From: a virus
Virus record (IMG/VR): IMGVR_UViG_3300030737_000007
Coordinates: 27,895-91,894 of that record
DNA length: 64,000 nt
Strand: one strand, 5' to 3'
The notes beneath the pieces were generated by a model. It saw nothing but the letters and a program-made list of their open reading frames with translations, was not told where the DNA came from and did no database searches. A program made the translations under genes and the position numbers. This document shows positions 1 to 64,000 of the stretch, piece by piece; position 1 is the stretch's first letter; every line of letters begins with the position of its first letter.

Positions 1-361
1 TACCCGTGGGGGTAGGACCGACCGTCTTGACCAAGGTATTCACAGCCAGAAGTTCCTGCTGCGCCTTGGAGACGATGTTGCCAACGAGGGTGGCCGCCGG
101 GCCATTACCGTCGATCGTGAATACCGTTTCGAGCGAGATGCCGACGATGTTTACGCCGACGCTCAGAACGTTATAGAAGGCGGGCTCTTTGCCCCACCAG
201 GATTCCAAGACTTTCTCTACCTTGGAGATGTCGCTTTCAAGTGCGGTGATAAAGCTCATTGAGGTGTCCTTGGGTGTAACTGTGGGTGCTGCTACCTGGG
301 GAAGAGGCTGAGATACGGGAGTAACTGAAACGGTAGGTTTGGACCTGGAGAACCAGCCCAT
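1..361 (-). CDS. hypothetical protein (partial, runs off window start)
   Basis: Manual translation MGWFSRSKPTVSVTPVSQPLPQVAAPTVTPKDTSMSFITALESDISKVEKVLESWWGKE...; ATG overlaps the TAA of the upstream gene at 361. Confidence 0.65.
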   Translation of the reverse strand, partial: MGWFSRSKPTVSVTPVSQPLPQVAAPTVTPKDTSMSFITALESDISKVEKVLESWWGKEPAFYNVLSVGVNIVGISLETVFTIDGNGPAATLVGNIVSKAQQELLAVNTLVKTVGPTPTG

Positions 362-675
362 TACATTCCTGCCGGTGCGCCGCCAGCAGCCGGGGGAGGA
401 GCGGCAGCTTGCGCGGCGGCTGGATCCGGGGCGGCGGGAGCAGGAGGCTGGTCACCCATCGAATCGCTCATGTGCTGATTAAGGCTTTGCATGTCGGGGA
501 TCACGTGTTCTTCCGGCTCTTGCATCTGGCCGTCTGCGTCCGGCTTGTGGTGGTGGGTTGCTACAAACCCGCCCGAATGCCCGCGGCGTACGTGGATCGA
601 ATGGGGCTTGCCGCCAGACTTTGACTTGTGGCCGCCGCTGAGGGCTGACTTCGCTCGTGAGTGTTCTTTTGCCAT
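361..675 (-). CDS. His-rich / Pro-Ala-rich small protein
   Basis: 104-aa ORF, translationally coupled to the next gene, phage-like low-complexity composition. Confidence 0.7.
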   Translation of the reverse strand: MAKEHSRAKSALSGGHKSKSGGKPHSIHVRRGHSGGFVATHHHKPDADGQMQEPEEHVIPDMQSLNQHMSDSMGDQPPAPAAPDPAAAQAAAPPPAAGGAPAGM

Positions 676-679
676 AATG

Positions 680-775
680 TTATTTCCTGACCACTAGTTT
701 TTTGGACCCCGAAACCGGGACCTTGACTTTAACTTTTACCTTGACGACGACGCCTTTTTTCTTCTGATCAGGCAT
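680..775 (-). CDS. 31-aa Lys/Val-rich basic peptide
   Basis: MPDQKKKGVVVKVKVKVKVPVSGSKKLVVRK*; ATG overlaps the stop of 775..1110 and the ORF fills the gap exactly. Confidence 0.55.
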   Translation of the reverse strand: MPDQKKKGVVVKVKVKVKVPVSGSKKLVVRK

Positions 776-1110
776 TAGACCGTCCACCAGAGGAACAAGC
801 GCGTTCCCGTCGCAGTAAGTCCAGTAACGGCGAAGTCCCGCCAGGTCAGGTAGTCACCTGAATCCGGGTTGTCTACGTATAGGATGGTGTTCGCCGCGGA
901 CGAACCGGGCACAACCATCGGGGGGAACAGCGTAGAGCTATCAGACGGAGCCGTGATCGTAACGGTGCCCGCGGTCGAAGCCCCACCGGGCCCGACGGCC
1001 AGCGTCAGCTTTTGGACACGGATGCCTTGGAGTCGTTCACCTGACGTAGTACGATACGAAGTAATATCCGTATCAATAATTAGGGGTAAACTGTTGAGAG
1101 AATTGGCCAT
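775..1110 (-). CDS. hypothetical protein, possibly virion-associated
   Basis: 111-aa Thr/Gly/Ala-rich beta-type ORF in a tightly packed operon. Confidence 0.7.
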   Translation of the reverse strand: MANSLNSLPLIIDTDITSYRTTSGERLQGIRVQKLTLAVGPGGASTAGTVTITAPSDSSTLFPPMVVPGSSAANTILYVDNPDSGDYLTWRDFAVTGLTATGTRLFLWWTV

Positions 1111-1338
1111 TTAGTTCTCCGGAAAGTATTTGCCGAGCACTCCGGACAACCGGTTGGCTACAGCCTTGTAATGAATTTTGATTCTCGGGTCGTCCGTAAT
1201 CCGCTCGACCTCCCTGCAATCCTCTGCGTACTCCTCCAGTTCAAACCGGATAGCTTCGAGGGTCAGGTACTGGCCGATCGCCAGGATAATCAGGAACGCG
1301 AGCCCAACGCCGAACACGGCAACTAGCAGGAATTCCAT
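1111..1338 (-). CDS. small membrane protein
   Basis: N-terminal hydrophobic helix (FLLVAVFGVGLAFLIILAIG); GAGGAG RBS upstream. Confidence 0.7.
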   Translation of the reverse strand: MEFLLVAVFGVGLAFLIILAIGQYLTLEAIRFELEEYAEDCREVERITDDPRIKIHYKAVANRLSGVLGKYFPEN

Positions 1339-1389
1339 TGGGACTCCTCGGGGGTGTTTCCACCCCCTAAGGTTCTGATTCTAAATGGA

Positions 1390-2025
1390 TTAGAGCCGGT
1401 TAATGACGAATTCCGTGACCACGATCGAGGTCGTAGCAGCGGAAGCGATCGTGAACGAGGGGATGAAGTTCAGATCCGTCAGCCCAACCGCCGTAGCGTT
1501 CGCCGTGGTGCCCGCTGCCACCGAGGCTCCGTTGAGGTAGGCCGTGGAGGTCGTGTAGGCGAGGATCTTCGTAACCGAATCCCAAACGAACTGCGCCTTC
1601 AGCCAGTAGTTGATCGATTGCGAGGCCGTCAGACCAGCGGTACCGGTACCCGTAACAAGCAGGGTGCAGCCAGTGCCGAGCGTGCCGAGAGTATAGCCAC
1701 CCGCTGTGCCCGCGCCAGAGCCCGCCGAAAACGAGGAGTTCTTAGCGTTATACAGGCTAACCTGGAAATTGGTGGTGGCCGTCGAGGTTACCTTGAGGGC
1801 GAGCGAGACTTCGAACGGGTGTCCGTCGAACACGCTGCCCGCGATGTCGGCGGGAATGCCAACGAAAAGACCCGTGGGCAAAGAGCTGGTGGACAACGGG
1901 AACTCGGGGGAAGGGAGCCCCGGATAAACTCCGGAAGCGGAAGGAGCGAGGAGCGGGGTATTGGAAGTGACCGCAACCGTCTGCGGGAAATTCTGGATAC
2001 CGAACGAGGAGTCTTGACGTGCCAT
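1390..2025 (-). CDS. hypothetical virion structural protein
   Basis: Start re-placed to MARQDSS behind AAGGAAA; Ser/Thr/Ala/Gly-rich. Confidence 0.65.
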   Translation of the reverse strand: MARQDSSFGIQNFPQTVAVTSNTPLLAPSASGVYPGLPSPEFPLSTSSLPTGLFVGIPADIAGSVFDGHPFEVSLALKVTSTATTNFQVSLYNAKNSSFSAGSGAGTAGGYTLGTLGTGCTLLVTGTGTAGLTASQSINYWLKAQFVWDSVTKILAYTTSTAYLNGASVAAGTTANATAVGLTDLNFIPSFTIASAATTSIVVTEFVINRL

Positions 2026-2093
2026 GATTTGTTGTTTCCTTTGAGGGGTGAGTTGTGTTGCGTCAGGGGCGTAAACCGACCCCACAAATACTG

Positions 2094-2438
2094 CTACCAC
2101 AGACCGTTGAACGCGCCTTTAGCAGCTAAATCTTTCATCCGGTTCTGAAAAAGACGACCGTGTTCCCGACCTGTCTTGACCTTATCCCATTGTTCGACGT
2201 GGACAAGTTCGTGGATTACAGTCATGATCGTGACGGACCGGTATCGACGAAGAGCCCAGTCTAGTTCTATCAGGAACTTGCGTTTTCCTTTTGGGACAGT
2301 TCCCAGAACCGATCGGGTCCGCGCCATTATGTGCGAACTCGGAAATCCTTTTCGAACCCACTTGATCTTCACGTTCTTAAGCCTGCCGCGGAAATACCGA
2401 CTGTTGGCTAGGTGATAAATCTGTTCGAGCTGCGTCAC
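2094..2438 (-). CDS. SprT-like zinc metalloprotease
   Basis: N..YF.G.L, IHELVH (HExxH) and HGRLF..RM motifs; GTGA overlap with the upstream gene. Confidence 0.8.
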   Translation of the reverse strand: MTQLEQIYHLANSRYFRGRLKNVKIKWVRKGFPSSHIMARTRSVLGTVPKGKRKFLIELDWALRRYRSVTIMTVIHELVHVEQWDKVKTGREHGRLFQNRMKDLAAKGAFNGLW

Positions 2439-2767
2439 CAAAGATCCTTGAGCGCCCCCAGGTTGGCGAGCCGTTTCATTTCGTCCTGGAATATCTTTCC
2501 ATGCCCACACCGTACCCGGGCCGGAGCGTTCCGGAGTTTACAGTGCGCCATCTCGTGAACCAAAAGCAAGAGAGAGTAGTTGTCCAGTTTCAGACGTTTG
2601 ATCAGAGGGTGAATATGGATTCGGTAGGTTCCGTCTTCGTACGAGATAAACTCCGCGGCGTGCCCAGACGAAACATCAGCGTACCCTACGAATATATCGG
2701 GCAACGAGTTTCCGAAGTACTTTCGGTTGAAAACCCTGTATTGCTGCTTAAGCTCCCGGTTGGTCAC
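2435..2767 (-). CDS. SprT-like zinc metalloprotease
   Basis: FNRKYFGNSLP, VHEMAH, HGKIFQDEM motifs. Confidence 0.85.
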   Translation of the reverse strand: MTNRELKQQYRVFNRKYFGNSLPDIFVGYADVSSGHAAEFISYEDGTYRIHIHPLIKRLKLDNYSLLLLVHEMAHCKLRNAPARVRCGHGKIFQDEMKRLANLGALKDLW

Positions 2768-3215
2768 TGTTCCAAAGCCCCACCTCGAATTGTCTTCGTC
2801 TAGTAAGGCCGTCCAGAACTACCAACTCCCCGTTGACCCGGGCTTTATTGTACTCCAGGATCTTGAGGGGAACTTCTACATACCCGCCTTGGTTGAGTCC
2901 AGTTTCGGAAATAACGTGCTGGAGGGTACCGGCACCCAGGTTGAAGGTAAAGCTGGAGAGTGCGTCGAACTTATTCTGCGTCAGCGGCACTCGGACAAAC
3001 TCGTTGATGTACCGCTCGGATACGTGGACAAGGTCTGCTGCGAAGAGCGAGAGAGCCTGCTGGATCGTAATCGGCTTTTCCGTACCGTTTAGCGGACCGA
3101 GGTGAAGGAGATGACCCACCCCCACCGTTGCGTTTCCGGAAGCGTCGTTGTATGGAACCAGTTTGCAGCTCTCGAAGGAGAAGATACGGGCCGCGGTCTG
3201 GGAGGAGGTTGTCAT
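2748..3215 (-). CDS. phage lysozyme / endolysin (GH24)
   Basis: FES.KLVPYNDASGNATVGVGH catalytic E-x8-D-x5-T pattern; QNKFDALSSFTFNLG; GLTRRRQFE. Confidence 0.92.
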   Translation of the reverse strand: MTTSSQTAARIFSFESCKLVPYNDASGNATVGVGHLLHLGPLNGTEKPITIQQALSLFAADLVHVSERYINEFVRVPLTQNKFDALSSFTFNLGAGTLQHVISETGLNQGGYVEVPLKILEYNKARVNGELVVLDGLTRRRQFEVGLWNSDQPGA

Positions 3216-3700
3216 GGGTGGTACGACTGGGGTCCGTTTACAATTTGGAAACCGGAAATAAAATGACTTTGGTAATTTAAATAAATTACTTTAGTATTTA
3301 TGAAAGGAAAAGACCCTCGGGGTGACCAGGTCACGTAGCGGTACCGGCGGCGGCCAAGGGGGTAAGGCCCGCCCCAGCCGAAACTGATTTTAGGGTCCCC
3401 TACTCTAGCCAGCCAGCGACTCGATCTAACTCACTCAGTCTAAACGAGTTAGCACGCTGTAACATGACTGGCTTTCGACTCTGATACACTGTTGCGAGTC
3501 GGGCATCTAGTGTATTCAGCGACTCACCAAAGGGAAATTGACACAATCGCGTCACAATACCGCGTCAAGTGATTGATTCTAAAGGCTGTTGACTAATCGT
3601 AGGATTAGTCTCGATGTCGTGTTGTCCATTATTCGGATATTTTCGCGGTAAAAACACACTGAAAAGTTCCACGTAACCTATTCGTCGGGCGTGTTCAGCA
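3216..3700. other. non-coding region, possible packaging/terminus or late-promoter region
   Basis: About 480 bp with no ORF; AT-rich block 3250-3310, G-rich block 3340-3400, several inverted repeats, IHF-consensus match AATCAATCACTTG on the minus strand near 3566-3578. Confidence 0.35.
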
Positions 3701-3701
3701 A

Positions 3702-3914
3702 TTAGGCGTGTTCGCGGTACGTGAACGGCTGGAGCAGCGTGTCGCCAGTGTAGAACGGAGAGAACGGGAACATCTCCGCTAGTTTATGCCTTGCTTCGCT
3801 TACACACGAGTCGCATACTTCTATTGTCTTTCCCCGTTCGATCTCTACCAGCTTATAGGCTATGTCATGCTTAGGGCATTGGGCGAGCATTGTATCCTTT
3901 GGGCGCGAGTCCAT
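3702..3914 (-). CDS. small Cys-containing hypothetical protein
   Basis: CPKH...CDSC; its ATG is supplied by a motif-A copy. Confidence 0.55.
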   Translation of the reverse strand: MDSRPKDTMLAQCPKHDIAYKLVEIERGKTIEVCDSCVSEARHKLAEMFPFSPFYTGDTLLQPFTYREHA

Positions 3915-4082
3915 TATCCGGACAAGGTTTCAGTAATCAGGTCGGTTTCAGCATTCGGTGAACCAAGGCAGACGGGTGAAACTAACTCCCATCGCTCAAC
4001 TTGAATGCTCTATCTCTACCCTTGGACTGTCTTACACTCTCTACAGTCTTATTACATCCGTTGCGGGCAAGCTGTTTCGTAC

Positions 4083-4256
4083 TTAGCAGGCTGGTCCGTA
4101 TTCTCGGAACGTTGGGCGCGCCTCAATCTTTAGTCGAAACGCCAGCGATTCACTAGGCATGTACTCTGTGACGTTGTTCGCTTGCATCCAGCGCGCGAGC
4201 TCATCTAGGCTGTTGCAGTCTTGTGCGCGTTCAGGCAGTTTGCGCGCGTCTAGCAC
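4083..4256 (-). CDS. hypothetical protein
   Basis: GTG start overlapping the end of the upstream ORF. Confidence 0.45.
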   Translation of the reverse strand: MLDARKLPERAQDCNSLDELARWMQANNVTEYMPSESLAFRLKIEARPTFREYGPAC

Positions 4257-4405
4257 GATAACCCTATGTCCAGACCGTCGCCGCATCTGTCCAGCCTATA
4301 GCGAATCTCTTTGATCCATTCCGCATACCATTGCTCTATCGCGCGGTCAAGTTTGCATCTCTTGAGCGTTGCGCCGTGCCGGTATTTGTCCCTGTTGCGC
4401 GCCAT
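4250..4405 (-). CDS. hypothetical 51-aa protein
   Basis: Manual translation MARNRDKYRHGATLKRCKLDRAIEQWYAEWIKEIRYRLDRCGDGLDIGLSC*. Confidence 0.45.
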   Translation of the reverse strand: MARNRDKYRHGATLKRCKLDRAIEQWYAEWIKEIRYRLDRCGDGLDIGLSC

Positions 4406-4451
4406 AGTTGTCCGGATAATGGAAAATCGTGCTACGTGTCGCTTGTTTACC

Positions 4452-4643
4452 CTATGCCCTTGTACCTAACACGCTGTTTGGGAGTGTTGCGCGCGGTTTA
4501 CGCTTCGCCCTGGGGCGCGGCTTTATCTTGCGTATCTGCGTGAGTTGCGCGCTCGCCGTTAGCTTTTGATCCATGCTCGCATTGGGGTCCTCACAGATGC
4601 GGATCAAGACTTGCTCTAATCTTTGGGCGATAGTCTTTGGCAT
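4452..4643 (-). CDS. small basic hypothetical protein
   Basis: 63-aa ORF with helical N-terminus and Lys/Arg-rich tail. Confidence 0.5.
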   Translation of the reverse strand: MPKTIAQRLEQVLIRICEDPNASMDQKLTASAQLTQIRKIKPRPRAKRKPRATLPNSVLGTRA

Positions 4644-4932
4644 GGGTTAGCGGTTGGGCTTGGCGTGCGGTTTTCCATTATCTGGAAAGTGGTTCTAAGC
4701 GGTTCCCTAAGTCAAGTATATAATCATTACTATACTTGCTTTAGAACCATCAACATAAGGTTTGGGGCAGAGTGTTTCCCAGTGGTTAGGGCGCTAGCGC
4801 TTTGAGCGTTGAAAGCCATAGAGGATAGGCGCGCATTCTGCCCCGTCCGTAAACCGTAAAAAGGTCTACATAGTTATTAGACGTTCAAATGAGACGAAAA
4901 TCACAACCCATCCGAAAAATAATTGAAAATAA

Positions 4933-5346
4933 TTACTTTTGGGCTTGACGTTTGGCCTGATACTCGTCTAACATGTACCGCCTATCCGCTGGCATTTCCC
5001 ACCTGTTGAGGACGATAAACCCGAACTTGCCCATTCGATTGAGCGGCGGCTTATGCGTATGAATGAGATACGCCTCTGTCCACATCCTGGTTAGATCGTT
5101 CGGGATCTCGATACACGACACATGCGTCACTCCGTTGTCTATAAATTCCTGCATTCGGTTGTGGTACAGCAGCCTGTGTCGCGGCTGGACCGATGTTCCA
5201 ACATATAGCAGCCGGTTTGCCGCCCAAACTGTGTATACAGCGGGCCGTTTCGGAGCGGTACGGGCCGCCGCAAACCATTCATTCTCTTTGGGCGTGCCTG
5301 TCTTATATGGATAATTGGGTGGGAGCTGAAAATCGTCTGAATACAT
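4933..5346 (-). CDS. GIY-YIG nuclease family protein
   Basis: AVY...LLYVG.S...RHRL..H and E.YLI...KPPLN motifs. Confidence 0.8.
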   Translation of the reverse strand: MYSDDFQLPPNYPYKTGTPKENEWFAAARTAPKRPAVYTVWAANRLLYVGTSVQPRHRLLYHNRMQEFIDNGVTHVSCIEIPNDLTRMWTEAYLIHTHKPPLNRMGKFGFIVLNRWEMPADRRYMLDEYQAKRQAQK

Positions 5347-5386
5347 GCTCCCATTATATCACATGCAATTTATTTCAGAAAAACAC

Positions 5387-5415
5387 TTGACAATTTATTC
5401 GGTGGGGAATAATGT
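5387..5415 (+). promoter_or_regulatory. sigma70-type early promoter
   Basis: TTGACA-17 nt-TAATGT upstream of the first plus-strand gene. Confidence 0.55.
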
Positions 5416-5452
5416 GAGTTTGTTGGTTCAAAGCAAACGGAGGAAACACCCC

Positions 5453-5617
5453 ATGAAAGACGCACAACAGGCTTTCGAGGAAGCGATCGCAGCCGGTAGA
5501 CTGTCACTCAACCCAGCCGCCACCAACTATGTCGGGCATTACATGTACATGGGCCCGAACGCAGCCGGAACACTCGACACGTTCAAACATCGTCTTACCC
5601 GGCAGTACATCGCCTAA
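5453..5617 (+). CDS. hypothetical early protein
   Basis: GGAGG RBS; MKDAQQAFEEAIAAGRLS...YMYMG. Confidence 0.75.
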   Translation: MKDAQQAFEEAIAAGRLSLNPAATNYVGHYMYMGPNAAGTLDTFKHRLTRQYIA

Positions 5618-5649
5618 CCGAAACGTCTTTACAACCTGGGAGGTAGAAA

Positions 5650-5823
5650 GTGCAAACCCTAAAGAAACTAACACTTACACACGTATTGCTCGCCGTCATT
5701 GCTGTGATGCTCGGCCTAACCTATCACCGGCTGTTTCTCATGGATCAAGACATAGAGAACAACGTAGAGTTTTCACAACAGATTGCAACAGCGTTCGGCG
5801 CGCTTCCGAGCTCGGCGCGCTAG
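5650..5823 (+). CDS. small membrane protein
   Basis: GGAGG RBS then GTG; MQTLKKLTLTHVLLAVIAVMLGLTYHRL... with one transmembrane helix. Confidence 0.65.
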   Translation: MQTLKKLTLTHVLLAVIAVMLGLTYHRLFLMDQDIENNVEFSQQIATAFGALPSSAR

Positions 5824-5892
5824 TTCTCAGTTTGAGAATTCCAGATAATGGACATAACCGCGCGGCGCGTATCGTCGCAGAATGAGGAACTT

Positions 5893-6075
5893 ATGGAAGA
5901 TCCAAGGGACGAAATTTACCGCGAAATGGCTCGGGAAGAGTACGGCTCCGACGAATGCGAGATAGATGATAACGCAGTGGTCAGCTACGGCGAGGATGGG
6001 GCGTTCGTCGCGGCTTGGGTTTGGGTTCGCTACCCCGAGAAAAGCGAAACAGAGGACGAAGACGAAGCCGCCTGA
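5893..6075 (+). CDS. small acidic hypothetical protein
   Basis: GAGG RBS; ...GAFVAAWVWV...; stop codon lies inside the hammerhead core. Confidence 0.75.
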   Translation: MEDPRDEIYREMAREEYGSDECEIDDNAVVSYGEDGAFVAAWVWVRYPEKSETEDEDEAA

Positions 6076-6122
6076 TGAGCCGGTGAGATCCCGGCGAAAC
6101 GCTCGAACCTGGGCGTAGCGGT
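6067..6122 (+). ncRNA. type I hammerhead ribozyme
   Basis: Stem I GCCGC(6067-71)/GCGGT(6118-22); core CTGATGA 6072-78; stem II GCCGG/CCGGC; GAAA 6096-99; stem III CGCTC/GGGCG; GUA cleavage triplet 6115-17. Confidence 0.88.
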
Positions 6123-6129
6123 ACGCAAC

Positions 6130-6158
6130 TTGACAACCTAACCCCTAGCCTGTAGTAT
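6130..6158 (+). promoter_or_regulatory. sigma70-type promoter
   Basis: TTGACA-17 nt-TAGTAT. Confidence 0.75.
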
Positions 6159-6183
6159 GGTCTAAATCTGAAAGTGAGGCGCG

Positions 6184-6282
6184 ATGCCTAAGCTAACCCC
6201 AACTGAGCGCGGATACATGAAGACGGAGTTTATCGAGTTCGTTTGTCTTATGGCGCTCTTGATATTCATTCTTTGGATCTGA
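6184..6282 (+). CDS. 32-aa hydrophobic membrane peptide
   Basis: GAGG RBS; MPKLTPTERGYMKTEFIEFVCLMALLIFILWI*. Confidence 0.6.
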   Translation: MPKLTPTERGYMKTEFIEFVCLMALLIFILWI

Positions 6283-6308
6283 ACCGAGACCCGGCGGTAT
6301 CCGGGTTA

Positions 6309-6375
6309 GCTCCCCTACAACCTGGCCGCCAAGTGGCGGGGAGCGGGCAACGGGTTTATCCCGGCTAATAGGTTG
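6309..6375 (+). ncRNA. HDV-like (nested double pseudoknot) ribozyme 1
   Basis: P1 GCTCCCC/GGGGAGC; P2 CAACCTG/TAGGTTG; P3 GCC/GGC with 7-nt L3 GCCAAGT; P1.1 CC/GG; P4 CGGG/CCCG; J4/2 GCTAA with putative catalytic C6365. Confidence 0.85.
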
Positions 6376-6391
6376 AGAAAGAGAGGGTTAC

Positions 6392-6649
6392 ATGAGAAAA
6401 TATCCTGAACACGAAAAACAAGCGAAGGTGCTCGACCAGAGTCAAACAATTGGCTCGTTCCTAGATAACGGCGGTCTGGGTGATGGTGTAGTTTTAGCCA
6501 AATGGGACGAACGTCCGGGGAGGGATAATCTGTACCCCATCCACATGGATATCAACAAAATACTCGCCGCTTATTTTGAGATCGACCTCAACAAGATCGA
6601 AAAGGAAAAGCAGCAGATGCTGAAAGATCTCCGAACGGCTGCCGCATGA
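6392..6649 (+). CDS. hypothetical protein
   Basis: 85-aa ORF with RBS directly after the ribozyme. Confidence 0.75.
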   Translation: MRKYPEHEKQAKVLDQSQTIGSFLDNGGLGDGVVLAKWDERPGRDNLYPIHMDINKILAAYFEIDLNKIEKEKQQMLKDLRTAAA

Positions 6650-6822
6650 AACGCCATGATCTAATGCGCTACACCTACGGCGATATCTCTTACCTGGTAA
6701 TAGTCCAGCGGGCAACGCTCGACGAGTTCGGGACTGTACTAGTCAAGCGGGATGACGACGGGCACTATTTCTTCGCCACGCCCGAACGGTTGGAGGCTGT
6801 AATTGCTGATCCCAGCGTTTAG
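6646..6822 (+). CDS. hypothetical protein
   Basis: ATGA overlap; MKRHDLMRYTYGDISYLVIVQRATLDEFGTVLVKRDDDGHYFFATPERLEAVIADPSV*. Confidence 0.6.
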   Translation: MKRHDLMRYTYGDISYLVIVQRATLDEFGTVLVKRDDDGHYFFATPERLEAVIADPSV

Positions 6823-6999
6823 CCGCTCCCCCAGCCGTTTACCACCAAAGGCCGCGACCAGGTTTAGGGCCGCGATTCTACCCGCTGGACGCAAAACAGT
6901 AAGCCGCACGGCGCGAACGGATTGGACCTGTGTAGCCTGTATGAAGGGTAAACACGGGTGCGTAAGTCGCAAATGTAACTGTGTCCGGTGTAATCTAGC

Positions 7000-7042
7000 T
7001 TGACGGGCACGAAACCGCAGCGTAGTATTCCATTATTTGGAA
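7000..7042 (+). promoter_or_regulatory. sigma70-type promoter with a motif-A variant over the start site
   Basis: TTGACG-17 nt-TAGTAT followed by TTCCATTATTTGGAA (7028-7042). Confidence 0.7.
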
Positions 7043-7054
7043 AGAGAGGGCCAA

Positions 7055-7273
7055 ATGACTAAGAAGGACGCCGTAGCAACAGCAGTCAAGCGAGTAGACG
7101 AGACTGGGTTTACCTTCCTCGTTTTGCGCCGAGGATATGGCTATCGAGCGCAAATCTCTTCCTACCCAGTTGCGCGAGGCTGGAAGATCGCCGAACAGAT
7201 TGGTGTCGGCAACGTACAGAACTTCCGCGATGACCTACAGGAATTCAACCCGATTTGTGATGTCGTTTCTTAG
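7055..7273 (+). CDS. hypothetical protein
   Basis: GAGAGGG RBS, ATG at 7055. Confidence 0.7.
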   Translation: MTKKDAVATAVKRVDETGFTFLVLRRGYGYRAQISSYPVARGWKIAEQIGVGNVQNFRDDLQEFNPICDVVS

Positions 7274-7282
7274 GAGGAACCG

Positions 7283-7471
7283 ATGCCGAGATACAAAGTA
7301 GCTTTAGAAGTCGAGATCGAAGCCGAAAGCGCAGAGGCCGCGTTTGCTTACGTCCGGTCTTACGCCACGATCACAGACGAGTACGCGGCCCAACACGGTA
7401 CGCAATCGCAGTTTGAGTTCTATGTGTTGCCGCCAGAAGAGCTGGCCGAGGGAGAATTGGTAATTCAGTAA
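7283..7471 (+). CDS. hypothetical protein
   Basis: GGAGG RBS; EVEIEAESAEAA pattern common in phage small proteins. Confidence 0.7.
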   Translation: MPRYKVALEVEIEAESAEAAFAYVRSYATITDEYAAQHGTQSQFEFYVLPPEELAEGELVIQ

Positions 7472-7496
7472 CACGCCCGCCCGAGCGTATCGGGTA

Positions 7497-7546
7497 GTCC
7501 GCCACAAACCAGCCTCCACGCGGCGCGGACGGGTAAAGCTAATGGG
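7497..7546 (+). ncRNA. minimal HDV-like ribozyme 2 (P4-less)
   Basis: P1 GTCCGC/GCGGAC; P3 GCC/GGC with L3 TCCACGC (HDV has UCCUCGC); P1.1 CC/GG; J4/2 GCTAA; P2 only CCA/TGG (short). Confidence 0.7.
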
Positions 7547-7555
7547 CGAAAGGGA

Positions 7556-7798
7556 GTGTTTATGCAATGCAAGATATGCAACACCAGGACGGAAGCGCCT
7601 TACGCTGTAGCGACGAGAGTCAACAGCAAGGAGCTTTCCATCAAAAGGTATAACCGCACGGCGCAGCCGGTCAAAGGCTCGGTGTTACTATGTGGCGTGC
7701 GTTGCTCGGGCTCGGCGCTTGAACGGTTCCTACAGTCGGGCTCTCTTGAAATGCCAAACCAGCAAGGGAGGATTCCAGATAATGGACGAACAATTTGA
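7556..7798 (+). CDS. hypothetical Zn-finger-like protein
   Basis: CKIC...LCGVRC. Confidence 0.6.
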   Translation: MFMQCKICNTRTEAPYAVATRVNSKELSIKRYNRTAQPVKGSVLLCGVRCSGSALERFLQSGSLEMPNQQGRIPDNGRTI

Positions 7799-7976
7799 CC
7801 CCGAGAAAGTAGATCGCTGGGAGCCCCAATGGGACTATGACTTCGCGGGCATGGGAATAGACCCCGATGGCGGTTTCGTAGCCGTAGAAGATTACGACAA
7901 ACTCCTACAAGTCCACATCCAGACTCTAATCGACTTCAACGCCTGCACCCTAAAGCTCGCCGCAATGAAAGGATGA
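7782..7976 (+). CDS. hypothetical protein
   Basis: GGAGG RBS; ATG inside motif A. Confidence 0.65.
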   Translation: MDEQFDPEKVDRWEPQWDYDFAGMGIDPDGGFVAVEDYDKLLQVHIQTLIDFNACTLKLAAMKG

Positions 7977-7977
7977 C

Positions 7978-8211
7978 ATGACCGACCTAGCCGAACGCAG
8001 CACACGCAACCGCTTCGGGACCTCCGAGGTACTGTTCACCAAGGGCAAGAACCGGAAGATAATTGTCGAGGCCCGCCCGCGGTGTGCTATCATAAAGTTC
8101 TCAGGGTTACACGCAGAGTATGAGGTTCCGTGGAGCGCGATCGCGAGCCTGGCAGTAAAGGCAGACGTGGCGGCTAAGCGGGCGGCGAAGAAAGCGAAGG
8201 TGGCGGCGTGA
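7978..8211 (+). CDS. hypothetical basic protein
   Basis: ORF track; coupled to neighbours. Confidence 0.65.
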   Translation: MTDLAERSTRNRFGTSEVLFTKGKNRKIIVEARPRCAIIKFSGLHAEYEVPWSAIASLAVKADVAAKRAAKKAKVAA

Positions 8212-8396
8212 TTGAAGTAACAACCAGCAAACAGTGGGCTTGGTGCAAAACCTGTGACGGCCTGATTGTGCGGGAGTCAGCAGATCGCATTTGGAGCCAC
8301 GCCCGATCAAACAACCATTGCCACAATTTGGTCGTAGAGCCTTTCATTTCAGCCACTGAGATAGAAATGGCTTCCTTGCTCCGAAATTCCAGATAA
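8208..8396 (+). CDS. hypothetical Zn-finger-like protein
   Basis: CKTC...H.....H; stop codon inside motif A. Confidence 0.6.
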   Translation: MIEVTTSKQWAWCKTCDGLIVRESADRIWSHARSNNHCHNLVVEPFISATEIEMASLLRNSR

Positions 8397-8402
8397 TGGA
8401 AA

Positions 8403-8597
8403 TCAACCCGCCGCAACAGCAGACTGAACCACAACACTAGGAAATATCACCAAGTTGGACTTCGGGGTCGCCTCTAACAAGGCGGCCCCTGTTGTTGCTA
8501 CCCAGTCCTCGATGGCTTGCTCTATAATGGTTTCGACCGACAGTCCGGTCCGCACGGCGTAATCCTCGACAAGTTCTAGGTAGGTCATAGTGAGCAA
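8403..8597 (-). CDS. small putative ribbon-helix-helix-like regulator
   Basis: YAVRTGLSVETIIEQAIEDW resembles CopG/RHH helices; divergent from 8744. Confidence 0.45.
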   Translation of the reverse strand: MLTMTYLELVEDYAVRTGLSVETIIEQAIEDWVATTGAALLEATPKSNLVIFPSVVVQSAVAAG

Positions 8598-8743
8598 TAT
8601 AGCTCATGCCCATCCGACATAGCAAGCATAAATCTGTGGAAATCAAATAATTCTGTAAAATTGTTTCCATTTCCGTACAACTGTGCCGCTATGCGGTGTA
8701 TCATACAGACATCCGCCCTACTAGGGCATACAGGAGATTTACA

Positions 8744-9418
8744 ATGGCGAAGCAAGCAATCCACACACCAGACCTCGCCGAGCTGCAATCGTTAGAGGGC
8801 TGGGCCCAACTAGATCCAGATGAGCGAGAGACAATCGTAACCAAGGCTGAGGACTTGGCCCGAGCACTTCACCAGGAGGGCCAATCCAAACTCAGCATCG
8901 GCTCCCACTTGGTGGTGATCCGTGGTATACTCCACCCTAAGAAGATGTGGACTGGGTTCCTCCGGAAGAGTTTCCACATGAGCGTGGCTACGGCGTTCCG
9001 GTATATCGCCGAGCATGAGACAGTTTCGAAGGCGCTGCCCGCCAACGTGATGAGCATTGCCATGAGCCGCGGGTATAAGATCAAGCCCCAGGCGATCGCG
9101 AAGAACCCACCGCCCAAGACGACGGATACGAAAGAGATTGTCCATTATCTGGACAAACTGGTCCGTATCCCAAAGTCGAAGGTGATCGTGGTCGAGGCGC
9201 TGGACACCGACCTGATGCTGAAGGAATGCCTGAACTTCTGCAAGACTCGGTTCGCGCGCGTGCCAAGTGGCCGCGCGAAGACTAACTTCACCCGGGCGCT
9301 GCTGGGTATGCTGCTCACCACTTTTGGAATGTCAGACCAGACGCTTGCTCCCGTAGCCGTCCCCGCTTTCTTTGCGGCAAAGCGGGGACGCCCGCTTGGG
9401 TCGCGTAAGGCTGCCTGA
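8744..9418 (+). CDS. DUF3102-like DNA-binding protein with C-terminal AT-hook-like motif
   Basis: IGSHL...W..FL...F.MS..TA.RY pattern; KRGRP near the C-terminus; AGGAG RBS. Confidence 0.6.
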   Translation: MAKQAIHTPDLAELQSLEGWAQLDPDERETIVTKAEDLARALHQEGQSKLSIGSHLVVIRGILHPKKMWTGFLRKSFHMSVATAFRYIAEHETVSKALPANVMSIAMSRGYKIKPQAIAKNPPPKTTDTKEIVHYLDKLVRIPKSKVIVVEALDTDLMLKECLNFCKTRFARVPSGRAKTNFTRALLGMLLTTFGMSDQTLAPVAVPAFFAAKRGRPLGSRKAA

Positions 9419-9422
9419 CTGA

Positions 9423-9450
9423 GGGGGCTGGGGTTCGCCTCAGCCCTTTC
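9423..9450 (+). terminator. intrinsic terminator
   Basis: GGGCTGGGG-TTCG-CCTCAGCCC hairpin then TTT. Confidence 0.65.
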
Positions 9451-9477
9451 TCAATTTGAGAATTGTGGAAATAAGAG

Positions 9478-9505
9478 TTGACTTTTTGCGGGGCGGTGGT
9501 ATTCT
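9478..9505 (+). promoter_or_regulatory. sigma70-type promoter
   Basis: TTGACT-16 nt-TATTCT with TGG extension; motif B just upstream. Confidence 0.55.
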
Positions 9506-9512
9506 ATGAGGC

Positions 9513-9734
9513 ATGGGAGCCTTTGATCTCTACGGACAGTACTACGAGAATGCCCGCGACGCTCACAACGCCGAAGATGCGCAGTGCGCAGCGATTGACG
9601 CTCAGGTTGCGGCGGAACGGGTGAACCAGTCAGAGTCGTATCTCTACAGTTTGTTGGAAGGCCAGCACTGGGAGATTGTACAACTGACTGAGCGTGTTGC
9701 CGCCTTAGAAGCGAAACTATCGGAGACCAAATGA
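9513..9734 (+). CDS. hypothetical protein
   Basis: ORF track; coiled-coil C-terminus. Confidence 0.65.
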   Translation: MGAFDLYGQYYENARDAHNAEDAQCAAIDAQVAAERVNQSESYLYSLLEGQHWEIVQLTERVAALEAKLSETK

Positions 9735-9922
9735 GCCTATACAGCCAAGCACGGGCCTGTGGCGTCAACCCCGACGCGGATGCGGATCCAGAGGATTATG
9801 ATCGGTACGCACATCACTATGTCTGCAACGCTTGCGCCGCAACCGAAGACTTTGCCCAGTATCGCGCCAACTATGTCTGCCCGTGGTGCGGCGAGGGAGT
9901 AATGGAGCTAGACACGCTATGA
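9731..9922 (+). CDS. Zn-ribbon hypothetical protein
   Basis: CNAC...CPWC. Confidence 0.65.
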   Translation: MSLYSQARACGVNPDADADPEDYDRYAHHYVCNACAATEDFAQYRANYVCPWCGEGVMELDTL

Positions 9923-10101
9923 CGCCCCGACAGAAAACCATGAATGAGATTTGCGACATTCTCCACGAGCAGGTCAAGGCCGACGGCATGGGTATGGACC
10001 GAGAGAGGTTCATAAAACAGCACCGACGCTTGAACCACAAGTGGTTACTGGTTGCGCTAGAGAACTTGAAGAACCCGATCAAAGATGAGGTTTCCGGATA
10101 A
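9919..10101 (+). CDS. hypothetical protein
   Basis: ATGA overlap upstream; TAATG overlap with the integrase inside motif A. Confidence 0.6.
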   Translation: MTPRQKTMNEICDILHEQVKADGMGMDRERFIKQHRRLNHKWLLVALENLKNPIKDEVSG

Positions 10102-11237
10102 TGGAAAACGTCCTCAAGCGCGGCAACCAGTACCACTACTCAGCCACAGTCGGCAACGGCAGAAGGCTCCGGGCCTCGCTCGGCACGTCATGTCCGAAGT
10201 CGGCCAAGCGCCTAGCCCACCGTATCGGTCTAGCCATAGCCTCGGGGCCGGACAGTGAGTTGTGGCCTACCTTACGCCTCACCCTGCCCACCCAGAGTTA
10301 CCGCACCATAGCCACGGGTATGAGCGTAACCGCGCCGCCCGACTTGGCAGAGTTCGAATCCCTGTTCAAAGAGAAGCTGGACCGGCGGGAGAAGTTGGGC
10401 GAGATCACGGCCTCGACTCACAGTCTGTACGAGGCCGCCGCCGACAGCTTTTTCAACTGGCTAATCGGCCAGAAGATCGGCCAGATCTCAGAGGTAACCC
10501 CCTCACTGGTAGAAAAGTACCAGGTCTGGCGCAAGGAAAGAGTGTCCGAGCGGCCCCAGTCTAAAAACGGGCGCTCCCTGCTGACGGACAACACGGTGCT
10601 GGCCGCTATCTTCGAACTCGCCCAGGAGGAAAGGCTGATCCAGAAGTCTCCGTTCAAAGGCCGATTCAGAGCGTACGGTGCGCCCAAGGGTGCTGAGCCG
10701 TTTACACCGGAGGAGATGGCAAAGCTGGAGGCTGCGACCACAGACGGCGATCGCCTCGCATTCAAGATCTTCAAGTGGACAGGTATGCGTGGGTCAGATG
10801 TTGCTGATCTTACTTGGGCGGCGCTTGACCACATCGGCAGGACACTGCGTTGGGAGACCCGGAAGCGCGGCGTTTGGGTTACCATCCCGATATCCGAAGC
10901 TCTTGCTGATCAGTTGGGTGCGCGTTGGTACAACTCAACTGTAGTAGTGGAGGACAAGGTGCTTTCTGGCATGACGCGCCCGAAGCTATACCGCATGATC
11001 AAAGAACTTGGCATCCGGGCTGGCGTGCCCAACTGTCATCCCCACAGATTTCGTGACACTTTAGCCGTGACATTACTTGAGCGAGGTGCTACAATTTACG
11101 ACGTAGCCAAAATGCTGGGCGACTCCGTTACGACCGTAGAGAAACACTATGCACCGTTTACCGGTCGATTGCAGGAACGGGTCCGCGGGATTTTAGATTC
11201 CAGCCGGGAGTTTATGGAATTCCGGACCACGGGATAG
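10101..11237 (+). CDS. int: tyrosine recombinase / integrase
   Basis: TGMRGSD (R), TRK (K), HPHRFRDT (HxxR), LGD in place of LGH, KHY (Y). Confidence 0.92.
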   Translation: MENVLKRGNQYHYSATVGNGRRLRASLGTSCPKSAKRLAHRIGLAIASGPDSELWPTLRLTLPTQSYRTIATGMSVTAPPDLAEFESLFKEKLDRREKLGEITASTHSLYEAAADSFFNWLIGQKIGQISEVTPSLVEKYQVWRKERVSERPQSKNGRSLLTDNTVLAAIFELAQEERLIQKSPFKGRFRAYGAPKGAEPFTPEEMAKLEAATTDGDRLAFKIFKWTGMRGSDVADLTWAALDHIGRTLRWETRKRGVWVTIPISEALADQLGARWYNSTVVVEDKVLSGMTRPKLYRMIKELGIRAGVPNCHPHRFRDTLAVTLLERGATIYDVAKMLGDSVTTVEKHYAPFTGRLQERVRGILDSSREFMEFRTTG

Positions 11238-11316
11238 TCGTACCTGCAATTTCTGTTGGAGCGCATCGACCGCCTCACCAGTAGCAAGCCCTGAGTAGCC
11301 CTTGGAGGAGAGAGAG

Positions 11317-11514
11317 ATGGCAAAGCAATACGTAGTTTCAGAGGAAGAGTTCATGTCTCTCATTGAGAGCCTAGAACTCCACGCCCTGCGTAAGAACAAC
11401 TTCATCCGCGACGACATGGGCAAGCCGCCAACGTTTGAAGAGATTCATCGCACGTATCACTACGTGGTTGTTCGATGGGTTCAGGCTATGGGCTTCGGCG
11501 GAGTCAGAAGGTAG
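11317..11514 (+). CDS. cassette mini-gene 1
   Basis: MAKQYVVSEEEF...; repeat-associated RBS. Confidence 0.7.
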   Translation: MAKQYVVSEEEFMSLIESLELHALRKNNFIRDDMGKPPTFEEIHRTYHYVVVRWVQAMGFGGVRR

Positions 11515-11556
11515 CAGGCTCTGAGTAGCCCCTTAGAAGAGAGGAAAGAGAGAGAG

Positions 11557-11757
11557 ATGAAAGATAAGCGACCGTTCGCGCCGAAGAGATTGTGGATTCT
11601 GATGCACAGAGTATGTGGTGGCACCCAATGGGCGGCGTCGATGGACTATGCATTTCCTTGGACCACGAAAGCAGCAGCGATGAGGAAGATCAAGTCGCTC
11701 GGAGAAAAGGGAAAGAACTACAGGGCGTTCAGATTCGATTGCTCCACTACTGAGTAG
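11557..11757 (+). CDS. cassette mini-gene 2
   Basis: Stop TAG is part of the repeat. Confidence 0.7.
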   Translation: MKDKRPFAPKRLWILMHRVCGGTQWAASMDYAFPWTTKAAAMRKIKSLGEKGKNYRAFRFDCSTTE

Positions 11758-11780
11758 CCCCAGAAGAGAGGAAGAGAGAT

Positions 11781-11987
11781 ATGGCGTTCAAGGTTTTTCA
11801 CAGGCGCAAAAGCGCGAGCCGGGCCGCTTTCACCATCCGCCAAATCATAAAGAATGTGGAGATTTGGCATCGCATGGAAGCCGGAAGATGTGTAGGAGAT
11901 TTTGTGCCAAAGACCGACTATGACAAGTTGTTGGAAACATGCCGCAGTTTACTGGAAGTCAACGAAGCTTTACGCGACGCTGAGTAG
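11781..11987 (+). CDS. cassette mini-gene 3
   Basis: Stop TAG is part of the repeat. Confidence 0.7.
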   Translation: MAFKVFHRRKSASRAAFTIRQIIKNVEIWHRMEAGRCVGDFVPKTDYDKLLETCRSLLEVNEALRDAE

Positions 11988-12017
11988 CCCTTACCCCAGC
12001 ACCAGAAGGAGAGAGAG

Positions 12018-12200
12018 ATGAAATATCCGAAGCGCAAAGTCCTGTCGATGAGATTCTATCGCGTCCGATGCAAGCTTGGTTACGGCTCAGTGATGATGCA
12101 GTTGGAGTGTGGTCACGCGCAGGGCAGGAAGCAGAGCGAGGCCAAGAATGTCGTCGCAGGAGTATCCACCGTCACATGCAAGCAATGTGACCCCCTGTAG
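12018..12200 (+). CDS. cassette mini-gene 4 (Cys/His-containing)
   Basis: LECGH...CKQC. Confidence 0.7.
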   Translation: MKYPKRKVLSMRFYRVRCKLGYGSVMMQLECGHAQGRKQSEAKNVVAGVSTVTCKQCDPL

Positions 12201-12239
12201 CAAAGAACTGATGCGCTGCTGCGAAACGAGGAGATACCG

Positions 12240-12377
12240 ATGAGTCAGGAAGAAGGGATGAAACTGGCGTTCTGCTGCCGCTGTGGAATGCCGATGCTGC
12301 GCTCCGGTGACGAACCACTACACCACGTTAGGCTTCTACACGGACTTTTGTGTTGGCTGAACTATTCAAGAGACTGA
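12240..12377 (+). CDS. cassette mini-gene 5
   Basis: Manual translation MSQEEGMKLAFCCRCGMPMLRSGDEPLHHVRLLHGLLCWLNYSRD*; stop inside the second repeat family. Confidence 0.6.
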   Translation: MSQEEGMKLAFCCRCGMPMLRSGDEPLHHVRLLHGLLCWLNYSRD

Positions 12378-12407
12378 TGCGCTGCTGCGCTGAAATGAGG
12401 AAATGAA

Positions 12408-12605
12408 ATGAGCGAAGCGAGAGAGCCAATGATTGGAACTGGCCCATGTTATGCGCCTCGGCAGTGCTGCTTTTGCGGAGCCGTCCACGAGAAGGGTGCC
12501 GTGATGGGCTATGCGGGAGAGATTCAATGCGGAGTCTGCGGCAAGGGTGGCAACGGAGAACCTGACGAGCCGGGGATGTTTTACAAGCGCGTAGGGATGG
12601 CCTAA
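12408..12605 (+). CDS. cassette mini-gene 6 (Zn-ribbon-like)
   Basis: CCFCG...CGVCG. Confidence 0.65.
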   Translation: MSEAREPMIGTGPCYAPRQCCFCGAVHEKGAVMGYAGEIQCGVCGKGGNGEPDEPGMFYKRVGMA

Positions 12606-12779
12606 ATGAGCAACCTTAGCGAAATGGATGAACCCTGCAAGTGCGGCCATCCTCGACATGTCCACGTAATTCGCATGATAAACACCAAGTGTGACTTTGG
12701 CTGCGCACACGGCTTATGGAGCGACAAGGAATGTCCATGCGTGAAGTTCGTTTCCGTCGCACCACCTGAAGCAAAGTAG
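12606..12779 (+). CDS. cassette mini-gene 7 (Cys/His-rich)
   Basis: Manual translation MSNLSEMDEPCKCGHPRHVH...ECPCVKF...*. Confidence 0.65.
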   Translation: MSNLSEMDEPCKCGHPRHVHVIRMINTKCDFGCAHGLWSDKECPCVKFVSVAPPEAK

Positions 12780-12804
12780 TCCCACCACACCATAAGGAGC
12801 CACC

Positions 12805-12999
12805 ATGACACCGAAACAGCGCAAGATTTGGAGTGATCGGATGATTCAGAAAGAAATTCGAATGCTCAACTTCTACCGAGCTCCTCTCGCGAATAATGAT
12901 CCTCCTGATGGATCATTTCTCATGGGCGCATTCTTGCAGGGATGGGATTCTGCGATGCGGGCCTCGCGGAAAAACCCCAAATCAAAGCCAACGAAGTAG
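12805..12999 (+). CDS. cassette mini-gene 8
   Basis: Flanked by CCACACCATAAGGAGC repeats. Confidence 0.65.
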   Translation: MTPKQRKIWSDRMIQKEIRMLNFYRAPLANNDPPDGSFLMGAFLQGWDSAMRASRKNPKSKPTK

Positions 13000-13019
13000 C
13001 CACACCATAAGGAGCAGAG

Positions 13020-13742
13020 ATGGACGACAGAGATTTTGCAGACATGGAAACCGAGGACTTCGAGCGCGAACAGGACGATTTACGCGCCAAGCTCCCAGCA
13101 GATGCTAGCCTCTCAGAGCCGCAGGAGATTCTTGGAGAGTGCGATTACAGACTCGAAGGGCCGCACAAGAAAACTCCCGAGTGTAAGAACTGGAAGGCAG
13201 CCCCAACAGCAGCAGGGAGCGAGGAGCCGACGTCTCAGCCACGGTGCAGGAATTGCGGCCAGTTCAAAGCCATGCACGAAGGATGGAGATGGTGCGTTGG
13301 CGATCCGTGGGAGGATCATAAGAAATTCTTCATCCCCGGCGACGAACCCGAGGCCACGCAGGACTCTCCGAATAAGCCCCTAGACACACAAGAACTGCCG
13401 CCGCTGGGAATGACAATCATCACCCGAGAAGATGTAAGGCGAGCGCTGGGAATCCGTGAGCGCCAGTTACGCGAAGCCCGGGCTCGGCTCTCCCAGCTTG
13501 AGAAAGAGAACCAGTGGATCAGCGTGGAGCAGGAGTTGCCTACCGAGCGCGAGCAGGTAATGATCTCCACCGCTATCGCAGGAATAATGCTGTCCTCATG
13601 GTTTTGCTGGTTTCCAGAGAAGGGTGACCCGCCTTTATGGCACAACGTTCTTCGGGAATTTGGAGAAGTTACCCACTGGCGTCCTCTTCCATCCCCTCCC
13701 AGGGAGGCACTAAGCTCCGGGTCCGAAAGGAATTCCAGATAA
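13020..13742 (+). CDS. mosaic protein with C-terminal DUF551 domain
   Basis: QWISVEQELP...VTHWRPLPSPP. Confidence 0.75.
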   Translation: MDDRDFADMETEDFEREQDDLRAKLPADASLSEPQEILGECDYRLEGPHKKTPECKNWKAAPTAAGSEEPTSQPRCRNCGQFKAMHEGWRWCVGDPWEDHKKFFIPGDEPEATQDSPNKPLDTQELPPLGMTIITREDVRRALGIRERQLREARARLSQLEKENQWISVEQELPTEREQVMISTAIAGIMLSSWFCWFPEKGDPPLWHNVLREFGEVTHWRPLPSPPREALSSGSERNSR

Positions 13743-13918
13743 TGGAAACCCATGACCTGATAAACGAAGTAGTCAACCAGGCGAACATGATCGATAAAGG
13801 TATGACCAAGATGCGGGCCAAATACTCTTTCTCAGGCACGCCGCCGGAAGGACTGAACGAAAAGTTCGCCGCGGACGCAAAAGAGTTTATGCAGTGGCAC
13901 AAAATTGGTATAAGATAA
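13742..13918 (+). CDS. hypothetical protein
   Basis: TAATG overlap inside motif A; METHDLINEVV... Confidence 0.6.
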   Translation: METHDLINEVVNQANMIDKGMTKMRAKYSFSGTPPEGLNEKFAADAKEFMQWHKIGIR

Positions 13919-13931
13919 GAAAGAGGACAAA

Positions 13932-14138
13932 ATGAGATTGGGCGCAGAACCGAGCATAACTGTAAACGGTGTAGTTCTATCACAGGCCGAAGCCATGACG
14001 TTGCGGGTGGCGCTAGGTTCATTCGTTATTTCCCTCCTCTCGGAGGGATTGGGTGAAGATGAAACTGGTCTCGCCATTTCACAGGGATACAAACGTTGCG
14101 CCGATAGCATTCATAAACTTATGTGGAGGAAACCATGA
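13932..14138 (+). CDS. hypothetical protein
   Basis: GAGG RBS; EP.ITVNG..LS.A.AMTLRVAL. Confidence 0.7.
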   Translation: MRLGAEPSITVNGVVLSQAEAMTLRVALGSFVISLLSEGLGEDETGLAISQGYKRCADSIHKLMWRKP

Positions 14139-14365
14139 ACCGTCAAGAATTCGACAACGCACTTTACATCAAACCCAGTGGCCGCGAAGACCGCGAGGCC
14201 CGAGAAAAGTCTAACACCCGCCGGTTCTGGTTTCTGTGCGTTCCGGGCGGTGCGCTGGCCGCGTTTATCGTGGCGCTGGTATCCGGCTCGGGCGGGGTAT
14301 TCTTCTGGGCCTGGCTGGTGTTTACCTTTCTGATTTACGGGCTTAGTATTCCGGAGGGGAAATGA
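14135..14365 (+). CDS. small two-TM membrane protein
   Basis: Two hydrophobic segments; GGAGG RBS. Confidence 0.65.
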   Translation: MNRQEFDNALYIKPSGREDREAREKSNTRRFWFLCVPGGALAAFIVALVSGSGGVFFWAWLVFTFLIYGLSIPEGK

Positions 14366-14976
14366 ATTCTCAAGTTGAGAAACCAGTGGTGATGTTCGAT
14401 AGCCCCGAAGCTGCCACGTATCGGACGGACATAAAGGGTTGGGTCTCGCGGGGCGGCTTGTTCTATGGGGACAACCCAGGATCGGAGCGTGGCGCGCGCT
14501 GGAGCGGCTGTACACACCAGACTTGCGAATGCGGGGCCGTTCACGAAAAGAGCCGCAGCATTTGCTGGGCCTGCGTTTCCAAACAGAGGGACGAGAAGTA
14601 CAACGCCCTTCCTATGGTGGAGTGGGATGAAGCCACACCTATCTGCACGTTCGACGACGACAAGTTCTTCTTTGACGAGTCCTCCCTGCTGGACTGGATG
14701 GGTGAACTCAAGTGGGAGGCGGAGCAACGGGGCGAAGGGCTACCGTGCGTTCAGCTTGTGCTCTGTACACCTCACCGGCTCGGGTATATCGACGAGGACC
14801 AGTGGGCCGACGACTTAGCTGAGGACGGAGAACTCCCCGCCGAGGTACAGGAAAAGCTGGACGAATTAAACGAGGCCATCAAGCGCGCGCCGGTGGTATC
14901 GTGGTGGGCTGGGGCGACCCGGATCGACGTGGAGAAGCTGTGGGAGCAGGTCGCGGCTGAGGAAGTTTCCGGATAA
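14362..14976 (+). CDS. conserved phage hypothetical protein
   Basis: GWVSR.G.FYG...ER.AR.SGCTH..C.CG pattern seen in many temperate phages. Confidence 0.75.
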   Translation: MNSQVEKPVVMFDSPEAATYRTDIKGWVSRGGLFYGDNPGSERGARWSGCTHQTCECGAVHEKSRSICWACVSKQRDEKYNALPMVEWDEATPICTFDDDKFFFDESSLLDWMGELKWEAEQRGEGLPCVQLVLCTPHRLGYIDEDQWADDLAEDGELPAEVQEKLDELNEAIKRAPVVSWWAGATRIDVEKLWEQVAAEEVSG

Positions 14977-17111
14977 TGGAAACGGACTTTTACCTCGACT
15001 GGGAAGTAAAATCTGTTGTGGCCCTAGATGTTCACGGGCTCGACAGGTACGCTAAGGATCCTTCGACGGCGATCCTGATGGGGGCGTACGCCGAGGGAGA
15101 TCACGCACCCAAACTCTGGCAGCCTCACCTCGAACCCAAGATGCCCGCCGAGCTGCGTGAGGCGCTTGAAGACCCGATGGTCGCTATCCACGCATGGCAC
15201 AGCGCCTTTGAAAGGGTGATTTCCAAGAATGTGCTGAAGATCGACAAGCCCATCCCTGAGTGGAGATGTTCGATGTCCGCAGCGCGTTATTTGAGCTTGC
15301 CGGGAAGCCTGGACGACGCAGGCAAGATTCTGGGTCTGCGTGAAGACCAAGCCAAGATGAAGATCGGCGACAAGTTGATTCGGAAGTTTTGTATCCCGGA
15401 AGACCTTGGCGGAGAAACTACACTTTTCGGAATGAGCGAGCCCACTTTCCGATCCTGGGCGACGGACCCCGCCGAATGGGAATTATTTTGCGATTACTGC
15501 AAGCAGGATGTAGTTGCGGAGCGCGCCATCCTCAAAAAGATCCGCAAGTTCCCGTTGCCCGACTTCGAATGGGACACGTATTATCTCAACGAAATGGTCA
15601 ATGCTACTGGGTGGCCAGTGGACATGCGTCTCGTGACCGGGGCGCGTGAGATTGTCGTGCGGGAATTAGAACGCCTCGGTACCCGACTGCACGAACTCAC
15701 AAAATTAGACAATTCTAACTCCGTGGAACAGTTACTACCCTGGTTAAGGGATCGTGGGTACAACTTCTCGTCGCTGAATAAAACCCTCGTCGCGCGCGCG
15801 CTCGAAGACACCCAACTGTCCGAGGACGCCCGAGAGGTTCTGATCCTGCGCGGCCAGACTTCCAAGTCATCGGTACGGAAGTACACCAACATCGCGGACA
15901 TGGTGAGCTTGGACGGGCGGCTGCGGCACCAGTACACTTACTACGGCGCGGCGAGAACTGGGCGGAATGCTGCGCACGGTGTTAACGTCGGAAATCTCCC
16001 AAAACCAGTCAAGTCAGTCGAAAAGCACCTGGAGCGAGCGATCGAACTGGTGCGCGCCGGAGACTACGAGGGAGTCAAGCGAGAGTTTGACAAGCCTCTG
16101 GACGTGATTACCTCGACCGTCCGTGCGTCCTTTCGAGCGGAGGACGGGAGTAAGTTTATCGTTTCGGATCTCACGTCAATCGAGAACGTAGCGATCATGT
16201 TCCTGTCTCGGTGCGTCTCGGGGCTAAAGGTGTTTGAGGAGAAGCGTGATCCCTACCTGGACTTCGCCGTCCACTTCTTCAAACAGAGTTACGCCGACCT
16301 CTACGCCGAGTACAAGGCGGGGGACAAGTCGAAGCGTACGCTGTGTAAACCAGCCTCCCTCGGATCTGGCTTTGGCTTGGGCGCGGGCGAAGAGTTCCTA
16401 GACGCAGACGGTAACAAACAGTGGAGCGGTCTCCTGAAATATGCCCGAGACATGGGAGTAATCATGACCCAGGAAGAGGCCACCAAAGCCATCGCTGTGT
16501 TCCGGAAAGTTTATCCCGAGGTGCCGCAGATCTGGAAGGACCTAGAGCGCGCCGCCGTCCGGGCCATACGAAACCCCGGATCATTGGTAGGCGTGGGCGT
16601 GCCTCAGTCGGACAAAGATCGTGAGTGGTATCTATCTAGAGGGCGCGCCGTAGACTTAGAGCCGTTCCTATCCTTCCGGTGCCACGGTAAGAAGATACTG
16701 GAATTGATCCTGCCATCTGGGCGATCGCTGCATTACATTGACCCTCGCGTCGAAGAGGAACCAGCGGTTTGGGAAGGCAGATCGTACACCCGCCAGAAAA
16801 TCATGTACTACGGCAAGCAACAGAACACGTCCGCTTGGGGTTTGGTTCCCACATTCGGCGGCAAGTTGCTGGAAAACAGTGCCCAGAGCTGGGCCCGAGA
16901 CATCCTCATGGAGGGCATGAAGAACGCTGCTGCGATGGGATTCGAAGTTGTCGGATCGACGTATGACGAGATCATCGCGCTGGTGCCTAATGATTCCCCC
17001 CTTGGGGTGGACCAGTTATGCGAGTGCATGACGCGGAAACCCTCGTGGATGCCCGATGGCATACCTCTTGGCGCGGCTGGTTTTGAGACACAAGAATACC
17101 GAAAAGATTAG
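14976..17111 (+). CDS. polA: family A DNA polymerase with 3'-5' exonuclease domain
   Basis: Exo DWE; YYGAARTGR; motif A SDLTSIE; motif B RTLCKPASLGSGFG; motif C YDEI. Confidence 0.9.
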   Translation: METDFYLDWEVKSVVALDVHGLDRYAKDPSTAILMGAYAEGDHAPKLWQPHLEPKMPAELREALEDPMVAIHAWHSAFERVISKNVLKIDKPIPEWRCSMSAARYLSLPGSLDDAGKILGLREDQAKMKIGDKLIRKFCIPEDLGGETTLFGMSEPTFRSWATDPAEWELFCDYCKQDVVAERAILKKIRKFPLPDFEWDTYYLNEMVNATGWPVDMRLVTGAREIVVRELERLGTRLHELTKLDNSNSVEQLLPWLRDRGYNFSSLNKTLVARALEDTQLSEDAREVLILRGQTSKSSVRKYTNIADMVSLDGRLRHQYTYYGAARTGRNAAHGVNVGNLPKPVKSVEKHLERAIELVRAGDYEGVKREFDKPLDVITSTVRASFRAEDGSKFIVSDLTSIENVAIMFLSRCVSGLKVFEEKRDPYLDFAVHFFKQSYADLYAEYKAGDKSKRTLCKPASLGSGFGLGAGEEFLDADGNKQWSGLLKYARDMGVIMTQEEATKAIAVFRKVYPEVPQIWKDLERAAVRAIRNPGSLVGVGVPQSDKDREWYLSRGRAVDLEPFLSFRCHGKKILELILPSGRSLHYIDPRVEEEPAVWEGRSYTRQKIMYYGKQQNTSAWGLVPTFGGKLLENSAQSWARDILMEGMKNAAAMGFEVVGSTYDEIIALVPNDSPLGVDQLCECMTRKPSWMPDGIPLGAAGFETQEYRKD

Positions 17112-17142
17112 TTGACATTTACGTCCCCGCGTGTGCTATATT
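17112..17142 (+). promoter_or_regulatory. promoter for the Sm-like / RS-repeat pair
   Basis: TTGACA at 17112 and extended -10 TGcTATATT at 17134-17142 (long spacing). Confidence 0.5.
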
Positions 17143-17228
17143 CAATTCAACACAAACGTACTGGAGACAGGGACTCAGCGCTTGACCGTCATCTCCCTGT
17201 ATTTTTCCGGACCCAAAGGAGAAACACC

Positions 17229-17495
17229 ATGAAGCAAATTGTGAGCGTAGTAGAAGTAGACGGCGAGGGCCTAGAAGCCCTCCTTAACCAAGATGTCCTG
17301 CTGTTCGGACTCAACTATATCTATGCCGGGAAATTAGTCGGCGTGAACACAACTTTTGTCAAACTAGAAAACGCGAAGATCGTGTACGAGACCGGTTCGT
17401 TTACTGATAAGGGATACAAAGACGCACAGCCGCTGCCCGGCGCTTCGTGGTATGTCCAGACCTCCGCCATTGAGTCTTTCGGCCTCGGAAAGTAG
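17229..17495 (+). CDS. putative Sm/Lsm-like fold protein
   Basis: LEALLNQDVLL...YIYAGKLVGVNTTFVKLENAKIV resembles the Sm1 pattern (helix, G.L.G.D....L.d); AAGGAG RBS. Confidence 0.55.
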   Translation: MKQIVSVVEVDGEGLEALLNQDVLLFGLNYIYAGKLVGVNTTFVKLENAKIVYETGSFTDKGYKDAQPLPGASWYVQTSAIESFGLGK

Positions 17496-17501
17496 GCGGC
17501 T

Positions 17502-17729
17502 ATGGCCCGTTCAAGCAAACAAAAATACCGCTCTTTATGGTCGCGGTCGGGGTCGCGGTCGGGGTCGGGGTCGTGGTCGGGGTCGTGGTCGGGGTCGGGG
17601 TCGTGGTCGGGGTCGTGGTCGGGGTCGCGGTCGCGGTCGCGGTCGGGGTCGCGGTCGGGGTCGTGGTCGCGGTCGCGGTCGCGGTCGTGGTCGTGGTCGC
17701 GGTCGGGGTCGGGGTCGTGGTCGCTATAA
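17502..17729 (+). CDS. (R/G/W)S dipeptide-repeat protein
   Basis: MARSSKQKYRSL followed by 31 XS dipeptides; ATG 6 nt after the Sm-like stop. Confidence 0.65.
   Translation: MARSSKQKYRSLWSRSGSRSGSGSWSGSWSGSGSWSGSWSGSRSRSRSGSRSGSWSRSRSRSWSWSRSGSGSWSL
17538..17723 (+). repeat. hexamer tandem repeat (C/G/T)GGTCG x31
   Basis: 186 bp, perfect period of 6, only position 1 varies. Confidence 0.97.
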
Positions 17730-17747
17730 CTTAACTCTAACTGCCCG

Positions 17748-17769
17748 CCGGGAGCAATATCCCGGTTTT
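17748..17769 (+). terminator. intrinsic terminator
   Basis: CCGGGA-GCAATA-TCCCGG-TTTT; T-tract overlaps a motif-A copy. Confidence 0.6.
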
Positions 17770-18454
17770 CCAGATAATGGAAAGAGGTCGCACATGACGA
17801 TCGAAGAAGCCACAGAAGAACTCCTTGACTTGGTGTACGACCCGCCGATCTTCCACTCCGATCCGTACGTCCAACGAAAATCAGTATAGACTTCTATAGC
17901 GGACATCCTGGAAGGGTACGAGCCTGCTTTGCCGCCGGTTTGCCCCGAGTGTTCGCACAAGGACAGAGAGCATGACCGACTCGTAGATGAGAATACTGAT
18001 ATGGCGGGCGACATAGAGGATTTGGAACGCAAACTCGGGAGACTTCTAGAACAAAACGAGACCTTGCAAGACCGCAACATCTGTCTGAGCGCGCGATTGC
18101 GGGAGCTAGAAGGCGAATGACTTACTGGGGCCGAGTAACCGTTGCCGTGCTGTTCTTCTTTGCCGGAGTTGCCTTCCTCGGTGTGGGCAGTGTTAGTTTT
18201 TGGTGTTTTGCTGGGGCCGCAGTCGCTGTATTCTGGCCCAGAGGGAAGTATGACTGAACTTGAAGAGATGCGGGCCCGAGTGATAAAACTTGAGGCCCGG
18301 GTAGCAAGGCTCAAAAAGCGGCTGCTCAAGAAGAAGAAATACGAAGCGGGGTATTTGCAGGCTACGTCGGCTACCCCACAGTTGAGAGATTTGATTGACC
18401 AGAAAGATCGGGCCGTGCTCGAAGATTGATTCCAGATAATGGAAAAGGAGAGGT

Positions 18455-18652
18455 ATGGACAAGTCTCGCAGTTCTGTAAGCGTGTTTATCGGGTGGATGG
18501 CGGCTATTATAATGGACGGGGTTGCCCCCAAAGCCAGTATTTGGGTGATTATCGGGTTTAGTTTTGCCGCCTACTCGGCAGCGGCGGTCATTGAGCACTT
18601 CCGTCACGAAAAGGAACTGAACAAACTTCGCTGGCCCAAGGCGCTAGACTAA
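18455..18652 (+). CDS. small membrane protein
   Basis: Two hydrophobic segments; AAGGAGAGG RBS right after motif A. Confidence 0.6.
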   Translation: MDKSRSSVSVFIGWMAAIIMDGVAPKASIWVIIGFSFAAYSAAAVIEHFRHEKELNKLRWPKALD

Positions 18653-18837
18653 TGGCTAACATCCTACAAGCAACCGAGTGGCTGAAGCAGCACAAGCGCG
18701 TCCGGCGCGCCAGCATGGGCGAGAAGGGTCACTTCGGTCTTACGCCGTCCGGGTTCGTCGTGTTCTCCGAGCCGGACTTCACCGCCACACTGCATATCAA
18801 TGACCTGCTGGCGGAAGATTGGGAAGTAGATGAGTAG
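18652..18837 (+). CDS. DUF2829-like small protein
   Basis: LK..KRVRR...DLLAEDWEV. Confidence 0.6.
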   Translation: MANILQATEWLKQHKRVRRASMGEKGHFGLTPSGFVVFSEPDFTATLHINDLLAEDWEVDE

Positions 18838-19777
18838 CTTAGCTGAAATCCTCCGCCCGCAAAAACTCGACGACCTGCTGGGAAACTCTGGGATCAAAAA
18901 AGTTGTACAATCCTGGATCGACACGGACAACTTCCCTCGGTGTCAGCTCTACACCGGCCCGGTCGGCACGGGGAAGAGTTCTCTTGCGGCGATCGTGGCG
19001 CGCGCTTGCCAAGGGAAGGGTGACTTCGAAGGCGCGGACATCCGTTCTATCAACGCCGGGGCCGTCGGGAAGGTAGACGACATGCGGGAACTAGCCGCCG
19101 AGTCCGCCAGCCGCCCGTTCCTTGGCCGCTATAGAGTGTTCATTCTAGAAGAGTTTCAGAGGTGTACGGACGCCGCACAGGACGCGATCCTTGTGCCTAT
19201 GGAGAATAACCCTTGGACAGTGTGGCTCCTTACAAGTTCTGAACCCGCCAAGATCTTGGCTTCGATCAAGTCCAGGTGTTCGGCGGCTACGTTCGAGCTG
19301 AAGCCCCTGAACCGAGGAGAGATTGCAGACTTAGTGTTGCGCGCCGCCCCCTCGGTTGCCTCTGGGACAGGCGTAGGCGTCGGAGATTTCCTCAGCAGCA
19401 AGGGCATCACATCTCCCCGGGAAATTCTGGGTGTTCTCGATCAGCACCTGTCCGGACTGCCCCTCGAAGAGTGTATACACGGATCCGAGCACGAGCCCCT
19501 CTACTCCGCCGTAGCCTCAGCCGTGCTGTCCGGAAACTGGACAAAGACCGCCGGGCTGCTGGCCCAGATCCCTACCGCAGACTACCGAGGTATGGTGGCT
19601 ATGGTATCGGCGTACCTGGCGGGGGCACTGCTGAAGGAGCCGGTTGGAGCGCGCGCAGACGGATTGGCGGCCTGCCTGGTCGGGCTCGGGTCGAACCAGT
19701 TTGCGGATGGCGTAGCGTACGCGGCGGCTAAGGGTCTACTTTACAAATGTGCAAAGATTTTAGGAGGCGGCAAATGA
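18830..19777 (+). CDS. DnaX/clamp-loader-like AAA+ ATPase
   Basis: LRPQ.LDDLLG, GPVGTGKSS Walker A, FILEE Walker B variant, SIKSRC arginine finger. Confidence 0.85.
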   Translation: MSSLAEILRPQKLDDLLGNSGIKKVVQSWIDTDNFPRCQLYTGPVGTGKSSLAAIVARACQGKGDFEGADIRSINAGAVGKVDDMRELAAESASRPFLGRYRVFILEEFQRCTDAAQDAILVPMENNPWTVWLLTSSEPAKILASIKSRCSAATFELKPLNRGEIADLVLRAAPSVASGTGVGVGDFLSSKGITSPREILGVLDQHLSGLPLEECIHGSEHEPLYSAVASAVLSGNWTKTAGLLAQIPTADYRGMVAMVSAYLAGALLKEPVGARADGLAACLVGLGSNQFADGVAYAAAKGLLYKCAKILGGGK

Positions 19778-20115
19778 GCAGTGAACTCACAAACCTGTTG
19801 CAAGAAACTTTAGAAACCCTGCGAGATAACGGCAAGACCTCCTCCGACGTGATTTGGGTCGGCAGTGGAGACGGCACAAAAGCCATTACCTGGGACCTGT
19901 TTGCCGAATTCGCCAACGTCGGATATGACTCAGGGTGCGGTGGTCATGAGATAAATGGCGGCTTGGTCGTGGTCGGAGACGACTGGTGGCTTGAACGCGG
20001 TGAGTACGACGGTTCGGAGTGGTGGGATTTCAAAGAGCGTCCCCGCCTCCAAGAAAATCCCCTCCCGTTTAACAACGTTCTGCTGCGGGGCTATCAGGAT
20101 GCTTGGACAATTTAG
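19774..20115 (+). CDS. conserved phage hypothetical protein
   Basis: YDSG.G......WLERGEYDGSEWW. Confidence 0.75.
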   Translation: MSSELTNLLQETLETLRDNGKTSSDVIWVGSGDGTKAITWDLFAEFANVGYDSGCGGHEINGGLVVVGDDWWLERGEYDGSEWWDFKERPRLQENPLPFNNVLLRGYQDAWTI

Positions 20116-20117
20116 CT

Positions 20118-20164
20118 TTCCATTAGCTGGAATTTGTGGTAAAATTGAATTCTCAAATTGAGAA
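20118..20164 (+). promoter_or_regulatory. extended -10 promoter bracketed by motif A and motif B
   Basis: TGgTAAAAT 20137-20145; motif A variant 20118-20132; motif B 20150-20164. Confidence 0.6.
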
Positions 20165-20173
20165 AGAGGACGT

Positions 20174-20488
20174 ATGACTACAGAGGAGCTTTCTGAATTC
20201 TACGATGAACACAAAGACGAATTTCTCCACTTCGAGCGCGTCGAAGACAAGATAACCAACCGCCCGGATCTTCACGCTTTTCTCCGGCTTGATAAACTAT
20301 TACCCAACGCAGACCCCGTGGGGCGAGGTGCGGACGATATTGTTAGCGGAGCCGACCATGACGTTATTTACATCGGAATAGATGTCGAGGAACTCTTGGC
20401 CGTAGCCACTGATGACCAACTTATCGAACTTTACCGCTGCGGAATCTTCTACAGCGAAGACAACGATGCCCTCATTTCATTCGTCTAA
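20174..20488 (+). CDS. hypothetical acidic protein
   Basis: GAGG RBS; RPDLHAFL.LD.L. Confidence 0.75.
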   Translation: MTTEELSEFYDEHKDEFLHFERVEDKITNRPDLHAFLRLDKLLPNADPVGRGADDIVSGADHDVIYIGIDVEELLAVATDDQLIELYRCGIFYSEDNDALISFV

Positions 20489-20497
20489 AGGAGTAAC

Positions 20498-21679
20498 ATG
20501 GAATTTACTGACCAAGAACTAGCTGCAATACGTGCCGAGCAATGTAAGGGTGCGTCCGACAACCAATTTACGCTGTTCATCAGCGAGTGCAAGAGTCGTG
20601 CGCTACGTCCGGGTAGCCATATCCTATTTCAGCTCAGGAAGGCGAAGGAATACGATCCTGTCACCGGCGCGTACATCTCCTTCATGAAACCTTTCTACAT
20701 CACCACGATCAGCGCGCTGTTGCTGATTGCTGAACGGACAGGTAAGTATGATGGGGCCTCCGCACCCGAGTACATCTACCTCGACGACGCCGGGGAGCCG
20801 ACGGTCCTCTCCGAAATCCCCCTGCCCGACAAAGAGAAGAAGTCTTTGCCCCGGGAGCCGTGGGCTGTTCGGGTCAAGGTGCGCCGTAAGGACTTCTCCG
20901 AGCCCATCTCCAGCATTGTCCGGTTCGAATCGGTCGCCGGTACTCGCCGGGTTGAAGGCGGGGGCGTAGCGCTCACCGAGATGTGGCAGAAGAGGGGGCC
21001 CGAGCAAAACGCCAAGTGCTCCCTGGCCGCGGCGATACGCATTTGTTTCCCGGAAGAGGCTGGTCAACTGTTCATTGCAGAGGAATTGAAGAACGAACCA
21101 GAAGATGCACCAACACCATCTCAAGCCCTTACCCCCGCACCCTCCGCCCCGATCGTCCCCAAGGTAGACCAAACGCCCGCAACCTCAACCGATGCCCCGC
21201 GACCCGGCGAAGAGAAGCCGATCCCAACACTAGTGGAGCTGATCCTGGATAAGCCCGCCGCCCCCGAACCCGAGAGGAAGAAACCAGGCCGCCCGAAGAA
21301 AGAGCCGGTTCCAGATAACGGAAACCCCGGTGAGCTTGGGATCACAGACGAGGACATCGCCCTCGCAGGCCCCTCGACCACCGAGACTCCCGAAGAGCGT
21401 GCGGCGGCCCTAGCAGACGCCCACGCATTTGTAGAAGAGGTATCGGTCGTAGCAACTGACCCGTTACCAACCAAAGAGCAGAAGGATGCCTTCGTAGCCC
21501 ATGTCCGAGAAATAGTAGCGGCGGGGGTTGACAACAAGCTGTTGGGAGCGTATATTTGCGGCAGAGTAAATAAGCAAAAGTCCAGTGAGCTAACCGTAGG
21601 CGAATGGAAGTCAGCGTTTGAGATTCTGAACTCCGCCAAAGCGGCTGGGACGCTCAAGGAAGTGGTGAAGCCGGTATGA
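20498..21679 (+). CDS. RecT/Bet-like single-strand annealing protein
   Basis: F.LFI..C....L.P, IAERTGKYDG, MW.K.......KC....AIR..FP. Confidence 0.8.
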   Translation: MEFTDQELAAIRAEQCKGASDNQFTLFISECKSRALRPGSHILFQLRKAKEYDPVTGAYISFMKPFYITTISALLLIAERTGKYDGASAPEYIYLDDAGEPTVLSEIPLPDKEKKSLPREPWAVRVKVRRKDFSEPISSIVRFESVAGTRRVEGGGVALTEMWQKRGPEQNAKCSLAAAIRICFPEEAGQLFIAEELKNEPEDAPTPSQALTPAPSAPIVPKVDQTPATSTDAPRPGEEKPIPTLVELILDKPAAPEPERKKPGRPKKEPVPDNGNPGELGITDEDIALAGPSTTETPEERAAALADAHAFVEEVSVVATDPLPTKEQKDAFVAHVREIVAAGVDNKLLGAYICGRVNKQKSSELTVGEWKSAFEILNSAKAAGTLKEVVKPV

Positions 21680-22311
21680 TTGACCACCGCGAGGCGTACT
21701 ACGAACTTACCCGCAGTATGAATTCATCAAGGTGTAGTCACCCTGCTATCGCCATACAGGTTTGCCAGACCTACGTTGATTGGCAATCCCGCAGCTACGG
21801 TTATTTTGTTACCTGTGACGCCTGCCACCAAACTGGTAAAACTTGTAGCGATCCGGATTCCGCGAAATACAGCTTCTATCAGGACGAGTTTATCCGTACC
21901 CTCGGTTCCGTCTTCAAAAACCCCGAGAAGTTAGTAAAAACCGAACCCGAAGTAGACTACGTAGACATCTACCGTCAAGTCGGCGAGAACTACGTCCTTC
22001 AAACTCAGTACCTGACTTTCGAAGAAATTGCGAGGAAATACCCTATGGCAATTCTGCCCAACCCTACCCCCTACTGGATCATCGTGTCAGATGAGGGACA
22101 CGCCGCGATCCCCGCCAAGCACCTCACAAAAGAAGCCGCAGACGCCGAAGCTAAGCGCCTGACCGCCGCCAAACCTGGTGCTACGTTTACCGTGTTCGAG
22201 GCTAAGTACAGCCTGAAGACACCGAAGGCCGAGGCGGTGAAGACGACGTACGAACCGAAGGCGACACATTTCTACGATCCTTATCCGTGGGTGTATCCCA
22301 TCGGGCGGTAA
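21676..22311 (+). CDS. hypothetical protein with Lar-like Zn ribbon
   Basis: YFVTCDAC. Confidence 0.6.
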   Translation: MIDHREAYYELTRSMNSSRCSHPAIAIQVCQTYVDWQSRSYGYFVTCDACHQTGKTCSDPDSAKYSFYQDEFIRTLGSVFKNPEKLVKTEPEVDYVDIYRQVGENYVLQTQYLTFEEIARKYPMAILPNPTPYWIIVSDEGHAAIPAKHLTKEAADAEAKRLTAAKPGATFTVFEAKYSLKTPKAEAVKTTYEPKATHFYDPYPWVYPIGR

Positions 22312-22344
22312 CCGCTGTAAATTCCATTATCTGGAAAGGGAAAC

Positions 22345-22788
22345 ATGTCAAAAGGTTTTAGTTTTGTAGTGGTCGGTGGCGGCCTTGGTCGCGACCCCGA
22401 GATCCGCTCTACCCAAGGGGGCAAGAGAGTTGCCTCGTTCAGCGTCGCGGTAGAAGAAGGGTACGGGGAGCGCCAATCCACGGCTTGGTATGACTGTATC
22501 GCATGGGAACCCCTCGCCGACTTCGTAGAGAAGCACCTCAAGAAGGGCAAGCAGGTCATCGTGTCCGGCAGCCTCCAAACCAGGTCATGGGACGACAAGT
22601 CCACGGGGGCCAAGCGCACCAAGACCGAGATCGTAGCCAAGGACATCAAGTTCGGGGATGACGGTAAGTCGGGCGGCTCTGGCCAACCAGCTAGGGCAGC
22701 CGCAGCCCCACCTGCCCGCCGTGAAACGCCCCAACCAGAGCGTCGGGAAGCGGCTGATCCGTTCGGCGACGAGGAAGAAGCCTTTTAG
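22345..22788 (+). CDS. ssb: single-stranded DNA-binding protein
   Basis: LGRDPEIR, LKKGKQVIVSGSLQTRSW, acidic DEEEAF tail. Confidence 0.95.
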   Translation: MSKGFSFVVVGGGLGRDPEIRSTQGGKRVASFSVAVEEGYGERQSTAWYDCIAWEPLADFVEKHLKKGKQVIVSGSLQTRSWDDKSTGAKRTKTEIVAKDIKFGDDGKSGGSGQPARAAAAPPARRETPQPERREAADPFGDEEEAF

Positions 22789-22796
22789 GAGCTACC

Positions 22797-23033
22797 GTGA
22801 AGATTTCAGTCACCCAGCATCACATTGACTCAGGGGTTCGGGGAAGTTGTACCTCGGACCCTATTGCTTTGGCCCTCAAGGATCTAGGTTATGAGCGGCC
22901 CTGGATCGGCGTGCATTACATCCGGTTGGACAAGGTAGACGTACACATGCCGTCCGAGGTGTACGAGTTCTTGAAGAGATTCGACAATGGTTTACCGCCG
23001 CTCGATCCGTTCGAGTTTTCGCTGGAGTTCTGA
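22797..23033 (+). CDS. hypothetical protein
   Basis: MKISVTQHHID.G....C...PIALA. Confidence 0.7.
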   Translation: MKISVTQHHIDSGVRGSCTSDPIALALKDLGYERPWIGVHYIRLDKVDVHMPSEVYEFLKRFDNGLPPLDPFEFSLEF

Positions 23034-24055
23034 TGCCCGCTAAGAAGCAAGCCCCCAAGCCGATCGCTCTCAACGAAGAGCAGCAGGCCGTGGTGTACGC
23101 GCGCGCTGGATTCTATCAAATTCTTGCCGGGCCGGGAGCTGGTAAGAGCCAATGTGTGACAACCCGGTTCGTCCAGTTGCTAAACGAAGGAGTCTCTCCG
23201 GACGACATTGCCTCCATGTCCTTCACTAGTACAGCGGCCAAGAACCTCAAGGACAGGGTCGAGGCTCAAGTAGGGAAGCTAACCACCACACGTAAAGCAG
23301 GCGCTACCACCTTTCATGGGCTGGGACTTGCCTTCGCGGTAGAGGAGCGCGAACACTTTGGATACGAACTCGCCGAATTTCCGTTATGCCCTGAGCCTCT
23401 GGCAAATAAGCTATCCGCTATTGCCGGAAAACGATTCGAAGCTGATCCCCGCTCACTGCGCGCCTACATCAGCCTTAGAAAACGGGAACGGGTTCGTGCT
23501 TCTGCGGCTGTCTCTAGAGCTGAGGCTCGCCTCGACGCCCCGGAGCTGAAGAACGCACTTGCCTACCGTCAGTACGAGAAGTCTTTGAAAGAGAACGGGG
23601 TGCTCGATTTTGACTCCCTCATCCTAGAGATGGTCGAGATTCTGGAGAAGAAGCCCGAGGTCCGCAAGCGCTGGACACGCGGCTGGATTATGGTGGACGA
23701 GGCGCAGGACTGCGCGAAGATAGAATGGGATCTGATCAAGCTGATCTCGGGCAGGTCGGTTATGGCGGTTGGGGATATTTCGCAGGGTCTCTACGCGTTC
23801 AGAGGAAGTGATCCAGCGCTATTCGCCCACATGTCCGAGATGTTCCCGGGAACTAAAACGCTGTTCCTGGCCCGCAATTACAGAAGTTCACCACAGATCG
23901 TAGACTTCATCCGGCCTTACGCTACGTCGGCTGAACTGGCAGAGAAGTTCCATACGTCGAATCCTGCGGGCCCCCTGCCAGTTGTGAAGGGGTTCGCAAG
24001 TAGTGCTCAAGAAGTAGAATGGATAATCGCTCAGATAAAGGAAACAATAAAGTGA
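23033..24055 (+). CDS. UvrD/PcrA-like SF1 helicase, N-terminal part
   Basis: LNEEQ, AGPGAGKS, TFHG, VDEAQD, VGD..Q.LYAFRG, NYRS. Confidence 0.9.
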   Translation: MPAKKQAPKPIALNEEQQAVVYARAGFYQILAGPGAGKSQCVTTRFVQLLNEGVSPDDIASMSFTSTAAKNLKDRVEAQVGKLTTTRKAGATTFHGLGLAFAVEEREHFGYELAEFPLCPEPLANKLSAIAGKRFEADPRSLRAYISLRKRERVRASAAVSRAEARLDAPELKNALAYRQYEKSLKENGVLDFDSLILEMVEILEKKPEVRKRWTRGWIMVDEAQDCAKIEWDLIKLISGRSVMAVGDISQGLYAFRGSDPALFAHMSEMFPGTKTLFLARNYRSSPQIVDFIRPYATSAELAEKFHTSNPAGPLPVVKGFASSAQEVEWIIAQIKETIK

Positions 24056-24810
24056 GTAGGAGAGGACAGGCCCGAAATATCCCAATGTTGGGAAAGAAAT
24101 TTGGGAAGCTGACAGTTTTAGAGCGGGCAAATGGGCTGAGAAACGGGCGTTATTGGCGTTGTGAATGCGAGTGCGGGCATAGTAAGGTGGTGTTTGGTAA
24201 CGAACTGCGGCGAGGAAGTACTTGGCATTGTGGGTGCTCCAACAAAGCAGTTATCGACTTGGTGGGAAGAAGATACAACAGGTTGCTTGTCTTGGGGAGG
24301 GATCTTGAGAAAGAAAGGGAGAGCAAGAAGAGAAAGGTATGGTGGAAATGCGCTTGTGACTGTGGGAACCTTAAAACCATATGCAGTTCTGATTTGACTT
24401 GGAAGCACATTCAAAGTTGTGGATGTTTTCTAAGAGACACCCGGGGACAGTCCACCTTGAAGCACGGTTTGGCTAGAGTGGGCGCAAAAACATTAGAGTA
24501 CACAATGTGGGCGCACGCCAAGAAGCGAGCCAGAGATCGGAATATTCCTTTTGACATCAAGCCGGAAGACATTGTCATTCCCGATAAATGTCCTATATTC
24601 GGGACACCGCTGAGGTCCAGCAAAGGCAACGGAGGCAAGATGACTTCAAACAGTCCTTCTCTTGACAGAACCATTGGTGAGCTTGGCTATGTCAAAAGCA
24701 ATATTAGCGTTATCAGCCGAAGAGCTAACACTATAAAGAATGACGCCTCTTCAGAAGAACTAAGGGCTATCGCCAATTACATCGATAAGCAGACCAAAGA
24801 GGCCGCGTGA
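24052..24810 (+). CDS. putative homing endonuclease (two W.C.C.CG repeats plus HNH-like C-terminus)
   Basis: GKKFGKLTVL..WRCECECG twice; CPIFG...SLDR.....GY...NI.VIS..AN..K; lower GC. Confidence 0.8.
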   Translation: MSRRGQARNIPMLGKKFGKLTVLERANGLRNGRYWRCECECGHSKVVFGNELRRGSTWHCGCSNKAVIDLVGRRYNRLLVLGRDLEKERESKKRKVWWKCACDCGNLKTICSSDLTWKHIQSCGCFLRDTRGQSTLKHGLARVGAKTLEYTMWAHAKKRARDRNIPFDIKPEDIVIPDKCPIFGTPLRSSKGNGGKMTSNSPSLDRTIGELGYVKSNISVISRRANTIKNDASSEELRAIANYIDKQTKEAA

Positions 24811-25640
24811 CAGAAAAGCAAACAATTAGCATCCTAGCCAGAACCAATCGCGCGCTACTTCCTTTTGAGCAAGCGCTGTCGGCCGCCAACATACCCTTTT
24901 ATTACGTGAATAAGAGTGGATTTTTCAACCAGACGGAGATACAACTAACTCTTGCCTACCTCGGGGCCTCCCTCTTTCCCGCGAATTACCTCATCTCTGG
25001 TATGCTTCGGGGCGATCTGCACCCGACCAAATTTCTCCCGCGTACTCGAATCTCCGCGAAGCTAAAGGAGTTGAAAGCCGAAGATGAAGACGCCTCCTAC
25101 TGGGCAATCCTTACTAAGGAACCGCAGCGCCTGGTCGAGCCCCGCAATTTGGAAGCTGTCCGTAATTTCACGCAGTTTGTGCATAGCCTGTCCCGCTACC
25201 GCGACCTGTCTGCCGCCGACGCCCTTAAACAACTCTTCGGCGCTCTCCGGATAGGAGACCACTTCTCAGAGATGGAGTACGCAGACTCGGACCCACTGGA
25301 GAACCTGGCGGCTCTATCCAAGATGGCAAGCAAGTACGGTTCAATCAAAGAGTTTTTGGATTTCTGCCGGAGGGTCGCCGCAGCGTCTAAGAAAAAGACC
25401 GGCGTGGCCTTATCGACCTGTCATAGTTTCAAAGGAATGGAAGCCGATACGGTGTACCTCGTACAGTGCTCGGAGGGTATAATCCCGCACAGCAAAGCGA
25501 CTGATCTAGACGGGGAGCGTAATGTGTTTTTCGTAGGCTGCTCTAGACCTCGCCGCGAACTTGTGATAAGTTATTCAGGAACCCCCAGTGTGTTCCTTGC
25601 GCCGTTTATAAAGAAGGAGAAAGCTGATGTTCAAGCCTAG
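24807..25640 (+). CDS. UvrD/PcrA-like SF1 helicase, C-terminal part
   Basis: ILARTN, STCHSFKGME, ERNVFFVGCSR (motifs IVa, V, VI). Confidence 0.9.
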   Translation: MTEKQTISILARTNRALLPFEQALSAANIPFYYVNKSGFFNQTEIQLTLAYLGASLFPANYLISGMLRGDLHPTKFLPRTRISAKLKELKAEDEDASYWAILTKEPQRLVEPRNLEAVRNFTQFVHSLSRYRDLSAADALKQLFGALRIGDHFSEMEYADSDPLENLAALSKMASKYGSIKEFLDFCRRVAAASKKKTGVALSTCHSFKGMEADTVYLVQCSEGIIPHSKATDLDGERNVFFVGCSRPRRELVISYSGTPSVFLAPFIKKEKADVQA

Positions 25641-26124
25641 AGATGTGGTGCGGTACCGGTCCTCAGACACTTGGTGCCGACACGGGATCGCGGTAATCCA
25701 CGGAGGTCCAGAGTGGGGTTACGCTCAAGACACTTACTGGGGCGTTACCGACAACTACTCAGATTACGGGTGGATTCGCGAGCAAGACTTGGTAGAGTCG
25801 GTGCTTATCGGAAACCTGGATGAGTTCGAGCCGTCCCAGTACAAGGAGTGCCGGGACTTCCGCGAAGAAGATCAGTTCTACATTCCGATCGGCGGCGGTT
25901 CGGCTCAAATTTGGTACCGAAAAGGCGCGGAGCCGCAACCCGAACTCGTCTGGAAGAGACTGGTGTACGAAGTCGAGAAGGCCGAGAGCGCGATTCAGTC
26001 CGCTAATTGGAAACGGGAATGGGCCGTCAAAGAGTTGAATCAGCATATCGCCAAACACGGAATTCCAGATAATGGAATGGAGGACATCGGTGAGGCCCTA
26101 CTTCATCCGTCTGTTTCTGCCTAA
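25627..26124 (+). CDS. hypothetical protein
   Basis: AAGGAG RBS; ORF track. Confidence 0.7.
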   Translation: MFKPRDVVRYRSSDTWCRHGIAVIHGGPEWGYAQDTYWGVTDNYSDYGWIREQDLVESVLIGNLDEFEPSQYKECRDFREEDQFYIPIGGGSAQIWYRKGAEPQPELVWKRLVYEVEKAESAIQSANWKREWAVKELNQHIAKHGIPDNGMEDIGEALLHPSVSA

Positions 26125-26428
26125 CTTCGCTTTTGCGAACCCCGAAGACATCCACAAGTTCCCGCCCGACGCGCAGATTCGATTTGACCCTGAGCGCACG
26201 GGAAACGGAACTTCCCTTTTTGAGCACCCCACCGACAGCACGCATTACAACTACTACTGCATCTCGTGTTATGCCGCCGGTGGTTATAAAGATGCCTGTT
26301 TTAAGACTTCCGCCCGAGCAGCTAAGTACAAGCTAGACGGCCCCACTCTGGATCAGCAGCAAGAAATGAAAGAGCACGGCGAGCAACACTCCATCATCTA
26401 CCAATGGGCGAAAGGAATACTCAAATGA
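26072..26428 (+). CDS. hypothetical protein (start uncertain)
   Basis: ORF track; CISC; ATG inside motif A. Confidence 0.55.
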   Translation: MEWRTSVRPYFIRLFLPNFAFANPEDIHKFPPDAQIRFDPERTGNGTSLFEHPTDSTHYNYYCISCYAAGGYKDACFKTSARAAKYKLDGPTLDQQQEMKEHGEQHSIIYQWAKGILK

Positions 26429-26884
26429 AGGGTTATTGGGAACACAGAGCTAAACTACTGAAGCTGATGGGGCGTGAGCTGTCCGTGAACGAATTGGAGT
26501 TCGTGATCTGCATGTACTTCCTCGGTAAGAAGCCGAAGGCGGTCTACGACGTACTCAGAGAGTGGGAGGGTCGGTGAGCGACATCAAGTGGTACTCATAC
26601 GAATGGGAACGCCCGCAGCAGGATCTACCGGTAATCATGCGCCGTCGGAACTACGGAAGCGACGAAACTCTCTGGGAAATGATCATGATTTCGGAGGAAC
26701 TGCCTGATTGGTTCAACGTAAGCGGCCTCGAATGGCGGCCTACTGGAATCTTCACAGAGTTCGGCGGCACGATAACCCGAAATCACCAAGGATGGCAGCA
26801 AGCTAACTGTGTCGGCCTTGGGTCGAGCAGTTTTATGAGTGCCTTACTGGGGTCAGCGGCTTCCCAAGGAATAGGGGAGTGGCT

Positions 26885-28030
26885 GTGAGCTTCCTCTACA
26901 AGAACGCCTCCGGGCGCGAGATCCAGCACGGGTCAAATTCTTCCCTGTCCACATACCGGACATGCCGCCGTAAGTTCAAACTAAACCGAGTGGACGGCTG
27001 GAAACAGAAGGGCCACAAAGCCAGCCTTGAGTATGGCAAGGCTGTAGAAGACGCGATCATGTACTACCATGCCAACGGCCTCAAGAAGGGCGACTGCCTC
27101 GAAGAGTTCCAGCGGATATGGCTCAAGTGGGCCGACCAAGACCTTTCCTACACCGACCAAGAGGGTGACTTTTTCCAGCTTATGGGTATGGGTAAGGAGA
27201 TGGCGCGGCTGTACGAGGCCCGACTTCCGAGCCTACCGATCCGCAACCCCAAATTTCAGTTGCAGTACTTGAAGAAAGTCTTTGAGGGCACCGAGCTCGC
27301 CGACCTGGAGTTCATGGGGTACGTGGACATGCTGTCTACCCTCGAAGACGGCAGCCGCCTGATCATCGACATCAAAACGGCGAAGTCCGGCCTCGACCTA
27401 ACCCCGAACATGCTATCCATGGACCCCCAGCTCCGAGAGTACGCCTGGCTGTCCGGAATCCGGGATGTGGCGTTCCTGTGGTTCGTCAAGTCCAAAGCCG
27501 GGGTCAAGAAGGGCGACACCGTAAGCCTGCTGGACGAGGGTGGGGCCGAGATGACCGCCTTCAAATACCAGAAGGACGAAGAGACTCAAGAAGAGAAGGT
27601 GCTGCTCGGGCACCCGATCGCTGTCCAGATACTGGACGACCAACTATCCGAGATCAAGGGCAAAGGCTCTACCAAGTTACAAGAAGCCTTCGTCGAGAAT
27701 TGGGTGGAATTGGGTATAATCAGGTGGGTTCCGCGCGACCAGATTGTTAAAGTCCGGCTCCAGTTTGTCCGTGCTACAATACCCGCAGAGATTATCCCAG
27801 AAGTCGGCAACCGTGTCGGGCATTTGATGGTGCAGATGAGGCAGTCGGCCCTAGACAACGACTATCCGCAGGACGGCGGCGTGCGATTCCCGAACCAGAT
27901 CTGCACATGGTGTGAATTTCGGGGCTGCTGCCTGAAAGACCAAGGCTTGCGGGACGCCCTGCTTGTCCAGATCGCCCCCGCAGCAAACGAACCAGACTGG
28001 TTAGATGACTTAGAAGAGGAGGCAGCGTGA
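26885..28030 (+). CDS. PD-(D/E)XK Cas4/RecB-like exonuclease
   Basis: S.LSTY.TC.RKF, GYVD, IIDIKT, QL..Y, C.WCEF...C. Confidence 0.85.
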   Translation: MSFLYKNASGREIQHGSNSSLSTYRTCRRKFKLNRVDGWKQKGHKASLEYGKAVEDAIMYYHANGLKKGDCLEEFQRIWLKWADQDLSYTDQEGDFFQLMGMGKEMARLYEARLPSLPIRNPKFQLQYLKKVFEGTELADLEFMGYVDMLSTLEDGSRLIIDIKTAKSGLDLTPNMLSMDPQLREYAWLSGIRDVAFLWFVKSKAGVKKGDTVSLLDEGGAEMTAFKYQKDEETQEEKVLLGHPIAVQILDDQLSEIKGKGSTKLQEAFVENWVELGIIRWVPRDQIVKVRLQFVRATIPAEIIPEVGNRVGHLMVQMRQSALDNDYPQDGGVRFPNQICTWCEFRGCCLKDQGLRDALLVQIAPAANEPDWLDDLEEEAA

Positions 28031-28281
28031 AATCAGTTGATTACTTATACGACATTCTCAAGAAACATCCGGACGAAGGGTGGTATATCGGCAAGAAGCG
28101 GTACACCATCGGAACCTCAAGGATCGATGGAAAGTGGAAAGAGGCCGTATGCCTCTGCTGGCGCGATCGGGTTGGCGTGATTAGCGAATTCTACGACACC
28201 CCCGAGGAGGCTTGGGAAGTCTTTCTCGCAGCCAATTACCCGAAGGTCTTGGAGCAGTGGAAAGAGAAGGAGGCAGCGTGA
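28027..28281 (+). CDS. hypothetical protein
   Basis: GGAGG RBS, GTGA overlaps. Confidence 0.65.
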   Translation: MKSVDYLYDILKKHPDEGWYIGKKRYTIGTSRIDGKWKEAVCLCWRDRVGVISEFYDTPEEAWEVFLAANYPKVLEQWKEKEAA

Positions 28282-28709
28282 GTCTAACCCCAAAGAAACG
28301 AGCCGAGCTGTTCAATATGTTCAAGGGGAAGTGTGCTTACTGTGGCTGCGATCTCCCCGCAAAAGGATGGCACGCCGACCACATAGAGCCTATCATCCGA
28401 GGAGGCAAGTTTGTGCCGGTCGAAAATCACGGGTACACCTCCTACAAATACGTCCAGAACGGAAAGTGCGAGAGGCCCGAGAACAACCGAGACGATAACT
28501 ACTACCCCTCCTGCCGGTCATGCAATATCAACAAGAGCTCCTGCGGCTTAGAGCTGTGGCGTAAGTGCTTGGAGCGGGTGGTTGAGGGGATGCGGCGCGA
28601 CCACGCTTCTTTCAGACACGCCGAGAGGTTTGGGTTGGTCAAGGAAGCGGAGACCAAGGTAGTGTTCTATTTCGAGAAATTCCAGAAAGTGGAAAGTGAG
28701 GTAGCATGA
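28278..28709 (+). CDS. HNH endonuclease
   Basis: GKCAYCG...ADHIEP...N..PSCRSCN..K. Confidence 0.88.
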   Translation: MSLTPKKRAELFNMFKGKCAYCGCDLPAKGWHADHIEPIIRGGKFVPVENHGYTSYKYVQNGKCERPENNRDDNYYPSCRSCNINKSSCGLELWRKCLERVVEGMRRDHASFRHAERFGLVKEAETKVVFYFEKFQKVESEVA

Positions 28710-28896
28710 GTGAAGTATACGTATTAGTGAAGCAGGTTCCTGGTCGCCCGAACGGTGAGGTGACCTTGCATGGTGCAACAAGCGACGAGATAGTGTCTGA
28801 TACTTGGTCGGCGGCGGGTCCTGATAATGTGTCTTTTCTGGTCGATACCGATTACGCGCCCGGATTTGATCCCTGCCAGTGGGAAGAGGTGGAAGA

Positions 28897-29097
28897 GTGA
28901 GCACAATCCTGCGTAATGCAGTTCGGTGTAAGAAGTGTCTAGCCGTGCTAGAGTCTAAGCACCGGCATGACTTCGTCCAGTGCCCCTGCGGCGTATTCGT
29001 AGATGGCGGGCGCGACTACCTGCGCGGCGGCTGGCCCGGCGGCGAGTACGAAGACTGGGTCGAGGAGTTGCACGAGTTCGCCAATGACGAAGTTTAG
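28897..29097 (+). CDS. small Zn-binding protein
   Basis: CKKC...S.HRHDFV.C.CG..VDGG. Confidence 0.7.
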   Translation: MSTILRNAVRCKKCLAVLESKHRHDFVQCPCGVFVDGGRDYLRGGWPGGEYEDWVEELHEFANDEV

Positions 29098-29127
29098 CTT
29101 TCCATTATCTGGAATTTAGGGGTAGCC

Positions 29128-30255
29128 GTGCCGAAAAGAGTCGTGGATGGGGACGCTGTATGGCGCTCCAAGAAGCTGAAACTGATGCACCCGCAGTTCC
29201 GGGCCGAGTACGCCAACCTGGTCCCGCTCGCGGAGGCTAACGGAGTGTTTGAAGTGGACGCGGACAGGATCTGGTCGGATGTCTACTCATACAACCGCGA
29301 CGAAATCTCGGTCGAAACGGTCGAAGAAATCCTCGCTAACCTAGAAGAAGTCGGTCTCCTGCGTGTCTGGGAAGAGGATCGCAAGGTCTGGGGGTATTGG
29401 GAAGGTATCCACAAGTCTGGTCGGCTGCCAAAAGCCTCGGAACTGTCGAAATATAAGAACTTACCTCCGAACCCACCGCCGGAAAAGAGTATCAGCGGAG
29501 ACTCAGCGGAGACCTCGCTGACCCTCGGCCCTAGGTTTGGTATTGGTTTGGATAGGATTGGTAATGGTTTAGATGCGGAACCGCAAGACCAAAATGAAAC
29601 AATTTCTGAAGACGAGGACACGGACATGAAGCTCAAGAAAGAAATTCAGGTAGTGTGCATGAGGTACGGAGCCAACGCCGGGGGGTTCAACGAGACCTGG
29701 GAACAGATGTCCGCTTTGGAGCAGGCCCATTCTCGCGGAGCAGTTGTCCGCAGCTTTACCGAGTTCCTGGACGAGAACCAAGGGGATGACTTCCCCCGGG
29801 GGGCTGTTTCTGCGTACCTGAGGGGCGCTGCGAGGCGTTTGTCCTCTGGAACGTCCTCAGCATCGGTCGCGGCCAAGGACCCGCAGGTGAAGGCACTGGA
29901 GGCCGAATTGATCTACTTGTCCGACGATCGGGTAACCTTTCAGGCCGGGCACAAGATCGTTCTGGAGGAATTGCTTCGGGAACATAGCCCCGAGGAGGTT
30001 ATCTCAGCTTTCAAGACGTTCATTGAGAACAAAGACCTGAATGACCCTAAGGTGCTGAACTTCGCTGCCAAGAACTTCGTGGACGCTGCAAACGGTCTGA
30101 TACTCTCTGCGCGCCGCCGCAACCAAGAACGGGATCGCGACTCCGCCGCCCGAGAATCAGCTAAGCTCCGCCTCCAAGAAGAAGCAGAAGCCGAGCGGGC
30201 CGCCGCGGAAGTCGCCAAGCAGGCTGAGGAAGCGTTGTTCGATCCCCTCGCGTAA
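29128..30255 (+). CDS. putative replication initiation / replisome organiser protein
   Basis: MPKRVVDG..W.S.K, A...G.FE, L.EVGLL..W N-terminus typical of phage initiators; motif A directly upstream. Confidence 0.55.
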   Translation: MPKRVVDGDAVWRSKKLKLMHPQFRAEYANLVPLAEANGVFEVDADRIWSDVYSYNRDEISVETVEEILANLEEVGLLRVWEEDRKVWGYWEGIHKSGRLPKASELSKYKNLPPNPPPEKSISGDSAETSLTLGPRFGIGLDRIGNGLDAEPQDQNETISEDEDTDMKLKKEIQVVCMRYGANAGGFNETWEQMSALEQAHSRGAVVRSFTEFLDENQGDDFPRGAVSAYLRGAARRLSSGTSSASVAAKDPQVKALEAELIYLSDDRVTFQAGHKIVLEELLREHSPEEVISAFKTFIENKDLNDPKVLNFAAKNFVDAANGLILSARRRNQERDRDSAARESAKLRLQEEAEAERAAAEVAKQAEEALFDPLA

Positions 30256-30262
30256 CACCTAT

Positions 30263-30308
30263 TTGCGTGACACCTGAAAGTGTGGTACACTCCGTCCAGA
30301 TAATGGAA
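30263..30308 (+). promoter_or_regulatory. sigma70-type promoter with motif A over the start site
   Basis: TTGCGT-17 nt-TACACT (TGG-extended) then GTCCAGATAATGGAA 30294-30308. Confidence 0.65.
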
Positions 30309-30681
30309 AACCGAAAGGCCCCGATGAAAATTCAGTATGTTGAACCAATCCACGACCTGGCGACCCCGCGCAAGTGCTCGGTCTGCCTTGAACCTGCCAC
30401 TAGCTTCGGGTTTACCGCCAACCATCGTGGCGCGGTCAACCCTTCCTCGAAGACACCACTCTGCCCGGCCCACTCGGAACTCTAATGGAAAACACATGGG
30501 GTAAAACAGCCTACTTAGGCCCGCGGGTAGATCAGAAGGTCTGGATCTACTACAAGCGGGAAGTGCTAGAAGCCGTGTACCTCGGGCACGGAAATTACTA
30601 CCTTCAGTTTGCGCAGCGCGGCGTAGCGTTCGAGGGCCGCTGGATGCCCCGAGAGATACCAGCACCACCAGTGGAGTAGCC

Positions 30682-30996
30682 TTGACCATCACAGAGTTCA
30701 GAGACAAGCACCAGTCCACGATGGAAGAGAGTACCTGGATAGCCGGGTGCTATCTCGAAGAAGTAGAAGGACTTAGGTTCGGGATCGACTTCGTAACCGG
30801 GGATGCTCTGGAATTGGCCGCCTCCGCGCTGACCCGGACAATGACCAACAAATTCCGGGACGAGCAGGCGAACAAAGCTATTCTGGCTGACGTGCAATCC
30901 GAAATGCTGGCGCTATCCGCGCCGAAGCCGAACAGATTTGAAGATGATGACTGGGAAGAGCGCTGGCCGCACGGAGACGAGACTGACGATGTCTGA
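30682..30996 (+). CDS. hypothetical protein
   Basis: GGAG RBS, TTG start. Confidence 0.55.
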   Translation: MTITEFRDKHQSTMEESTWIAGCYLEEVEGLRFGIDFVTGDALELAASALTRTMTNKFRDEQANKAILADVQSEMLALSAPKPNRFEDDDWEERWPHGDETDDV

Positions 30997-32857
30997 TGAC
31001 CTTGATGCAATTAAGGGGAACCCCGCGGTAATTCGGGTGTACAACTCAATTCTCAAATTGAGATCTTTGGGCGGGGGAAAGTATCAGGGACTTTGCCCGC
31101 TACCAGGACATAGCGAGAAGTCCCCGTCCTTTACCGTTTACCCCGACATGCGCGCGCACTGCTTCGGATGCAACCAGGATTTCAACATATTTACGCTGTT
31201 GCAGGCCGTCGAGGGTATTGATTTCAAGCAGGCTCTGGAGAAGGTGAAGAAAGAGATTGGCGGGTGGGAAGAGGCCAAGGAGACTACCGAACGGGCTTTC
31301 AAGCCGATCGCCCCGACCAAAGTGTTTAAGACAATACCGCTCAGTAACTTTCAGAAGCTAGAGGAGGCTTTGGAGTATAGTGTTCCTGCTCGGGAATGGC
31401 TACTCAAGGAGCGTGGCCTAATCTACGAGGCAGTAAAGCGACTCCACGTTGGGTTTGTCCAGTCCATAGGCAATTTGGCTGGACAAGACGGGGCGGACAT
31501 CGCCGATAAGGGTTGGATCGCCTTTCCGTGTATCGAGGGTGACAAGGTAATCTCAATCAAATACCGTTCCATTATTCGGAAAAAGCCGGGTGGATTCGCA
31601 CGCCAGCCGGGAATGGCGACCGCTCTCTGGAACTCCGAGACGATCGATGTATTCGAACCTGTCTACCTGACGGAAGGCGAGTTCGACTCCGCCGCGCTAG
31701 AGGCTGCGGGATTCCATGCGGTCAGCGTCCCCTCTGCCGGGGTGAAACTAACCCCAGAGCAGAAGGACCAACTGATGAAGGCGGCGTACGTAGTGCTGTC
31801 CGGAGACAACGACCCCACTGGCTCGGGGTACATGAAGAAGCTTTGGGGTGAGCTGAATGAGCGGTGCTACCTACTAACATGGCCGGACGGCTGCAAGGAT
31901 GCGAACCAGGCGCTGAAGGAGAACTGCAAGGGTGACATAGATAAGTTCCGCGAAATGGTAGACAGTCTCACGTCTAAAGCGAAATCAACCCCGGTCCCAG
32001 ATGTCTACGCTATTCAGGAAATCATGAAGAATAGCGAGGATACCAGCCTTGCCGACCGGGCTGATCGCCTGCGGTTCCCGTGGTCCAACGTGGATAAGAT
32101 GACCATCCTGTTACCCGGGTCCGTGCTGGGGCTCACCTCGACGAACACGTCTATGGGTAAGACCCCCTTCGCGATCCAAGGAACTTTATTTGGGGCTAGG
32201 AAATATCAGGAAGTTGTGGTAAACTGGCAGTGCGAATTAAGTCCAGCGGAAATTTCAGTGATCGTAGCGGCACAGGTGCTCCACAAGAACCGTAATTTCC
32301 TGGGCAAAGAAGACTTGAAACAAGCAGCAGAGCAACTCGACGGAGTAGCCTACTACGTCGGTAATAACCCAGTCATCACGAACATCATGGAAGTGCTTGA
32401 TATCATGGAGGCCGCAATACGTCGCTTAGGGGCCACGGTCGCAGTGCTTGATAATCTGCATTTTTATACAACAGGCATCGACGACGAGAACCGAGTCCAG
32501 ACCGCGGCGATCAAGAGGATTAAGCAGATAGCAGGGACGTATGGCTGTAAATGGATTGTGGTCGGACAGCCTCGTAAGGCCTCTGCGCAGTCCAAAGGTA
32601 AAAAGACCCACATTACCGACGCCAAAGGTTCTGGGTCATTCGGCGATACATGCGACAGCTTCATGGCGATCCACCGTGAAGTCGCGAAGCGGGACGGCGA
32701 TGAAGAGTTGAGCGATATTTACGAGGACAAGGTATTAGTAGAAATGCTGAAGACGCGATCAAAGGGTACAGGTAAGTCCAGCGGGTTCTTGACCTTTTTT
32801 GGAGAGTTCGCAGAGTTTGTTCAGTTGGATACGCATCACGAGGAGGAACCGGAATAA
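30989..32857 (+). CDS. DNA primase-helicase (CHC2 zinc finger + TOPRIM + SF4 helicase)
   Basis: CPLPGHSEKSPSF..HCFGC; TEGEFD; DND; KDAN; MGKT; LDNLH; KGSG. Confidence 0.9.
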   Translation: MSDDLDAIKGNPAVIRVYNSILKLRSLGGGKYQGLCPLPGHSEKSPSFTVYPDMRAHCFGCNQDFNIFTLLQAVEGIDFKQALEKVKKEIGGWEEAKETTERAFKPIAPTKVFKTIPLSNFQKLEEALEYSVPAREWLLKERGLIYEAVKRLHVGFVQSIGNLAGQDGADIADKGWIAFPCIEGDKVISIKYRSIIRKKPGGFARQPGMATALWNSETIDVFEPVYLTEGEFDSAALEAAGFHAVSVPSAGVKLTPEQKDQLMKAAYVVLSGDNDPTGSGYMKKLWGELNERCYLLTWPDGCKDANQALKENCKGDIDKFREMVDSLTSKAKSTPVPDVYAIQEIMKNSEDTSLADRADRLRFPWSNVDKMTILLPGSVLGLTSTNTSMGKTPFAIQGTLFGARKYQEVVVNWQCELSPAEISVIVAAQVLHKNRNFLGKEDLKQAAEQLDGVAYYVGNNPVITNIMEVLDIMEAAIRRLGATVAVLDNLHFYTTGIDDENRVQTAAIKRIKQIAGTYGCKWIVVGQPRKASAQSKGKKTHITDAKGSGSFGDTCDSFMAIHREVAKRDGDEELSDIYEDKVLVEMLKTRSKGTGKSSGFLTFFGEFAEFVQLDTHHEEEPE

Positions 32858-33166
32858 TGGAAACTATCACTTACGCCCTAACCTGCAAAACAGAAGAAGA
32901 CACGCAACAAGTAGGTCTTCTTATCGACTACCTTTACGAGATGGACCGGCGCGCGGCGATTTTACTCGTCGAGAAATACGGGGTGAAGTCGTGAAAGTAG
33001 TCTTCCTCGCGGTCCCGTTCATTGTGTTTTTCTTCGCCGCTTTCTATTTCGCCAGCGTCCTCCCTTCGGCGTGGTGGTCCTTCCCTGCGTCCTTCCTCTG
33101 CGCGATATTTGACTTTTTCTTCTTCATCGCGGCGTTTGGCGAACTGATGTCCAGGATTACCAACCG

Positions 33167-34243
33167 ATGATCATCTCCTCCACAGACCTGAAGCGCGACC
33201 TCAAGAAACTCTCGGGCGTTCGCGCAGAGCAGTACGTCTTCGGCCCCCACGGAGTCTCCGCGCAGGACTCGGACGTGTGGGTCGTGGTCGCCTCCCCGCT
33301 ATCCGAACTCGGGAGTTTCAGTTTGCTCGGTAAGAAACTGACCCAGGTAGCGAACAGGATGTCCGGGCAAGTCGAGATCACCCGCACCGAGCAGTCTCTG
33401 GTCCTGAAGTCAGCCAAGGCGCGAATCGAGCTCGAAGTCAAAGACGCCCGCCCGCAGGCTTTCCCCAAGGCGAATGAGAACGGTCTCACCTTCACGGGTG
33501 ACGCCGCGGTCAAGTTCAAAAAGTCGCTGGCCCTGTCCGCCGCCTCAGTAGATTCCCAGAAGTCCAAGTGGTGCGGAGACGTGGTCCACTTCGAGAGCCT
33601 GGCAATGGGGATCGAGGACGAGTTCGCGCCCGGGTACCGACTGGTCGGAACCGACGAGAAGGTACTAACGGTAGTGTCCGAGCCGGGCGGGAGTTTCCCT
33701 CAGTTCTCGCACCTGCTCAGTCTGGCGGCCTGCGGGTTTGTCCAGATAATGGAAAACTCGATCACGTTCCGCGAAGCGGGCACATGCACCTTGATCCAGT
33801 CCCCCGGCCTTGACGTGTACGCCTCCAAACCCCTCAAGGTGTACCAGCCGATCGAGCGGATTTTAGCCGTCACGCCGGTCCTGAAATTCTATTTCAAACC
33901 CGAAGAGTGGTTGGCCGCATACCGGACAGTAGAGCCTCTGCTGGAAGAAGACGACGGCGCGCGCCCAGTGACTTTACATTTCTCGGACGGCGTGGTACAA
34001 TTCTCTACATCAGGAACAGGAACAAACGGTTTAGACGAGTCAGTTTATGAGCAAGTTGAACCCGACCCTCTATTTGATCCGCAAGAGATTACTTTGGTGG
34101 TGAACGCAGATCACTTGTCCGGGTTTTTGTCTAAGGTGACCGGCGAGGCTACACTAGCGTTCACGGCAATGAACAAGCCATTGAAGTACGAGTCGGGCGG
34201 GTTACAGACTCTGACGTTTCTTAGAAAGGGGAGTAAGAAATAA
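33167..34243 (+). CDS. DNA sliding clamp (beta/DnaN-like)
   Basis: About 360 aa; LVGTD..L (cf. vaTDghrL); NADHL..FL (cf. N..yl.d.l); DnaX-like gene in the same genome. Confidence 0.6.
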   Translation: MIISSTDLKRDLKKLSGVRAEQYVFGPHGVSAQDSDVWVVVASPLSELGSFSLLGKKLTQVANRMSGQVEITRTEQSLVLKSAKARIELEVKDARPQAFPKANENGLTFTGDAAVKFKKSLALSAASVDSQKSKWCGDVVHFESLAMGIEDEFAPGYRLVGTDEKVLTVVSEPGGSFPQFSHLLSLAACGFVQIMENSITFREAGTCTLIQSPGLDVYASKPLKVYQPIERILAVTPVLKFYFKPEEWLAAYRTVEPLLEEDDGARPVTLHFSDGVVQFSTSGTGTNGLDESVYEQVEPDPLFDPQEITLVVNADHLSGFLSKVTGEATLAFTAMNKPLKYESGGLQTLTFLRKGSKK

Positions 34244-35493
34244 TGCCGATTGCCGCGCACAGCGTTTCAGAAATTTTAGGGATCGGAAGCCTTCTAACTC
34301 TTGTCGGAGGAAGTTTATTCGCGTGGGCTAAAGGGCTACCAGTTCAGGTTACTAACTTCGTGTTGAACAAGTTTACGGTTGGGGTTACGATAAGAGATAC
34401 AGATCCCTTGTTTCCGAGCGTACTTTTGTTGTCGCAAAAGCAAGAAAATATGAAAAGTTGCCGTCGGCTATTGGTTGAGTCTGAGCAGTTAAATTCAGAC
34501 GCGTGGACTGCGGCTTCCCTTAGTTTGGCCAGAAATACCAAAGGAAGGATACTGTTTACAAGGGCACCCGGTAAACACGTTTTTCGCTACAAAGATCAAT
34601 GGGTATTCTTTACTAGAATCGTAGACGATAAGAAGACGGGGATCGGGCGCAATGTCGAGCAAATTTTCATGAGGACGATCGGAAGAAATAGGTCGTTGTT
34701 AGAGGCCTTGTTCGCAGAAGCTAAATCCGAAGTAGATAAAACTAGATCAAACAGTCTGAATATACGCGTCTCGAACGGGGAAGGTCAGTGGTCGTACATC
34801 GCTGGATGCGGAAAGAGATCTCTGGATTCTGTGGTTCTTAGGGGCGAATTTCTAGAGAAAATAAAGAGAGATATAGAGGTTTTTATCGCCAATGAAGATT
34901 TTTATCGGTCCACTGGGACTCCCTACCACCGTGGATATCTGCTAGAAGGACCTCCCGGTAGCGGCAAGTCTTCCTTAGTTCAGGCACTAGCTACTCACTT
35001 CGACAAGAGCCTGTTTGTCCTGTGCCTAAATGAAATACACAGTGATGCGAAGTTACGACAATTAGTGGGCGCTGTTCCTGAAGATAGTTTTCTGCTGATC
35101 GAAGATGTGGACGCTTCTGCTTCTACGGTTTCACGCAAAAAAGATGATAGTTCGGAAGACAACGAAGACAGGATATTCACCAGGGGGCCGTCGTTAGCTG
35201 GGTTCTTGAACGTTTTAGACGGAATTTTTGCCAAGAATAAGTTGCTCGTGTTTATGACGACGAACTACCCAGACCAACTCGACGCGGCCCTCGTCCGCCC
35301 AGGAAGAATTGACATGCGTATTCGGCTTGATAACGCCGTTCCAGAGCAGGCGGCGCGGTTGTATCAAAAATTCTTTCCGACTGCTTCCATCGGAGAAGCA
35401 AATGTTTTTGCAGAACAAACAGAAGGTAATAACGTTTCGATGGCGTCACTTCAAGAACAACTCATCAAAAAAGTTCTCGGAGGTGTAGTGTAG
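34243..35493 (+). CDS. BCS1-like AAA ATPase with N-terminal TM and BCS1_N-like domain
   Basis: PGKHVFRY, FY...G.PYHRGYLL.GPPGSGKSS, IEDVD, MTTN....LD.ALVRPGRID. Confidence 0.85.
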   Translation: MPIAAHSVSEILGIGSLLTLVGGSLFAWAKGLPVQVTNFVLNKFTVGVTIRDTDPLFPSVLLLSQKQENMKSCRRLLVESEQLNSDAWTAASLSLARNTKGRILFTRAPGKHVFRYKDQWVFFTRIVDDKKTGIGRNVEQIFMRTIGRNRSLLEALFAEAKSEVDKTRSNSLNIRVSNGEGQWSYIAGCGKRSLDSVVLRGEFLEKIKRDIEVFIANEDFYRSTGTPYHRGYLLEGPPGSGKSSLVQALATHFDKSLFVLCLNEIHSDAKLRQLVGAVPEDSFLLIEDVDASASTVSRKKDDSSEDNEDRIFTRGPSLAGFLNVLDGIFAKNKLLVFMTTNYPDQLDAALVRPGRIDMRIRLDNAVPEQAARLYQKFFPTASIGEANVFAEQTEGNNVSMASLQEQLIKKVLGGVV

Positions 35494-36131
35494 TGGCTAT
35501 ACGCGAAGAAATCGACGACCTCCTAGAGCAGATCAACTCCCACCAGATCCGGCTATCCCACAGCTACGCCCGGCTCGGGGGTATGCTCTCCGAGGTAGAG
35601 AAGTCCAAAGAGTGGGTGAACTGGGGCTTCGAGAGTTTCCCGCGCTACATGGCGTACGTGGGGGAGAAAATTGACCGGCGGAAGTCCCAGATGTACGCGG
35701 TGCTGTCCGTCGCAACCGACCTGCTGCCGTACCTGACCGAAGAGAAACTGGAAGCGATCGGGATCACCAAGGCACACGAGCTCCGGCGGTTTGTGAACAC
35801 CTCGGGGCTGCGACCAGACGTGTTGCTACACGGAGGCGATGTCCAGCTAATGGAATTCGCCGCGGACCCCAAGGTAACGGCGGCCCAGCTCAGGGTGGAA
35901 GTGAACAAACTACTCCACCAGGATGAAGACCCCCAAGGTCTCTGGTACGACCTCAAGGGCTGCTACTTCACGGTAGAAGAGAAGAAGACATGGGAGCGGG
36001 CGGTCGAGCTGGGCAAGCAGATGGCCGAGGTAGCAAGCAGTACCTCGGAACACGGACAACTCAAGGCTGCGCTGCTGCTGATGGCGCAGGAAGTAATTGG
36101 AAGCTGGGAACCGGAGATGATAAGCGCATGA
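35493..36131 (+). CDS. hypothetical DNA-binding protein
   Basis: LG..L.......W...GF.SF..Y pattern; IGITKA. Confidence 0.6.
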   Translation: MAIREEIDDLLEQINSHQIRLSHSYARLGGMLSEVEKSKEWVNWGFESFPRYMAYVGEKIDRRKSQMYAVLSVATDLLPYLTEEKLEAIGITKAHELRRFVNTSGLRPDVLLHGGDVQLMEFAADPKVTAAQLRVEVNKLLHQDEDPQGLWYDLKGCYFTVEEKKTWERAVELGKQMAEVASSTSEHGQLKAALLLMAQEVIGSWEPEMISA

Positions 36132-36319
36132 ACGGCTGGATCAGCGTAGAAGATCAATTACCAAAATTTTGCGAAGATGTCATCATCTCTAACGGTAAAA
36201 AGACGTTCGTCGCTCAGTTACACCACTTTGGTAGCCATCAACCTGAGTTCAGTCTGGACGGAATGTACCCGTGTTCGGGATTCACCCACTGGCAACCGCT
36301 TCCCGAGCCGCACAAATGA
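36128..36319 (+). CDS. DUF551 protein
   Basis: WISVEDQLP...THWQPLPEP. Confidence 0.8.
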   Translation: MNGWISVEDQLPKFCEDVIISNGKKTFVAQLHHFGSHQPEFSLDGMYPCSGFTHWQPLPEPHK

Positions 36320-36711
36320 GTTACGGGTGGGCAGAATTTGACGAAGCAGCAGACGAAGCGGGATCCAAGATAGTCCGGGTAGAACTGGGCGCGAACGGCC
36401 TCCCGATCCGGATCTTCCGCAAAGACCACGAGTACCTTCAGTGTCCGGAACAGTGGCTGGGGATCATGACCAAGAAGGAAGCGGTCGGGAGTATTCGCCG
36501 CCAGGTGTTTGACCGCTGCGACGGGAAATGCGAGCAGTGCGAGCGGTATATTACGTGGGAGAGTTTTGAATTGCATGAGAAAGTTTTCAAGGGTAAAGGC
36601 GGCGAGGTCTCACTGGAGAACTCCGTCGCACTCTGTAATCACTGCCATCAGTCCGGCCCCAACGCAGCACACCGAGACAGACGCTGGCAATCGGCGAAGC
36701 TGAGGAACTAA
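36316..36711 (+). CDS. HNH endonuclease-like protein
   Basis: VFDRC.G.CEQC...ELHE.....GG.....N..ALCNHCH. Confidence 0.75.
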   Translation: MSYGWAEFDEAADEAGSKIVRVELGANGLPIRIFRKDHEYLQCPEQWLGIMTKKEAVGSIRRQVFDRCDGKCEQCERYITWESFELHEKVFKGKGGEVSLENSVALCNHCHQSGPNAAHRDRRWQSAKLRN

Positions 36712-37187
36712 TGAACCTGGAAGATTTCAAACCCACGATCGCCGGTATTCTGGTCAAGCTGAAGGTACCCTCGGCCCAGAAAGAAGACATGGCCCAAGAG
36801 TGCTACATAGAGCTCCTTGAAAAACAGGAACTGGTGGCCGCCGCAGACTTCCCATACAGCTACGCAGAGTCGCTGTGCAAGAACCGGATCTTCGACATCT
36901 GGCGCGCGCAGGAGCGGAAGATACCTACCGAGAGCCTGAGCGATCCCCGTGTTTTACACAAGGCCGCCAAGGTGCCGATTTACGAGCAGTTCGGGGTATC
37001 GGACGAGAGTATGCAGGAGGCGCTCAGCACCCTGTCCGAGGACGAGCGCGCCGTGGTGGACCGGCTATACGTCCAAGGGTACTCCAGGTTCGAGACGGCG
37101 GCGGTGCTGAACATTCATCTGAACACAGTAGACAATCGGGTCAAGTCAGCGGTAGTGAAATTGAAGATGTATTTCGGGGTTGCGTAA
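36711..37187 (+). CDS. ECF-like sigma-70 factor
   Basis: EDMAQE.YI.L region 2; LS.DER.V....Y.QG.S..ETA..L.I...TV region 4. Confidence 0.85.
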   Translation: MNLEDFKPTIAGILVKLKVPSAQKEDMAQECYIELLEKQELVAAADFPYSYAESLCKNRIFDIWRAQERKIPTESLSDPRVLHKAAKVPIYEQFGVSDESMQEALSTLSEDERAVVDRLYVQGYSRFETAAVLNIHLNTVDNRVKSAVVKLKMYFGVA

Positions 37188-37489
37188 TGGGCGTCCGCAC
37201 AACTCTCACAATTACCTGCGATTATTCTGAGTGCAAGGGTAGACAGACGGGCCCTTCGGTGATAGAATGGGTTCAAGAAGACATCAAAGCAGGCGCTCCG
37301 CTTCCTCCCGCCGCCGCTAGTATTGTGAGCATGGACTTGAACGGGACGAAGCTGGCGTTTTGCAAGTTGCTGTGCGCGGCCCGGTTCTTCGCGCCGCCCG
37401 GGTTTGAAGTGGTTCAGAAGAAGGTTATTGATTTTCCAGATAATGGAAATTTCCCAGGAGAGCCGGATGAAAGTGTCGCCTCAAGTTGA
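37187..37489 (+). CDS. hypothetical Zn-binding protein
   Basis: ITCD..EC...FCK..C. Confidence 0.6.
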   Translation: MGVRTTLTITCDYSECKGRQTGPSVIEWVQEDIKAGAPLPPAAASIVSMDLNGTKLAFCKLLCAARFFAPPGFEVVQKKVIDFPDNGNFPGEPDESVASS

Positions 37490-37630
37490 CAGGGTCGCCC
37501 GAGCAATCTGCAAGTCTGAAGGGTTCTCTTTCTGGCCGCTGGATATGATCGAGCCGGATAGCGGGGACCTCGCAATGGTCGAGCACTTTTACACGGCGGC
37601 GCAGGCTGCTATAGAAGCGATGGAGGTTGA

Positions 37631-37996
37631 GTGACCGCATCAGAATTTTCCCGGGGAGTAATGGCGCAAGCGGCGTGGCAGGCTGCGCAGAACGAAACCC
37701 ACCAGGTCATGCTGTCTGTCCTCATGGTGTTCAAGAATCGGGCCGAAGCGGGTTGGTTCGACGGCTCACTCTACCTAAACTGTGCGCAGTGGCTCATCGA
37801 GAACCCGCCAAAGGCTATGCCAGATGAGCGCGACCCTCAGTTCTTGAATCTGCTGTCCAAGCTGGACGGAGTAGTAGCCGGGCTGGTGCCGGACAAAGTG
37901 GCGGGGGCGTTGTGGTTCGCGCCCAAGTCAGAGTGTGAAGCGATCGCGGGCCGGATCGTAGCAACTGTCGGGCAAATGAACTTTATATCTCAGTAG
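37631..37996 (+). CDS. SleB/Hydrolase_2-like protein (divergent)
   Basis: AAQNE...M.SV..V..NR, D...GALWF, G...F. Confidence 0.5.
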   Translation: MTASEFSRGVMAQAAWQAAQNETHQVMLSVLMVFKNRAEAGWFDGSLYLNCAQWLIENPPKAMPDERDPQFLNLLSKLDGVVAGLVPDKVAGALWFAPKSECEAIAGRIVATVGQMNFISQ

Positions 37997-38004
37997 GAGG
38001 AAAC

Positions 38005-38269
38005 ATGGCAGCTAAGAAGAAGGCAGCACCAGTTGACCCGTTCCAAGAGTACGAGCAGCGACTGGGGAAACTGGAAGAGCAGCTACAGGATTTAGACGAG
38101 GGTGTGGCTCACAATTTCATGGCTCATGATGATCTGATTGACGGTCTTCGCGAAGACCTGGCCCGTAGAAGACAAAGCAATCGCCGAGGTAACTGCTCCT
38201 GCCTGGTTTACGATCTTGGGTTTTGTGGCTCTGGTTGTGGTGGGAGTCTACCTACTAACGCATCTTTAG
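38005..38269 (+). pseudogene. coiled-coil plus C-terminal TM protein with an apparent +1 frameshift
   Basis: Frame 0 gives ...REDLA; the +1 frame from 38165 gives VEDKAIAEVTAPAWFTILGFVALVVVGVYLLTHL*, ending just before the next gene's RBS. Confidence 0.55.
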
Positions 38270-38278
38270 GAGACCGCG

Positions 38279-38443
38279 GTGCCGATTTTCAGCTACGAGT
38301 GCAAGTCCTGCAATTCTCAATTTGAGAAACTTGTCCGGAAAATGGACAAGCCTGTTGAGTGCCCAAAGTGCGGCCAACCCGCAGAACAAGTATGGAGTAC
38401 TCCGTCTCCTATGGTATGGGGCCGGGGTGGAAGAGGGTTCTAA
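38279..38443 (+). CDS. FmdB-like zinc-ribbon protein
   Basis: MPIFSYECKSCNSQFEKLVRKMDKPVECPKCG...; AGGAG RBS. Confidence 0.8.
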   Translation: MPIFSYECKSCNSQFEKLVRKMDKPVECPKCGQPAEQVWSTPSPMVWGRGGRGF

Positions 38444-38741
38444 TGAGTGATAGAAGTTTCGGTAAATCATGCGCCACGAGCGACCAACAAGAAGACTTCC
38501 ACGCCTTCCACCGTCACAAGGATTTTCACGGATGCGAAATCCGGCTAGAAAAATCCGATGCGCACGGAGACGCGCTTCGTCATCTGGTAAAAGGGGCCGC
38601 TACTTGGCCGACGGTTAGGAGCTATCCAGACGGCCTCAAGGTCGGATGTACTTTCCTCACCAGTGCGGCGTTGGAGTTGATCTATAGGTGGCATGAAGAC
38701 TTTCTTGTTACAAACAACACCCGCACCCACCAGGGGTAGTT

Positions 38742-39176
38742 ATGCCCAAGCCTAAGACGAAAGCACAACTCGACCGCGCGGCTGACCTGCACCGGCAAAA
38801 GAAGTATGGGGTCGGTTTGGATTATTACGATAAGCAGCTCGACGCCCAGAGCGGCGGGTGCGCAGTGTGCGGAGTTCCTCCAGGCGCGAGACGGCTCCAC
38901 ATTGACCATGATCACGGCTGGACAAAGATCAGGGTCGAGTCGGTAAAGATTTCTGAGGCTTGGGCAGCGCGCGCTACCTACAACGGGACTTTATATCTAG
39001 GCGGCGGACGGACCAAGTCCCACGCGATCCGGGCCGTCAAGGCGCAACTTAAGAAGTCTAGTGTACGCGGGCTACTTTGCTATCAACACAACGTCGGGCT
39101 CCAGAAGTTTCAGGACAACCCTAAGTACTTACGTGCGGCGGCCCAGTACCTAGAGAACCACCAGGAGGCAGCATGA
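38742..39176 (+). CDS. endonuclease VII-like protein
   Basis: KYG...Y.....Q.G.CAVC...L.IDHDH...VRGLLC...N.GL..F.DN. Confidence 0.85.
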   Translation: MPKPKTKAQLDRAADLHRQKKYGVGLDYYDKQLDAQSGGCAVCGVPPGARRLHIDHDHGWTKIRVESVKISEAWAARATYNGTLYLGGGRTKSHAIRAVKAQLKKSSVRGLLCYQHNVGLQKFQDNPKYLRAAAQYLENHQEAA

Positions 39177-39469
39177 AAAATCTTTTCGAAGGTTACGGTT
39201 TAGGAATTATATTTGTTTTAGGCTTCGTGTTATTCATGTGGGGGTTCCGTCCTCTCGTTTTTCCACGAACTGAAAATTGGGACACGGTGCGCGGGGAAGA
39301 GACCCGATACTGGGTCGGCAATCAGGACTGCGGAGAGGTGGACGACGACACGATATTGGGATTTTGGGGAGGTTACTCTGATCCTCCAATCTGGGTCGGT
39401 CTGGGTGACTATTCTCATTATCAAACAAAAGAACAAGCAATGCGCGCCGTCGAAGCGAGTTGCAAATGA
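39173..39469 (+). CDS. membrane-anchored hypothetical protein
   Basis: N-terminal TM; lower GC. Confidence 0.65.
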   Translation: MKNLFEGYGLGIIFVLGFVLFMWGFRPLVFPRTENWDTVRGEETRYWVGNQDCGEVDDDTILGFWGGYSDPPIWVGLGDYSHYQTKEQAMRAVEASCK

Positions 39470-39954
39470 AAAAGTTTGTGTTCTTTCTAGTTTTTGTGCT
39501 TGGCGTTCTATCGGGGTTCTCAATTTACGTGTACCATTTTCACAACTTACGCGCACCAGTAGTGACTAGCAATAACGAAGTGCTATTGCCGCCTCCGACT
39601 TATTTGGACGTTCGGGGCGATCGCTGGCTAGTTTGGGAATCGAATCTATCATCCGCCTCTCCAGCGAGCGGTACCGGAAGCAGGGTTCAGGCAGATACAG
39701 ATTGCGAATGGAAAGAGATACGGTACGACGCGAAAGCCATTAACTCTCAAGATGAGTTTCGAGAGGTTTTGTGGCATGAGGTTCTGCACGCCGAGCACTG
39801 CGGTATAACAGCCGACAGCATTGAGGCTTCTAATTGGGGTCCAGATACGAAAGATATACGAGAACACGCCAGCGTATATGAGGTCGGCATGTTCCTACCT
39901 GGGTTTGTCCACGACAACCCTGACTTTATGAAATGGGCGGAGGACTGGAAATGA
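39466..39954 (+). CDS. membrane-anchored HExxH metallopeptidase-like protein
   Basis: N-terminal TM; LWHEVLHA. Confidence 0.65.
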   Translation: MKKFVFFLVFVLGVLSGFSIYVYHFHNLRAPVVTSNNEVLLPPPTYLDVRGDRWLVWESNLSSASPASGTGSRVQADTDCEWKEIRYDAKAINSQDEFREVLWHEVLHAEHCGITADSIEASNWGPDTKDIREHASVYEVGMFLPGFVHDNPDFMKWAEDWK

Positions 39955-40349
39955 GCCACACAACACGAGTAGAACGCCACGCAGCCGTAGACATCATTTC
40001 CTCCGCAGCCGGTGGAGCCTTGGTCGCCGCAGTCCTTCAGAAGTCCTGGCTCTGCGCGCTGGTAGCTGTAGTACTGGGTGCGGCAGTTTACATCTTTGAC
40101 CGGATGAGCATAGAGGAAGACGAGATTGAGTTTGACCCGGAGCCGGACATTCGGTTGATGAACCTGCCTCCGCTACAACCTTACGAGCGTATTCCGCCGC
40201 GCATCTACAAGCGGATCATGTTTGAGGCCGATCGCGACACCGAGGGAATCCAGTCCGACCAGCCGCTGCTGACCTACCACAACGGGCTGCAAGACGGCGT
40301 GATCACCTTCGCGCAGTGGCTAAAAGAAGAGATTGAGGTTTCCAGATAA
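39951..40349 (+). CDS. membrane hypothetical protein
   Basis: Two TM segments; stop inside motif A. Confidence 0.6.
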   Translation: MSHTTRVERHAAVDIISSAAGGALVAAVLQKSWLCALVAVVLGAAVYIFDRMSIEEDEIEFDPEPDIRLMNLPPLQPYERIPPRIYKRIMFEADRDTEGIQSDQPLLTYHNGLQDGVITFAQWLKEEIEVSR

Positions 40350-40642
40350 TGGACGCGATTAGACCAGTATTTTCGGGCCCCATCGGGGAGCCGACCGTAG
40401 ACTTGAACATGGGTGCAGGACAGGAACAATATAACACCCTGCCGGTAACTGCTATCCGCCGCAATGACGGGGGCGGTGACTACTTCGTATCTCTCAGCCG
40501 CTGGGTCCTTACACCGGAAGAGCGTCAAGTTATCGCGAGTGGTGGCGATATTATCCACCAAGTGATCCACGCGATAGGGGCCTACCCACCGATGAACCTA
40601 CAAGTAGTGGAATCAGATCAGAACCCCGCCGTCGCGCGATAG
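40349..40642 (+). CDS. hypothetical protein
   Basis: Q.QY..LP....W..TPEER..I..GG.I. Confidence 0.7.
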   Translation: MDAIRPVFSGPIGEPTVDLNMGAGQEQYNTLPVTAIRRNDGGGDYFVSLSRWVLTPEERQVIASGGDIIHQVIHAIGAYPPMNLQVVESDQNPAVAR

Positions 40643-40649
40643 GAGACCA

Positions 40650-41936
40650 ATGCCTAAAACAATTCAAGTGCCGCTGGAACTAAAGCTGGAGATACGCAAA
40701 CACCACGCTGCGTTCCCGGAAGTATCGGCCCGCAAGATCGCAAAGCTATTCGGGTTGCACCATAAGACGGTGAGCCGGATCCTGAAGGACGAGCCTCGGG
40801 GCGACTGGCCGCGGGGAATTGAGGTTCCGTATAACGCGCCAGAGCTGACGGAGAAGTCGGAACTCAACGACGACACTTGGACGATCTCGATGCCGAAGAC
40901 TCGGATCCAAACCTTGGAGGAGTTGCTTGAGCATTGCAAGGTAGACTTAGCCCTGTGGTCCGTGGATAGATTCGTTTGCAATAAATGGGAAATGGGAGCC
41001 AAGGACGAGACGGGAAAGATCGTAGTCGAACCCTTATTCCAAATCAAGGTCTTCCTCAAAAAGCGCAAGGAAGTAGAAGCCGCGCGAAACGAAATCGCAG
41101 AACTCAAGCTGTTGGCCGCCGAGCATCCGTGGCCGATCGAGAAATACAAGCCACACCCACCCACTGGTCTGCTCCTGGAACTTAATCTGCCGGATCTTCA
41201 TCTAGGCAAGCTCGCCTGGGCCGTGGAGACTGGCGGACCCAACTACGACGTGAAGATCGCGGAATCCACTTTCTGGAGAGCGTTCGAAACGCTTCTGAGC
41301 CGTGTGTCCGCGTTTCAGTTTGACGAGATTCTGTTCGTGCTCGGTAACGATGTGCTCCATAGCGACGACATCGAAGGACGTACCACCGCTGGTACACAGG
41401 TCAATCCGGACGCGCGCTACCACAAGACGTTCGCGACCGCCCGCACGATGTTCATCAAGGCTATTCAAAGACTGACGGAGATCGCACCAGTCAAAGTGGT
41501 ACCTTGCTATGGGAACCATGACAGGCTCAGCGCGTGGCATCTTGCAGATAGCATCGAGATGTTCTTCTCGAACGATGCCTCTGTGTCCGTGGACAACCGC
41601 CCGCGTTCCCGGAAGTATCACAACTTCGGGAAGGTCATGCTCTGTTTTACCCACGGCGACAAAGGGAAGAGAACAGACTACCCTTTGACGATGGCTACTG
41701 AGGAACCTGAGATGTTTGGCCGCACCCTCTTCCGCGAGTGCCACACCGGGCACACTCACATGACGAAACTAGACGAACAACACGGCGTCCGAGTTCGGGT
41801 ACTTCCGGCGTTGTGCCCCGCGGATGCCTGGCACAGCGAGAACGGGTACATCGGGAATAAGCGCAGCGCCGAAGCCTATGTCTGGGACAAGAACGAGGGT
41901 TTGATTTCAGTGGTTTATCACACGGAGAAGGATTAG
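40650..41936 (+). CDS. HTH + calcineurin-like metallophosphoesterase
   Basis: ARKIAKLFGLH.KTVSR HTH; DLH, GND, GNHD, THG, GHTH. Confidence 0.88.
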   Translation: MPKTIQVPLELKLEIRKHHAAFPEVSARKIAKLFGLHHKTVSRILKDEPRGDWPRGIEVPYNAPELTEKSELNDDTWTISMPKTRIQTLEELLEHCKVDLALWSVDRFVCNKWEMGAKDETGKIVVEPLFQIKVFLKKRKEVEAARNEIAELKLLAAEHPWPIEKYKPHPPTGLLLELNLPDLHLGKLAWAVETGGPNYDVKIAESTFWRAFETLLSRVSAFQFDEILFVLGNDVLHSDDIEGRTTAGTQVNPDARYHKTFATARTMFIKAIQRLTEIAPVKVVPCYGNHDRLSAWHLADSIEMFFSNDASVSVDNRPRSRKYHNFGKVMLCFTHGDKGKRTDYPLTMATEEPEMFGRTLFRECHTGHTHMTKLDEQHGVRVRVLPALCPADAWHSENGYIGNKRSAEAYVWDKNEGLISVVYHTEKD

Positions 41937-42152
41937 ATGGCAGCAAACGACAAGCAAATCTCCGGCAACCACTACAAGAACAAAGGTATTGAACCGTGGG
42001 ATTACGTAGCCGCAAACGGACTAGACTACTTCCAAGGAAACGCGATCAAATACATCACTAGGTTCCGGGAGAAGGGCGGCATCCGAGACTTGGAGAAGGC
42101 CATTCATTTTTTGGAGAAATTAATAGAACTAGAGAAGGAAAAAACACCATGA
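41937..42152 (+). CDS. DUF3310 protein
   Basis: HY...IEP.D......GNAIKY..R...KGG..DL.KA. Confidence 0.85.
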   Translation: MAANDKQISGNHYKNKGIEPWDYVAANGLDYFQGNAIKYITRFREKGGIRDLEKAIHFLEKLIELEKEKTP

Positions 42153-42379
42153 AAGACTTACTACTCCGCGCCAAACACGAAATCGTCGCTCTCCGCCGAA
42201 GCAACGAACTGCTGTCCGCCCAGATGGAAATCGTCCAAGTCTTTGCGGTCGCTTTGGGGATCAGGCCACAGAACCAAGGGGCTTGCGTAGATGTAGCATG
42301 GGAGTTACAGCGAGAGATCGACAAGCTGGAAGCCGCGCCTACCCACACCGGCAATACCCCGCACGAGTTCTACCCGTAA
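42149..42379 (+). CDS. hypothetical protein
   Basis: Last plus-strand gene before the convergence point. Confidence 0.65.
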   Translation: MKDLLLRAKHEIVALRRSNELLSAQMEIVQVFAVALGIRPQNQGACVDVAWELQREIDKLEAAPTHTGNTPHEFYP

Positions 42380-42399
42380 TTCCACTATCTGGACGCACG

Positions 42400-42436
42400 A
42401 AAAAGCCCCTCCTCCCTGTAACAGGGGAAGAGGGGC
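42400..42436 (-). terminator. intrinsic terminator at the convergence of the two transcription blocks
   Basis: AAAAA followed by GCCCCTCCTCCCTGT / ACAGGGGAAGAGGGGC hairpin. Confidence 0.75.
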
Positions 42437-42454
42437 GACGTGTTTCTGGGCTAG

Positions 42455-43255
42455 TTAGCGGACGTACTCTGAGGGGTTAGCGTACCCGAGCGCAGTACTT
42501 GGGGCCGAAGGTGCCGGTAGCGGCCTCGTGTCGATCGTGGGCTTCGAGATGAAGTCGAGAGCGCGCTGAAGCGGGTGTCCGTTGAAGATGGTGTGTTGCG
42601 CGAGCCAGCTATCGGTAGAAGCCGCCGGGTTGTGTTGGGCCGCCGGTACGCGCTGGAGCTCCTGGATTGGGCGCTCCAAGGTGGTCTTGGTCTTGTCCCA
42701 CTGGGCGAGTTCGGCCTGCGACATGTGCGGATGCAACTTGCTCTGGGCTGTGGTCAGGTCCTCCACAATGCGGGCCTGTTGCTCACGGTTCAACTTCCCT
42801 AGCTCGGTGTGGTTCTTTGCTAAGCCTTCTACCCCGCCGTAATCGTACTTTCCGGTGGGACCGGCAGGGTGCGGGGCGTTGTCAAGAGCATCCAAGTTCT
42901 GCTGAAAGTCGGAGTTACGAGAGAACTGGAAGTTATGAGTGGTCTCGTGGGCGGCGACGGAGGGAGTATAGAGATTGGGGGTTACGACTTGCACGTTGGA
43001 GGTAGGGTGGTTGGCCGCATCCACGAAGGCAAGTTCTACGAGACGAGGATCAGCCATACTACGATCCGGCGCAGACTGTACCGCGACGGGGCGGCCAACG
43101 GCGTCGCTTACCCAGTACGGCTCCCCGGCGTTCGTGGTCTGCTGGATGGTATAACCGGCGGGCGGCTTGGGTTGAAGCTGGTACCCCGCCGGAGGTGTGG
43201 GCGGCCCGTCCAAGGTGCCGCCAATAGGTTGGGTAGTTCCGACCGGATCAGCCAT
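42455..43255 (-). CDS. putative virion protein with zincin-like HExxH domain
   Basis: PPAGY repeats at the N-terminus; AAHETTH; downstream EQQA. Confidence 0.6.
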   Translation of the reverse strand: MADPVGTTQPIGGTLDGPPTPPAGYQLQPKPPAGYTIQQTTNAGEPYWVSDAVGRPVAVQSAPDRSMADPRLVELAFVDAANHPTSNVQVVTPNLYTPSVAAHETTHNFQFSRNSDFQQNLDALDNAPHPAGPTGKYDYGGVEGLAKNHTELGKLNREQQARIVEDLTTAQSKLHPHMSQAELAQWDKTKTTLERPIQELQRVPAAQHNPAASTDSWLAQHTIFNGHPLQRALDFISKPTIDTRPLPAPSAPSTALGYANPSEYVR

Positions 43256-46200
43256 TGAAGATCTCCCCGCTGTGGGCATCGAGCCACTGGGTACCGTCGT
43301 GCAGAAGTTCGTGGCCTGTTACGGGGTGGACAGCCCGCCACTGACCAACGCTTGCCTGCGGGCCGGGAGTTGGAGGGGCTTGTTCAGTAACGGTGGGTTC
43401 TCCGCCGGGGGTGGTCGGAGGATTTGGGTGCATATTTAGCAGCCGATTGAAGGTCGGATCCTGCTGCCTCTCGGATGGGGTCATATCCTTTTTGGCTTTG
43501 TTGAGATATTTGCTACGAACAGACATGGCTAGTTTCGCCATCGCCCCGCGCTCCGTGGAGTTCATCTGGTCCCATAGCTGGAGAAACTGCGGGGCCGGTA
43601 GCCGCGACGCCCGGGTGTACATGGAAGCCATCGTGGAGTCCATGCCTTTGGTCGCCTTCAGGTTGGTCTCGATCTTCTTGAGTTCGGACTCCTTGAGCTG
43701 GTCAGTCTGGTAAGTGAGGCGCATCAGGTCCGATAGCGGCATCTCGCCGGAGCGGACTTTGTCCTCGAAGTTCATTACCATCCGGTGGCGGGCCTGCTGG
43801 GAGGGGTCGATCGGGCCGTCTTCGGTGTGGCTGGCGGCGAGGTCGGCGGCCATCTTCTGGGCGGGCGAGGCGTAGGTCTGGGCGGTACCGCCGAGCGCCT
43901 TCACGATCTGGCCGGTATTACCGACCTGCGGGCCGGTTCCTGACACAGCCTGTCCGATACTCTGGAAGGGTATGGGGGACATGTTGCGGAAAACGTCGGC
44001 GTACAAGTCCTGCGGTTGCAGTTTGCGCCCCCAGTGGTCGCGGCCTGTGGTGAGCTCGGTCGCCAGGTTCACACCCGGGGATAGGCGGCCCTTGATAAAA
44101 CCGGTGGGGTCCGCGGCGGCGTGGAGCAAGTCGGTCGGCAGGGTACGGATTGAGTACACGATCTCTTTGCCGTCTTTGTTCTTGGTGACCAGTCCGAACG
44201 GGGCCTCGTTATGGAAGTTACCGGTGGACATGTAGTTTAGGACGCGGGAGATACCCCATACGCCCATCGCCATGCGCGCGACCTGGAAGCGACCGAGGCC
44301 GCCGTCATCCTTGTTGAATAGCCGGGCCGCCGAGCGCATTTCAGATTCCAACCAGTCCGGCGCGAGCAGCAGCAGCCGCCCCCAGTCCTGAGTGGTAGCC
44401 GACCGGCCCATGGCCTTCCAGTTGATCCCGCCGAAGGTGTCGTTGGTGTGAAGAGCCGCGGCCTTAGCGACGCGATCGACGCTCCAGTCCGGATGGGCGT
44501 TCTGGTAGTCGTGGAACATCTTCTCCATAGCATTCGCCTTGAGAGCGGGCATGAAACGCTTGAAGAGGAAGTTCTGGTACCAGTCCAGCGAGTTGGCGAT
44601 GGTCGGCCCGACCCCTGGGATTTTACGCACGAGGCCGCCGCCGGTGGACACGCCTTCGGAGTGTTCTTGAAGTGCTTTGTAATCAGTACCGGTGGTGAGG
44701 CCGTTCTCGACGCCTTTCCGGATAATGGAAGGGGAGGAGGGGTCGTTTGGATCCACCTTCTCGCCGTTCAGGATGTCGGGCGTCTCTAGCGTAAACGGGT
44801 TCATTCCCACCATGACACCGCGGAGAGCGAGCTGAGCCATGTGGAACGGACTCATTGAGAGCAGGATCTCTTTGGACTTGGTGCCGAGGGAGAGCGCGCC
44901 CTTCGAGATCGGGTGCGACGCGAGGGCGGACGGTTCTAGGCCGAGGCGGTTCTTCAAGTACTCGGCGAACTCGGGATGGACACGGATATCTGACCGCACG
45001 ACGACACTATTGCCGTTGGGGTCATTGGTGACGAAGTTCCACCCCTTCATGGCCGAGTTGTCCATGTTGATGTAGTCCTGCGGGTCCCAGGCGTACATCT
45101 TCTTCAGGTTGTCGTTGTAGTCCTTCAGTTCCGATATGTTCCGTTTGCCGCTCTGGATGTCCTTCAGGAACTCAATGGCTTTGCGGTTGAGGCTGTTGCC
45201 CTCCTCGTCGAACTTGATCGGGGAGCCGATGTTTCTTTCTTGCAGCTTGGCGATTGCGGCGTCGATACCCTCGGGCCGTATCTTGGGGGTGATATCGCGC
45301 AGGCTGCCATTTTCTAGGAACCGTTCGAGGTCGCCCGACTTGGTAAGTTGCTGAACGACGTTGTCAGCCACTTGAATCTTGCGGACGCGGTCGGGCTGGA
45401 TCATCGTGGTGGGGTCTTCGCCGTCGGGGCCGTGAACAACCTGCCCTGAGCCGGAGAGGACCACAGCGGGGCGTCCGTCACTTGCGCGGGTGAACTTGTC
45501 GCGCAGGGTGTCGATAAGCTGTTTGTTTGCCGCAGCCTTGATGAGGTCTGCGCGGCCTTTGGCTGTCATCTTGATCGGGTCGAGGTCGAGCTCTTTGGGA
45601 GACTTGAGGAGGGCGGTAAGGGTAGAGTCGTACACGCGCTGCCGGGCCATCGTCACGTTGGTCGCGAACTTACCCGCCTTGGTGGCGGCGGTGATGACCT
45701 TGCCTTCAGGATTTTCGTCCTTGTAGGCGCGGGTCATGTAGTTCTCGACATAGGTGTGCAGCAAATCATTAGCTAGCCCAAACTGGAAGTTCTTATCCTG
45801 CTCCCCAGCGAGATATTTTGACGTGGACAGTTCGCGATCGGAGAGTTGTTCTTTAGCTACTCGGCTAAGCGCGGTAAGTACTATGTCTTTATACTCGGGA
45901 GTCATCTTAGCGAATACGCCCGAGGAGATCTGCTCGGCCAGGTTGTCCGATAGGTCTACTTTTCCAGATGCCGGGATCCGGTCGTCTTTACCATCGGCCT
46001 CCGCTAAAGCGTTGTACCAAGTTGCTGCCTTATCTGTGTCTCCACCTAAATTCCGGTGCAGGTATGTAGTAGCTAGTTCAAGCCTACGCTTCGCTTCCGC
46101 CACATTTTTGGATACTTCGTCTTGGCCGCTACCTTTCATTGCGTAGGTGTTAATGTCGTGCCCCAGCATTACGCGCGCGGTTTGGTCAAGGTCGGTTGCT

Positions 46201-47396
46201 TGGGCCTCCCCGACAGCGTGCAGTGCCTCCCGCTCGTTGTTAGCTTTACCCATGAACTGCCACTGGTCGTTAGGCCGGAACTTGTTTGTTTCTAACAGCG
46301 GCTGGAACAGTTCCCCGGCAGAGTGCAGGGCGTGGGTTGTCCCCATGACCCCGAGTACCCCGCCCGCCAGCGCCTCGGTGCCGTATTCCCACGCATTGTC
46401 CGTGTCCCCGTTCTTGAGGGCGTCGAAGAACTGGGGCGAGATAGCTGCGGCCTGTTGGAGTTGCTGGTAGGTGAACCCAGCCTGCATCACCGTGTTGGCG
46501 GTCTTGGCAGCGCGCGCCGCGGCGGCTACCGGCATGTCGGGCACGGTGTTGCGGATGATTTTGAAGGCCCCGCGCTCGACGGCATCGCCGCCCAGTAGGT
46601 CGTGCTCGGTCAGGCCGTTGTCGTACAGGATGCTCTGGGCCTGTTTCCACTTATCCACATCAGCGCCCGAAGCGCGGACGGCGTCTTCCACAGGTGAGAA
46701 GTCGGCTTTGGCTTTCTGGATGGTCTCGCTGGCTTTGGTCAGGTCTTTGAGTTCCTTGTCAGAAAACCCAGCCTTCTGGAGGGCGGTCTGGACTTCGGGT
46801 TCCGCGAAACTGTCTTCCAGGTTTACGGGGCCGAGGGCCTCGCGCGCCTTAGTGACGAGAGCAGGATCATGCCCGGCAGCGGTCAGGGCCTGTTGGACGG
46901 CACCCTCGGCGGACGGCATCTCTTTGGCCACGTTGGTCGCGATCTCGGAGGCCTTGGACACGTCGGCGATTTCAGCAGCGGTAAGACCAGCTTCACGCAG
47001 GGTACTCGCGCCCGCAGACTCCAGCAACCCGCCCCCGCCGAAAGTAGCAGCGGTCAGGGCCAGACTGAGGGGGGAAGTTAGTCCGGACACAATGTGCTCG
47101 ACTCCGCGCTCGAACCCACCTGCGCCTGCTCGGGAGGTGGGGAGGCCGAAATCCTCTGTGAGCGGCGTATTTAATGCGTCCCAGGCCTTGGTATACCACG
47201 GTTCGTTCGGGTCTTTGAACATCGAGTGCGGCTGCGCGTTTCCATTATCTGGAATTGACGCGGGAGCAGGCGCAGCTCCGCCCGAAGGAGAAGCGTACTT
47301 ATCCCACGGGTCTGAGCTAGACGAAGGTGCTGTCGGGGTTTGGGAAGGAGCGGCCCCGCCAACTGGTGTAGCGTACTTATCCCACTGATCGGGCAT
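43248..47396 (-). CDS. large internal virion / DNA-ejection protein (1382 aa)
   Basis: WDKYA N-terminal repeats, Ala-rich helical composition, position at the end of a podovirus-like tail module. Confidence 0.7.
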   Translation of the reverse strand: MPDQWDKYATPVGGAAPSQTPTAPSSSSDPWDKYASPSGGAAPAPASIPDNGNAQPHSMFKDPNEPWYTKAWDALNTPLTEDFGLPTSRAGAGGFERGVEHIVSGLTSPLSLALTAATFGGGGLLESAGASTLREAGLTAAEIADVSKASEIATNVAKEMPSAEGAVQQALTAAGHDPALVTKAREALGPVNLEDSFAEPEVQTALQKAGFSDKELKDLTKASETIQKAKADFSPVEDAVRASGADVDKWKQAQSILYDNGLTEHDLLGGDAVERGAFKIIRNTVPDMPVAAAARAAKTANTVMQAGFTYQQLQQAAAISPQFFDALKNGDTDNAWEYGTEALAGGVLGVMGTTHALHSAGELFQPLLETNKFRPNDQWQFMGKANNEREALHAVGEAQATDLDQTARVMLGHDINTYAMKGSGQDEVSKNVAEAKRRLELATTYLHRNLGGDTDKAATWYNALAEADGKDDRIPASGKVDLSDNLAEQISSGVFAKMTPEYKDIVLTALSRVAKEQLSDRELSTSKYLAGEQDKNFQFGLANDLLHTYVENYMTRAYKDENPEGKVITAATKAGKFATNVTMARQRVYDSTLTALLKSPKELDLDPIKMTAKGRADLIKAAANKQLIDTLRDKFTRASDGRPAVVLSGSGQVVHGPDGEDPTTMIQPDRVRKIQVADNVVQQLTKSGDLERFLENGSLRDITPKIRPEGIDAAIAKLQERNIGSPIKFDEEGNSLNRKAIEFLKDIQSGKRNISELKDYNDNLKKMYAWDPQDYINMDNSAMKGWNFVTNDPNGNSVVVRSDIRVHPEFAEYLKNRLGLEPSALASHPISKGALSLGTKSKEILLSMSPFHMAQLALRGVMVGMNPFTLETPDILNGEKVDPNDPSSPSIIRKGVENGLTTGTDYKALQEHSEGVSTGGGLVRKIPGVGPTIANSLDWYQNFLFKRFMPALKANAMEKMFHDYQNAHPDWSVDRVAKAAALHTNDTFGGINWKAMGRSATTQDWGRLLLLAPDWLESEMRSAARLFNKDDGGLGRFQVARMAMGVWGISRVLNYMSTGNFHNEAPFGLVTKNKDGKEIVYSIRTLPTDLLHAAADPTGFIKGRLSPGVNLATELTTGRDHWGRKLQPQDLYADVFRNMSPIPFQSIGQAVSGTGPQVGNTGQIVKALGGTAQTYASPAQKMAADLAASHTEDGPIDPSQQARHRMVMNFEDKVRSGEMPLSDLMRLTYQTDQLKESELKKIETNLKATKGMDSTMASMYTRASRLPAPQFLQLWDQMNSTERGAMAKLAMSVRSKYLNKAKKDMTPSERQQDPTFNRLLNMHPNPPTTPGGEPTVTEQAPPTPGPQASVGQWRAVHPVTGHELLHDGTQWLDAHSGEIFNG

Positions 47397-47457
47397 AGTT
47401 CCTTTTGACGGCTAAAAACCCACGCCGGTAGTAAGATTTATGTGGTATACTTCTGAC

Positions 47458-47643
47458 ATGAGAGACTACGATTATACCACAGAACAGGACATTTCCGAAG
47501 TCTTGCAACGATCAGCCCGAAGAGGCTGTTCCCGGTGTGGTAATTCTGTCCTGAAAGTTGACGAAAAGATGTCAACGGTGTCCTGTGAAGAGTGTGGGTT
47601 TGGGTTGTTTGTTCACGTTAGCCCGTACAAGTCCCCTACATAA
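47458..47643 (+). CDS. small Zn-ribbon moron
   Basis: CSRCG...CEECG; own extended -10 TGGTATACT at 47443-47451; antisense to the late genes. Confidence 0.55.
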   Translation: MRDYDYTTEQDISEVLQRSARRGCSRCGNSVLKVDEKMSTVSCEECGFGLFVHVSPYKSPT

Positions 47644-49258
47644 CGGGCGGGGCGAAGGTAGGCGAGGGCGGGGCCACCGCAGCCGCAACCTTTTTAGCCC
47701 CCTGTATCAAAGTCCCGAAACCGGGATCTGCGGTACCAAGCGGCGTGTCGGGTTCAGCAGGTGCGGGTTTTGCTCCGAGTTTGGTAGCCTGCGGGTGGGC
47801 GACCAAGAACGCGGCGACTTGATCCGCCGGGATGTTGAACGCAACCCCTGGCCGAGTTGGATCGGTGAAGGGGACGGTTGATCCTGCTACCCCACCTCCT
47901 GCTACGTTCGGTCCGCCAAGGTTGGCGAGCTGGGTGAGCGTGTGGTAGTTAGACCATAACCCGGGGAGCTGATCTTTACCGTTCTTCGCAGTGTCGGTGT
48001 CAGTGCTCTCTGCTTCCTTAGCCGCCTCGGTGATAGCTGCACGTACCTCAGCGACAGCAGGTTGTGAGGCTCTTGCAAGAGCAATTCTATCTTGCGGAGC
48101 GAGCTTGCTGGGATCGTTGTGAAAGGCGGCGAGATGCGTCCAAGCTAGATTGGTGGATTTCTTCTGGCGCATCTCTTCTTGCTTCTCTTGTGAGTTCAGA
48201 TTCGAGTTCCGCGTAGACGCCCGATACTCGTCGATGAGAGACTTTGCCTCGTCGATCTTGGTCTGTTCCAGTTTTACTCCAAGGTCCTGCATGGTCCGTG
48301 CTACCTGCTGACCGTGCAAATTCTGAGCCTGTCGGTCGAGAGCGGTGAATTGATTGACCGTCATGGTTTTGCCCGGCTGAGCAACGGCTTCGTACTCCGG
48401 GTGGTAATCAAACAACCCGTCCTTTTTCCACTGATCTACCGTAGCTTTCGCCAGAGGCATGGGCTGCGTGGGGTCATATGCGGACAGGGTATACTCGTAA
48501 TGCGGCCGCCCATCCGAGCCGACGACGGTCTGGACTCCAGTATGACGCCAATCAAGAGTGGACGAACCGGGCCGGTTTTTGAAGATGTCGGGAAGCTGGG
48601 ACTCAGTGACGTTGTCGAAAACAGGTTTTAGTCCGGCTTGGTCGTAGGTCGCAACACGCGCCGCATCGGCCTTCGCTACCTTGTCATGCAAGTCGTAGCT
48701 CGTATCCTGAGTCAGCATGTTTGTCCGCAACGTCTCAGCATTGGCCTGAGCGATCTGCGCCTTCCGCACCTGGTTCTCAGTGTCGGCGGCGGTCGCTTCC
48801 TGTGAGGCCTTCTGCGCGGTCAGCTTGTTCTGCCACTGCTGCTGGGCGTTCTGTTGGGCGAGGGCCTGCTGTTGGGCAGCCTGTTTTGTGGCCGCTCCGG
48901 CTCCTGCTCCTGCGGCGGCCCACCCGCTACCGGCGTGGTCAGATTCCTGCGAGCCTGCTACGCTTCCAGCTAACGCTCCGGCCAGGATATTCCGAAAAAA
49001 CCCACCCGCGCCCGTCTTGGATTGCACAGGTACGGGTCCGTTCGGGCCCTGCTGATACGTGGTGGTCGTCCCGCCCATAGAGGACAGCAGTGACTTGAAC
49101 CCGTGACCGAGGAGGGCGGAGTGCGCGAGGTCAGCCTGCTGGGGGGTCGGAACCGGCTGAGCGGGAGGAGCCTGTGTTACCTGCGGCTGCTGGGGCGCGC
49201 CGAGGTCGGGCGGGGGCGCTTGAGGTAGTGGCTGCGGCTGGGGGGCGTTCGGGTCCAT
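47636..49258 (-). CDS. internal virion / ejection protein
   Basis: Gln/Ala-rich with a Gly-Ala hydrophobic segment. Confidence 0.65.
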   Translation of the reverse strand: MDPNAPQPQPLPQAPPPDLGAPQQPQVTQAPPAQPVPTPQQADLAHSALLGHGFKSLLSSMGGTTTTYQQGPNGPVPVQSKTGAGGFFRNILAGALAGSVAGSQESDHAGSGWAAAGAGAGAATKQAAQQQALAQQNAQQQWQNKLTAQKASQEATAADTENQVRKAQIAQANAETLRTNMLTQDTSYDLHDKVAKADAARVATYDQAGLKPVFDNVTESQLPDIFKNRPGSSTLDWRHTGVQTVVGSDGRPHYEYTLSAYDPTQPMPLAKATVDQWKKDGLFDYHPEYEAVAQPGKTMTVNQFTALDRQAQNLHGQQVARTMQDLGVKLEQTKIDEAKSLIDEYRASTRNSNLNSQEKQEEMRQKKSTNLAWTHLAAFHNDPSKLAPQDRIALARASQPAVAEVRAAITEAAKEAESTDTDTAKNGKDQLPGLWSNYHTLTQLANLGGPNVAGGGVAGSTVPFTDPTRPGVAFNIPADQVAAFLVAHPQATKLGAKPAPAEPDTPLGTADPGFGTLIQGAKKVAAAVAPPSPTFAPPVM

Positions 49259-49653
49259 TATTTACTCTTCTCCAAAAACCAGCTCAACGGAGTCTGGCGG
49301 CTGATCTCTTGGTTTTTCAATGCGCGCTTGAGGAACTTGATGACTTGGGTCTGCCCAAGGGTTTCGGTGACGCCGTAGACGCGGAGTAGGTTCTCCAGCT
49401 TGTCGTCGGCCTTGACTCCGGCCCGCGACGTACCTTTAATCTTGATTTCGGCGTCGAAGAGGCAAGCCCGCATTCCAGCCAGTGAAGACGAGAACACGCG
49501 GCGTCCTTGGTCGTCGATCTCGTTCTTACCGGGGCGCGAGAAGCTGGGGAGACCCAAAGGATTTCTGATTTGATAAAGTTCTGAATCAGGATTCGAAAGG
49601 CTACCTTTGAGGTGGGCGATCGCGTCTACGAGTGCTTCAATTCTGTCTATCAT
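49258..49653 (-). CDS. hypothetical virion-associated protein
   Basis: RNPLGL...G.RVF.S...G, weakly reminiscent of virion lysozyme-like domains. Confidence 0.55.
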   Translation of the reverse strand: MIDRIEALVDAIAHLKGSLSNPDSELYQIRNPLGLPSFSRPGKNEIDDQGRRVFSSSLAGMRACLFDAEIKIKGTSRAGVKADDKLENLLRVYGVTETLGQTQVIKFLKRALKNQEISRQTPLSWFLEKSK

Positions 49654-50492
49654 AAGAACATACCGCTTTCATCGGACGACGTGGTACTGAGGGGTCCGCC
49701 CGACCCGCCTATCCCTTCAAGAGCCGTACCGACGCCCGTTGCGCCGCCAAGCGCCGTACTCATTCCGCCCGTTAGCACTCCGAGACCCGCGCTGGCCGCC
49801 CCACCAAGGATGCCGCTGACCAAGTTCCACGGACTGGCTGCATTGTTCTCCTGGGTGATGGTGTTGATCTCGCTCCCTGCCGCACTGCCCGCGTTGTTCG
49901 CTGAACCTGCGGTACTGTTCGCGCTGGATCCGTATTGACCGGCGACTCCGCTGAGAGCACCGGTAGCGTTGTTGTAGTTGTTCAGACCCTGTTGGTACCC
50001 GGCCTGCTGAACACCTGTGAGTCCAGTTGCGGTTTGGTTCGCCGCCCCTGCCGCAAGAGCCGCTTGCTGCCCACTCGCCACGCCCGAGGGGAGAAGTGTG
50101 TTGCCCCCGCCCTGCGCGCCCTGCTGTTGTCCGAGCGCGCGAGATGCGTTGGCATACTGGGTAGCCGTATTGTTGATTACGCTGGAGTTGAGGTTATTGG
50201 TCTCCGCCGCATTAAAGCCGTACTGGTTTGGGCCCGCCGCCACCGTGGGGTTGAAGGTGTTCTGAAGCGTGTTCAGGATGTTGTTCTGGTTTGCGAACTG
50301 CTGGGAGTAGTCGCCCGAGAGCTGATTATAAAAATTAGTCTGCGAAGCCGCGAGACTGTTCTGAGCTGCGGAGGCACCTTTGCAGAGGTCCAATTTTCCA
50401 TTATCCGGAAAATCAAAACCCCGCTCGGACACGAGAATGTGCGCCTCGGCGGCCTCATCCCAAATGTAGACTAGCTCTGTGTGGATTCGCAT
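49650..50492 (-). CDS. pilot / ejection protein
   Basis: Asn/Gln/Ala/Gly-rich with a C-terminal Gly-rich hydrophobic stretch. Confidence 0.6.
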   Translation of the reverse strand: MRIHTELVYIWDEAAEAHILVSERGFDFPDNGKLDLCKGASAAQNSLAASQTNFYNQLSGDYSQQFANQNNILNTLQNTFNPTVAAGPNQYGFNAAETNNLNSSVINNTATQYANASRALGQQQGAQGGGNTLLPSGVASGQQAALAAGAANQTATGLTGVQQAGYQQGLNNYNNATGALSGVAGQYGSSANSTAGSANNAGSAAGSEINTITQENNAASPWNLVSGILGGAASAGLGVLTGGMSTALGGATGVGTALEGIGGSGGPLSTTSSDESGMFL

Positions 50493-50962
50493 GTATTTTC
50501 GCCTTGTCCTAGTTCCGGCCTAAAAAATTCTAGATATTGAACAGCGGAGAGTAACAACTCTGGAGTATGGTAAAAATGCCCAATTCCGCTATTGCACGCT
50601 TTGCAAAGAAGGCCTCTAATCTTATGCGTATCGTGACAATGGTCAACCGAAAGACTCACGACACGCCCGTTTTTCGTGACTGTTTCTGGTTTCTTGCAAA
50701 TCCAACAGACACCGTTTTGGGCGGCGAGCATCGCCTCGAATTGTTCTATTCTCATACCGTAGTAGCGGCGAAGACTTAGAGCTTTTCGCTTGCGTTCGTA
50801 GCCAATAGGATCTTTCCTTTTTCTTGCTTCTGAATTCTCCCGACCATAGTTCGGGTTAGCAGCGTGCCACCGAGCTGCATACTCTCGGGCAACCCTTTTG
50901 GCGTGCTCTTCGCGTGTTTCGCCTTCGAGTAAAGGGTAGATATATTCTCGACGCCTAGGCAT
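50471..50962 (-). CDS. endonuclease VII-like homing endonuclease
   Basis: YG.....F..ML..QNG.C.IC...LSVDHCH....IRGLLC..CN.GIG. Confidence 0.85.
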   Translation of the reverse strand: MPRRREYIYPLLEGETREEHAKRVAREYAARWHAANPNYGRENSEARKRKDPIGYERKRKALSLRRYYGMRIEQFEAMLAAQNGVCWICKKPETVTKNGRVVSLSVDHCHDTHKIRGLLCKACNSGIGHFYHTPELLLSAVQYLEFFRPELGQGENTCESTQS

Positions 50963-51374
50963 TCCCGTTCTCCAGATCTCGAACCCGAACTCTGTAGATT
51001 TTGTACGGTAGTTCTTCAAAGATTTGGTTGGTAGCGAACTTGTCGGTATCGGGATCGGAACTGAGATAGTAGATCTCTCCCGCTCCCTGAATGTGCCCTT
51101 GGGTGACAAACTGCTGAGTAAGCTCTTTCATAGCCCGAGCCTTTTCAATATCCGAAAGCCCAGGCCGGGGGGCTAAACTCTCCATCATGAGTGGACACTG
51201 CATCGGCATGTAGGCTATGGGGCCATACTCGTCGTAGACACACCAGGTGATGGTGGACGGGTAGGCGGCCACAGCGGGATCGAAATTACCCTTGGGGTTG
51301 GCCAGCGACCACTCTTTGAACTGATCAGCTTCCTCGGCCCTTGCCGGGCGAACATACAGGTGGTTCCTGCGCAT
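50955..51374 (-). CDS. GNAT-like protein of the tail/ejection module
   Basis: VRPA...E start, about 140 aa, position between nozzle and ejection genes. Confidence 0.4.
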   Translation of the reverse strand: MRRNHLYVRPARAEEADQFKEWSLANPKGNFDPAVAAYPSTITWCVYDEYGPIAYMPMQCPLMMESLAPRPGLSDIEKARAMKELTQQFVTQGHIQGAGEIYYLSSDPDTDKFATNQIFEELPYKIYRVRVRDLENGNA

Positions 51375-51667
51375 TACGGGAGCCTCGATGTGAGGACGGC
51401 CCGAAAGTCCTGTCTCATCTCTTTGAAGTCATCGCGTACGCCCGCGAGATTGGCGTTGACCTGCTCTAACTCAACCTGGAGGTGCGGGAGGTGGTTGGTC
51501 ATCATGGTGTTCAGGTTCTTCTCGGTCGAGATAATCGCCTCGGGATAGAGTAAGAACTTGCGCACGACCACATAGACGCGGTAGAGGAAGTAACATAAAG
51601 CGGAGATTGAGGCAAGTTCTGCCCAGTGTTCTGATGCCCAGTAAAGCGGGTTCCACGGTGTTTGCAT
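51374..51667 (-). CDS. TM + coiled-coil protein (holin-like?)
   Basis: One TM helix followed by a heptad pattern. Confidence 0.45.
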   Translation of the reverse strand: MQTPWNPLYWASEHWAELASISALCYFLYRVYVVVRKFLLYPEAIISTEKNLNTMMTNHLPHLQVELEQVNANLAGVRDDFKEMRQDFRAVLTSRLP

Positions 51668-51673
51668 ATTGGC

Positions 51674-51916
51674 CTATTTGAGAGGGGATGGGGGAGTGAA
51701 TCTGTATTGTGGAACGACGCCGCCGTTGTAGTACTGGCGGAGATTATCTGGTCCTGCATTGTTACTTGAAAAAGGCATCGGGCACCGCAGCGTGGTGCTC
51801 AGGATCGGGGCCGCGTTTCCAGATAATGGAGGAAACATGCGCTGTACCGGCGGCGTCAACGAGACCTCTTCCGGATTGGGTGAAACCGTTCTGGACGCTA
51901 TAGAAGGCATTTGCAA
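51674..51916 (-). CDS. Pro-rich hypothetical protein
   Basis: ORF track; contains motif A. Confidence 0.5.
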   Translation of the reverse strand: MQMPSIASRTVSPNPEEVSLTPPVQRMFPPLSGNAAPILSTTLRCPMPFSSNNAGPDNLRQYYNGGVVPQYRFTPPSPLK

Positions 51917-51939
51917 TTTCCTATAATTCGTGGTACAAT
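51911..51939 (+). promoter_or_regulatory. promoter of the methyltransferase moron
   Basis: TTGCAA-17 nt-TACAAT, TGG-extended; ATG 7 nt later (likely leaderless). Confidence 0.65.
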
Positions 51940-51946
51940 AAAATAA

Positions 51947-52546
51947 ATGAGAGTACTAGTTGCGTGTGAATTTTCAGGAAGGGTCCGCGAGGCTTTCCGT
52001 AGGCGCGGGCATGACGCTTGGAGTTGCGACTTAGAACCAGCAGAAGACGGTAGCCCGTTCCACCGCCAAGGAGATATTCTGGAGTGGTTCTACTGGTCAA
52101 GTTGGGACTTAATGATTGCACATCCTCCTTGCACCTACTTAAGCCGGGCCGGGGCACGTTGGTGGAAAAATCCAGAACGCCAGAAACTAGCCGACAACGC
52201 CTTTCGGTTCGTCCAAGTTCTTACATCGAACCCAATGATTCCGAAAGTCGCTATCGAGAACCCCATAGGACAGTTGAACCGGCGTTGGAGGTATCCCGAC
52301 CAGACTATTCACCCGTGGATGTTTGGAGAGCCATACACGAAAGCTACGTGTCTTTGGTTGAAAGGCTTACCTAAGCTGACCCCCGCCAATATAGTTCCAG
52401 AAGAACAACGGACTCCTTGGGTCGCTTGCAACAGATCAGCGCGAAAGAAAGCCGGTCTGCCGCGACTAGGTGTTGTAAGCGGCGGACGGGAAGCTAGCCG
52501 TACGTTTCAAGGAATTGCAGAGGCAATGGCTGAACAATGGTCGTAA
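51947..52546 (+). CDS. short DNA cytosine methyltransferase-like protein
   Basis: VLVACEFSG.VR, AHPPCT (PC), IENP, RS.TF.GIA.AMA.QW-type C-terminus. Confidence 0.8.
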   Translation: MRVLVACEFSGRVREAFRRRGHDAWSCDLEPAEDGSPFHRQGDILEWFYWSSWDLMIAHPPCTYLSRAGARWWKNPERQKLADNAFRFVQVLTSNPMIPKVAIENPIGQLNRRWRYPDQTIHPWMFGEPYTKATCLWLKGLPKLTPANIVPEEQRTPWVACNRSARKKAGLPRLGVVSGGREASRTFQGIAEAMAEQWS

Positions 52547-52560
52547 GTTGTTGATTCGGC

Positions 52561-55500
52561 TCACTTTTCCTGCTCAAACGCCCCGAATACGCTCAGCGCC
52601 AGCAGCTCATTCTGAACCGTGTCCGTCCCCCAGTTGACCTCAATCTGCATGTGGCGGCAGACGGCGGGGTCTTGGGTCTGGGATAGGTAGAACCGTTGGG
52701 CGTATGTGGTGGCGCTCGGCTCTAGCTGGGTTGGATCCGGGTGGAAGAACACGAGGGGTTCGAAGTAGCCGCCAAGGGTGGTATTGACGGTCAGGCCAGC
52801 TCCGGTGCCCGTGATGTTGGTGGTCGGGACCGCAGTTCCATTATCTGGAAAAGTCTGGCCGGACACTGTGATCTGGAGGGTCTCGGCCGCGCCACCCGCT
52901 CCGACAGACAGAACCCGCGCTACTCCGGGCTGCGCGCCAGGGACGGTGATCTGCACGAGGTTGCCGACCGCGTACCCAGTACCAGGAGTATTCGGTACTG
53001 CGGTCGCGAGGCCGGTGATATAGCTGATCTCGTCTAGCTGGACCGCCAAGGTTACGGGAGTTCCAACCGCCTGAGAGTCAGTGGTGATGCTCTCGATCAT
53101 GGCGAGTTGGCCCGGCTGCGCGAACACAATCGAACCGATTACAGCGTACGCGGGGTAAGCCACGCCGTTGTCTGAGTTCACCGAGAAGTCGCGTTTCAGG
53201 ATCGGGCCGCTGACTGCGGGTCCGACGAGGAGATCGCGGTTGCCGGGGGTTGTTTCGACTGACTGAACTGCTGAAAACCCGCCAGTGATCGCGGCTCGGG
53301 GGCACCAAGTGTTTCCAGTTTCTGGACTCGGAGTAGGTAGCATCCGCCACCACGAACCCACGTAGTCTGACACGTAGATTGCCTGCTCTCGGGAACCGTC
53401 TACGTGCCAAGTGACACGAGTGGTTAGAGACGTGAAAGTCTCCGTGCCCTGCGTCGGACCAAACTGGTCTCCGATCGGGAAGCCAATCTGCGATACGCCC
53501 GAACTCGGATCCAGAGTAACGAACTGGTTGTCCGAAGTGTACATGTAGATGATGCTGCCGTTGACCGCGAAGGCGTCATACGAAGAAAGCCCGATATTTT
53601 GGAGGAAGGGCGAAGAGAAGAGAGGGCTCGAACTGGTGTTAGTCCCCTGAATCACGTACACGTCCGAAGTCGTAAAGGTGGTCAGACCGCTGACGGTCGG
53701 GAACAGCCGAACTGCGGATGACGGGAAGGTAAAGACGTTGCTCGGATTCCACGCAGTGTTGCCATTGCCGACAGTGTCGCCGGGACCGTTCGAGAAGAAG
53801 ACCTGATTTCCCACATAACCGAAGATGCAACCCAGATGGAAGGTGAGTCCCGTGATGCCAACGGGCGGAGGATTGTTCTCGTCCGCGAGAGGAGCCTCAA
53901 TCTCAACGTCCAAAGAAGTGTCGGGCAAGTAGTCTGTGTACTGCCACGTCGAGGCCGCACCAACAGTCGGGTTCGGGACTGCATCGAGGAATAGGAACGT
54001 CCCGCCACCCTGAGTAGTTCTCCAAACCCAAATCTGGTCGATTTGCGGATCAGCGATTGTAGGTCCGAACAGAATGGCGCGATACTCACCCGGAGGCCCG
54101 AAGACCTGGGTGTTGAAGTTCTGGCTGACGGTAGGGGAGGCTGTAGACACGCTTTTGTCTACCGAGTGGTAGCTGTAGGCATACTGGACGGAGCCGGTGA
54201 ACACAATGTTGCCGATGCCCACGTTCATCCAGGTAATGTTTCCGTCGGTCGTCGTGCCGCCCTGAGTCGCGTTCCAAGCTGGAGTGGTCGCCCCCGAAGT
54301 TGAAGGGGACGTAGCCGAGATCATGACCTGCAAATTACCATTCGAATCTAGGATCGCTTTGTTGAATCCGAAGACGGTAGATGGAGACCACGATACGATC
54401 GGACCCGCGTTGGTCCAAGTGATCGTGTTATCCGAGGTGGGTCCCCCTGCGGTGGGAGTGCCGACTGTAGTAGTGGTGGTTGTGCCGCCGACCGTCGTGG
54501 ACACTGTGGTGTAGGTTACGGCGGGGATCTGGCCGTTCCATGCGGGGACAGAACTCCCCGACTGCCCGGCGGTGCTTACGAACTGGACATTGTTGTTGGT
54601 ATCCAGAATGGAGTAGTACAGCGCGTACGGAGTGTTAGGACGCCATGTCCGGTAATTTGGGTTCTGGGAGATCGTGGGCGCGACCGTCGGTGTAGCAAGA
54701 CCCCAGTTGTAAAGAGGGACGCCGAAGTTTCTCCATTGCACGTTGCCATCGTTGGTCACACCGCCAAGAGCAGGGTTGAATGCAGGAAGAGTCGCTCCGC
54801 TCTGGTTCTGGGTCGCGGTGTTCTGGGAAGTAGCAGTGCCGGTTTCACCCGAAGGACCGAAGGGAGTAGTGGCGGGGGCCAGCACAGCTACCTGATCGGC
54901 GTTCGCGCCGTAGACAGTAGGCGACTGGATGGCGAGCGTTGTACCGTTCAACCCAGTGAAGACGGTCATCCCGTTGAATGTGAGTGAGGTACCCACCGTC
55001 CAAGGAACAGTCTCGTTGAACGTGATCAAAGCGTAGTAAACACCGCTGATCGAAGAGATCAGGATGTTCGTTATATTCAGGGTGAACGCAGACTCCGCAA
55101 CTTGGAGGAAGCCGTTGGAGTCGAGAATATACGCGCCTTGGTTGAACACCGTATTCGGAGCCCAGACAAGCGAGGGCGTTAGCAGCTTCTTCTGATCCGG
55201 GCCGTCCGAGAAATACAACGCGTTGCCGACCGACTGGAAGCTGGTAAACCCAGCTCCTGCGCTCTTGGTGAAGAGTACGTCCTGTGTATCGGGGCCAGTG
55301 GCGTCGTATATAATCCCGCCGTCAGACAGTGTCATCGTACCCGTATCAGGGGTAGGGCCGCTGTTGACGTGACTGGAACCTACGTTGAAGACCGCAGATC
55401 CGGGAGTCGAGGACAGAACCGTAAAACTCAGACCGTTGAGGCTGGTGTTGACGGTCATCCCAGCAAAAGCGACCGAGGTGCCGACGGGTATAATGTATGA

Positions 55501-55944
55501 CCCCGCGTACATGAGGATAGCTTCTTGGAACCCGAGACCGGAGTTATACACCAGCTTAAGAGTCGAGATATTCAACACTTGCGAGGCCGCGGTGGAATCT
55601 GCGATGACCTGGATGTTCTCAGTGGACGAGGTCTGCGACTGGTTGAATGTCGAGGTGCGGTTCTCGTAGAAGCGGTCGATCGGTGGGAAGGTCTTCGAGT
55701 TGTAGACTGTGAGGCCCGGACGCCGGATGAGGGTCAGCTTGGAGCTCGTCTCGCAGTTCAGCCCGTCTACTAGAGCGTCGCCGCGCGAGCCGTAGAACTC
55801 TTCCTCGATATGCCCAGACGCCGCGTCCCTCAGCGGGCTACGGTTGGTCCAGATACCGTCATACGAAAGACGGTTGCTCCAGAGGATTCCGTAGCGTACG
55901 GGTTTGGACGGCTGCGCGCCTTTTGTTGCGAGGAGATTTCCCAT
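52561..55944 (-). CDS. tail nozzle / packaged-DNA stabilisation-like protein with inserted repeat domains
   Basis: 1127 aa beta-rich; RRPG near the N-terminus; repeated W.P.T....ILDSNG.LQ...TTDG.ITW modules. Confidence 0.6.
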   Translation of the reverse strand: MGNLLATKGAQPSKPVRYGILWSNRLSYDGIWTNRSPLRDAASGHIEEEFYGSRGDALVDGLNCETSSKLTLIRRPGLTVYNSKTFPPIDRFYENRTSTFNQSQTSSTENIQVIADSTAASQVLNISTLKLVYNSGLGFQEAILMYAGSYIIPVGTSVAFAGMTVNTSLNGLSFTVLSSTPGSAVFNVGSSHVNSGPTPDTGTMTLSDGGIIYDATGPDTQDVLFTKSAGAGFTSFQSVGNALYFSDGPDQKKLLTPSLVWAPNTVFNQGAYILDSNGFLQVAESAFTLNITNILISSISGVYYALITFNETVPWTVGTSLTFNGMTVFTGLNGTTLAIQSPTVYGANADQVAVLAPATTPFGPSGETGTATSQNTATQNQSGATLPAFNPALGGVTNDGNVQWRNFGVPLYNWGLATPTVAPTISQNPNYRTWRPNTPYALYYSILDTNNNVQFVSTAGQSGSSVPAWNGQIPAVTYTTVSTTVGGTTTTTTVGTPTAGGPTSDNTITWTNAGPIVSWSPSTVFGFNKAILDSNGNLQVMISATSPSTSGATTPAWNATQGGTTTDGNITWMNVGIGNIVFTGSVQYAYSYHSVDKSVSTASPTVSQNFNTQVFGPPGEYRAILFGPTIADPQIDQIWVWRTTQGGGTFLFLDAVPNPTVGAASTWQYTDYLPDTSLDVEIEAPLADENNPPPVGITGLTFHLGCIFGYVGNQVFFSNGPGDTVGNGNTAWNPSNVFTFPSSAVRLFPTVSGLTTFTTSDVYVIQGTNTSSSPLFSSPFLQNIGLSSYDAFAVNGSIIYMYTSDNQFVTLDPSSGVSQIGFPIGDQFGPTQGTETFTSLTTRVTWHVDGSREQAIYVSDYVGSWWRMLPTPSPETGNTWCPRAAITGGFSAVQSVETTPGNRDLLVGPAVSGPILKRDFSVNSDNGVAYPAYAVIGSIVFAQPGQLAMIESITTDSQAVGTPVTLAVQLDEISYITGLATAVPNTPGTGYAVGNLVQITVPGAQPGVARVLSVGAGGAAETLQITVSGQTFPDNGTAVPTTNITGTGAGLTVNTTLGGYFEPLVFFHPDPTQLEPSATTYAQRFYLSQTQDPAVCRHMQIEVNWGTDTVQNELLALSVFGAFEQEK

Positions 55945-55962
55945 TAGTTAGAGTTCCAGGTG

Positions 55963-55991
55963 TTGACGGGGCGAAGAAAAGGTGATAGGAT
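55963..55991 (+). promoter_or_regulatory. promoter of the endonuclease moron
   Basis: TTGACG-17 nt-TAGGAT, TG-extended. Confidence 0.65.
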
Positions 55992-56000
55992 TAAAGGACA

Positions 56001-56696
56001 ATGCCGAATCCGCACAATAAGCTCCCTCAAGAAGTAGGAGAAGAACTAGCACGGTTGTATGCCTCGGGTCTGGAGAGCAGAGTCGTGGCTGCTCAAACGG
56101 GATATTCTCATTACACAGTTATTAGCTGGGCCAGACGGCTGGGTGTTCCAATTCGACGTTCTCCGGGGAAGTACGTAGTAGAAATAAAAGTCTGCAAGAA
56201 ATGTGGAGTCGAAAAAGCAGCAAACGATTTTTATAAAAACCGGGAGAACTTAGACGGGTTGACCGGGTATTGTAAGGCCTGTGAAACCAAAAGACGGGAT
56301 GAAAAAGACCCCGACTGGCGTAAAAAGCTGCTCCAAGCGACCAAGAAATATCGGAAGGAAAATTTCCTAGGGTCGCGAGAAAAAGGGCTCAAACGTCGGT
56401 TCAAAATTACGCTAGAAGATTTCGACCGAATGCTCTCTGCGCAGAACAACGCGTGTCTGGGGTGCGGCGTGGCCAACCCTGAAAATAAAAGAAGGTTCTG
56501 GCACGTAGATCATGACCACGCTTGCTGTGACCAAAAAGATAGCACATGCGGAAAGTGTCTACGAGGAATACTTTGCCGCGGATGCAATATGGCTCTTGGC
56601 GGTGTAAAAGACAACGTAGAAACACTTAGAAATCTAGCCGTGTATCTTGAAAATAGTAAAATAAATCCTTTAGAATCAATACCACGGCCCCGGTGA
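56001..56696 (+). CDS. HTH + endonuclease VII-like homing endonuclease
   Basis: K.CKKC..EK....F......DGL..YCK.C; VDHDH.CC......CGKC.RG.LC..CN. Confidence 0.85.
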   Translation: MPNPHNKLPQEVGEELARLYASGLESRVVAAQTGYSHYTVISWARRLGVPIRRSPGKYVVEIKVCKKCGVEKAANDFYKNRENLDGLTGYCKACETKRRDEKDPDWRKKLLQATKKYRKENFLGSREKGLKRRFKITLEDFDRMLSAQNNACLGCGVANPENKRRFWHVDHDHACCDQKDSTCGKCLRGILCRGCNMALGGVKDNVETLRNLAVYLENSKINPLESIPRPR

Positions 56697-57761
56697 GTAC
56701 GGGTAGGCGGCTCCGATATCCATAGCGTTGGTCCACGGGTCGTACCCTCCCATTATGGATTGTCCAGGATATAATTGATTGTCTTCCTGTTGTCTATCTC
56801 CCGCTCGCACGGCTTTAAATAATTGTTCCTCCCACTCGCCGTAGGATTGTTGAGAATCCTTGCTTCCATTAAACATCTTAAGACTGGCCCTGAGTCCCGC
56901 TCGTACAAGATACATCATCTCGTTCGGAATCGGATCCATCGTCTGCTGCATCGTGCGGATTCTCGGCGGACGCTTTTGGTAGCGCGCTTGAATCAGCCAG
57001 CACAGACCATTCAAGGCCGGGACCGGACTCAGCCGCAACGCGTAGGCATCTGGGTCAGCCACGCACCATGTAACGGTTCCGTCGGCTACCAACGTTCCCG
57101 GTGTCGCGTTCGGAACAGCAGCAGGCTGGGTTGTCCCAGAAGTACCGTATGGCGAGTTTGACGGAAGCGTAATAACGTTTCCAACATATCCTGGAGACTC
57201 GATATTCAATCCAAGCTGAGTGCTGTCGATGAAAAGGATATTGCCGTTTACGTCAACGAACTGGTTGATCGGAACCCGCGGAGTTTGCGCAACGCCGTAA
57301 CCCGGGCCATAGACCGTATTCGCCTGCCACAACCCCATAAACGCGAGTGAGTTCTGGATGAAAGAGATGTTGAACGGCACACCCTGAAAACTAGTCTGCG
57401 CAAGATCGCGTACCGTTTCAAGCTGGAACACTGGCTTAGGCGCACCGTTATCATTCGACGTGGAGTTATTGATGTCAATCCGCCACGCGTCTTCAAGCCA
57501 ACCGATGTCCGTAATGTTCGAACAATAGTCCTGTTGCAAGCTGACGGTGATAAAGGCCGGGAAGTTTTTACGGTTCCACTTCCACGGCATGTTCTCTGCC
57601 AAAACGCGGGACATGACTTCGTTCGCCAGCGTGAGCATCGGCTCGGAGGAATAACCCGCCGCGCCGCCGAGGACGTTGTAGAACTCCGGATTGCTCTTTA
57701 GCTGGTTGGCAAGCTGCTGGACGGTTGTCGAGTAGGCTTGATCACCGGGGATAACAGGCAC
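56676..57761 (-). CDS. head-tail adaptor / tail tubular A-like protein
   Basis: AN.V.......PWKW pattern; position upstream of the nozzle gene. Confidence 0.5.
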   Translation of the reverse strand: MPVIPGDQAYSTTVQQLANQLKSNPEFYNVLGGAAGYSSEPMLTLANEVMSRVLAENMPWKWNRKNFPAFITVSLQQDYCSNITDIGWLEDAWRIDINNSTSNDNGAPKPVFQLETVRDLAQTSFQGVPFNISFIQNSLAFMGLWQANTVYGPGYGVAQTPRVPINQFVDVNGNILFIDSTQLGLNIESPGYVGNVITLPSNSPYGTSGTTQPAAVPNATPGTLVADGTVTWCVADPDAYALRLSPVPALNGLCWLIQARYQKRPPRIRTMQQTMDPIPNEMMYLVRAGLRASLKMFNGSKDSQQSYGEWEEQLFKAVRAGDRQQEDNQLYPGQSIMGGYDPWTNAMDIGAAYPYSPGPWY

Positions 57762-57840
57762 TTTAGTTCCTTTTCCAGATAATGGAATTTACAAATCACG
57801 AATCCAACCGAATAGCCAGTCCAGCAACTTCCCCCACCAA

Positions 57841-58221
57841 CTACTGGACGGTGACGGAGAAACCGGTGGGGGGCTGAGGAGAGAGGGTGCCCGTGGCGAT
57901 ATTGGACGCGGCGGAGGTTGCTCCGTTGAGAACAGTCACACCGTAGTAGGAGTACTGCCCTGCCGTAACCGTAGTGTCTACGTAAGGCCCGGCAGCGGGC
58001 AGACCCGAGACCAGCAACGTAAAGGACGACAACGCGGTGCAGGGTGTTCCGACGCAGCGGTAGATGCTGACCGGGCCGGGCGTGGTCGAAGTTACCCAGC
58101 TAACAGTGGCGGAATTGCCGGTCGTAGTCTGCGCGAAGGCTACTTTGAACGCAGGGTGGGTGTTCTGCTGGGCGACCAGCGGAAGAGCGAAGAAGGCAAG
58201 AAGTAAGGCGAGGGTTTTCAT
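57841..58221 (-). CDS. signal-peptide-bearing FN3-like protein
   Basis: MKTLALLLAFFALPLVAQ; VSW, IYR, YVDT.V..G.YSY.V, S..SN. Confidence 0.65.
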   Translation of the reverse strand: MKTLALLLAFFALPLVAQQNTHPAFKVAFAQTTTGNSATVSWVTSTTPGPVSIYRCVGTPCTALSSFTLLVSGLPAAGPYVDTTVTAGQYSYYGVTVLNGATSAASNIATGTLSPQPPTGFSVTVQ

Positions 58222-58229
58222 AAATCTCC

Positions 58230-60113
58230 TTAGAAACTTGTGCCGGGGGAGGCGGTGAATCCTATTGAAAATTGAACTCCGAGAAAGGTGGGCGGAGCAA
58301 CGCCTGGTTCAAGCGCACCGATTGCTGGCGGGTTAGGCCGCGTGACGCCTACAAAGTCCAGCGTAGAGGCGAGGCTGGAAGCTCCTGCACCGATTGCGGG
58401 TGACCCACTTTGCAGCTCAAGGTTCGTCCAGGGTCCCGGCGTCGTCACGCTCGCAAATTTGGGATTCGTTGGGATGGCCTGCGAGGTAAGCGAGGATGCT
58501 GGCGACGTGCTTCCCGGCGTTGAGGCGCTGTAGAAAATATTATTGCTTCCCGTGAGCGTCGGACCAGAGACTCCAGTGTTTGAGAGGTAAACATTCTGCG
58601 TCCCGGTGTTGGTATACGCTGGCTGGGCAATGATATTGTTGACAAGGTTCAGTGTTAACCCCGTCTGCGCGTTTTCATAGAAGGCCAGAATCGCACTCGC
58701 GTTGTTCACGTTATTCGCGTTCAAATCGGAAGAACAGTCCCATAGCGTGTTGTTGTAGATGTTCACCGTGCCGCTCCCCGCCGTTGTTGCTTCACCCGGG
58801 GAGGCAATGCAGGCATGGTTCCCGTCTGAATCGCTCGCCGCCTGAATGCCAACGTGGTGGACGATGTTGTTGTAGACGTTGATCGGACCTTGCGTTGGAT
58901 CTAGGGTGGCTAGATTGATTCCAGCGCCATTCGCTCCCTCGATGTCGTTGTCATGGATGCTGAAATTTCCATAGCCTAGCGAGTCGTCGGGGCCGTAATT
59001 GATCTGTATCCCGTTGTAGGTACAGACGCTGGCGATCTTGTTCCAGCCGATTTCTTGTGTGTTCCCGTAGACATAGATCGAATGGTACTGCTTGTTCGAC
59101 AGGCCGCCCGGTGCAGCGCAACCCGCACCAGTCACATAGTTTCCCAATACCTCGTCGTTCGTGCTGGAATCAGCTTCAAAGCCTCCGGATAGCGCTCCAC
59201 TTGATCCATAACAGTCTGGACACTGGATAACGTTGTTGACCGTGCGCATGTCTGGTCCTGCCGAGGTCTCGCCGAAGGATAGGGCACTCCCAGCAGCGGA
59301 TGAGGTCGAGGTTCCGGTGAGAGTCAGTCCTGCCACCACCATGTACTCGTCTGAGTAGTCGCGGATGCCGCCCGTCACGTAGCCGTCACCGCCAATAATT
59401 ACAGTAGCTCCGGGCCTCGCCATGACGGTAGTTGGAATGGCTGCCGTGAAGCCGCTGTCGAACGCAAGCGCGGAAAATAACTGGCCACCGAAGTAGGGGA
59501 AGTTCGCTCCGTTCAGGAAGACGAGGGTATCGCCCTGCGCGAGGCAGTTGTAATAGGGCTGCGGCGTTCGGGCATTTGTAGCTGGCCCCGTGTTGCCGCT
59601 TCCGCCGTTCAGTCCTATGCTTACCACGTTGGTCAGCGTCCACGGGCTTGTATAGGTGCCACTCCCACCCAGCCCATCGCCCGCCGTGCCGTTCTTGAAG
59701 TTTGCGCAGGTGAACGCTGTTCCTGTCGTCACGTTGTCGATGCCCGCGCCGATGTAGTAGATCGATCCTGAGCGAACCGTGAAGCTTAGATTAGAGCACG
59801 ATCCACCCGGCGCGGTGATCACGATGCTTCCACTCCCCGTTGTCCCACTGGGAACCTGAAAGCCGAGTTGTTGACGATTGCCCGTATTGTCCGCGCCGAG
59901 GTAAATCTTGTTGGTGACGGCGGTACCGTTGACCGTGATGGTTATTGCCGAAAGCGAAGATCCGAATCCCGTACCGAACACATCGACATACGTTCCGCCG
60001 CCGCCCTCACCGCCGCTTGCTGGACCCGATTGCACATCTTGGTACATGCAGACGGGCGCAGCGTGAGCAAGGGCAGGACAGAGCAGCGCGAGGATGATGA
60101 GTAGTGTTTTCAT
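58230..60113 (-). CDS. beta-helix (pectin-lyase-like) protein with IPT-like N-domain and signal-peptide-like start
   Basis: V.VFGTGFG (IPT-like); repeated I.NN / YNNT; L..GSPAI.AG...IGA.E tail. Confidence 0.7.
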   Translation of the reverse strand: MKTLLIILALLCPALAHAAPVCMYQDVQSGPASGGEGGGGTYVDVFGTGFGSSLSAITITVNGTAVTNKIYLGADNTGNRQQLGFQVPSGTTGSGSIVITAPGGSCSNLSFTVRSGSIYYIGAGIDNVTTGTAFTCANFKNGTAGDGLGGSGTYTSPWTLTNVVSIGLNGGSGNTGPATNARTPQPYYNCLAQGDTLVFLNGANFPYFGGQLFSALAFDSGFTAAIPTTVMARPGATVIIGGDGYVTGGIRDYSDEYMVVAGLTLTGTSTSSAAGSALSFGETSAGPDMRTVNNVIQCPDCYGSSGALSGGFEADSSTNDEVLGNYVTGAGCAAPGGLSNKQYHSIYVYGNTQEIGWNKIASVCTYNGIQINYGPDDSLGYGNFSIHDNDIEGANGAGINLATLDPTQGPINVYNNIVHHVGIQAASDSDGNHACIASPGEATTAGSGTVNIYNNTLWDCSSDLNANNVNNASAILAFYENAQTGLTLNLVNNIIAQPAYTNTGTQNVYLSNTGVSGPTLTGSNNIFYSASTPGSTSPASSLTSQAIPTNPKFASVTTPGPWTNLELQSGSPAIGAGASSLASTLDFVGVTRPNPPAIGALEPGVAPPTFLGVQFSIGFTASPGTSF

Positions 60114-62968
60114 TAGCTGCTCGCCGCCGAGAGCGAGGAAATCGTCATACCTGTTGTGGTCGCGCCGTTGAGCGAGAAGCCCAGCGATGTTCCCGAGGTA
60201 GATGGCGTTCCAGTCATGCTTCCGGTGACCGTACCCGTAGGACCGACCACCGTAATCGTCGTCCCAGAGAGCGTAATCGTGTAATTTCCCAAAATGTTCC
60301 CTGTTGGAGTGCTCGCTCCGATTGTCGTGAAGCTCCCGCCATTGCCGTTGAACACGGTAAAAAAGTTTTGCGTTCCAGCGGCTATGTTGATAGCGACATA
60401 ATTACCGGCGCTGCTATAACGAACAATGAATTGACAAGCAGAAGTAGTGCCTGTTCCAGTGCATTTCGTGAGATTGAAGCGAATGACCTCATTGGTAACG
60501 CCTGTATTGATTAGGTCAGTCTGGGCATTTGTGGTCGATGAAGAAACACCGCCACCTGTTTGATATTTATAGTCGGTTCCCGATGCGAGAACCCAAGTAC
60601 ACCCGCTTCCAGCCGTGCAGGTATTCGGAACTGTTCCCGCAAGGTTCGTTCCGCTTGCTGCCTCAGTGAAGTTGGTGTTCAGGTAGACCGACGTGGCCAC
60701 GTTGTAGTAGGCGGTTCCGGTCGTGAAGTAGCCGCTGCCTTGGCATGATCCATATACCGGACCAGTTGCCGATACTGTAACCCCAGTCGCTCCTGCTACA
60801 GCAGTTGTTCCCAGAGAGGCGAATGGAGACCCTCCAGAACAGGCGGTAGTGACGGTAGCTCCTGAAGCAATCTCTCCTGCGTTCGGAGTAAAAGTCGGCG
60901 TGGCTCCGAGCGGAGGCCAGCTTGCAGCGGGGAGGAAATTTCCGGCCCCTACATTGACGACTGCCGTGGTGATGTTAGATGGGTCTACGACATTCTGAAC
61001 CGTATTGTTGTTGCTATTGTTGTCGAGGCTTATCCCAGTCGTTCCATATCCGCCGATCGTGTTGCTCGTAATAGATGTGTACGTTACTGCTGCACCCGAA
61101 ATAAAGGTGGTTGTCGGCTGCCCTGAGACCGCGCTTAGAGCGTTGCCTGTAATCGTGGAATCGCTAACCGTGTTTAGTTGGATACCTGCCACTGGATACG
61201 TCAAAAGGTTGTTGCTGTTAATCGCCAGTCTTGAAGAATTTACGGCTTTGATTCCAATAGCCCCAGCCGATCCTAGTCCGTTCATGGCTAGATTAGACAC
61301 CGTAATTCCGGCAGAGTTTTCAATATCCAACCCAGTCGACGGGAAAAATACGGTGCTCAACCATCCTCCCTTTATCTCCACGTTGCTCTCTGCTGCGGTA
61401 GTAAGACCATTCAAATAAATACCTGTGTTGTAAAATGTATCAGTGATGCAATCAATGATGTGAATATCCCCTGCGGTATTCCCCCCCGGTGCTGTGTTGA
61501 AGATGTATATTCCGTAGGTCTGAAACTCCGTCTCGAACCCGCGTATCATGATGTCGTTCAGGTCTACGCCCTTGGCAATAAATCCGTAACTGGTGACACT
61601 AGAAAATCCGGGGGTTACGATCTGCGATGTGGAGTCGCGAAGACGAAATGACTCGGTGCCAAAGGCCCCATTCAGGTAGAACCCAGCAACCGCCGTCCCC
61701 GGATTGAATCCGTTCGCGCCCCATAGAGACCCGGAGTTTTGGACGTACCCAGTGCCGATTGAGGCAGCATTTTGAAAGTAGAAATTGCAGGCTGAGTCCT
61801 CGGACCAAACACGGTCAACGGAAAATCCACCGTCAAATTGAATCGACAATCCAGAAGGTCCCAGCGGACATCCGGTGCCTGATACTGAAGCAGCCACCGT
61901 CCGCATGAGGGTGAAGTTGCTGAAGTTATTGAATGAGATTGGGTTGGTGTAAACGCCCGTAGGGGAAATGGCTACGATGGTATCCGCAGTTGCAGACGTG
62001 TTGTAAATGGCGCTCGCAGGGACATTGGCAGCGTTCGCGTTGGCTATAGCCGTCGTGATCGCGCCGTTCGATGTACCTGAGAATCCAACACTCGATTGGG
62101 TGATGGTCGTGACGCCGGATACTTTGTACTTCAGCGCCTGCAACAAGCACTGATGAGGGCCTACTGCCGTCGCGCAAGCATTGAACGCCACGGTGTTGTC
62201 CGTTCCACCTGAACCGGAGCCTGAGTAGTCTCCCACCGCACCGAACCATTCCACCGGGGTAACTGGATTTTGCTTGCCAAGGTTTACAGACGCACCCGAA
62301 CCGAGAATGAATAACGCACCAACCGGGGCCTGGACGTTACCTGTGAGCGTCAGTACTTGGCCAGCCGACACTGTGATCGTTCCGCCGAGGCTGAAGATGT
62401 CTCCACTAATAGTTGCCGAGGTAGTTACGTTGTAATTGGTTCCAAAGCCCAAGAAGTTCGGAGAGGTTGCCGAGGCTGCGGTGGGAGCAGTGGTCGCTCC
62501 GTTGCCATACAGAAGTCCGTTGGGAAAGACGATAGTGTTCGGGCATGGCCCAACTACCCAAGTTGACCCGGCTCCGCCCAGCGCACATTGTCCGTTGACC
62601 GGTGCGAGAGATGTAGGCACTCCTGTTCCCGTCGTGTTAACTAACAGCCCCGTTCCCAACCCAGACAGCAGCGTGCCGTTGATTCCCTGTACTGTCGTAG
62701 CCCCGCCAGTTGACGTGCTCGTTGCGTCGCCGGTAAGGGCATTGAAACTCCCACCGCCACCAGAACCAATGAGCGTCCAAGTTCCACTCTGGCAGGTGTA
62801 AATCGTACCCAGTGTAGCTACCTGTTCGTCAGGAAGATTGACGGTGCAGGCTCCGCTCGGGGCCGCGGTAACCAGAAGTATAGTGGGGTATGCGGGTTGC
62901 TGCGCGCGCGCTGAAATCGCCGCTATGAACACCACCAGCCCGCAGATAATCTTTTTCATTGTTTTCAC
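60113..62968 (-). CDS. tailspike-like pectate-lyase-3 beta-helix protein
   Basis: EWFGAVGD......DNTVAF motif; parallel beta-helix repeats; signal-peptide-like N-terminus. Confidence 0.7.
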   Translation of the reverse strand: MKTMKKIICGLVVFIAAISARAQQPAYPTILLVTAAPSGACTVNLPDEQVATLGTIYTCQSGTWTLIGSGGGGSFNALTGDATSTSTGGATTVQGINGTLLSGLGTGLLVNTTGTGVPTSLAPVNGQCALGGAGSTWVVGPCPNTIVFPNGLLYGNGATTAPTAASATSPNFLGFGTNYNVTTSATISGDIFSLGGTITVSAGQVLTLTGNVQAPVGALFILGSGASVNLGKQNPVTPVEWFGAVGDYSGSGSGGTDNTVAFNACATAVGPHQCLLQALKYKVSGVTTITQSSVGFSGTSNGAITTAIANANAANVPASAIYNTSATADTIVAISPTGVYTNPISFNNFSNFTLMRTVAASVSGTGCPLGPSGLSIQFDGGFSVDRVWSEDSACNFYFQNAASIGTGYVQNSGSLWGANGFNPGTAVAGFYLNGAFGTESFRLRDSTSQIVTPGFSSVTSYGFIAKGVDLNDIMIRGFETEFQTYGIYIFNTAPGGNTAGDIHIIDCITDTFYNTGIYLNGLTTAAESNVEIKGGWLSTVFFPSTGLDIENSAGITVSNLAMNGLGSAGAIGIKAVNSSRLAINSNNLLTYPVAGIQLNTVSDSTITGNALSAVSGQPTTTFISGAAVTYTSITSNTIGGYGTTGISLDNNSNNNTVQNVVDPSNITTAVVNVGAGNFLPAASWPPLGATPTFTPNAGEIASGATVTTACSGGSPFASLGTTAVAGATGVTVSATGPVYGSCQGSGYFTTGTAYYNVATSVYLNTNFTEAASGTNLAGTVPNTCTAGSGCTWVLASGTDYKYQTGGGVSSSTTNAQTDLINTGVTNEVIRFNLTKCTGTGTTSACQFIVRYSSAGNYVAINIAAGTQNFFTVFNGNGGSFTTIGASTPTGNILGNYTITLSGTTITVVGPTGTVTGSMTGTPSTSGTSLGFSLNGATTTGMTISSLSAASS

Positions 62969-62969
62969 C

Positions 62970-64000
62970 TTAAGGTTGGCATGAATAATCGAAAGTAATA
63001 CTGCCTGTAGCTACCGATACGGCAACCGAGACGGACACACCTGTCGCGGTTGCAACGCTGTGGCTCAGGCCCAGAGAAGTCGCCCCGCCGTTTTGCGAAA
63101 CAGAGCAGGCGTAGGCGGTAGTCGTCGTCGGCCACACCAGCGTCAAAATCGTCCCAGCAGAAACAGTCGTCGCCGTCATGGTGTAGGTGCCGCGGAGATT
63201 GGTGCAGGCCGCCGTAGAACACGAGACCGCAGAAATTCCAGTTCCTGGAACAGTCGAACTAATAGGGCTGGAGACGGCTGTGGTAATAGTGCAACTCCCG
63301 CCGAGTACACAGGTCTGTCCATTGACTGTCGTAAACGGATTCGCCAGATTGGAGTTAGGCAACGCCCCGCTCACGCCGCCCGCCGTGCTGCTCGCCAAGT
63401 TTACGGTGGAGAAGTTCATCAGTGAAGTAAACTCCGACCCACCGTTGAGATCGACCTTGAACAAATGAGAGGAGTCAGCGCGGATCGTGTCCACGCCTAC
63501 TGCTGGTGTTACCGCAGTTCCCGCCTCGGCAAAGGCTCCGCAACCAGATAACCCGGCGCAAGCGGTCGGAGGAGATGATCCAACCCCCAAGCCCGTTGTT
63601 GCGGTCAGAGTTGTAAAGGAGCCAGGTCCCTGTGTTGTCTGGCCTGTGCTGGTCGGGTTGATCGCCCCCAAGGTCAAAGTGATCGCGGGCGTCGTAGTTG
63701 CTGTTGCTACAGATCCTGAAACGCCGTTGGCCGTGGTTACCGAAACGCTGGTTACCGTACCGGACAAGGGCGTTGACCATGTTGTCAGACCCGTGGGCCC
63801 GCCACTGGTAAGCACCTGACCTGCGGTTCCAAGACTTCCTCCTACCTCGTAGGCCAAAGCGTTGAAAGTCTCGGACCAATTGAGAGTTTCGTCGTAGAAT
63901 GGCGATCCGGTATGAGTGAAACTTAGATTACCAAAGCTATCATTCGTCTGAAAGATGCTCGTAGTCGTCTGCGAATGCAAGAGATACATCAGCGACCGAG
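62970..64000 (-). CDS. tail-fibre-like protein (5' partial)
   Basis: GTAGQVLTS.G.....W, GTVTSVSV, TTPAITL fibre-type repeats; frame open to the window end. Confidence 0.7.
   Translation of the reverse strand, partial: RSLMYLLHSQTTTSIFQTNDSFGNLSFTHTGSPFYDETLNWSETFNALAYEVGGSLGTAGQVLTSGGPTGLTTWSTPLSGTVTSVSVTTANGVSGSVATATTTPAITLTLGAINPTSTGQTTQGPGSFTTLTATTGLGVGSSPPTACAGLSGCGAFAEAGTAVTPAVGVDTIRADSSHLFKVDLNGGSEFTSLMNFSTVNLASSTAGGVSGALPNSNLANPFTTVNGQTCVLGGSCTITTAVSSPISSTVPGTGISAVSCSTAACTNLRGTYTMTATTVSAGTILTLVWPTTTTAYACSVSQNGGATSLGLSHSVATATGVSVSVAVSVATGSITFDYSCQP

Follow-up and report, generated by a model that had tools for sequence, protein, structure and literature searches.

The locus examined here raises the question of how a phage comes to carry a packed row of small genes, separated by short exact repeats, directly behind an integrase gene, and of what may exchange these genes as units. 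The window (the whole stretch of 64,000 nucleotides that was analysed) is a portion of the 92-kb record of an uncultured peat phage, and the interval between the integrase and the replication genes is the variable accessory-gene region of this phage. Downstream of the integrase, on the same strand, come eight closely packed small ORFs and then an ORF of 240 aa; the sequence-only reading had seen nine mini-genes here, of which the packed arrangement stands, with eight mini-genes and one longer gene. The integrase, the ORFs and the linkers between them are as follows.

10101-11237, + strand: tyrosine recombinase (phage integrase) of generic type (PF00589 at 3.5e-15; phrog_1)
11236-11273, + strand: linker JD, a remnant of another gene's 3' end
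11271-11316, + strand: linker J01 copy 1, left arm L1, core CTGAGTAGCCC and GA-rich RBS arm R1
11317-11514, + strand: ORF1, 65 aa, no known family
11510-11556, + strand: linker J01 copy 2, core and arm R2
11557-11757, + strand: ORF2, 66 aa, stop codon being the TAG inside the CTGAGTAGCCC core
11750-11780, + strand: linker J01 copy 3, core and arm R3
11781-11987, + strand: ORF3, 68 aa, stop codon being the TAG inside the CTGAGTAGCCC core
11980-12017, + strand: linker J01 copy 4, core and arm R4
12018-12200, + strand: ORF4 (family F04), 60 aa, Cys-rich, with a homologue in L033
12192-12239, + strand: linker J03 copy 1, left arm, ACTGATGCGCTGCTGCG and RBS
12240-12377, + strand: ORF5, 45 aa, a single-gene cassette between exact 17-nt direct repeats
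12373-12407, + strand: linker J03 copy 2
12408-12779, + strand: ORF6 (65 aa, two CxxC pairs) and ORF7 (57 aa, Cys/His-rich), a two-gene unit with J03 on its left and J02 on its right
12763-12804, + strand: linker J02 copy 1, left arm (with the upstream gene's last codons) and CCACACCATAAGGAGC
12805-12999, + strand: ORF8 (family F05), 64 aa, a cassette between exact 16-nt direct repeats
12997-13019, + strand: linker J02 copy 2
13020-13742, + strand: ORF9, 240 aa, with a match to PF04448

All nine array ORFs begin with ATG. A strong Shine-Dalgarno match precedes every one of them but ORF7 (score 2.5), which is joined to ORF6 by TAAATG without a linker. ORF4 to ORF7 and ORF9 are Cys/His-rich. The small ORFs have no match to any Pfam or PHROG family, and the host-takeover or anti-defence role put forward for them in the sequence-only reading would be hypothetical. 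Pairwise comparison of the coding parts of the units shows them to be mutually unrelated (all z ≤2). Comparison of ORF4 with its homologue in L033 (88% amino acid identity, pS 0.63, dN/dS 0.05) indicates that it is a real gene under purifying selection. ORF9 is a mosaic, with an F01-like N-terminal part and a C-terminal DUF551 part (F02), and is a conserved anchor gene found downstream of the arrays in all related types.

The sequence-only reading had described three families of junction repeats, and these are indeed exact, confined to gene junctions and far in excess of chance. Exact copies of the CTGAGTAGCCC core lie at 11291, 11521, 11750 and 11980, on the + strand throughout and spaced by 230/229/230 nt; these four copies compare with 0.06 expected, none of 100 shuffles reaches four, and the core is absent elsewhere across the 92-kb record, all copies lying within 700 nt (11291-11990). 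ACTGATGCGCTGCTGCG is exact at 12207 and 12373, and CCACACCATAAGGAGC at 12785 and 13000, both pairs being among the few exact repeats of at least 14 nt in the record once two known repeat sets, a genome-wide 15-bp motif and a hexamer tandem array, are set aside. The GTAG(C/T) motif was likewise found at each of the nine sites attributed to it from the sequence, and also at 11332, giving 10 occurrences in 1.8 kb against 1.8 expected (0/500 shuffles reach 10). Most of this excess follows from the linkers themselves and from TAG stops, which account for 7/10 stops in the array block as compared with 14/63 in the rest of the + arm.

Each linker spans exactly from the stop codon of the upstream gene to the ATG of the downstream one, 24-62 nt in total, and contains at least one stop codon and a strong ribosome-binding site, together with an unstructured C-rich spacer; J01 copy 1 has a stop in every frame. 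The linkers fall into at least six unrelated families, namely J01 (CTGAGTAGCCC), J02 (CCACACCATAAGGAGC), J03 (ACTGATGCGCTGCTGCG), J04, JE and JD, and between 15 and 34 nt separate the CTGAGTAGCCC core from the start codon. A consensus scan located no promoter-like site in the linkers, its only promoter-like sites being the following two.

9478-9505, + strand: sigma-70-like promoter TTGACT-16-TATTCT, behind a hairpin at about 9421-9448
11067-11095, + strand: promoter-like GTGACA-17-TACAAT with an upstream TG, within the 3' end of the integrase gene, a consensus match only

The former is probably the start of an operon with the integrase and the array, and the latter may possibly serve as a second promoter for the array. 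There are no terminator-like sites at the linkers, their RNA folds no better than shuffles (z -0.6 to +2.1), and an Rfam search of 9000-14500 with E up to 5 returned no family or ribozyme match. Linkers devoid of promoter, terminator, fold and Rfam match fit open translation-initiation regions. Furthermore, no recurrent inverted repeat, dyad symmetry or attC-like palindrome occurs at the junctions, in agreement with the initial view that the repeats are not attC sites.

A search of metagenomes for the repeats, which the sequence-only reading had proposed, found them in other peat phage contigs with varying genes at their flanks. The linkers recur at 93-100% identity in at least six other peat-metagenome genotypes (the L017 type, the L073 type, L022/L076, L033, L049 and L057), where the neighbouring genes differ in content, number and order, and where BLAST detected nothing besides the linkers in common between the array regions. 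The same linkers thus stand beside different genes in other peat phages, indicating that the small genes have been swapped there. The R3 arm precedes three unrelated gene families, the R4 arm four, and J03, J02, J04 and JE three each, with pairwise z-scores below 4 among the genes behind one linker, true homologues excepted. J01 copy 3 shares 34 nt at 100% identity with L022 and L033, where they stand before two other unrelated genes; J01 copy 4 is 93-97% identical in L017, L022 and L033 (twice in the last), with four unrelated genes overall; 38 nt of J02 copy 1 are 100% identical in L059 and L073, where they lie behind a different gene; and the JD patch is 92-100% identical in L057, L059 and L073, upstream of other genes. 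The linker of J03 copy 2 precedes family F03 in L073 and L049, whereas in the window F03 lies behind non-linker sequence, and F01 is found behind J02, behind J04 or without a linker. The arms themselves are recombined, since the L1 arm, 95% identical in L017, L022 and L033, is joined there to right arms other than the R1 of the window (R3 in L022 and L033, R4 in L017).

The J03 and J02 junctions show what the removal or addition of a single gene would leave. In L073 the left arm of the window's J03 copy 1 is fused to the right arm of copy 2 and ORF5 is absent at this fused junction; J02 is fused likewise, with ORF8 absent in L073 and L049, while L057 carries ORF8 in another left context. Fused arms of this kind are what one would expect had ORF5 and ORF8 been lost or gained between their direct repeats. 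The clean gain and loss of whole genes that had been postulated for these repeats is supported for two genes of the window, both repeat-flanked and both with a fused empty form in relatives.

Linkers are far better conserved than neutral sites. The linker upstream of F04 has 0 substitutions in 38 nt as compared with a pS of 0.63 in the gene, and that upstream of F03 has one substitution and one indel against a pS of 0.52; the tail-protein genes common to these phages are only 65-80% identical. In four peat runs the linkers coincide with a several-fold rise in depth and with breaks of the assembly contigs, and each of the four contains the fused forms 11299>11988 and 12223>12391, from which it follows that the partner phages co-occur with the window phage. 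The exact integrase and ORF1-ORF9 proteins are each found on 11-27 contigs. The array of the window is identical on about 20 contigs and so is stable over some 20 samples, indicating that the turnover is evolutionary and not programmed. No deletion variant of the window's own backbone was found in the four peat runs, and no joint that goes back inside the array was seen in assembled contigs, which cannot show rare circles. The idea of a cassette shuffling locus is supported as far as the differing gene content is concerned, but the locus is one of slow evolutionary mosaicism and the term 'capture system' overstates it.

On the basis of these sequence comparisons we consider it probable that accessory genes are exchanged by recombination between shared translational linkers, possibly with the help of RecT. 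The small genes would be read from a single long transcript on which the linkers act as translation stop/start junctions, and a pool of linkers is common to several otherwise different phages of the same peat communities. Recombination between two linkers could then swap, insert or delete whole genes with the reading frames undamaged, the exchange being clean because the linkers are the sole stretches that these genomes share in the region. It may involve two phages in a co-infection or the direct repeats of a single genome, with excised circles as possible intermediates in the latter case, and would be homology-driven, through a phage RecT-type annealing protein or host RecA. A plausible candidate recombinase is encoded by the phage itself.

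20498-21679, + strand: RecT/Bet-family single-strand annealing protein (PF03837, 36.5 bits, over the cut-off; TIGR01913, 38.9 bits, under the cut-off)

For Red-beta, exact pairing of 23-27 bp is reported to be sufficient (PMC3945230), a length exceeded by whole linkers (34-62 nt). Several joints share just the 11-17-nt core, under the minimal pairing reported for Red-beta or RecA, and for these rare short-homology events or unsampled intermediates must be assumed. All the evidence of recombination comes from the comparison of assembled contigs, and metagenome assemblies may form chimeras at shared repeats; against this, several samples gave identical assemblies of the L017 type and of the L073 type. 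Other routes of exchange exist too, as F03 has changed its context without a linker in the window.

Two other explanations accept the linkers as functional elements. In a Hendrix-type scheme, which we regard as unlikely, the linkers are kept as translation or regulation signals, the joints are random and illegitimate with those at gene boundaries being selected, and the linkers do not act as recombination substrates. Strong ribosome-binding sites and stops in the linkers, joints sharing just 11-17 nt and the changed context of F03 are all compatible with such a scheme, but random joints would not put an identical 24-44 nt before three or four unrelated genes, the breaks fall exactly at the ATG in independent genomes, the exact direct repeats around single genes and their matching empty sites are left unexplained, and function seldom keeps 38-55 nt free of substitutions while synonymous sites are near saturation. 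Slightly less likely again is the proposal that the 11-nt core is primarily an RNA or DNA recognition site (an endonuclease processing site on a polycistronic early RNA, a translational operator or a repressor-binding 'stoperator'), with shuffling as a secondary outcome of the core being repeated. Its sequence does not change although the arms do, and TGAGTAGCC(C)C also persists in the distant L023/L028 lineage, whose genes are unrelated and whose linker arms differ; some of these copies fold into a hairpin with an internal loop. The core may accordingly have a sequence-specific function of its own, outside the linker explanation. A hammerhead-type motif (CTGATGA...GAAAC), the single one in the window, also lies at a junction further upstream, at 6072, but its arms do not fit the CTGAGTAGCCC core and no complement of the core stands beside a hammerhead core anywhere in the record. 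Neither the variable distance from core to start nor the restriction of four copies to 700 nt of a 92-kb record is favourable to a recognition site, the window copies have no fold and no Rfam match, and linker families devoid of the core behave alike.

The remaining two explanations draw on the layout of the array. The sequence-only reading had favoured an integron-like system in which the adjacent tyrosine recombinase captures, excises and reorders mini-genes site-specifically at the repeats, and this driver role is not supported, although that reading as a whole is supported in part. We consider such a system very improbable in spite of the position of the integrase, directly upstream of the array and on the same strand, and of recombinant joints at 11-17-nt cores that are shorter than usual homologous exchange. 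The integrase is generic, its Pfam matches being PF00589 and PF13102 and nothing else, its best NCBIfam match the XerA/integron-integrase model at 57 bits versus a cut-off of 220, and the remaining ones generic Xer-type models far under their cut-offs. Syntenic integrase homologues occur in L006-L008 (43-48% identity), and the closest relatives by polymerase keep the integrase and none of the window's linkers; conversely, no integrase was found in the 2.5-4.7 kb upstream of the linkers in the L017, L073 and L022/L076 types. At least six unrelated linkers devoid of dyad symmetry or an attC-like fold, together with an array invariant on about 20 contigs, point in the same direction, and the integrase appears to be a neighbour of the array and not the motor of gene exchange. 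Scarcely credible is an origin by duplication of a single 230-nt gene unit in tandem and later divergence, with the junction repeats as its remains: the regular core spacing would suit it, but the units have no DNA or protein similarity outside the linkers, relatives show other spacings (256, 390, 216, 296, 511 and 237 nt), and in other phages these same linkers adjoin unrelated genes.

Exchange at shared translational linkers can be compared with several known systems. The stoperators reportedly described by Brown et al. in 1997 in cluster A mycobacteriophages are, like the window core, short asymmetric motifs that lie at the ends of genes, keep a single orientation with respect to transcription and occur in a phage of temperate type, but they number dozens genome-wide as compared with four copies within 700 nt. 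An integron consists of an IntI integrase, attI and cassettes bounded by attC sites, imperfect palindromes of about 57-141 bp with GTTRRRY-type cores at the cassette ends. The window shares with it a tyrosine recombinase gene beside a series of small genes, mostly without promoters of their own, that all point one way and have repeats between them; it differs in its linkers of 24-62 nt, unstructured and unlike attC-type imperfect palindromes, in an integrase that is not of IntI type, in relatives whose linkers have no integrase, and in an array stable across samples.

Susskind and Botstein are said to have proposed in 1978 a linker model of modular phage evolution, and to our knowledge such linkers have mostly not been found in lambdoid phages. 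In the window, by contrast, the linkers are explicit, repeated and placed at single small genes rather than at functional modules. Rad52-like phage recombinases carry out relaxed homologous recombination (De Paepe et al. 2014, PMC3945230), and, in common with the reading of the window given here, this process and the linker model together offer short shared boundary sequences as crossover points and a phage annealing protein that tolerates short or diverged homology.

The closest likeness is with the PeSL (promoter-early stem-loop) cassettes of T4-type phages (Arbiol et al. 2010, PMC2839356; Comeau et al. 2014, PMC4122927). In both cases short repeated intergenic elements lie in a variable region rich in small genes of unknown function, each element begins with the stop of one gene and extends through the Shine-Dalgarno sequence to the start of the next, the elements bound insertions, deletions and replacements between related phages, and the proposed cause is recombination between elements, with excised circles as a possible vehicle. 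PeSLs contain a strong sigma-70-like promoter and a stem-loop terminator, whereas the window linkers have neither and look like pure translational junctions within one operon. Several unrelated linker families stand side by side in the window, in an integrase-carrying phage of about 92 kb that is not a T4-type virus, and its linker-sharing partners are otherwise very different genomes, PeSL comparisons having been made between near-identical pairs. With these differences, the shuffling in the window is best read as a variant of the PeSL type reported earlier in T4-type phages.

The IMG/VR virus record comprises 91,894 bases, of which the window is the final 64 kb, and every public run found to hold the region is a peat metagenome. 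The plus arm carries the early and replication genes and the minus arm large tail-type proteins. The features needed here are the following.

9478-9505: sigma-70-like promoter, behind a hairpin
10101-11237, plus strand: tyrosine recombinase (integrase, PF00589)
14976-17111, plus strand: DNA polymerase
20498-21679, plus strand: RecT, a RecT/Bet-family protein
Plus arm: clamp-loader-like ATPase, UvrD-type helicase, PD-(D/E)XK nuclease, primase-helicase
9447-9464, 14365-14382, 20148-20163, 31048-31063, 38313-38328: palindrome TTCTCAA(A/T)TTGAGAA

Since no terminator-like site is found from the promoter at 9478-9505 to approximately 14.2 kb, integrase and small genes probably form a single operon. 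A second sigma-70-like site within the 3'-terminal part of the integrase gene (11067-11095; GTGACA, 17 nt, TACAAT, upstream TG, 10 of 12 matches) could allow the mini-gene array to be transcribed separately from the integrase. The palindrome, of 15-17 bp, has at least five copies in the window and one further upstream in the record; one lies directly upstream of the promoter at 9478, and the copies look like candidate repressor operators. A tandem array of about 30 GGTCGN hexamers (17538-17720) lies within or adjoining an ORF at 17452-17889.

Behind the recombinase follow eight ORFs of 45-68 aa and then one of 240 aa (ORF9), all on the plus strand and all starting with ATG, with a strong Shine-Dalgarno match in every one except ORF7. 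The row of nine ORFs described by the sequence-only reading is real, but only eight of its members are small. None of the mini-genes matched a Pfam or PHROG family. The three repeat families reported at the junctions are present in exact copies: CTGAGTAGCCC four times (11291, 11521, 11750 and 11980; 0.06 expected, with none of 100 shuffles reaching four) and nowhere else in the record, ACTGATGCGCTGCTGCG as a pair (12207 and 12373) and CCACACCATAAGGAGC as a pair (12785 and 13000). The reported recurrence of GTAG(C/T) is also confirmed, with 10 occurrences observed against 1.8 expected, and is explained by the junction sequences themselves together with the stop codon usage, TAG closing 7 of 10 genes in the array block against 14 of 63 elsewhere on the plus arm. 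TRF and alignment revealed no similarity among the units outside the junctions, which excludes tandem duplication of one unit. After its stop codon the integrase frame runs on (11238-11294) as SYLQFLLERIDRLTSSKP up to a further stop; this DNA is 92-100% identical in two peat contigs, L057 and L073, where it could form the 3'-terminal part of an ORF, and it is probably a remnant from the joining of the integrase or a neighbouring gene at this place.

A metagenome search for the repeats, as the sequence-only reading had proposed, found them in other peat contigs beside different genes. Pattern scans for the junctions, with duplicates removed before genotypes were counted, gave at least six other genotypes (L017 type, L073 type, L022/L076, L033, L049 and L057), and the L017 and L073 types were each assembled identically from several samples. 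With the window these relatives share junction patches, 27-45 nt long and 93-100% identical; their other matches are patches within ORF9 and a tail-protein gene at 65-80% identity. Aligned on their cores, the patches each begin at a gene's stop codon and extend to the ATG of the following gene, and for this reason we named these sequences linkers (families J01 to J04, JD and JE). A more distant lineage, L023/L028, has only the 11-nt core of J01, TGAGTAGCC(C)C, in common with the window. Other matches were discarded. The array pattern CTGAGTAGCC-N(195-225)-CTGAGTAGCC gave 41 matches in viral contigs, all of them on the antisense strand of genes for collagen-like Gly-X-Y repeats; exact 16- and 17-mer matches in viral contigs were mostly due to chance, L049, L057, L059, L060, L068 and L073 being the only relatives; three matches in the genome collection (an actinomycete MAG, Microlunatus and a Lachnospiraceae MAG) are consistent with chance and thus uninformative on the host; and the single-copy metagenome matches L021, L025, L026 and L029 are probably chance too. 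In the L017 type, two free-standing genes resembling homing endonucleases (AP2 domain; HNH) lie at 8347-9407 on the minus strand, a few kb downstream of the linker array.

The same linker stands before unrelated genes. The J01 core followed by R3, one of the four right, RBS-bearing arms (R1-R4) found in the window, is identical over 34 nt in the window, L022 and L033 before three unrelated genes, and the core with R4 (38-44 nt) precedes four such genes, with copies in the window, L017, L022 and L033 (two); behind each of J03, J02, J04 and JE we found three unrelated gene families. Unrelatedness was scored by local alignment against shuffles, with z <4 for all pairs but true homologues (z 7.7-94). 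One gene family, F03, stands behind J03 in L073 and L049 and behind non-linker sequence in the window, and another, F01, is preceded by J02, J04 or no linker. R1-R4 are diverged copies of one sequence. The left arm of J01, L1, forms in relatives the 3' end of ORFs in differing frames, the stop being the TAG of the core in L017 and L1's own TAG in L022 and L033, and is non-coding in the window; together L1 and the core close all three frames. An attachment site at a tRNA 3' end was considered for L1 and rejected, ARAGORN finding no tRNA in the window or the relatives.

Recombinant joints are found at several linkers. L017 joins the left arm of the window's junction 1 to the right arm of junction 4. 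L073 combines the left arm of the first J03 copy with the right arm of the second, that is, the window arrangement without ORF5, and in L073 and L049 the same fusion of the two J02 copies gives the window arrangement without ORF8. In L057 a 94% identical ORF8 is enclosed by two copies of J02, behind an upstream gene different from that of the window. These arrangements identify ORF5 and ORF8 as single-gene cassettes lying in exact direct repeats of 17 and 16 nt, respectively, with matching empty sites elsewhere.

ORF9 (13020-13742) is itself a mosaic, its N-terminal part resembling F01 and its DUF551 C-terminal part F02, which in L049 and L057 are separate genes lying side by side. Two patches of 42 nt within it (13086-13127 and 13195-13237) match relatives at 95-100% identity and enclose a Cys-rich variable segment, and peat contigs connect 13126 to 13195 via other sequence; this looks like the linker principle inside a coding region. 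A 15-bp motif, TCCRGATAATGGA, with a built-in TAA/ATG overlap, occurs 37 times in the record (22 plus, 15 minus), in the window at:

10092-10107, 13733-13748 and 14965-14982 (the record has a further 34 copies)

Copies of the motif flank both the block of integrase plus array and the block ahead of the polymerase. The viral contigs L007 and L008 retain it at these junctions, and it may be one more junction sequence of the shared kind.

The relatives defined by core genes are different contigs. The polymerase is 58-64% identical in L005-L008; the integrase is kept in L006/L008 (48% identity) and L007 (43%), as is a gene homologous to that at 13742-13918. The interval between these two genes holds approximately 0.9 kb of different small genes in L006/L008 and L007, against 2.5 kb in the window, and the region is thus variable in this phage clade. 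None of the window repeats occurs in L006/L008 or L007, and a blastn search of the phage GenBank collection with window positions 9400-14400 gave zero matches. The distribution of the linkers does not follow the core-gene phylogeny.

The genes behind linkers have diverged further than the linkers. Family F04, in the window and L033, shows 88% amino-acid identity, a synonymous difference of 0.63 and dN/dS of 0.05, which marks it as a real gene of considerable age, and the linker upstream of it has 0 substitutions in 38 nt, the sole change being a 2-nt GA length difference. For F03 in L073 and L049 (pS 0.52, dN/dS 0.05) the linker differs by one substitution and one indel. The linkers are thus more conserved than expected under neutrality, either from strong constraint or from repeated recent exchange, both of which fit a linker pool in active use. 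Contigs of four peat runs were placed on 10800-13900, with uncovered parts and joints of uncertain interval excluded as evidence. Depth rises several-fold in the linker bins and contig ends fall at linkers (e.g. 11299, 11272 and 12016). Each of the four runs contains the joints 11299>11988 and 12223>12391; the loose ends assign these joints to L017- and L073-type phages and not to deletion variants of the window phage, so that these partner phages co-occur with it. No contig of the four runs joins the window phage's own integrase to a shortened array. The exact integrase and ORF1-9 proteins were found on 11-27 contigs each, indicating an array stable across about 20 samples, whose contigs give no sign of fast, programmed turnover.

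The agents of exchange proposed by the sequence-only reading were the integrase and, alternatively, RecT-mediated microhomology recombination. The integrase is a generic tyrosine recombinase, and no integrase is encoded in the 2.5-4.7 kb upstream of the L017-type, L073-type and L076 linkers; these regions hold the following.

L017 type: Dam methylase and ATPase-like protein
L073 type: DUF5906 primase-type protein
L076: DUF1376 protein and small ORFs

The integrase as driver of the cassettes does not agree with these arrangements. As the six linker sequences are unrelated and no local inverted repeat recurs at the junctions, site-specific recombination by the window integrase is very unlikely. 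No promoter-like or terminator-like site was detected at any linker, the linker RNAs fold no better than shuffles (that of J02 significantly less), and no Rfam family matched. A ribozyme was rejected too, there being no Rfam match and no trans-acting hammerhead with arms fitting the core; the arms of the sole hammerhead-type core in the window (6072-6100) do not fit the linker core, and the complement of the latter is found beside a hammerhead core nowhere in the record.

We conclude from the comparison of assembled contigs that the linkers are translational junctions which, being shared, would act as crossover points. The phage-encoded RecT/Bet-family protein is a candidate for this exchange. 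The lengths of exact pairing reported to suffice are 23-27 bp for Red-beta and 31-34 bp for RecA (PMC3945230). Whole linkers, of 34-62 nt, are longer than the Red-beta length, and the divergence among R1-R4 would suit relaxed homologous recombination. Against this, some recombinant joints have just the 11-17-nt core in common. It has also to be considered that the linkers, chiefly the invariant 11-nt core, represent a community-wide standard connector, that is, a site common to unrelated phages of one host group that a nuclease, annealing protein or RNA-binding protein recognises specifically; such a connector would actively target single-gene exchange to exact stop/start boundaries. We consider this improbable; if true, it would mean a dedicated gene-exchange system and not a passive by-product of homology. 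In L023/L028, where the genes are unrelated and the linker arms differ, the core forms the 3' half of a possible hairpin, its copies being:

L023, 1538-1577, minus strand: hairpin-core copy
L023, 731-770, minus strand: hairpin-core copy
L028, 201-240, minus strand: hairpin-core copy

The fold, GGGGU-GAAA-[GGC UAAG GCU]-GAGUA-GCCCC, is possible in 3 of 5 copies, reaches -22 kcal/mol (z -4.1) in L028 and has no Rfam match; its GAA/AGUA internal loop presumably resembles a loop-E (bulged-G) motif. The window copies of the core show no such fold. The retention of the core in this lineage, partly as a hairpin, hints at some function of the core itself.

The gain and loss of small phage genes is debated between random illegitimate joining followed by selection and exchange at conserved boundary sequences. 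The present locus is a natural example of unusual clarity in favour of the latter, with boundaries that are explicit, common to co-occurring but otherwise dissimilar phages and base-exact at the stop and start codons. The linkers also account for the breaks of metagenome assemblies at these points, and flag the positions of accessory genes, possibly for host takeover or counter-defence, in uncultured phages. The closest described system is the promoter-early stem-loop element (PeSL) of T4-type phages, which is similar in place, in span, in the small genes of unknown function and in its role in indels and replacements (PMC2839356, PMC4122927). The definition of a PeSL, however, rests on a sigma-70-like promoter and a stem-loop (PMC2839356, PMC4122927), neither of which is present in the peat-phage linkers; thus, the linkers work like PeSLs but are not members of that class. 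The promoter-plus-terminator build of the T4-type element appears not to be needed, a translational junction alone, 24-60 nt long, being apparently sufficient.
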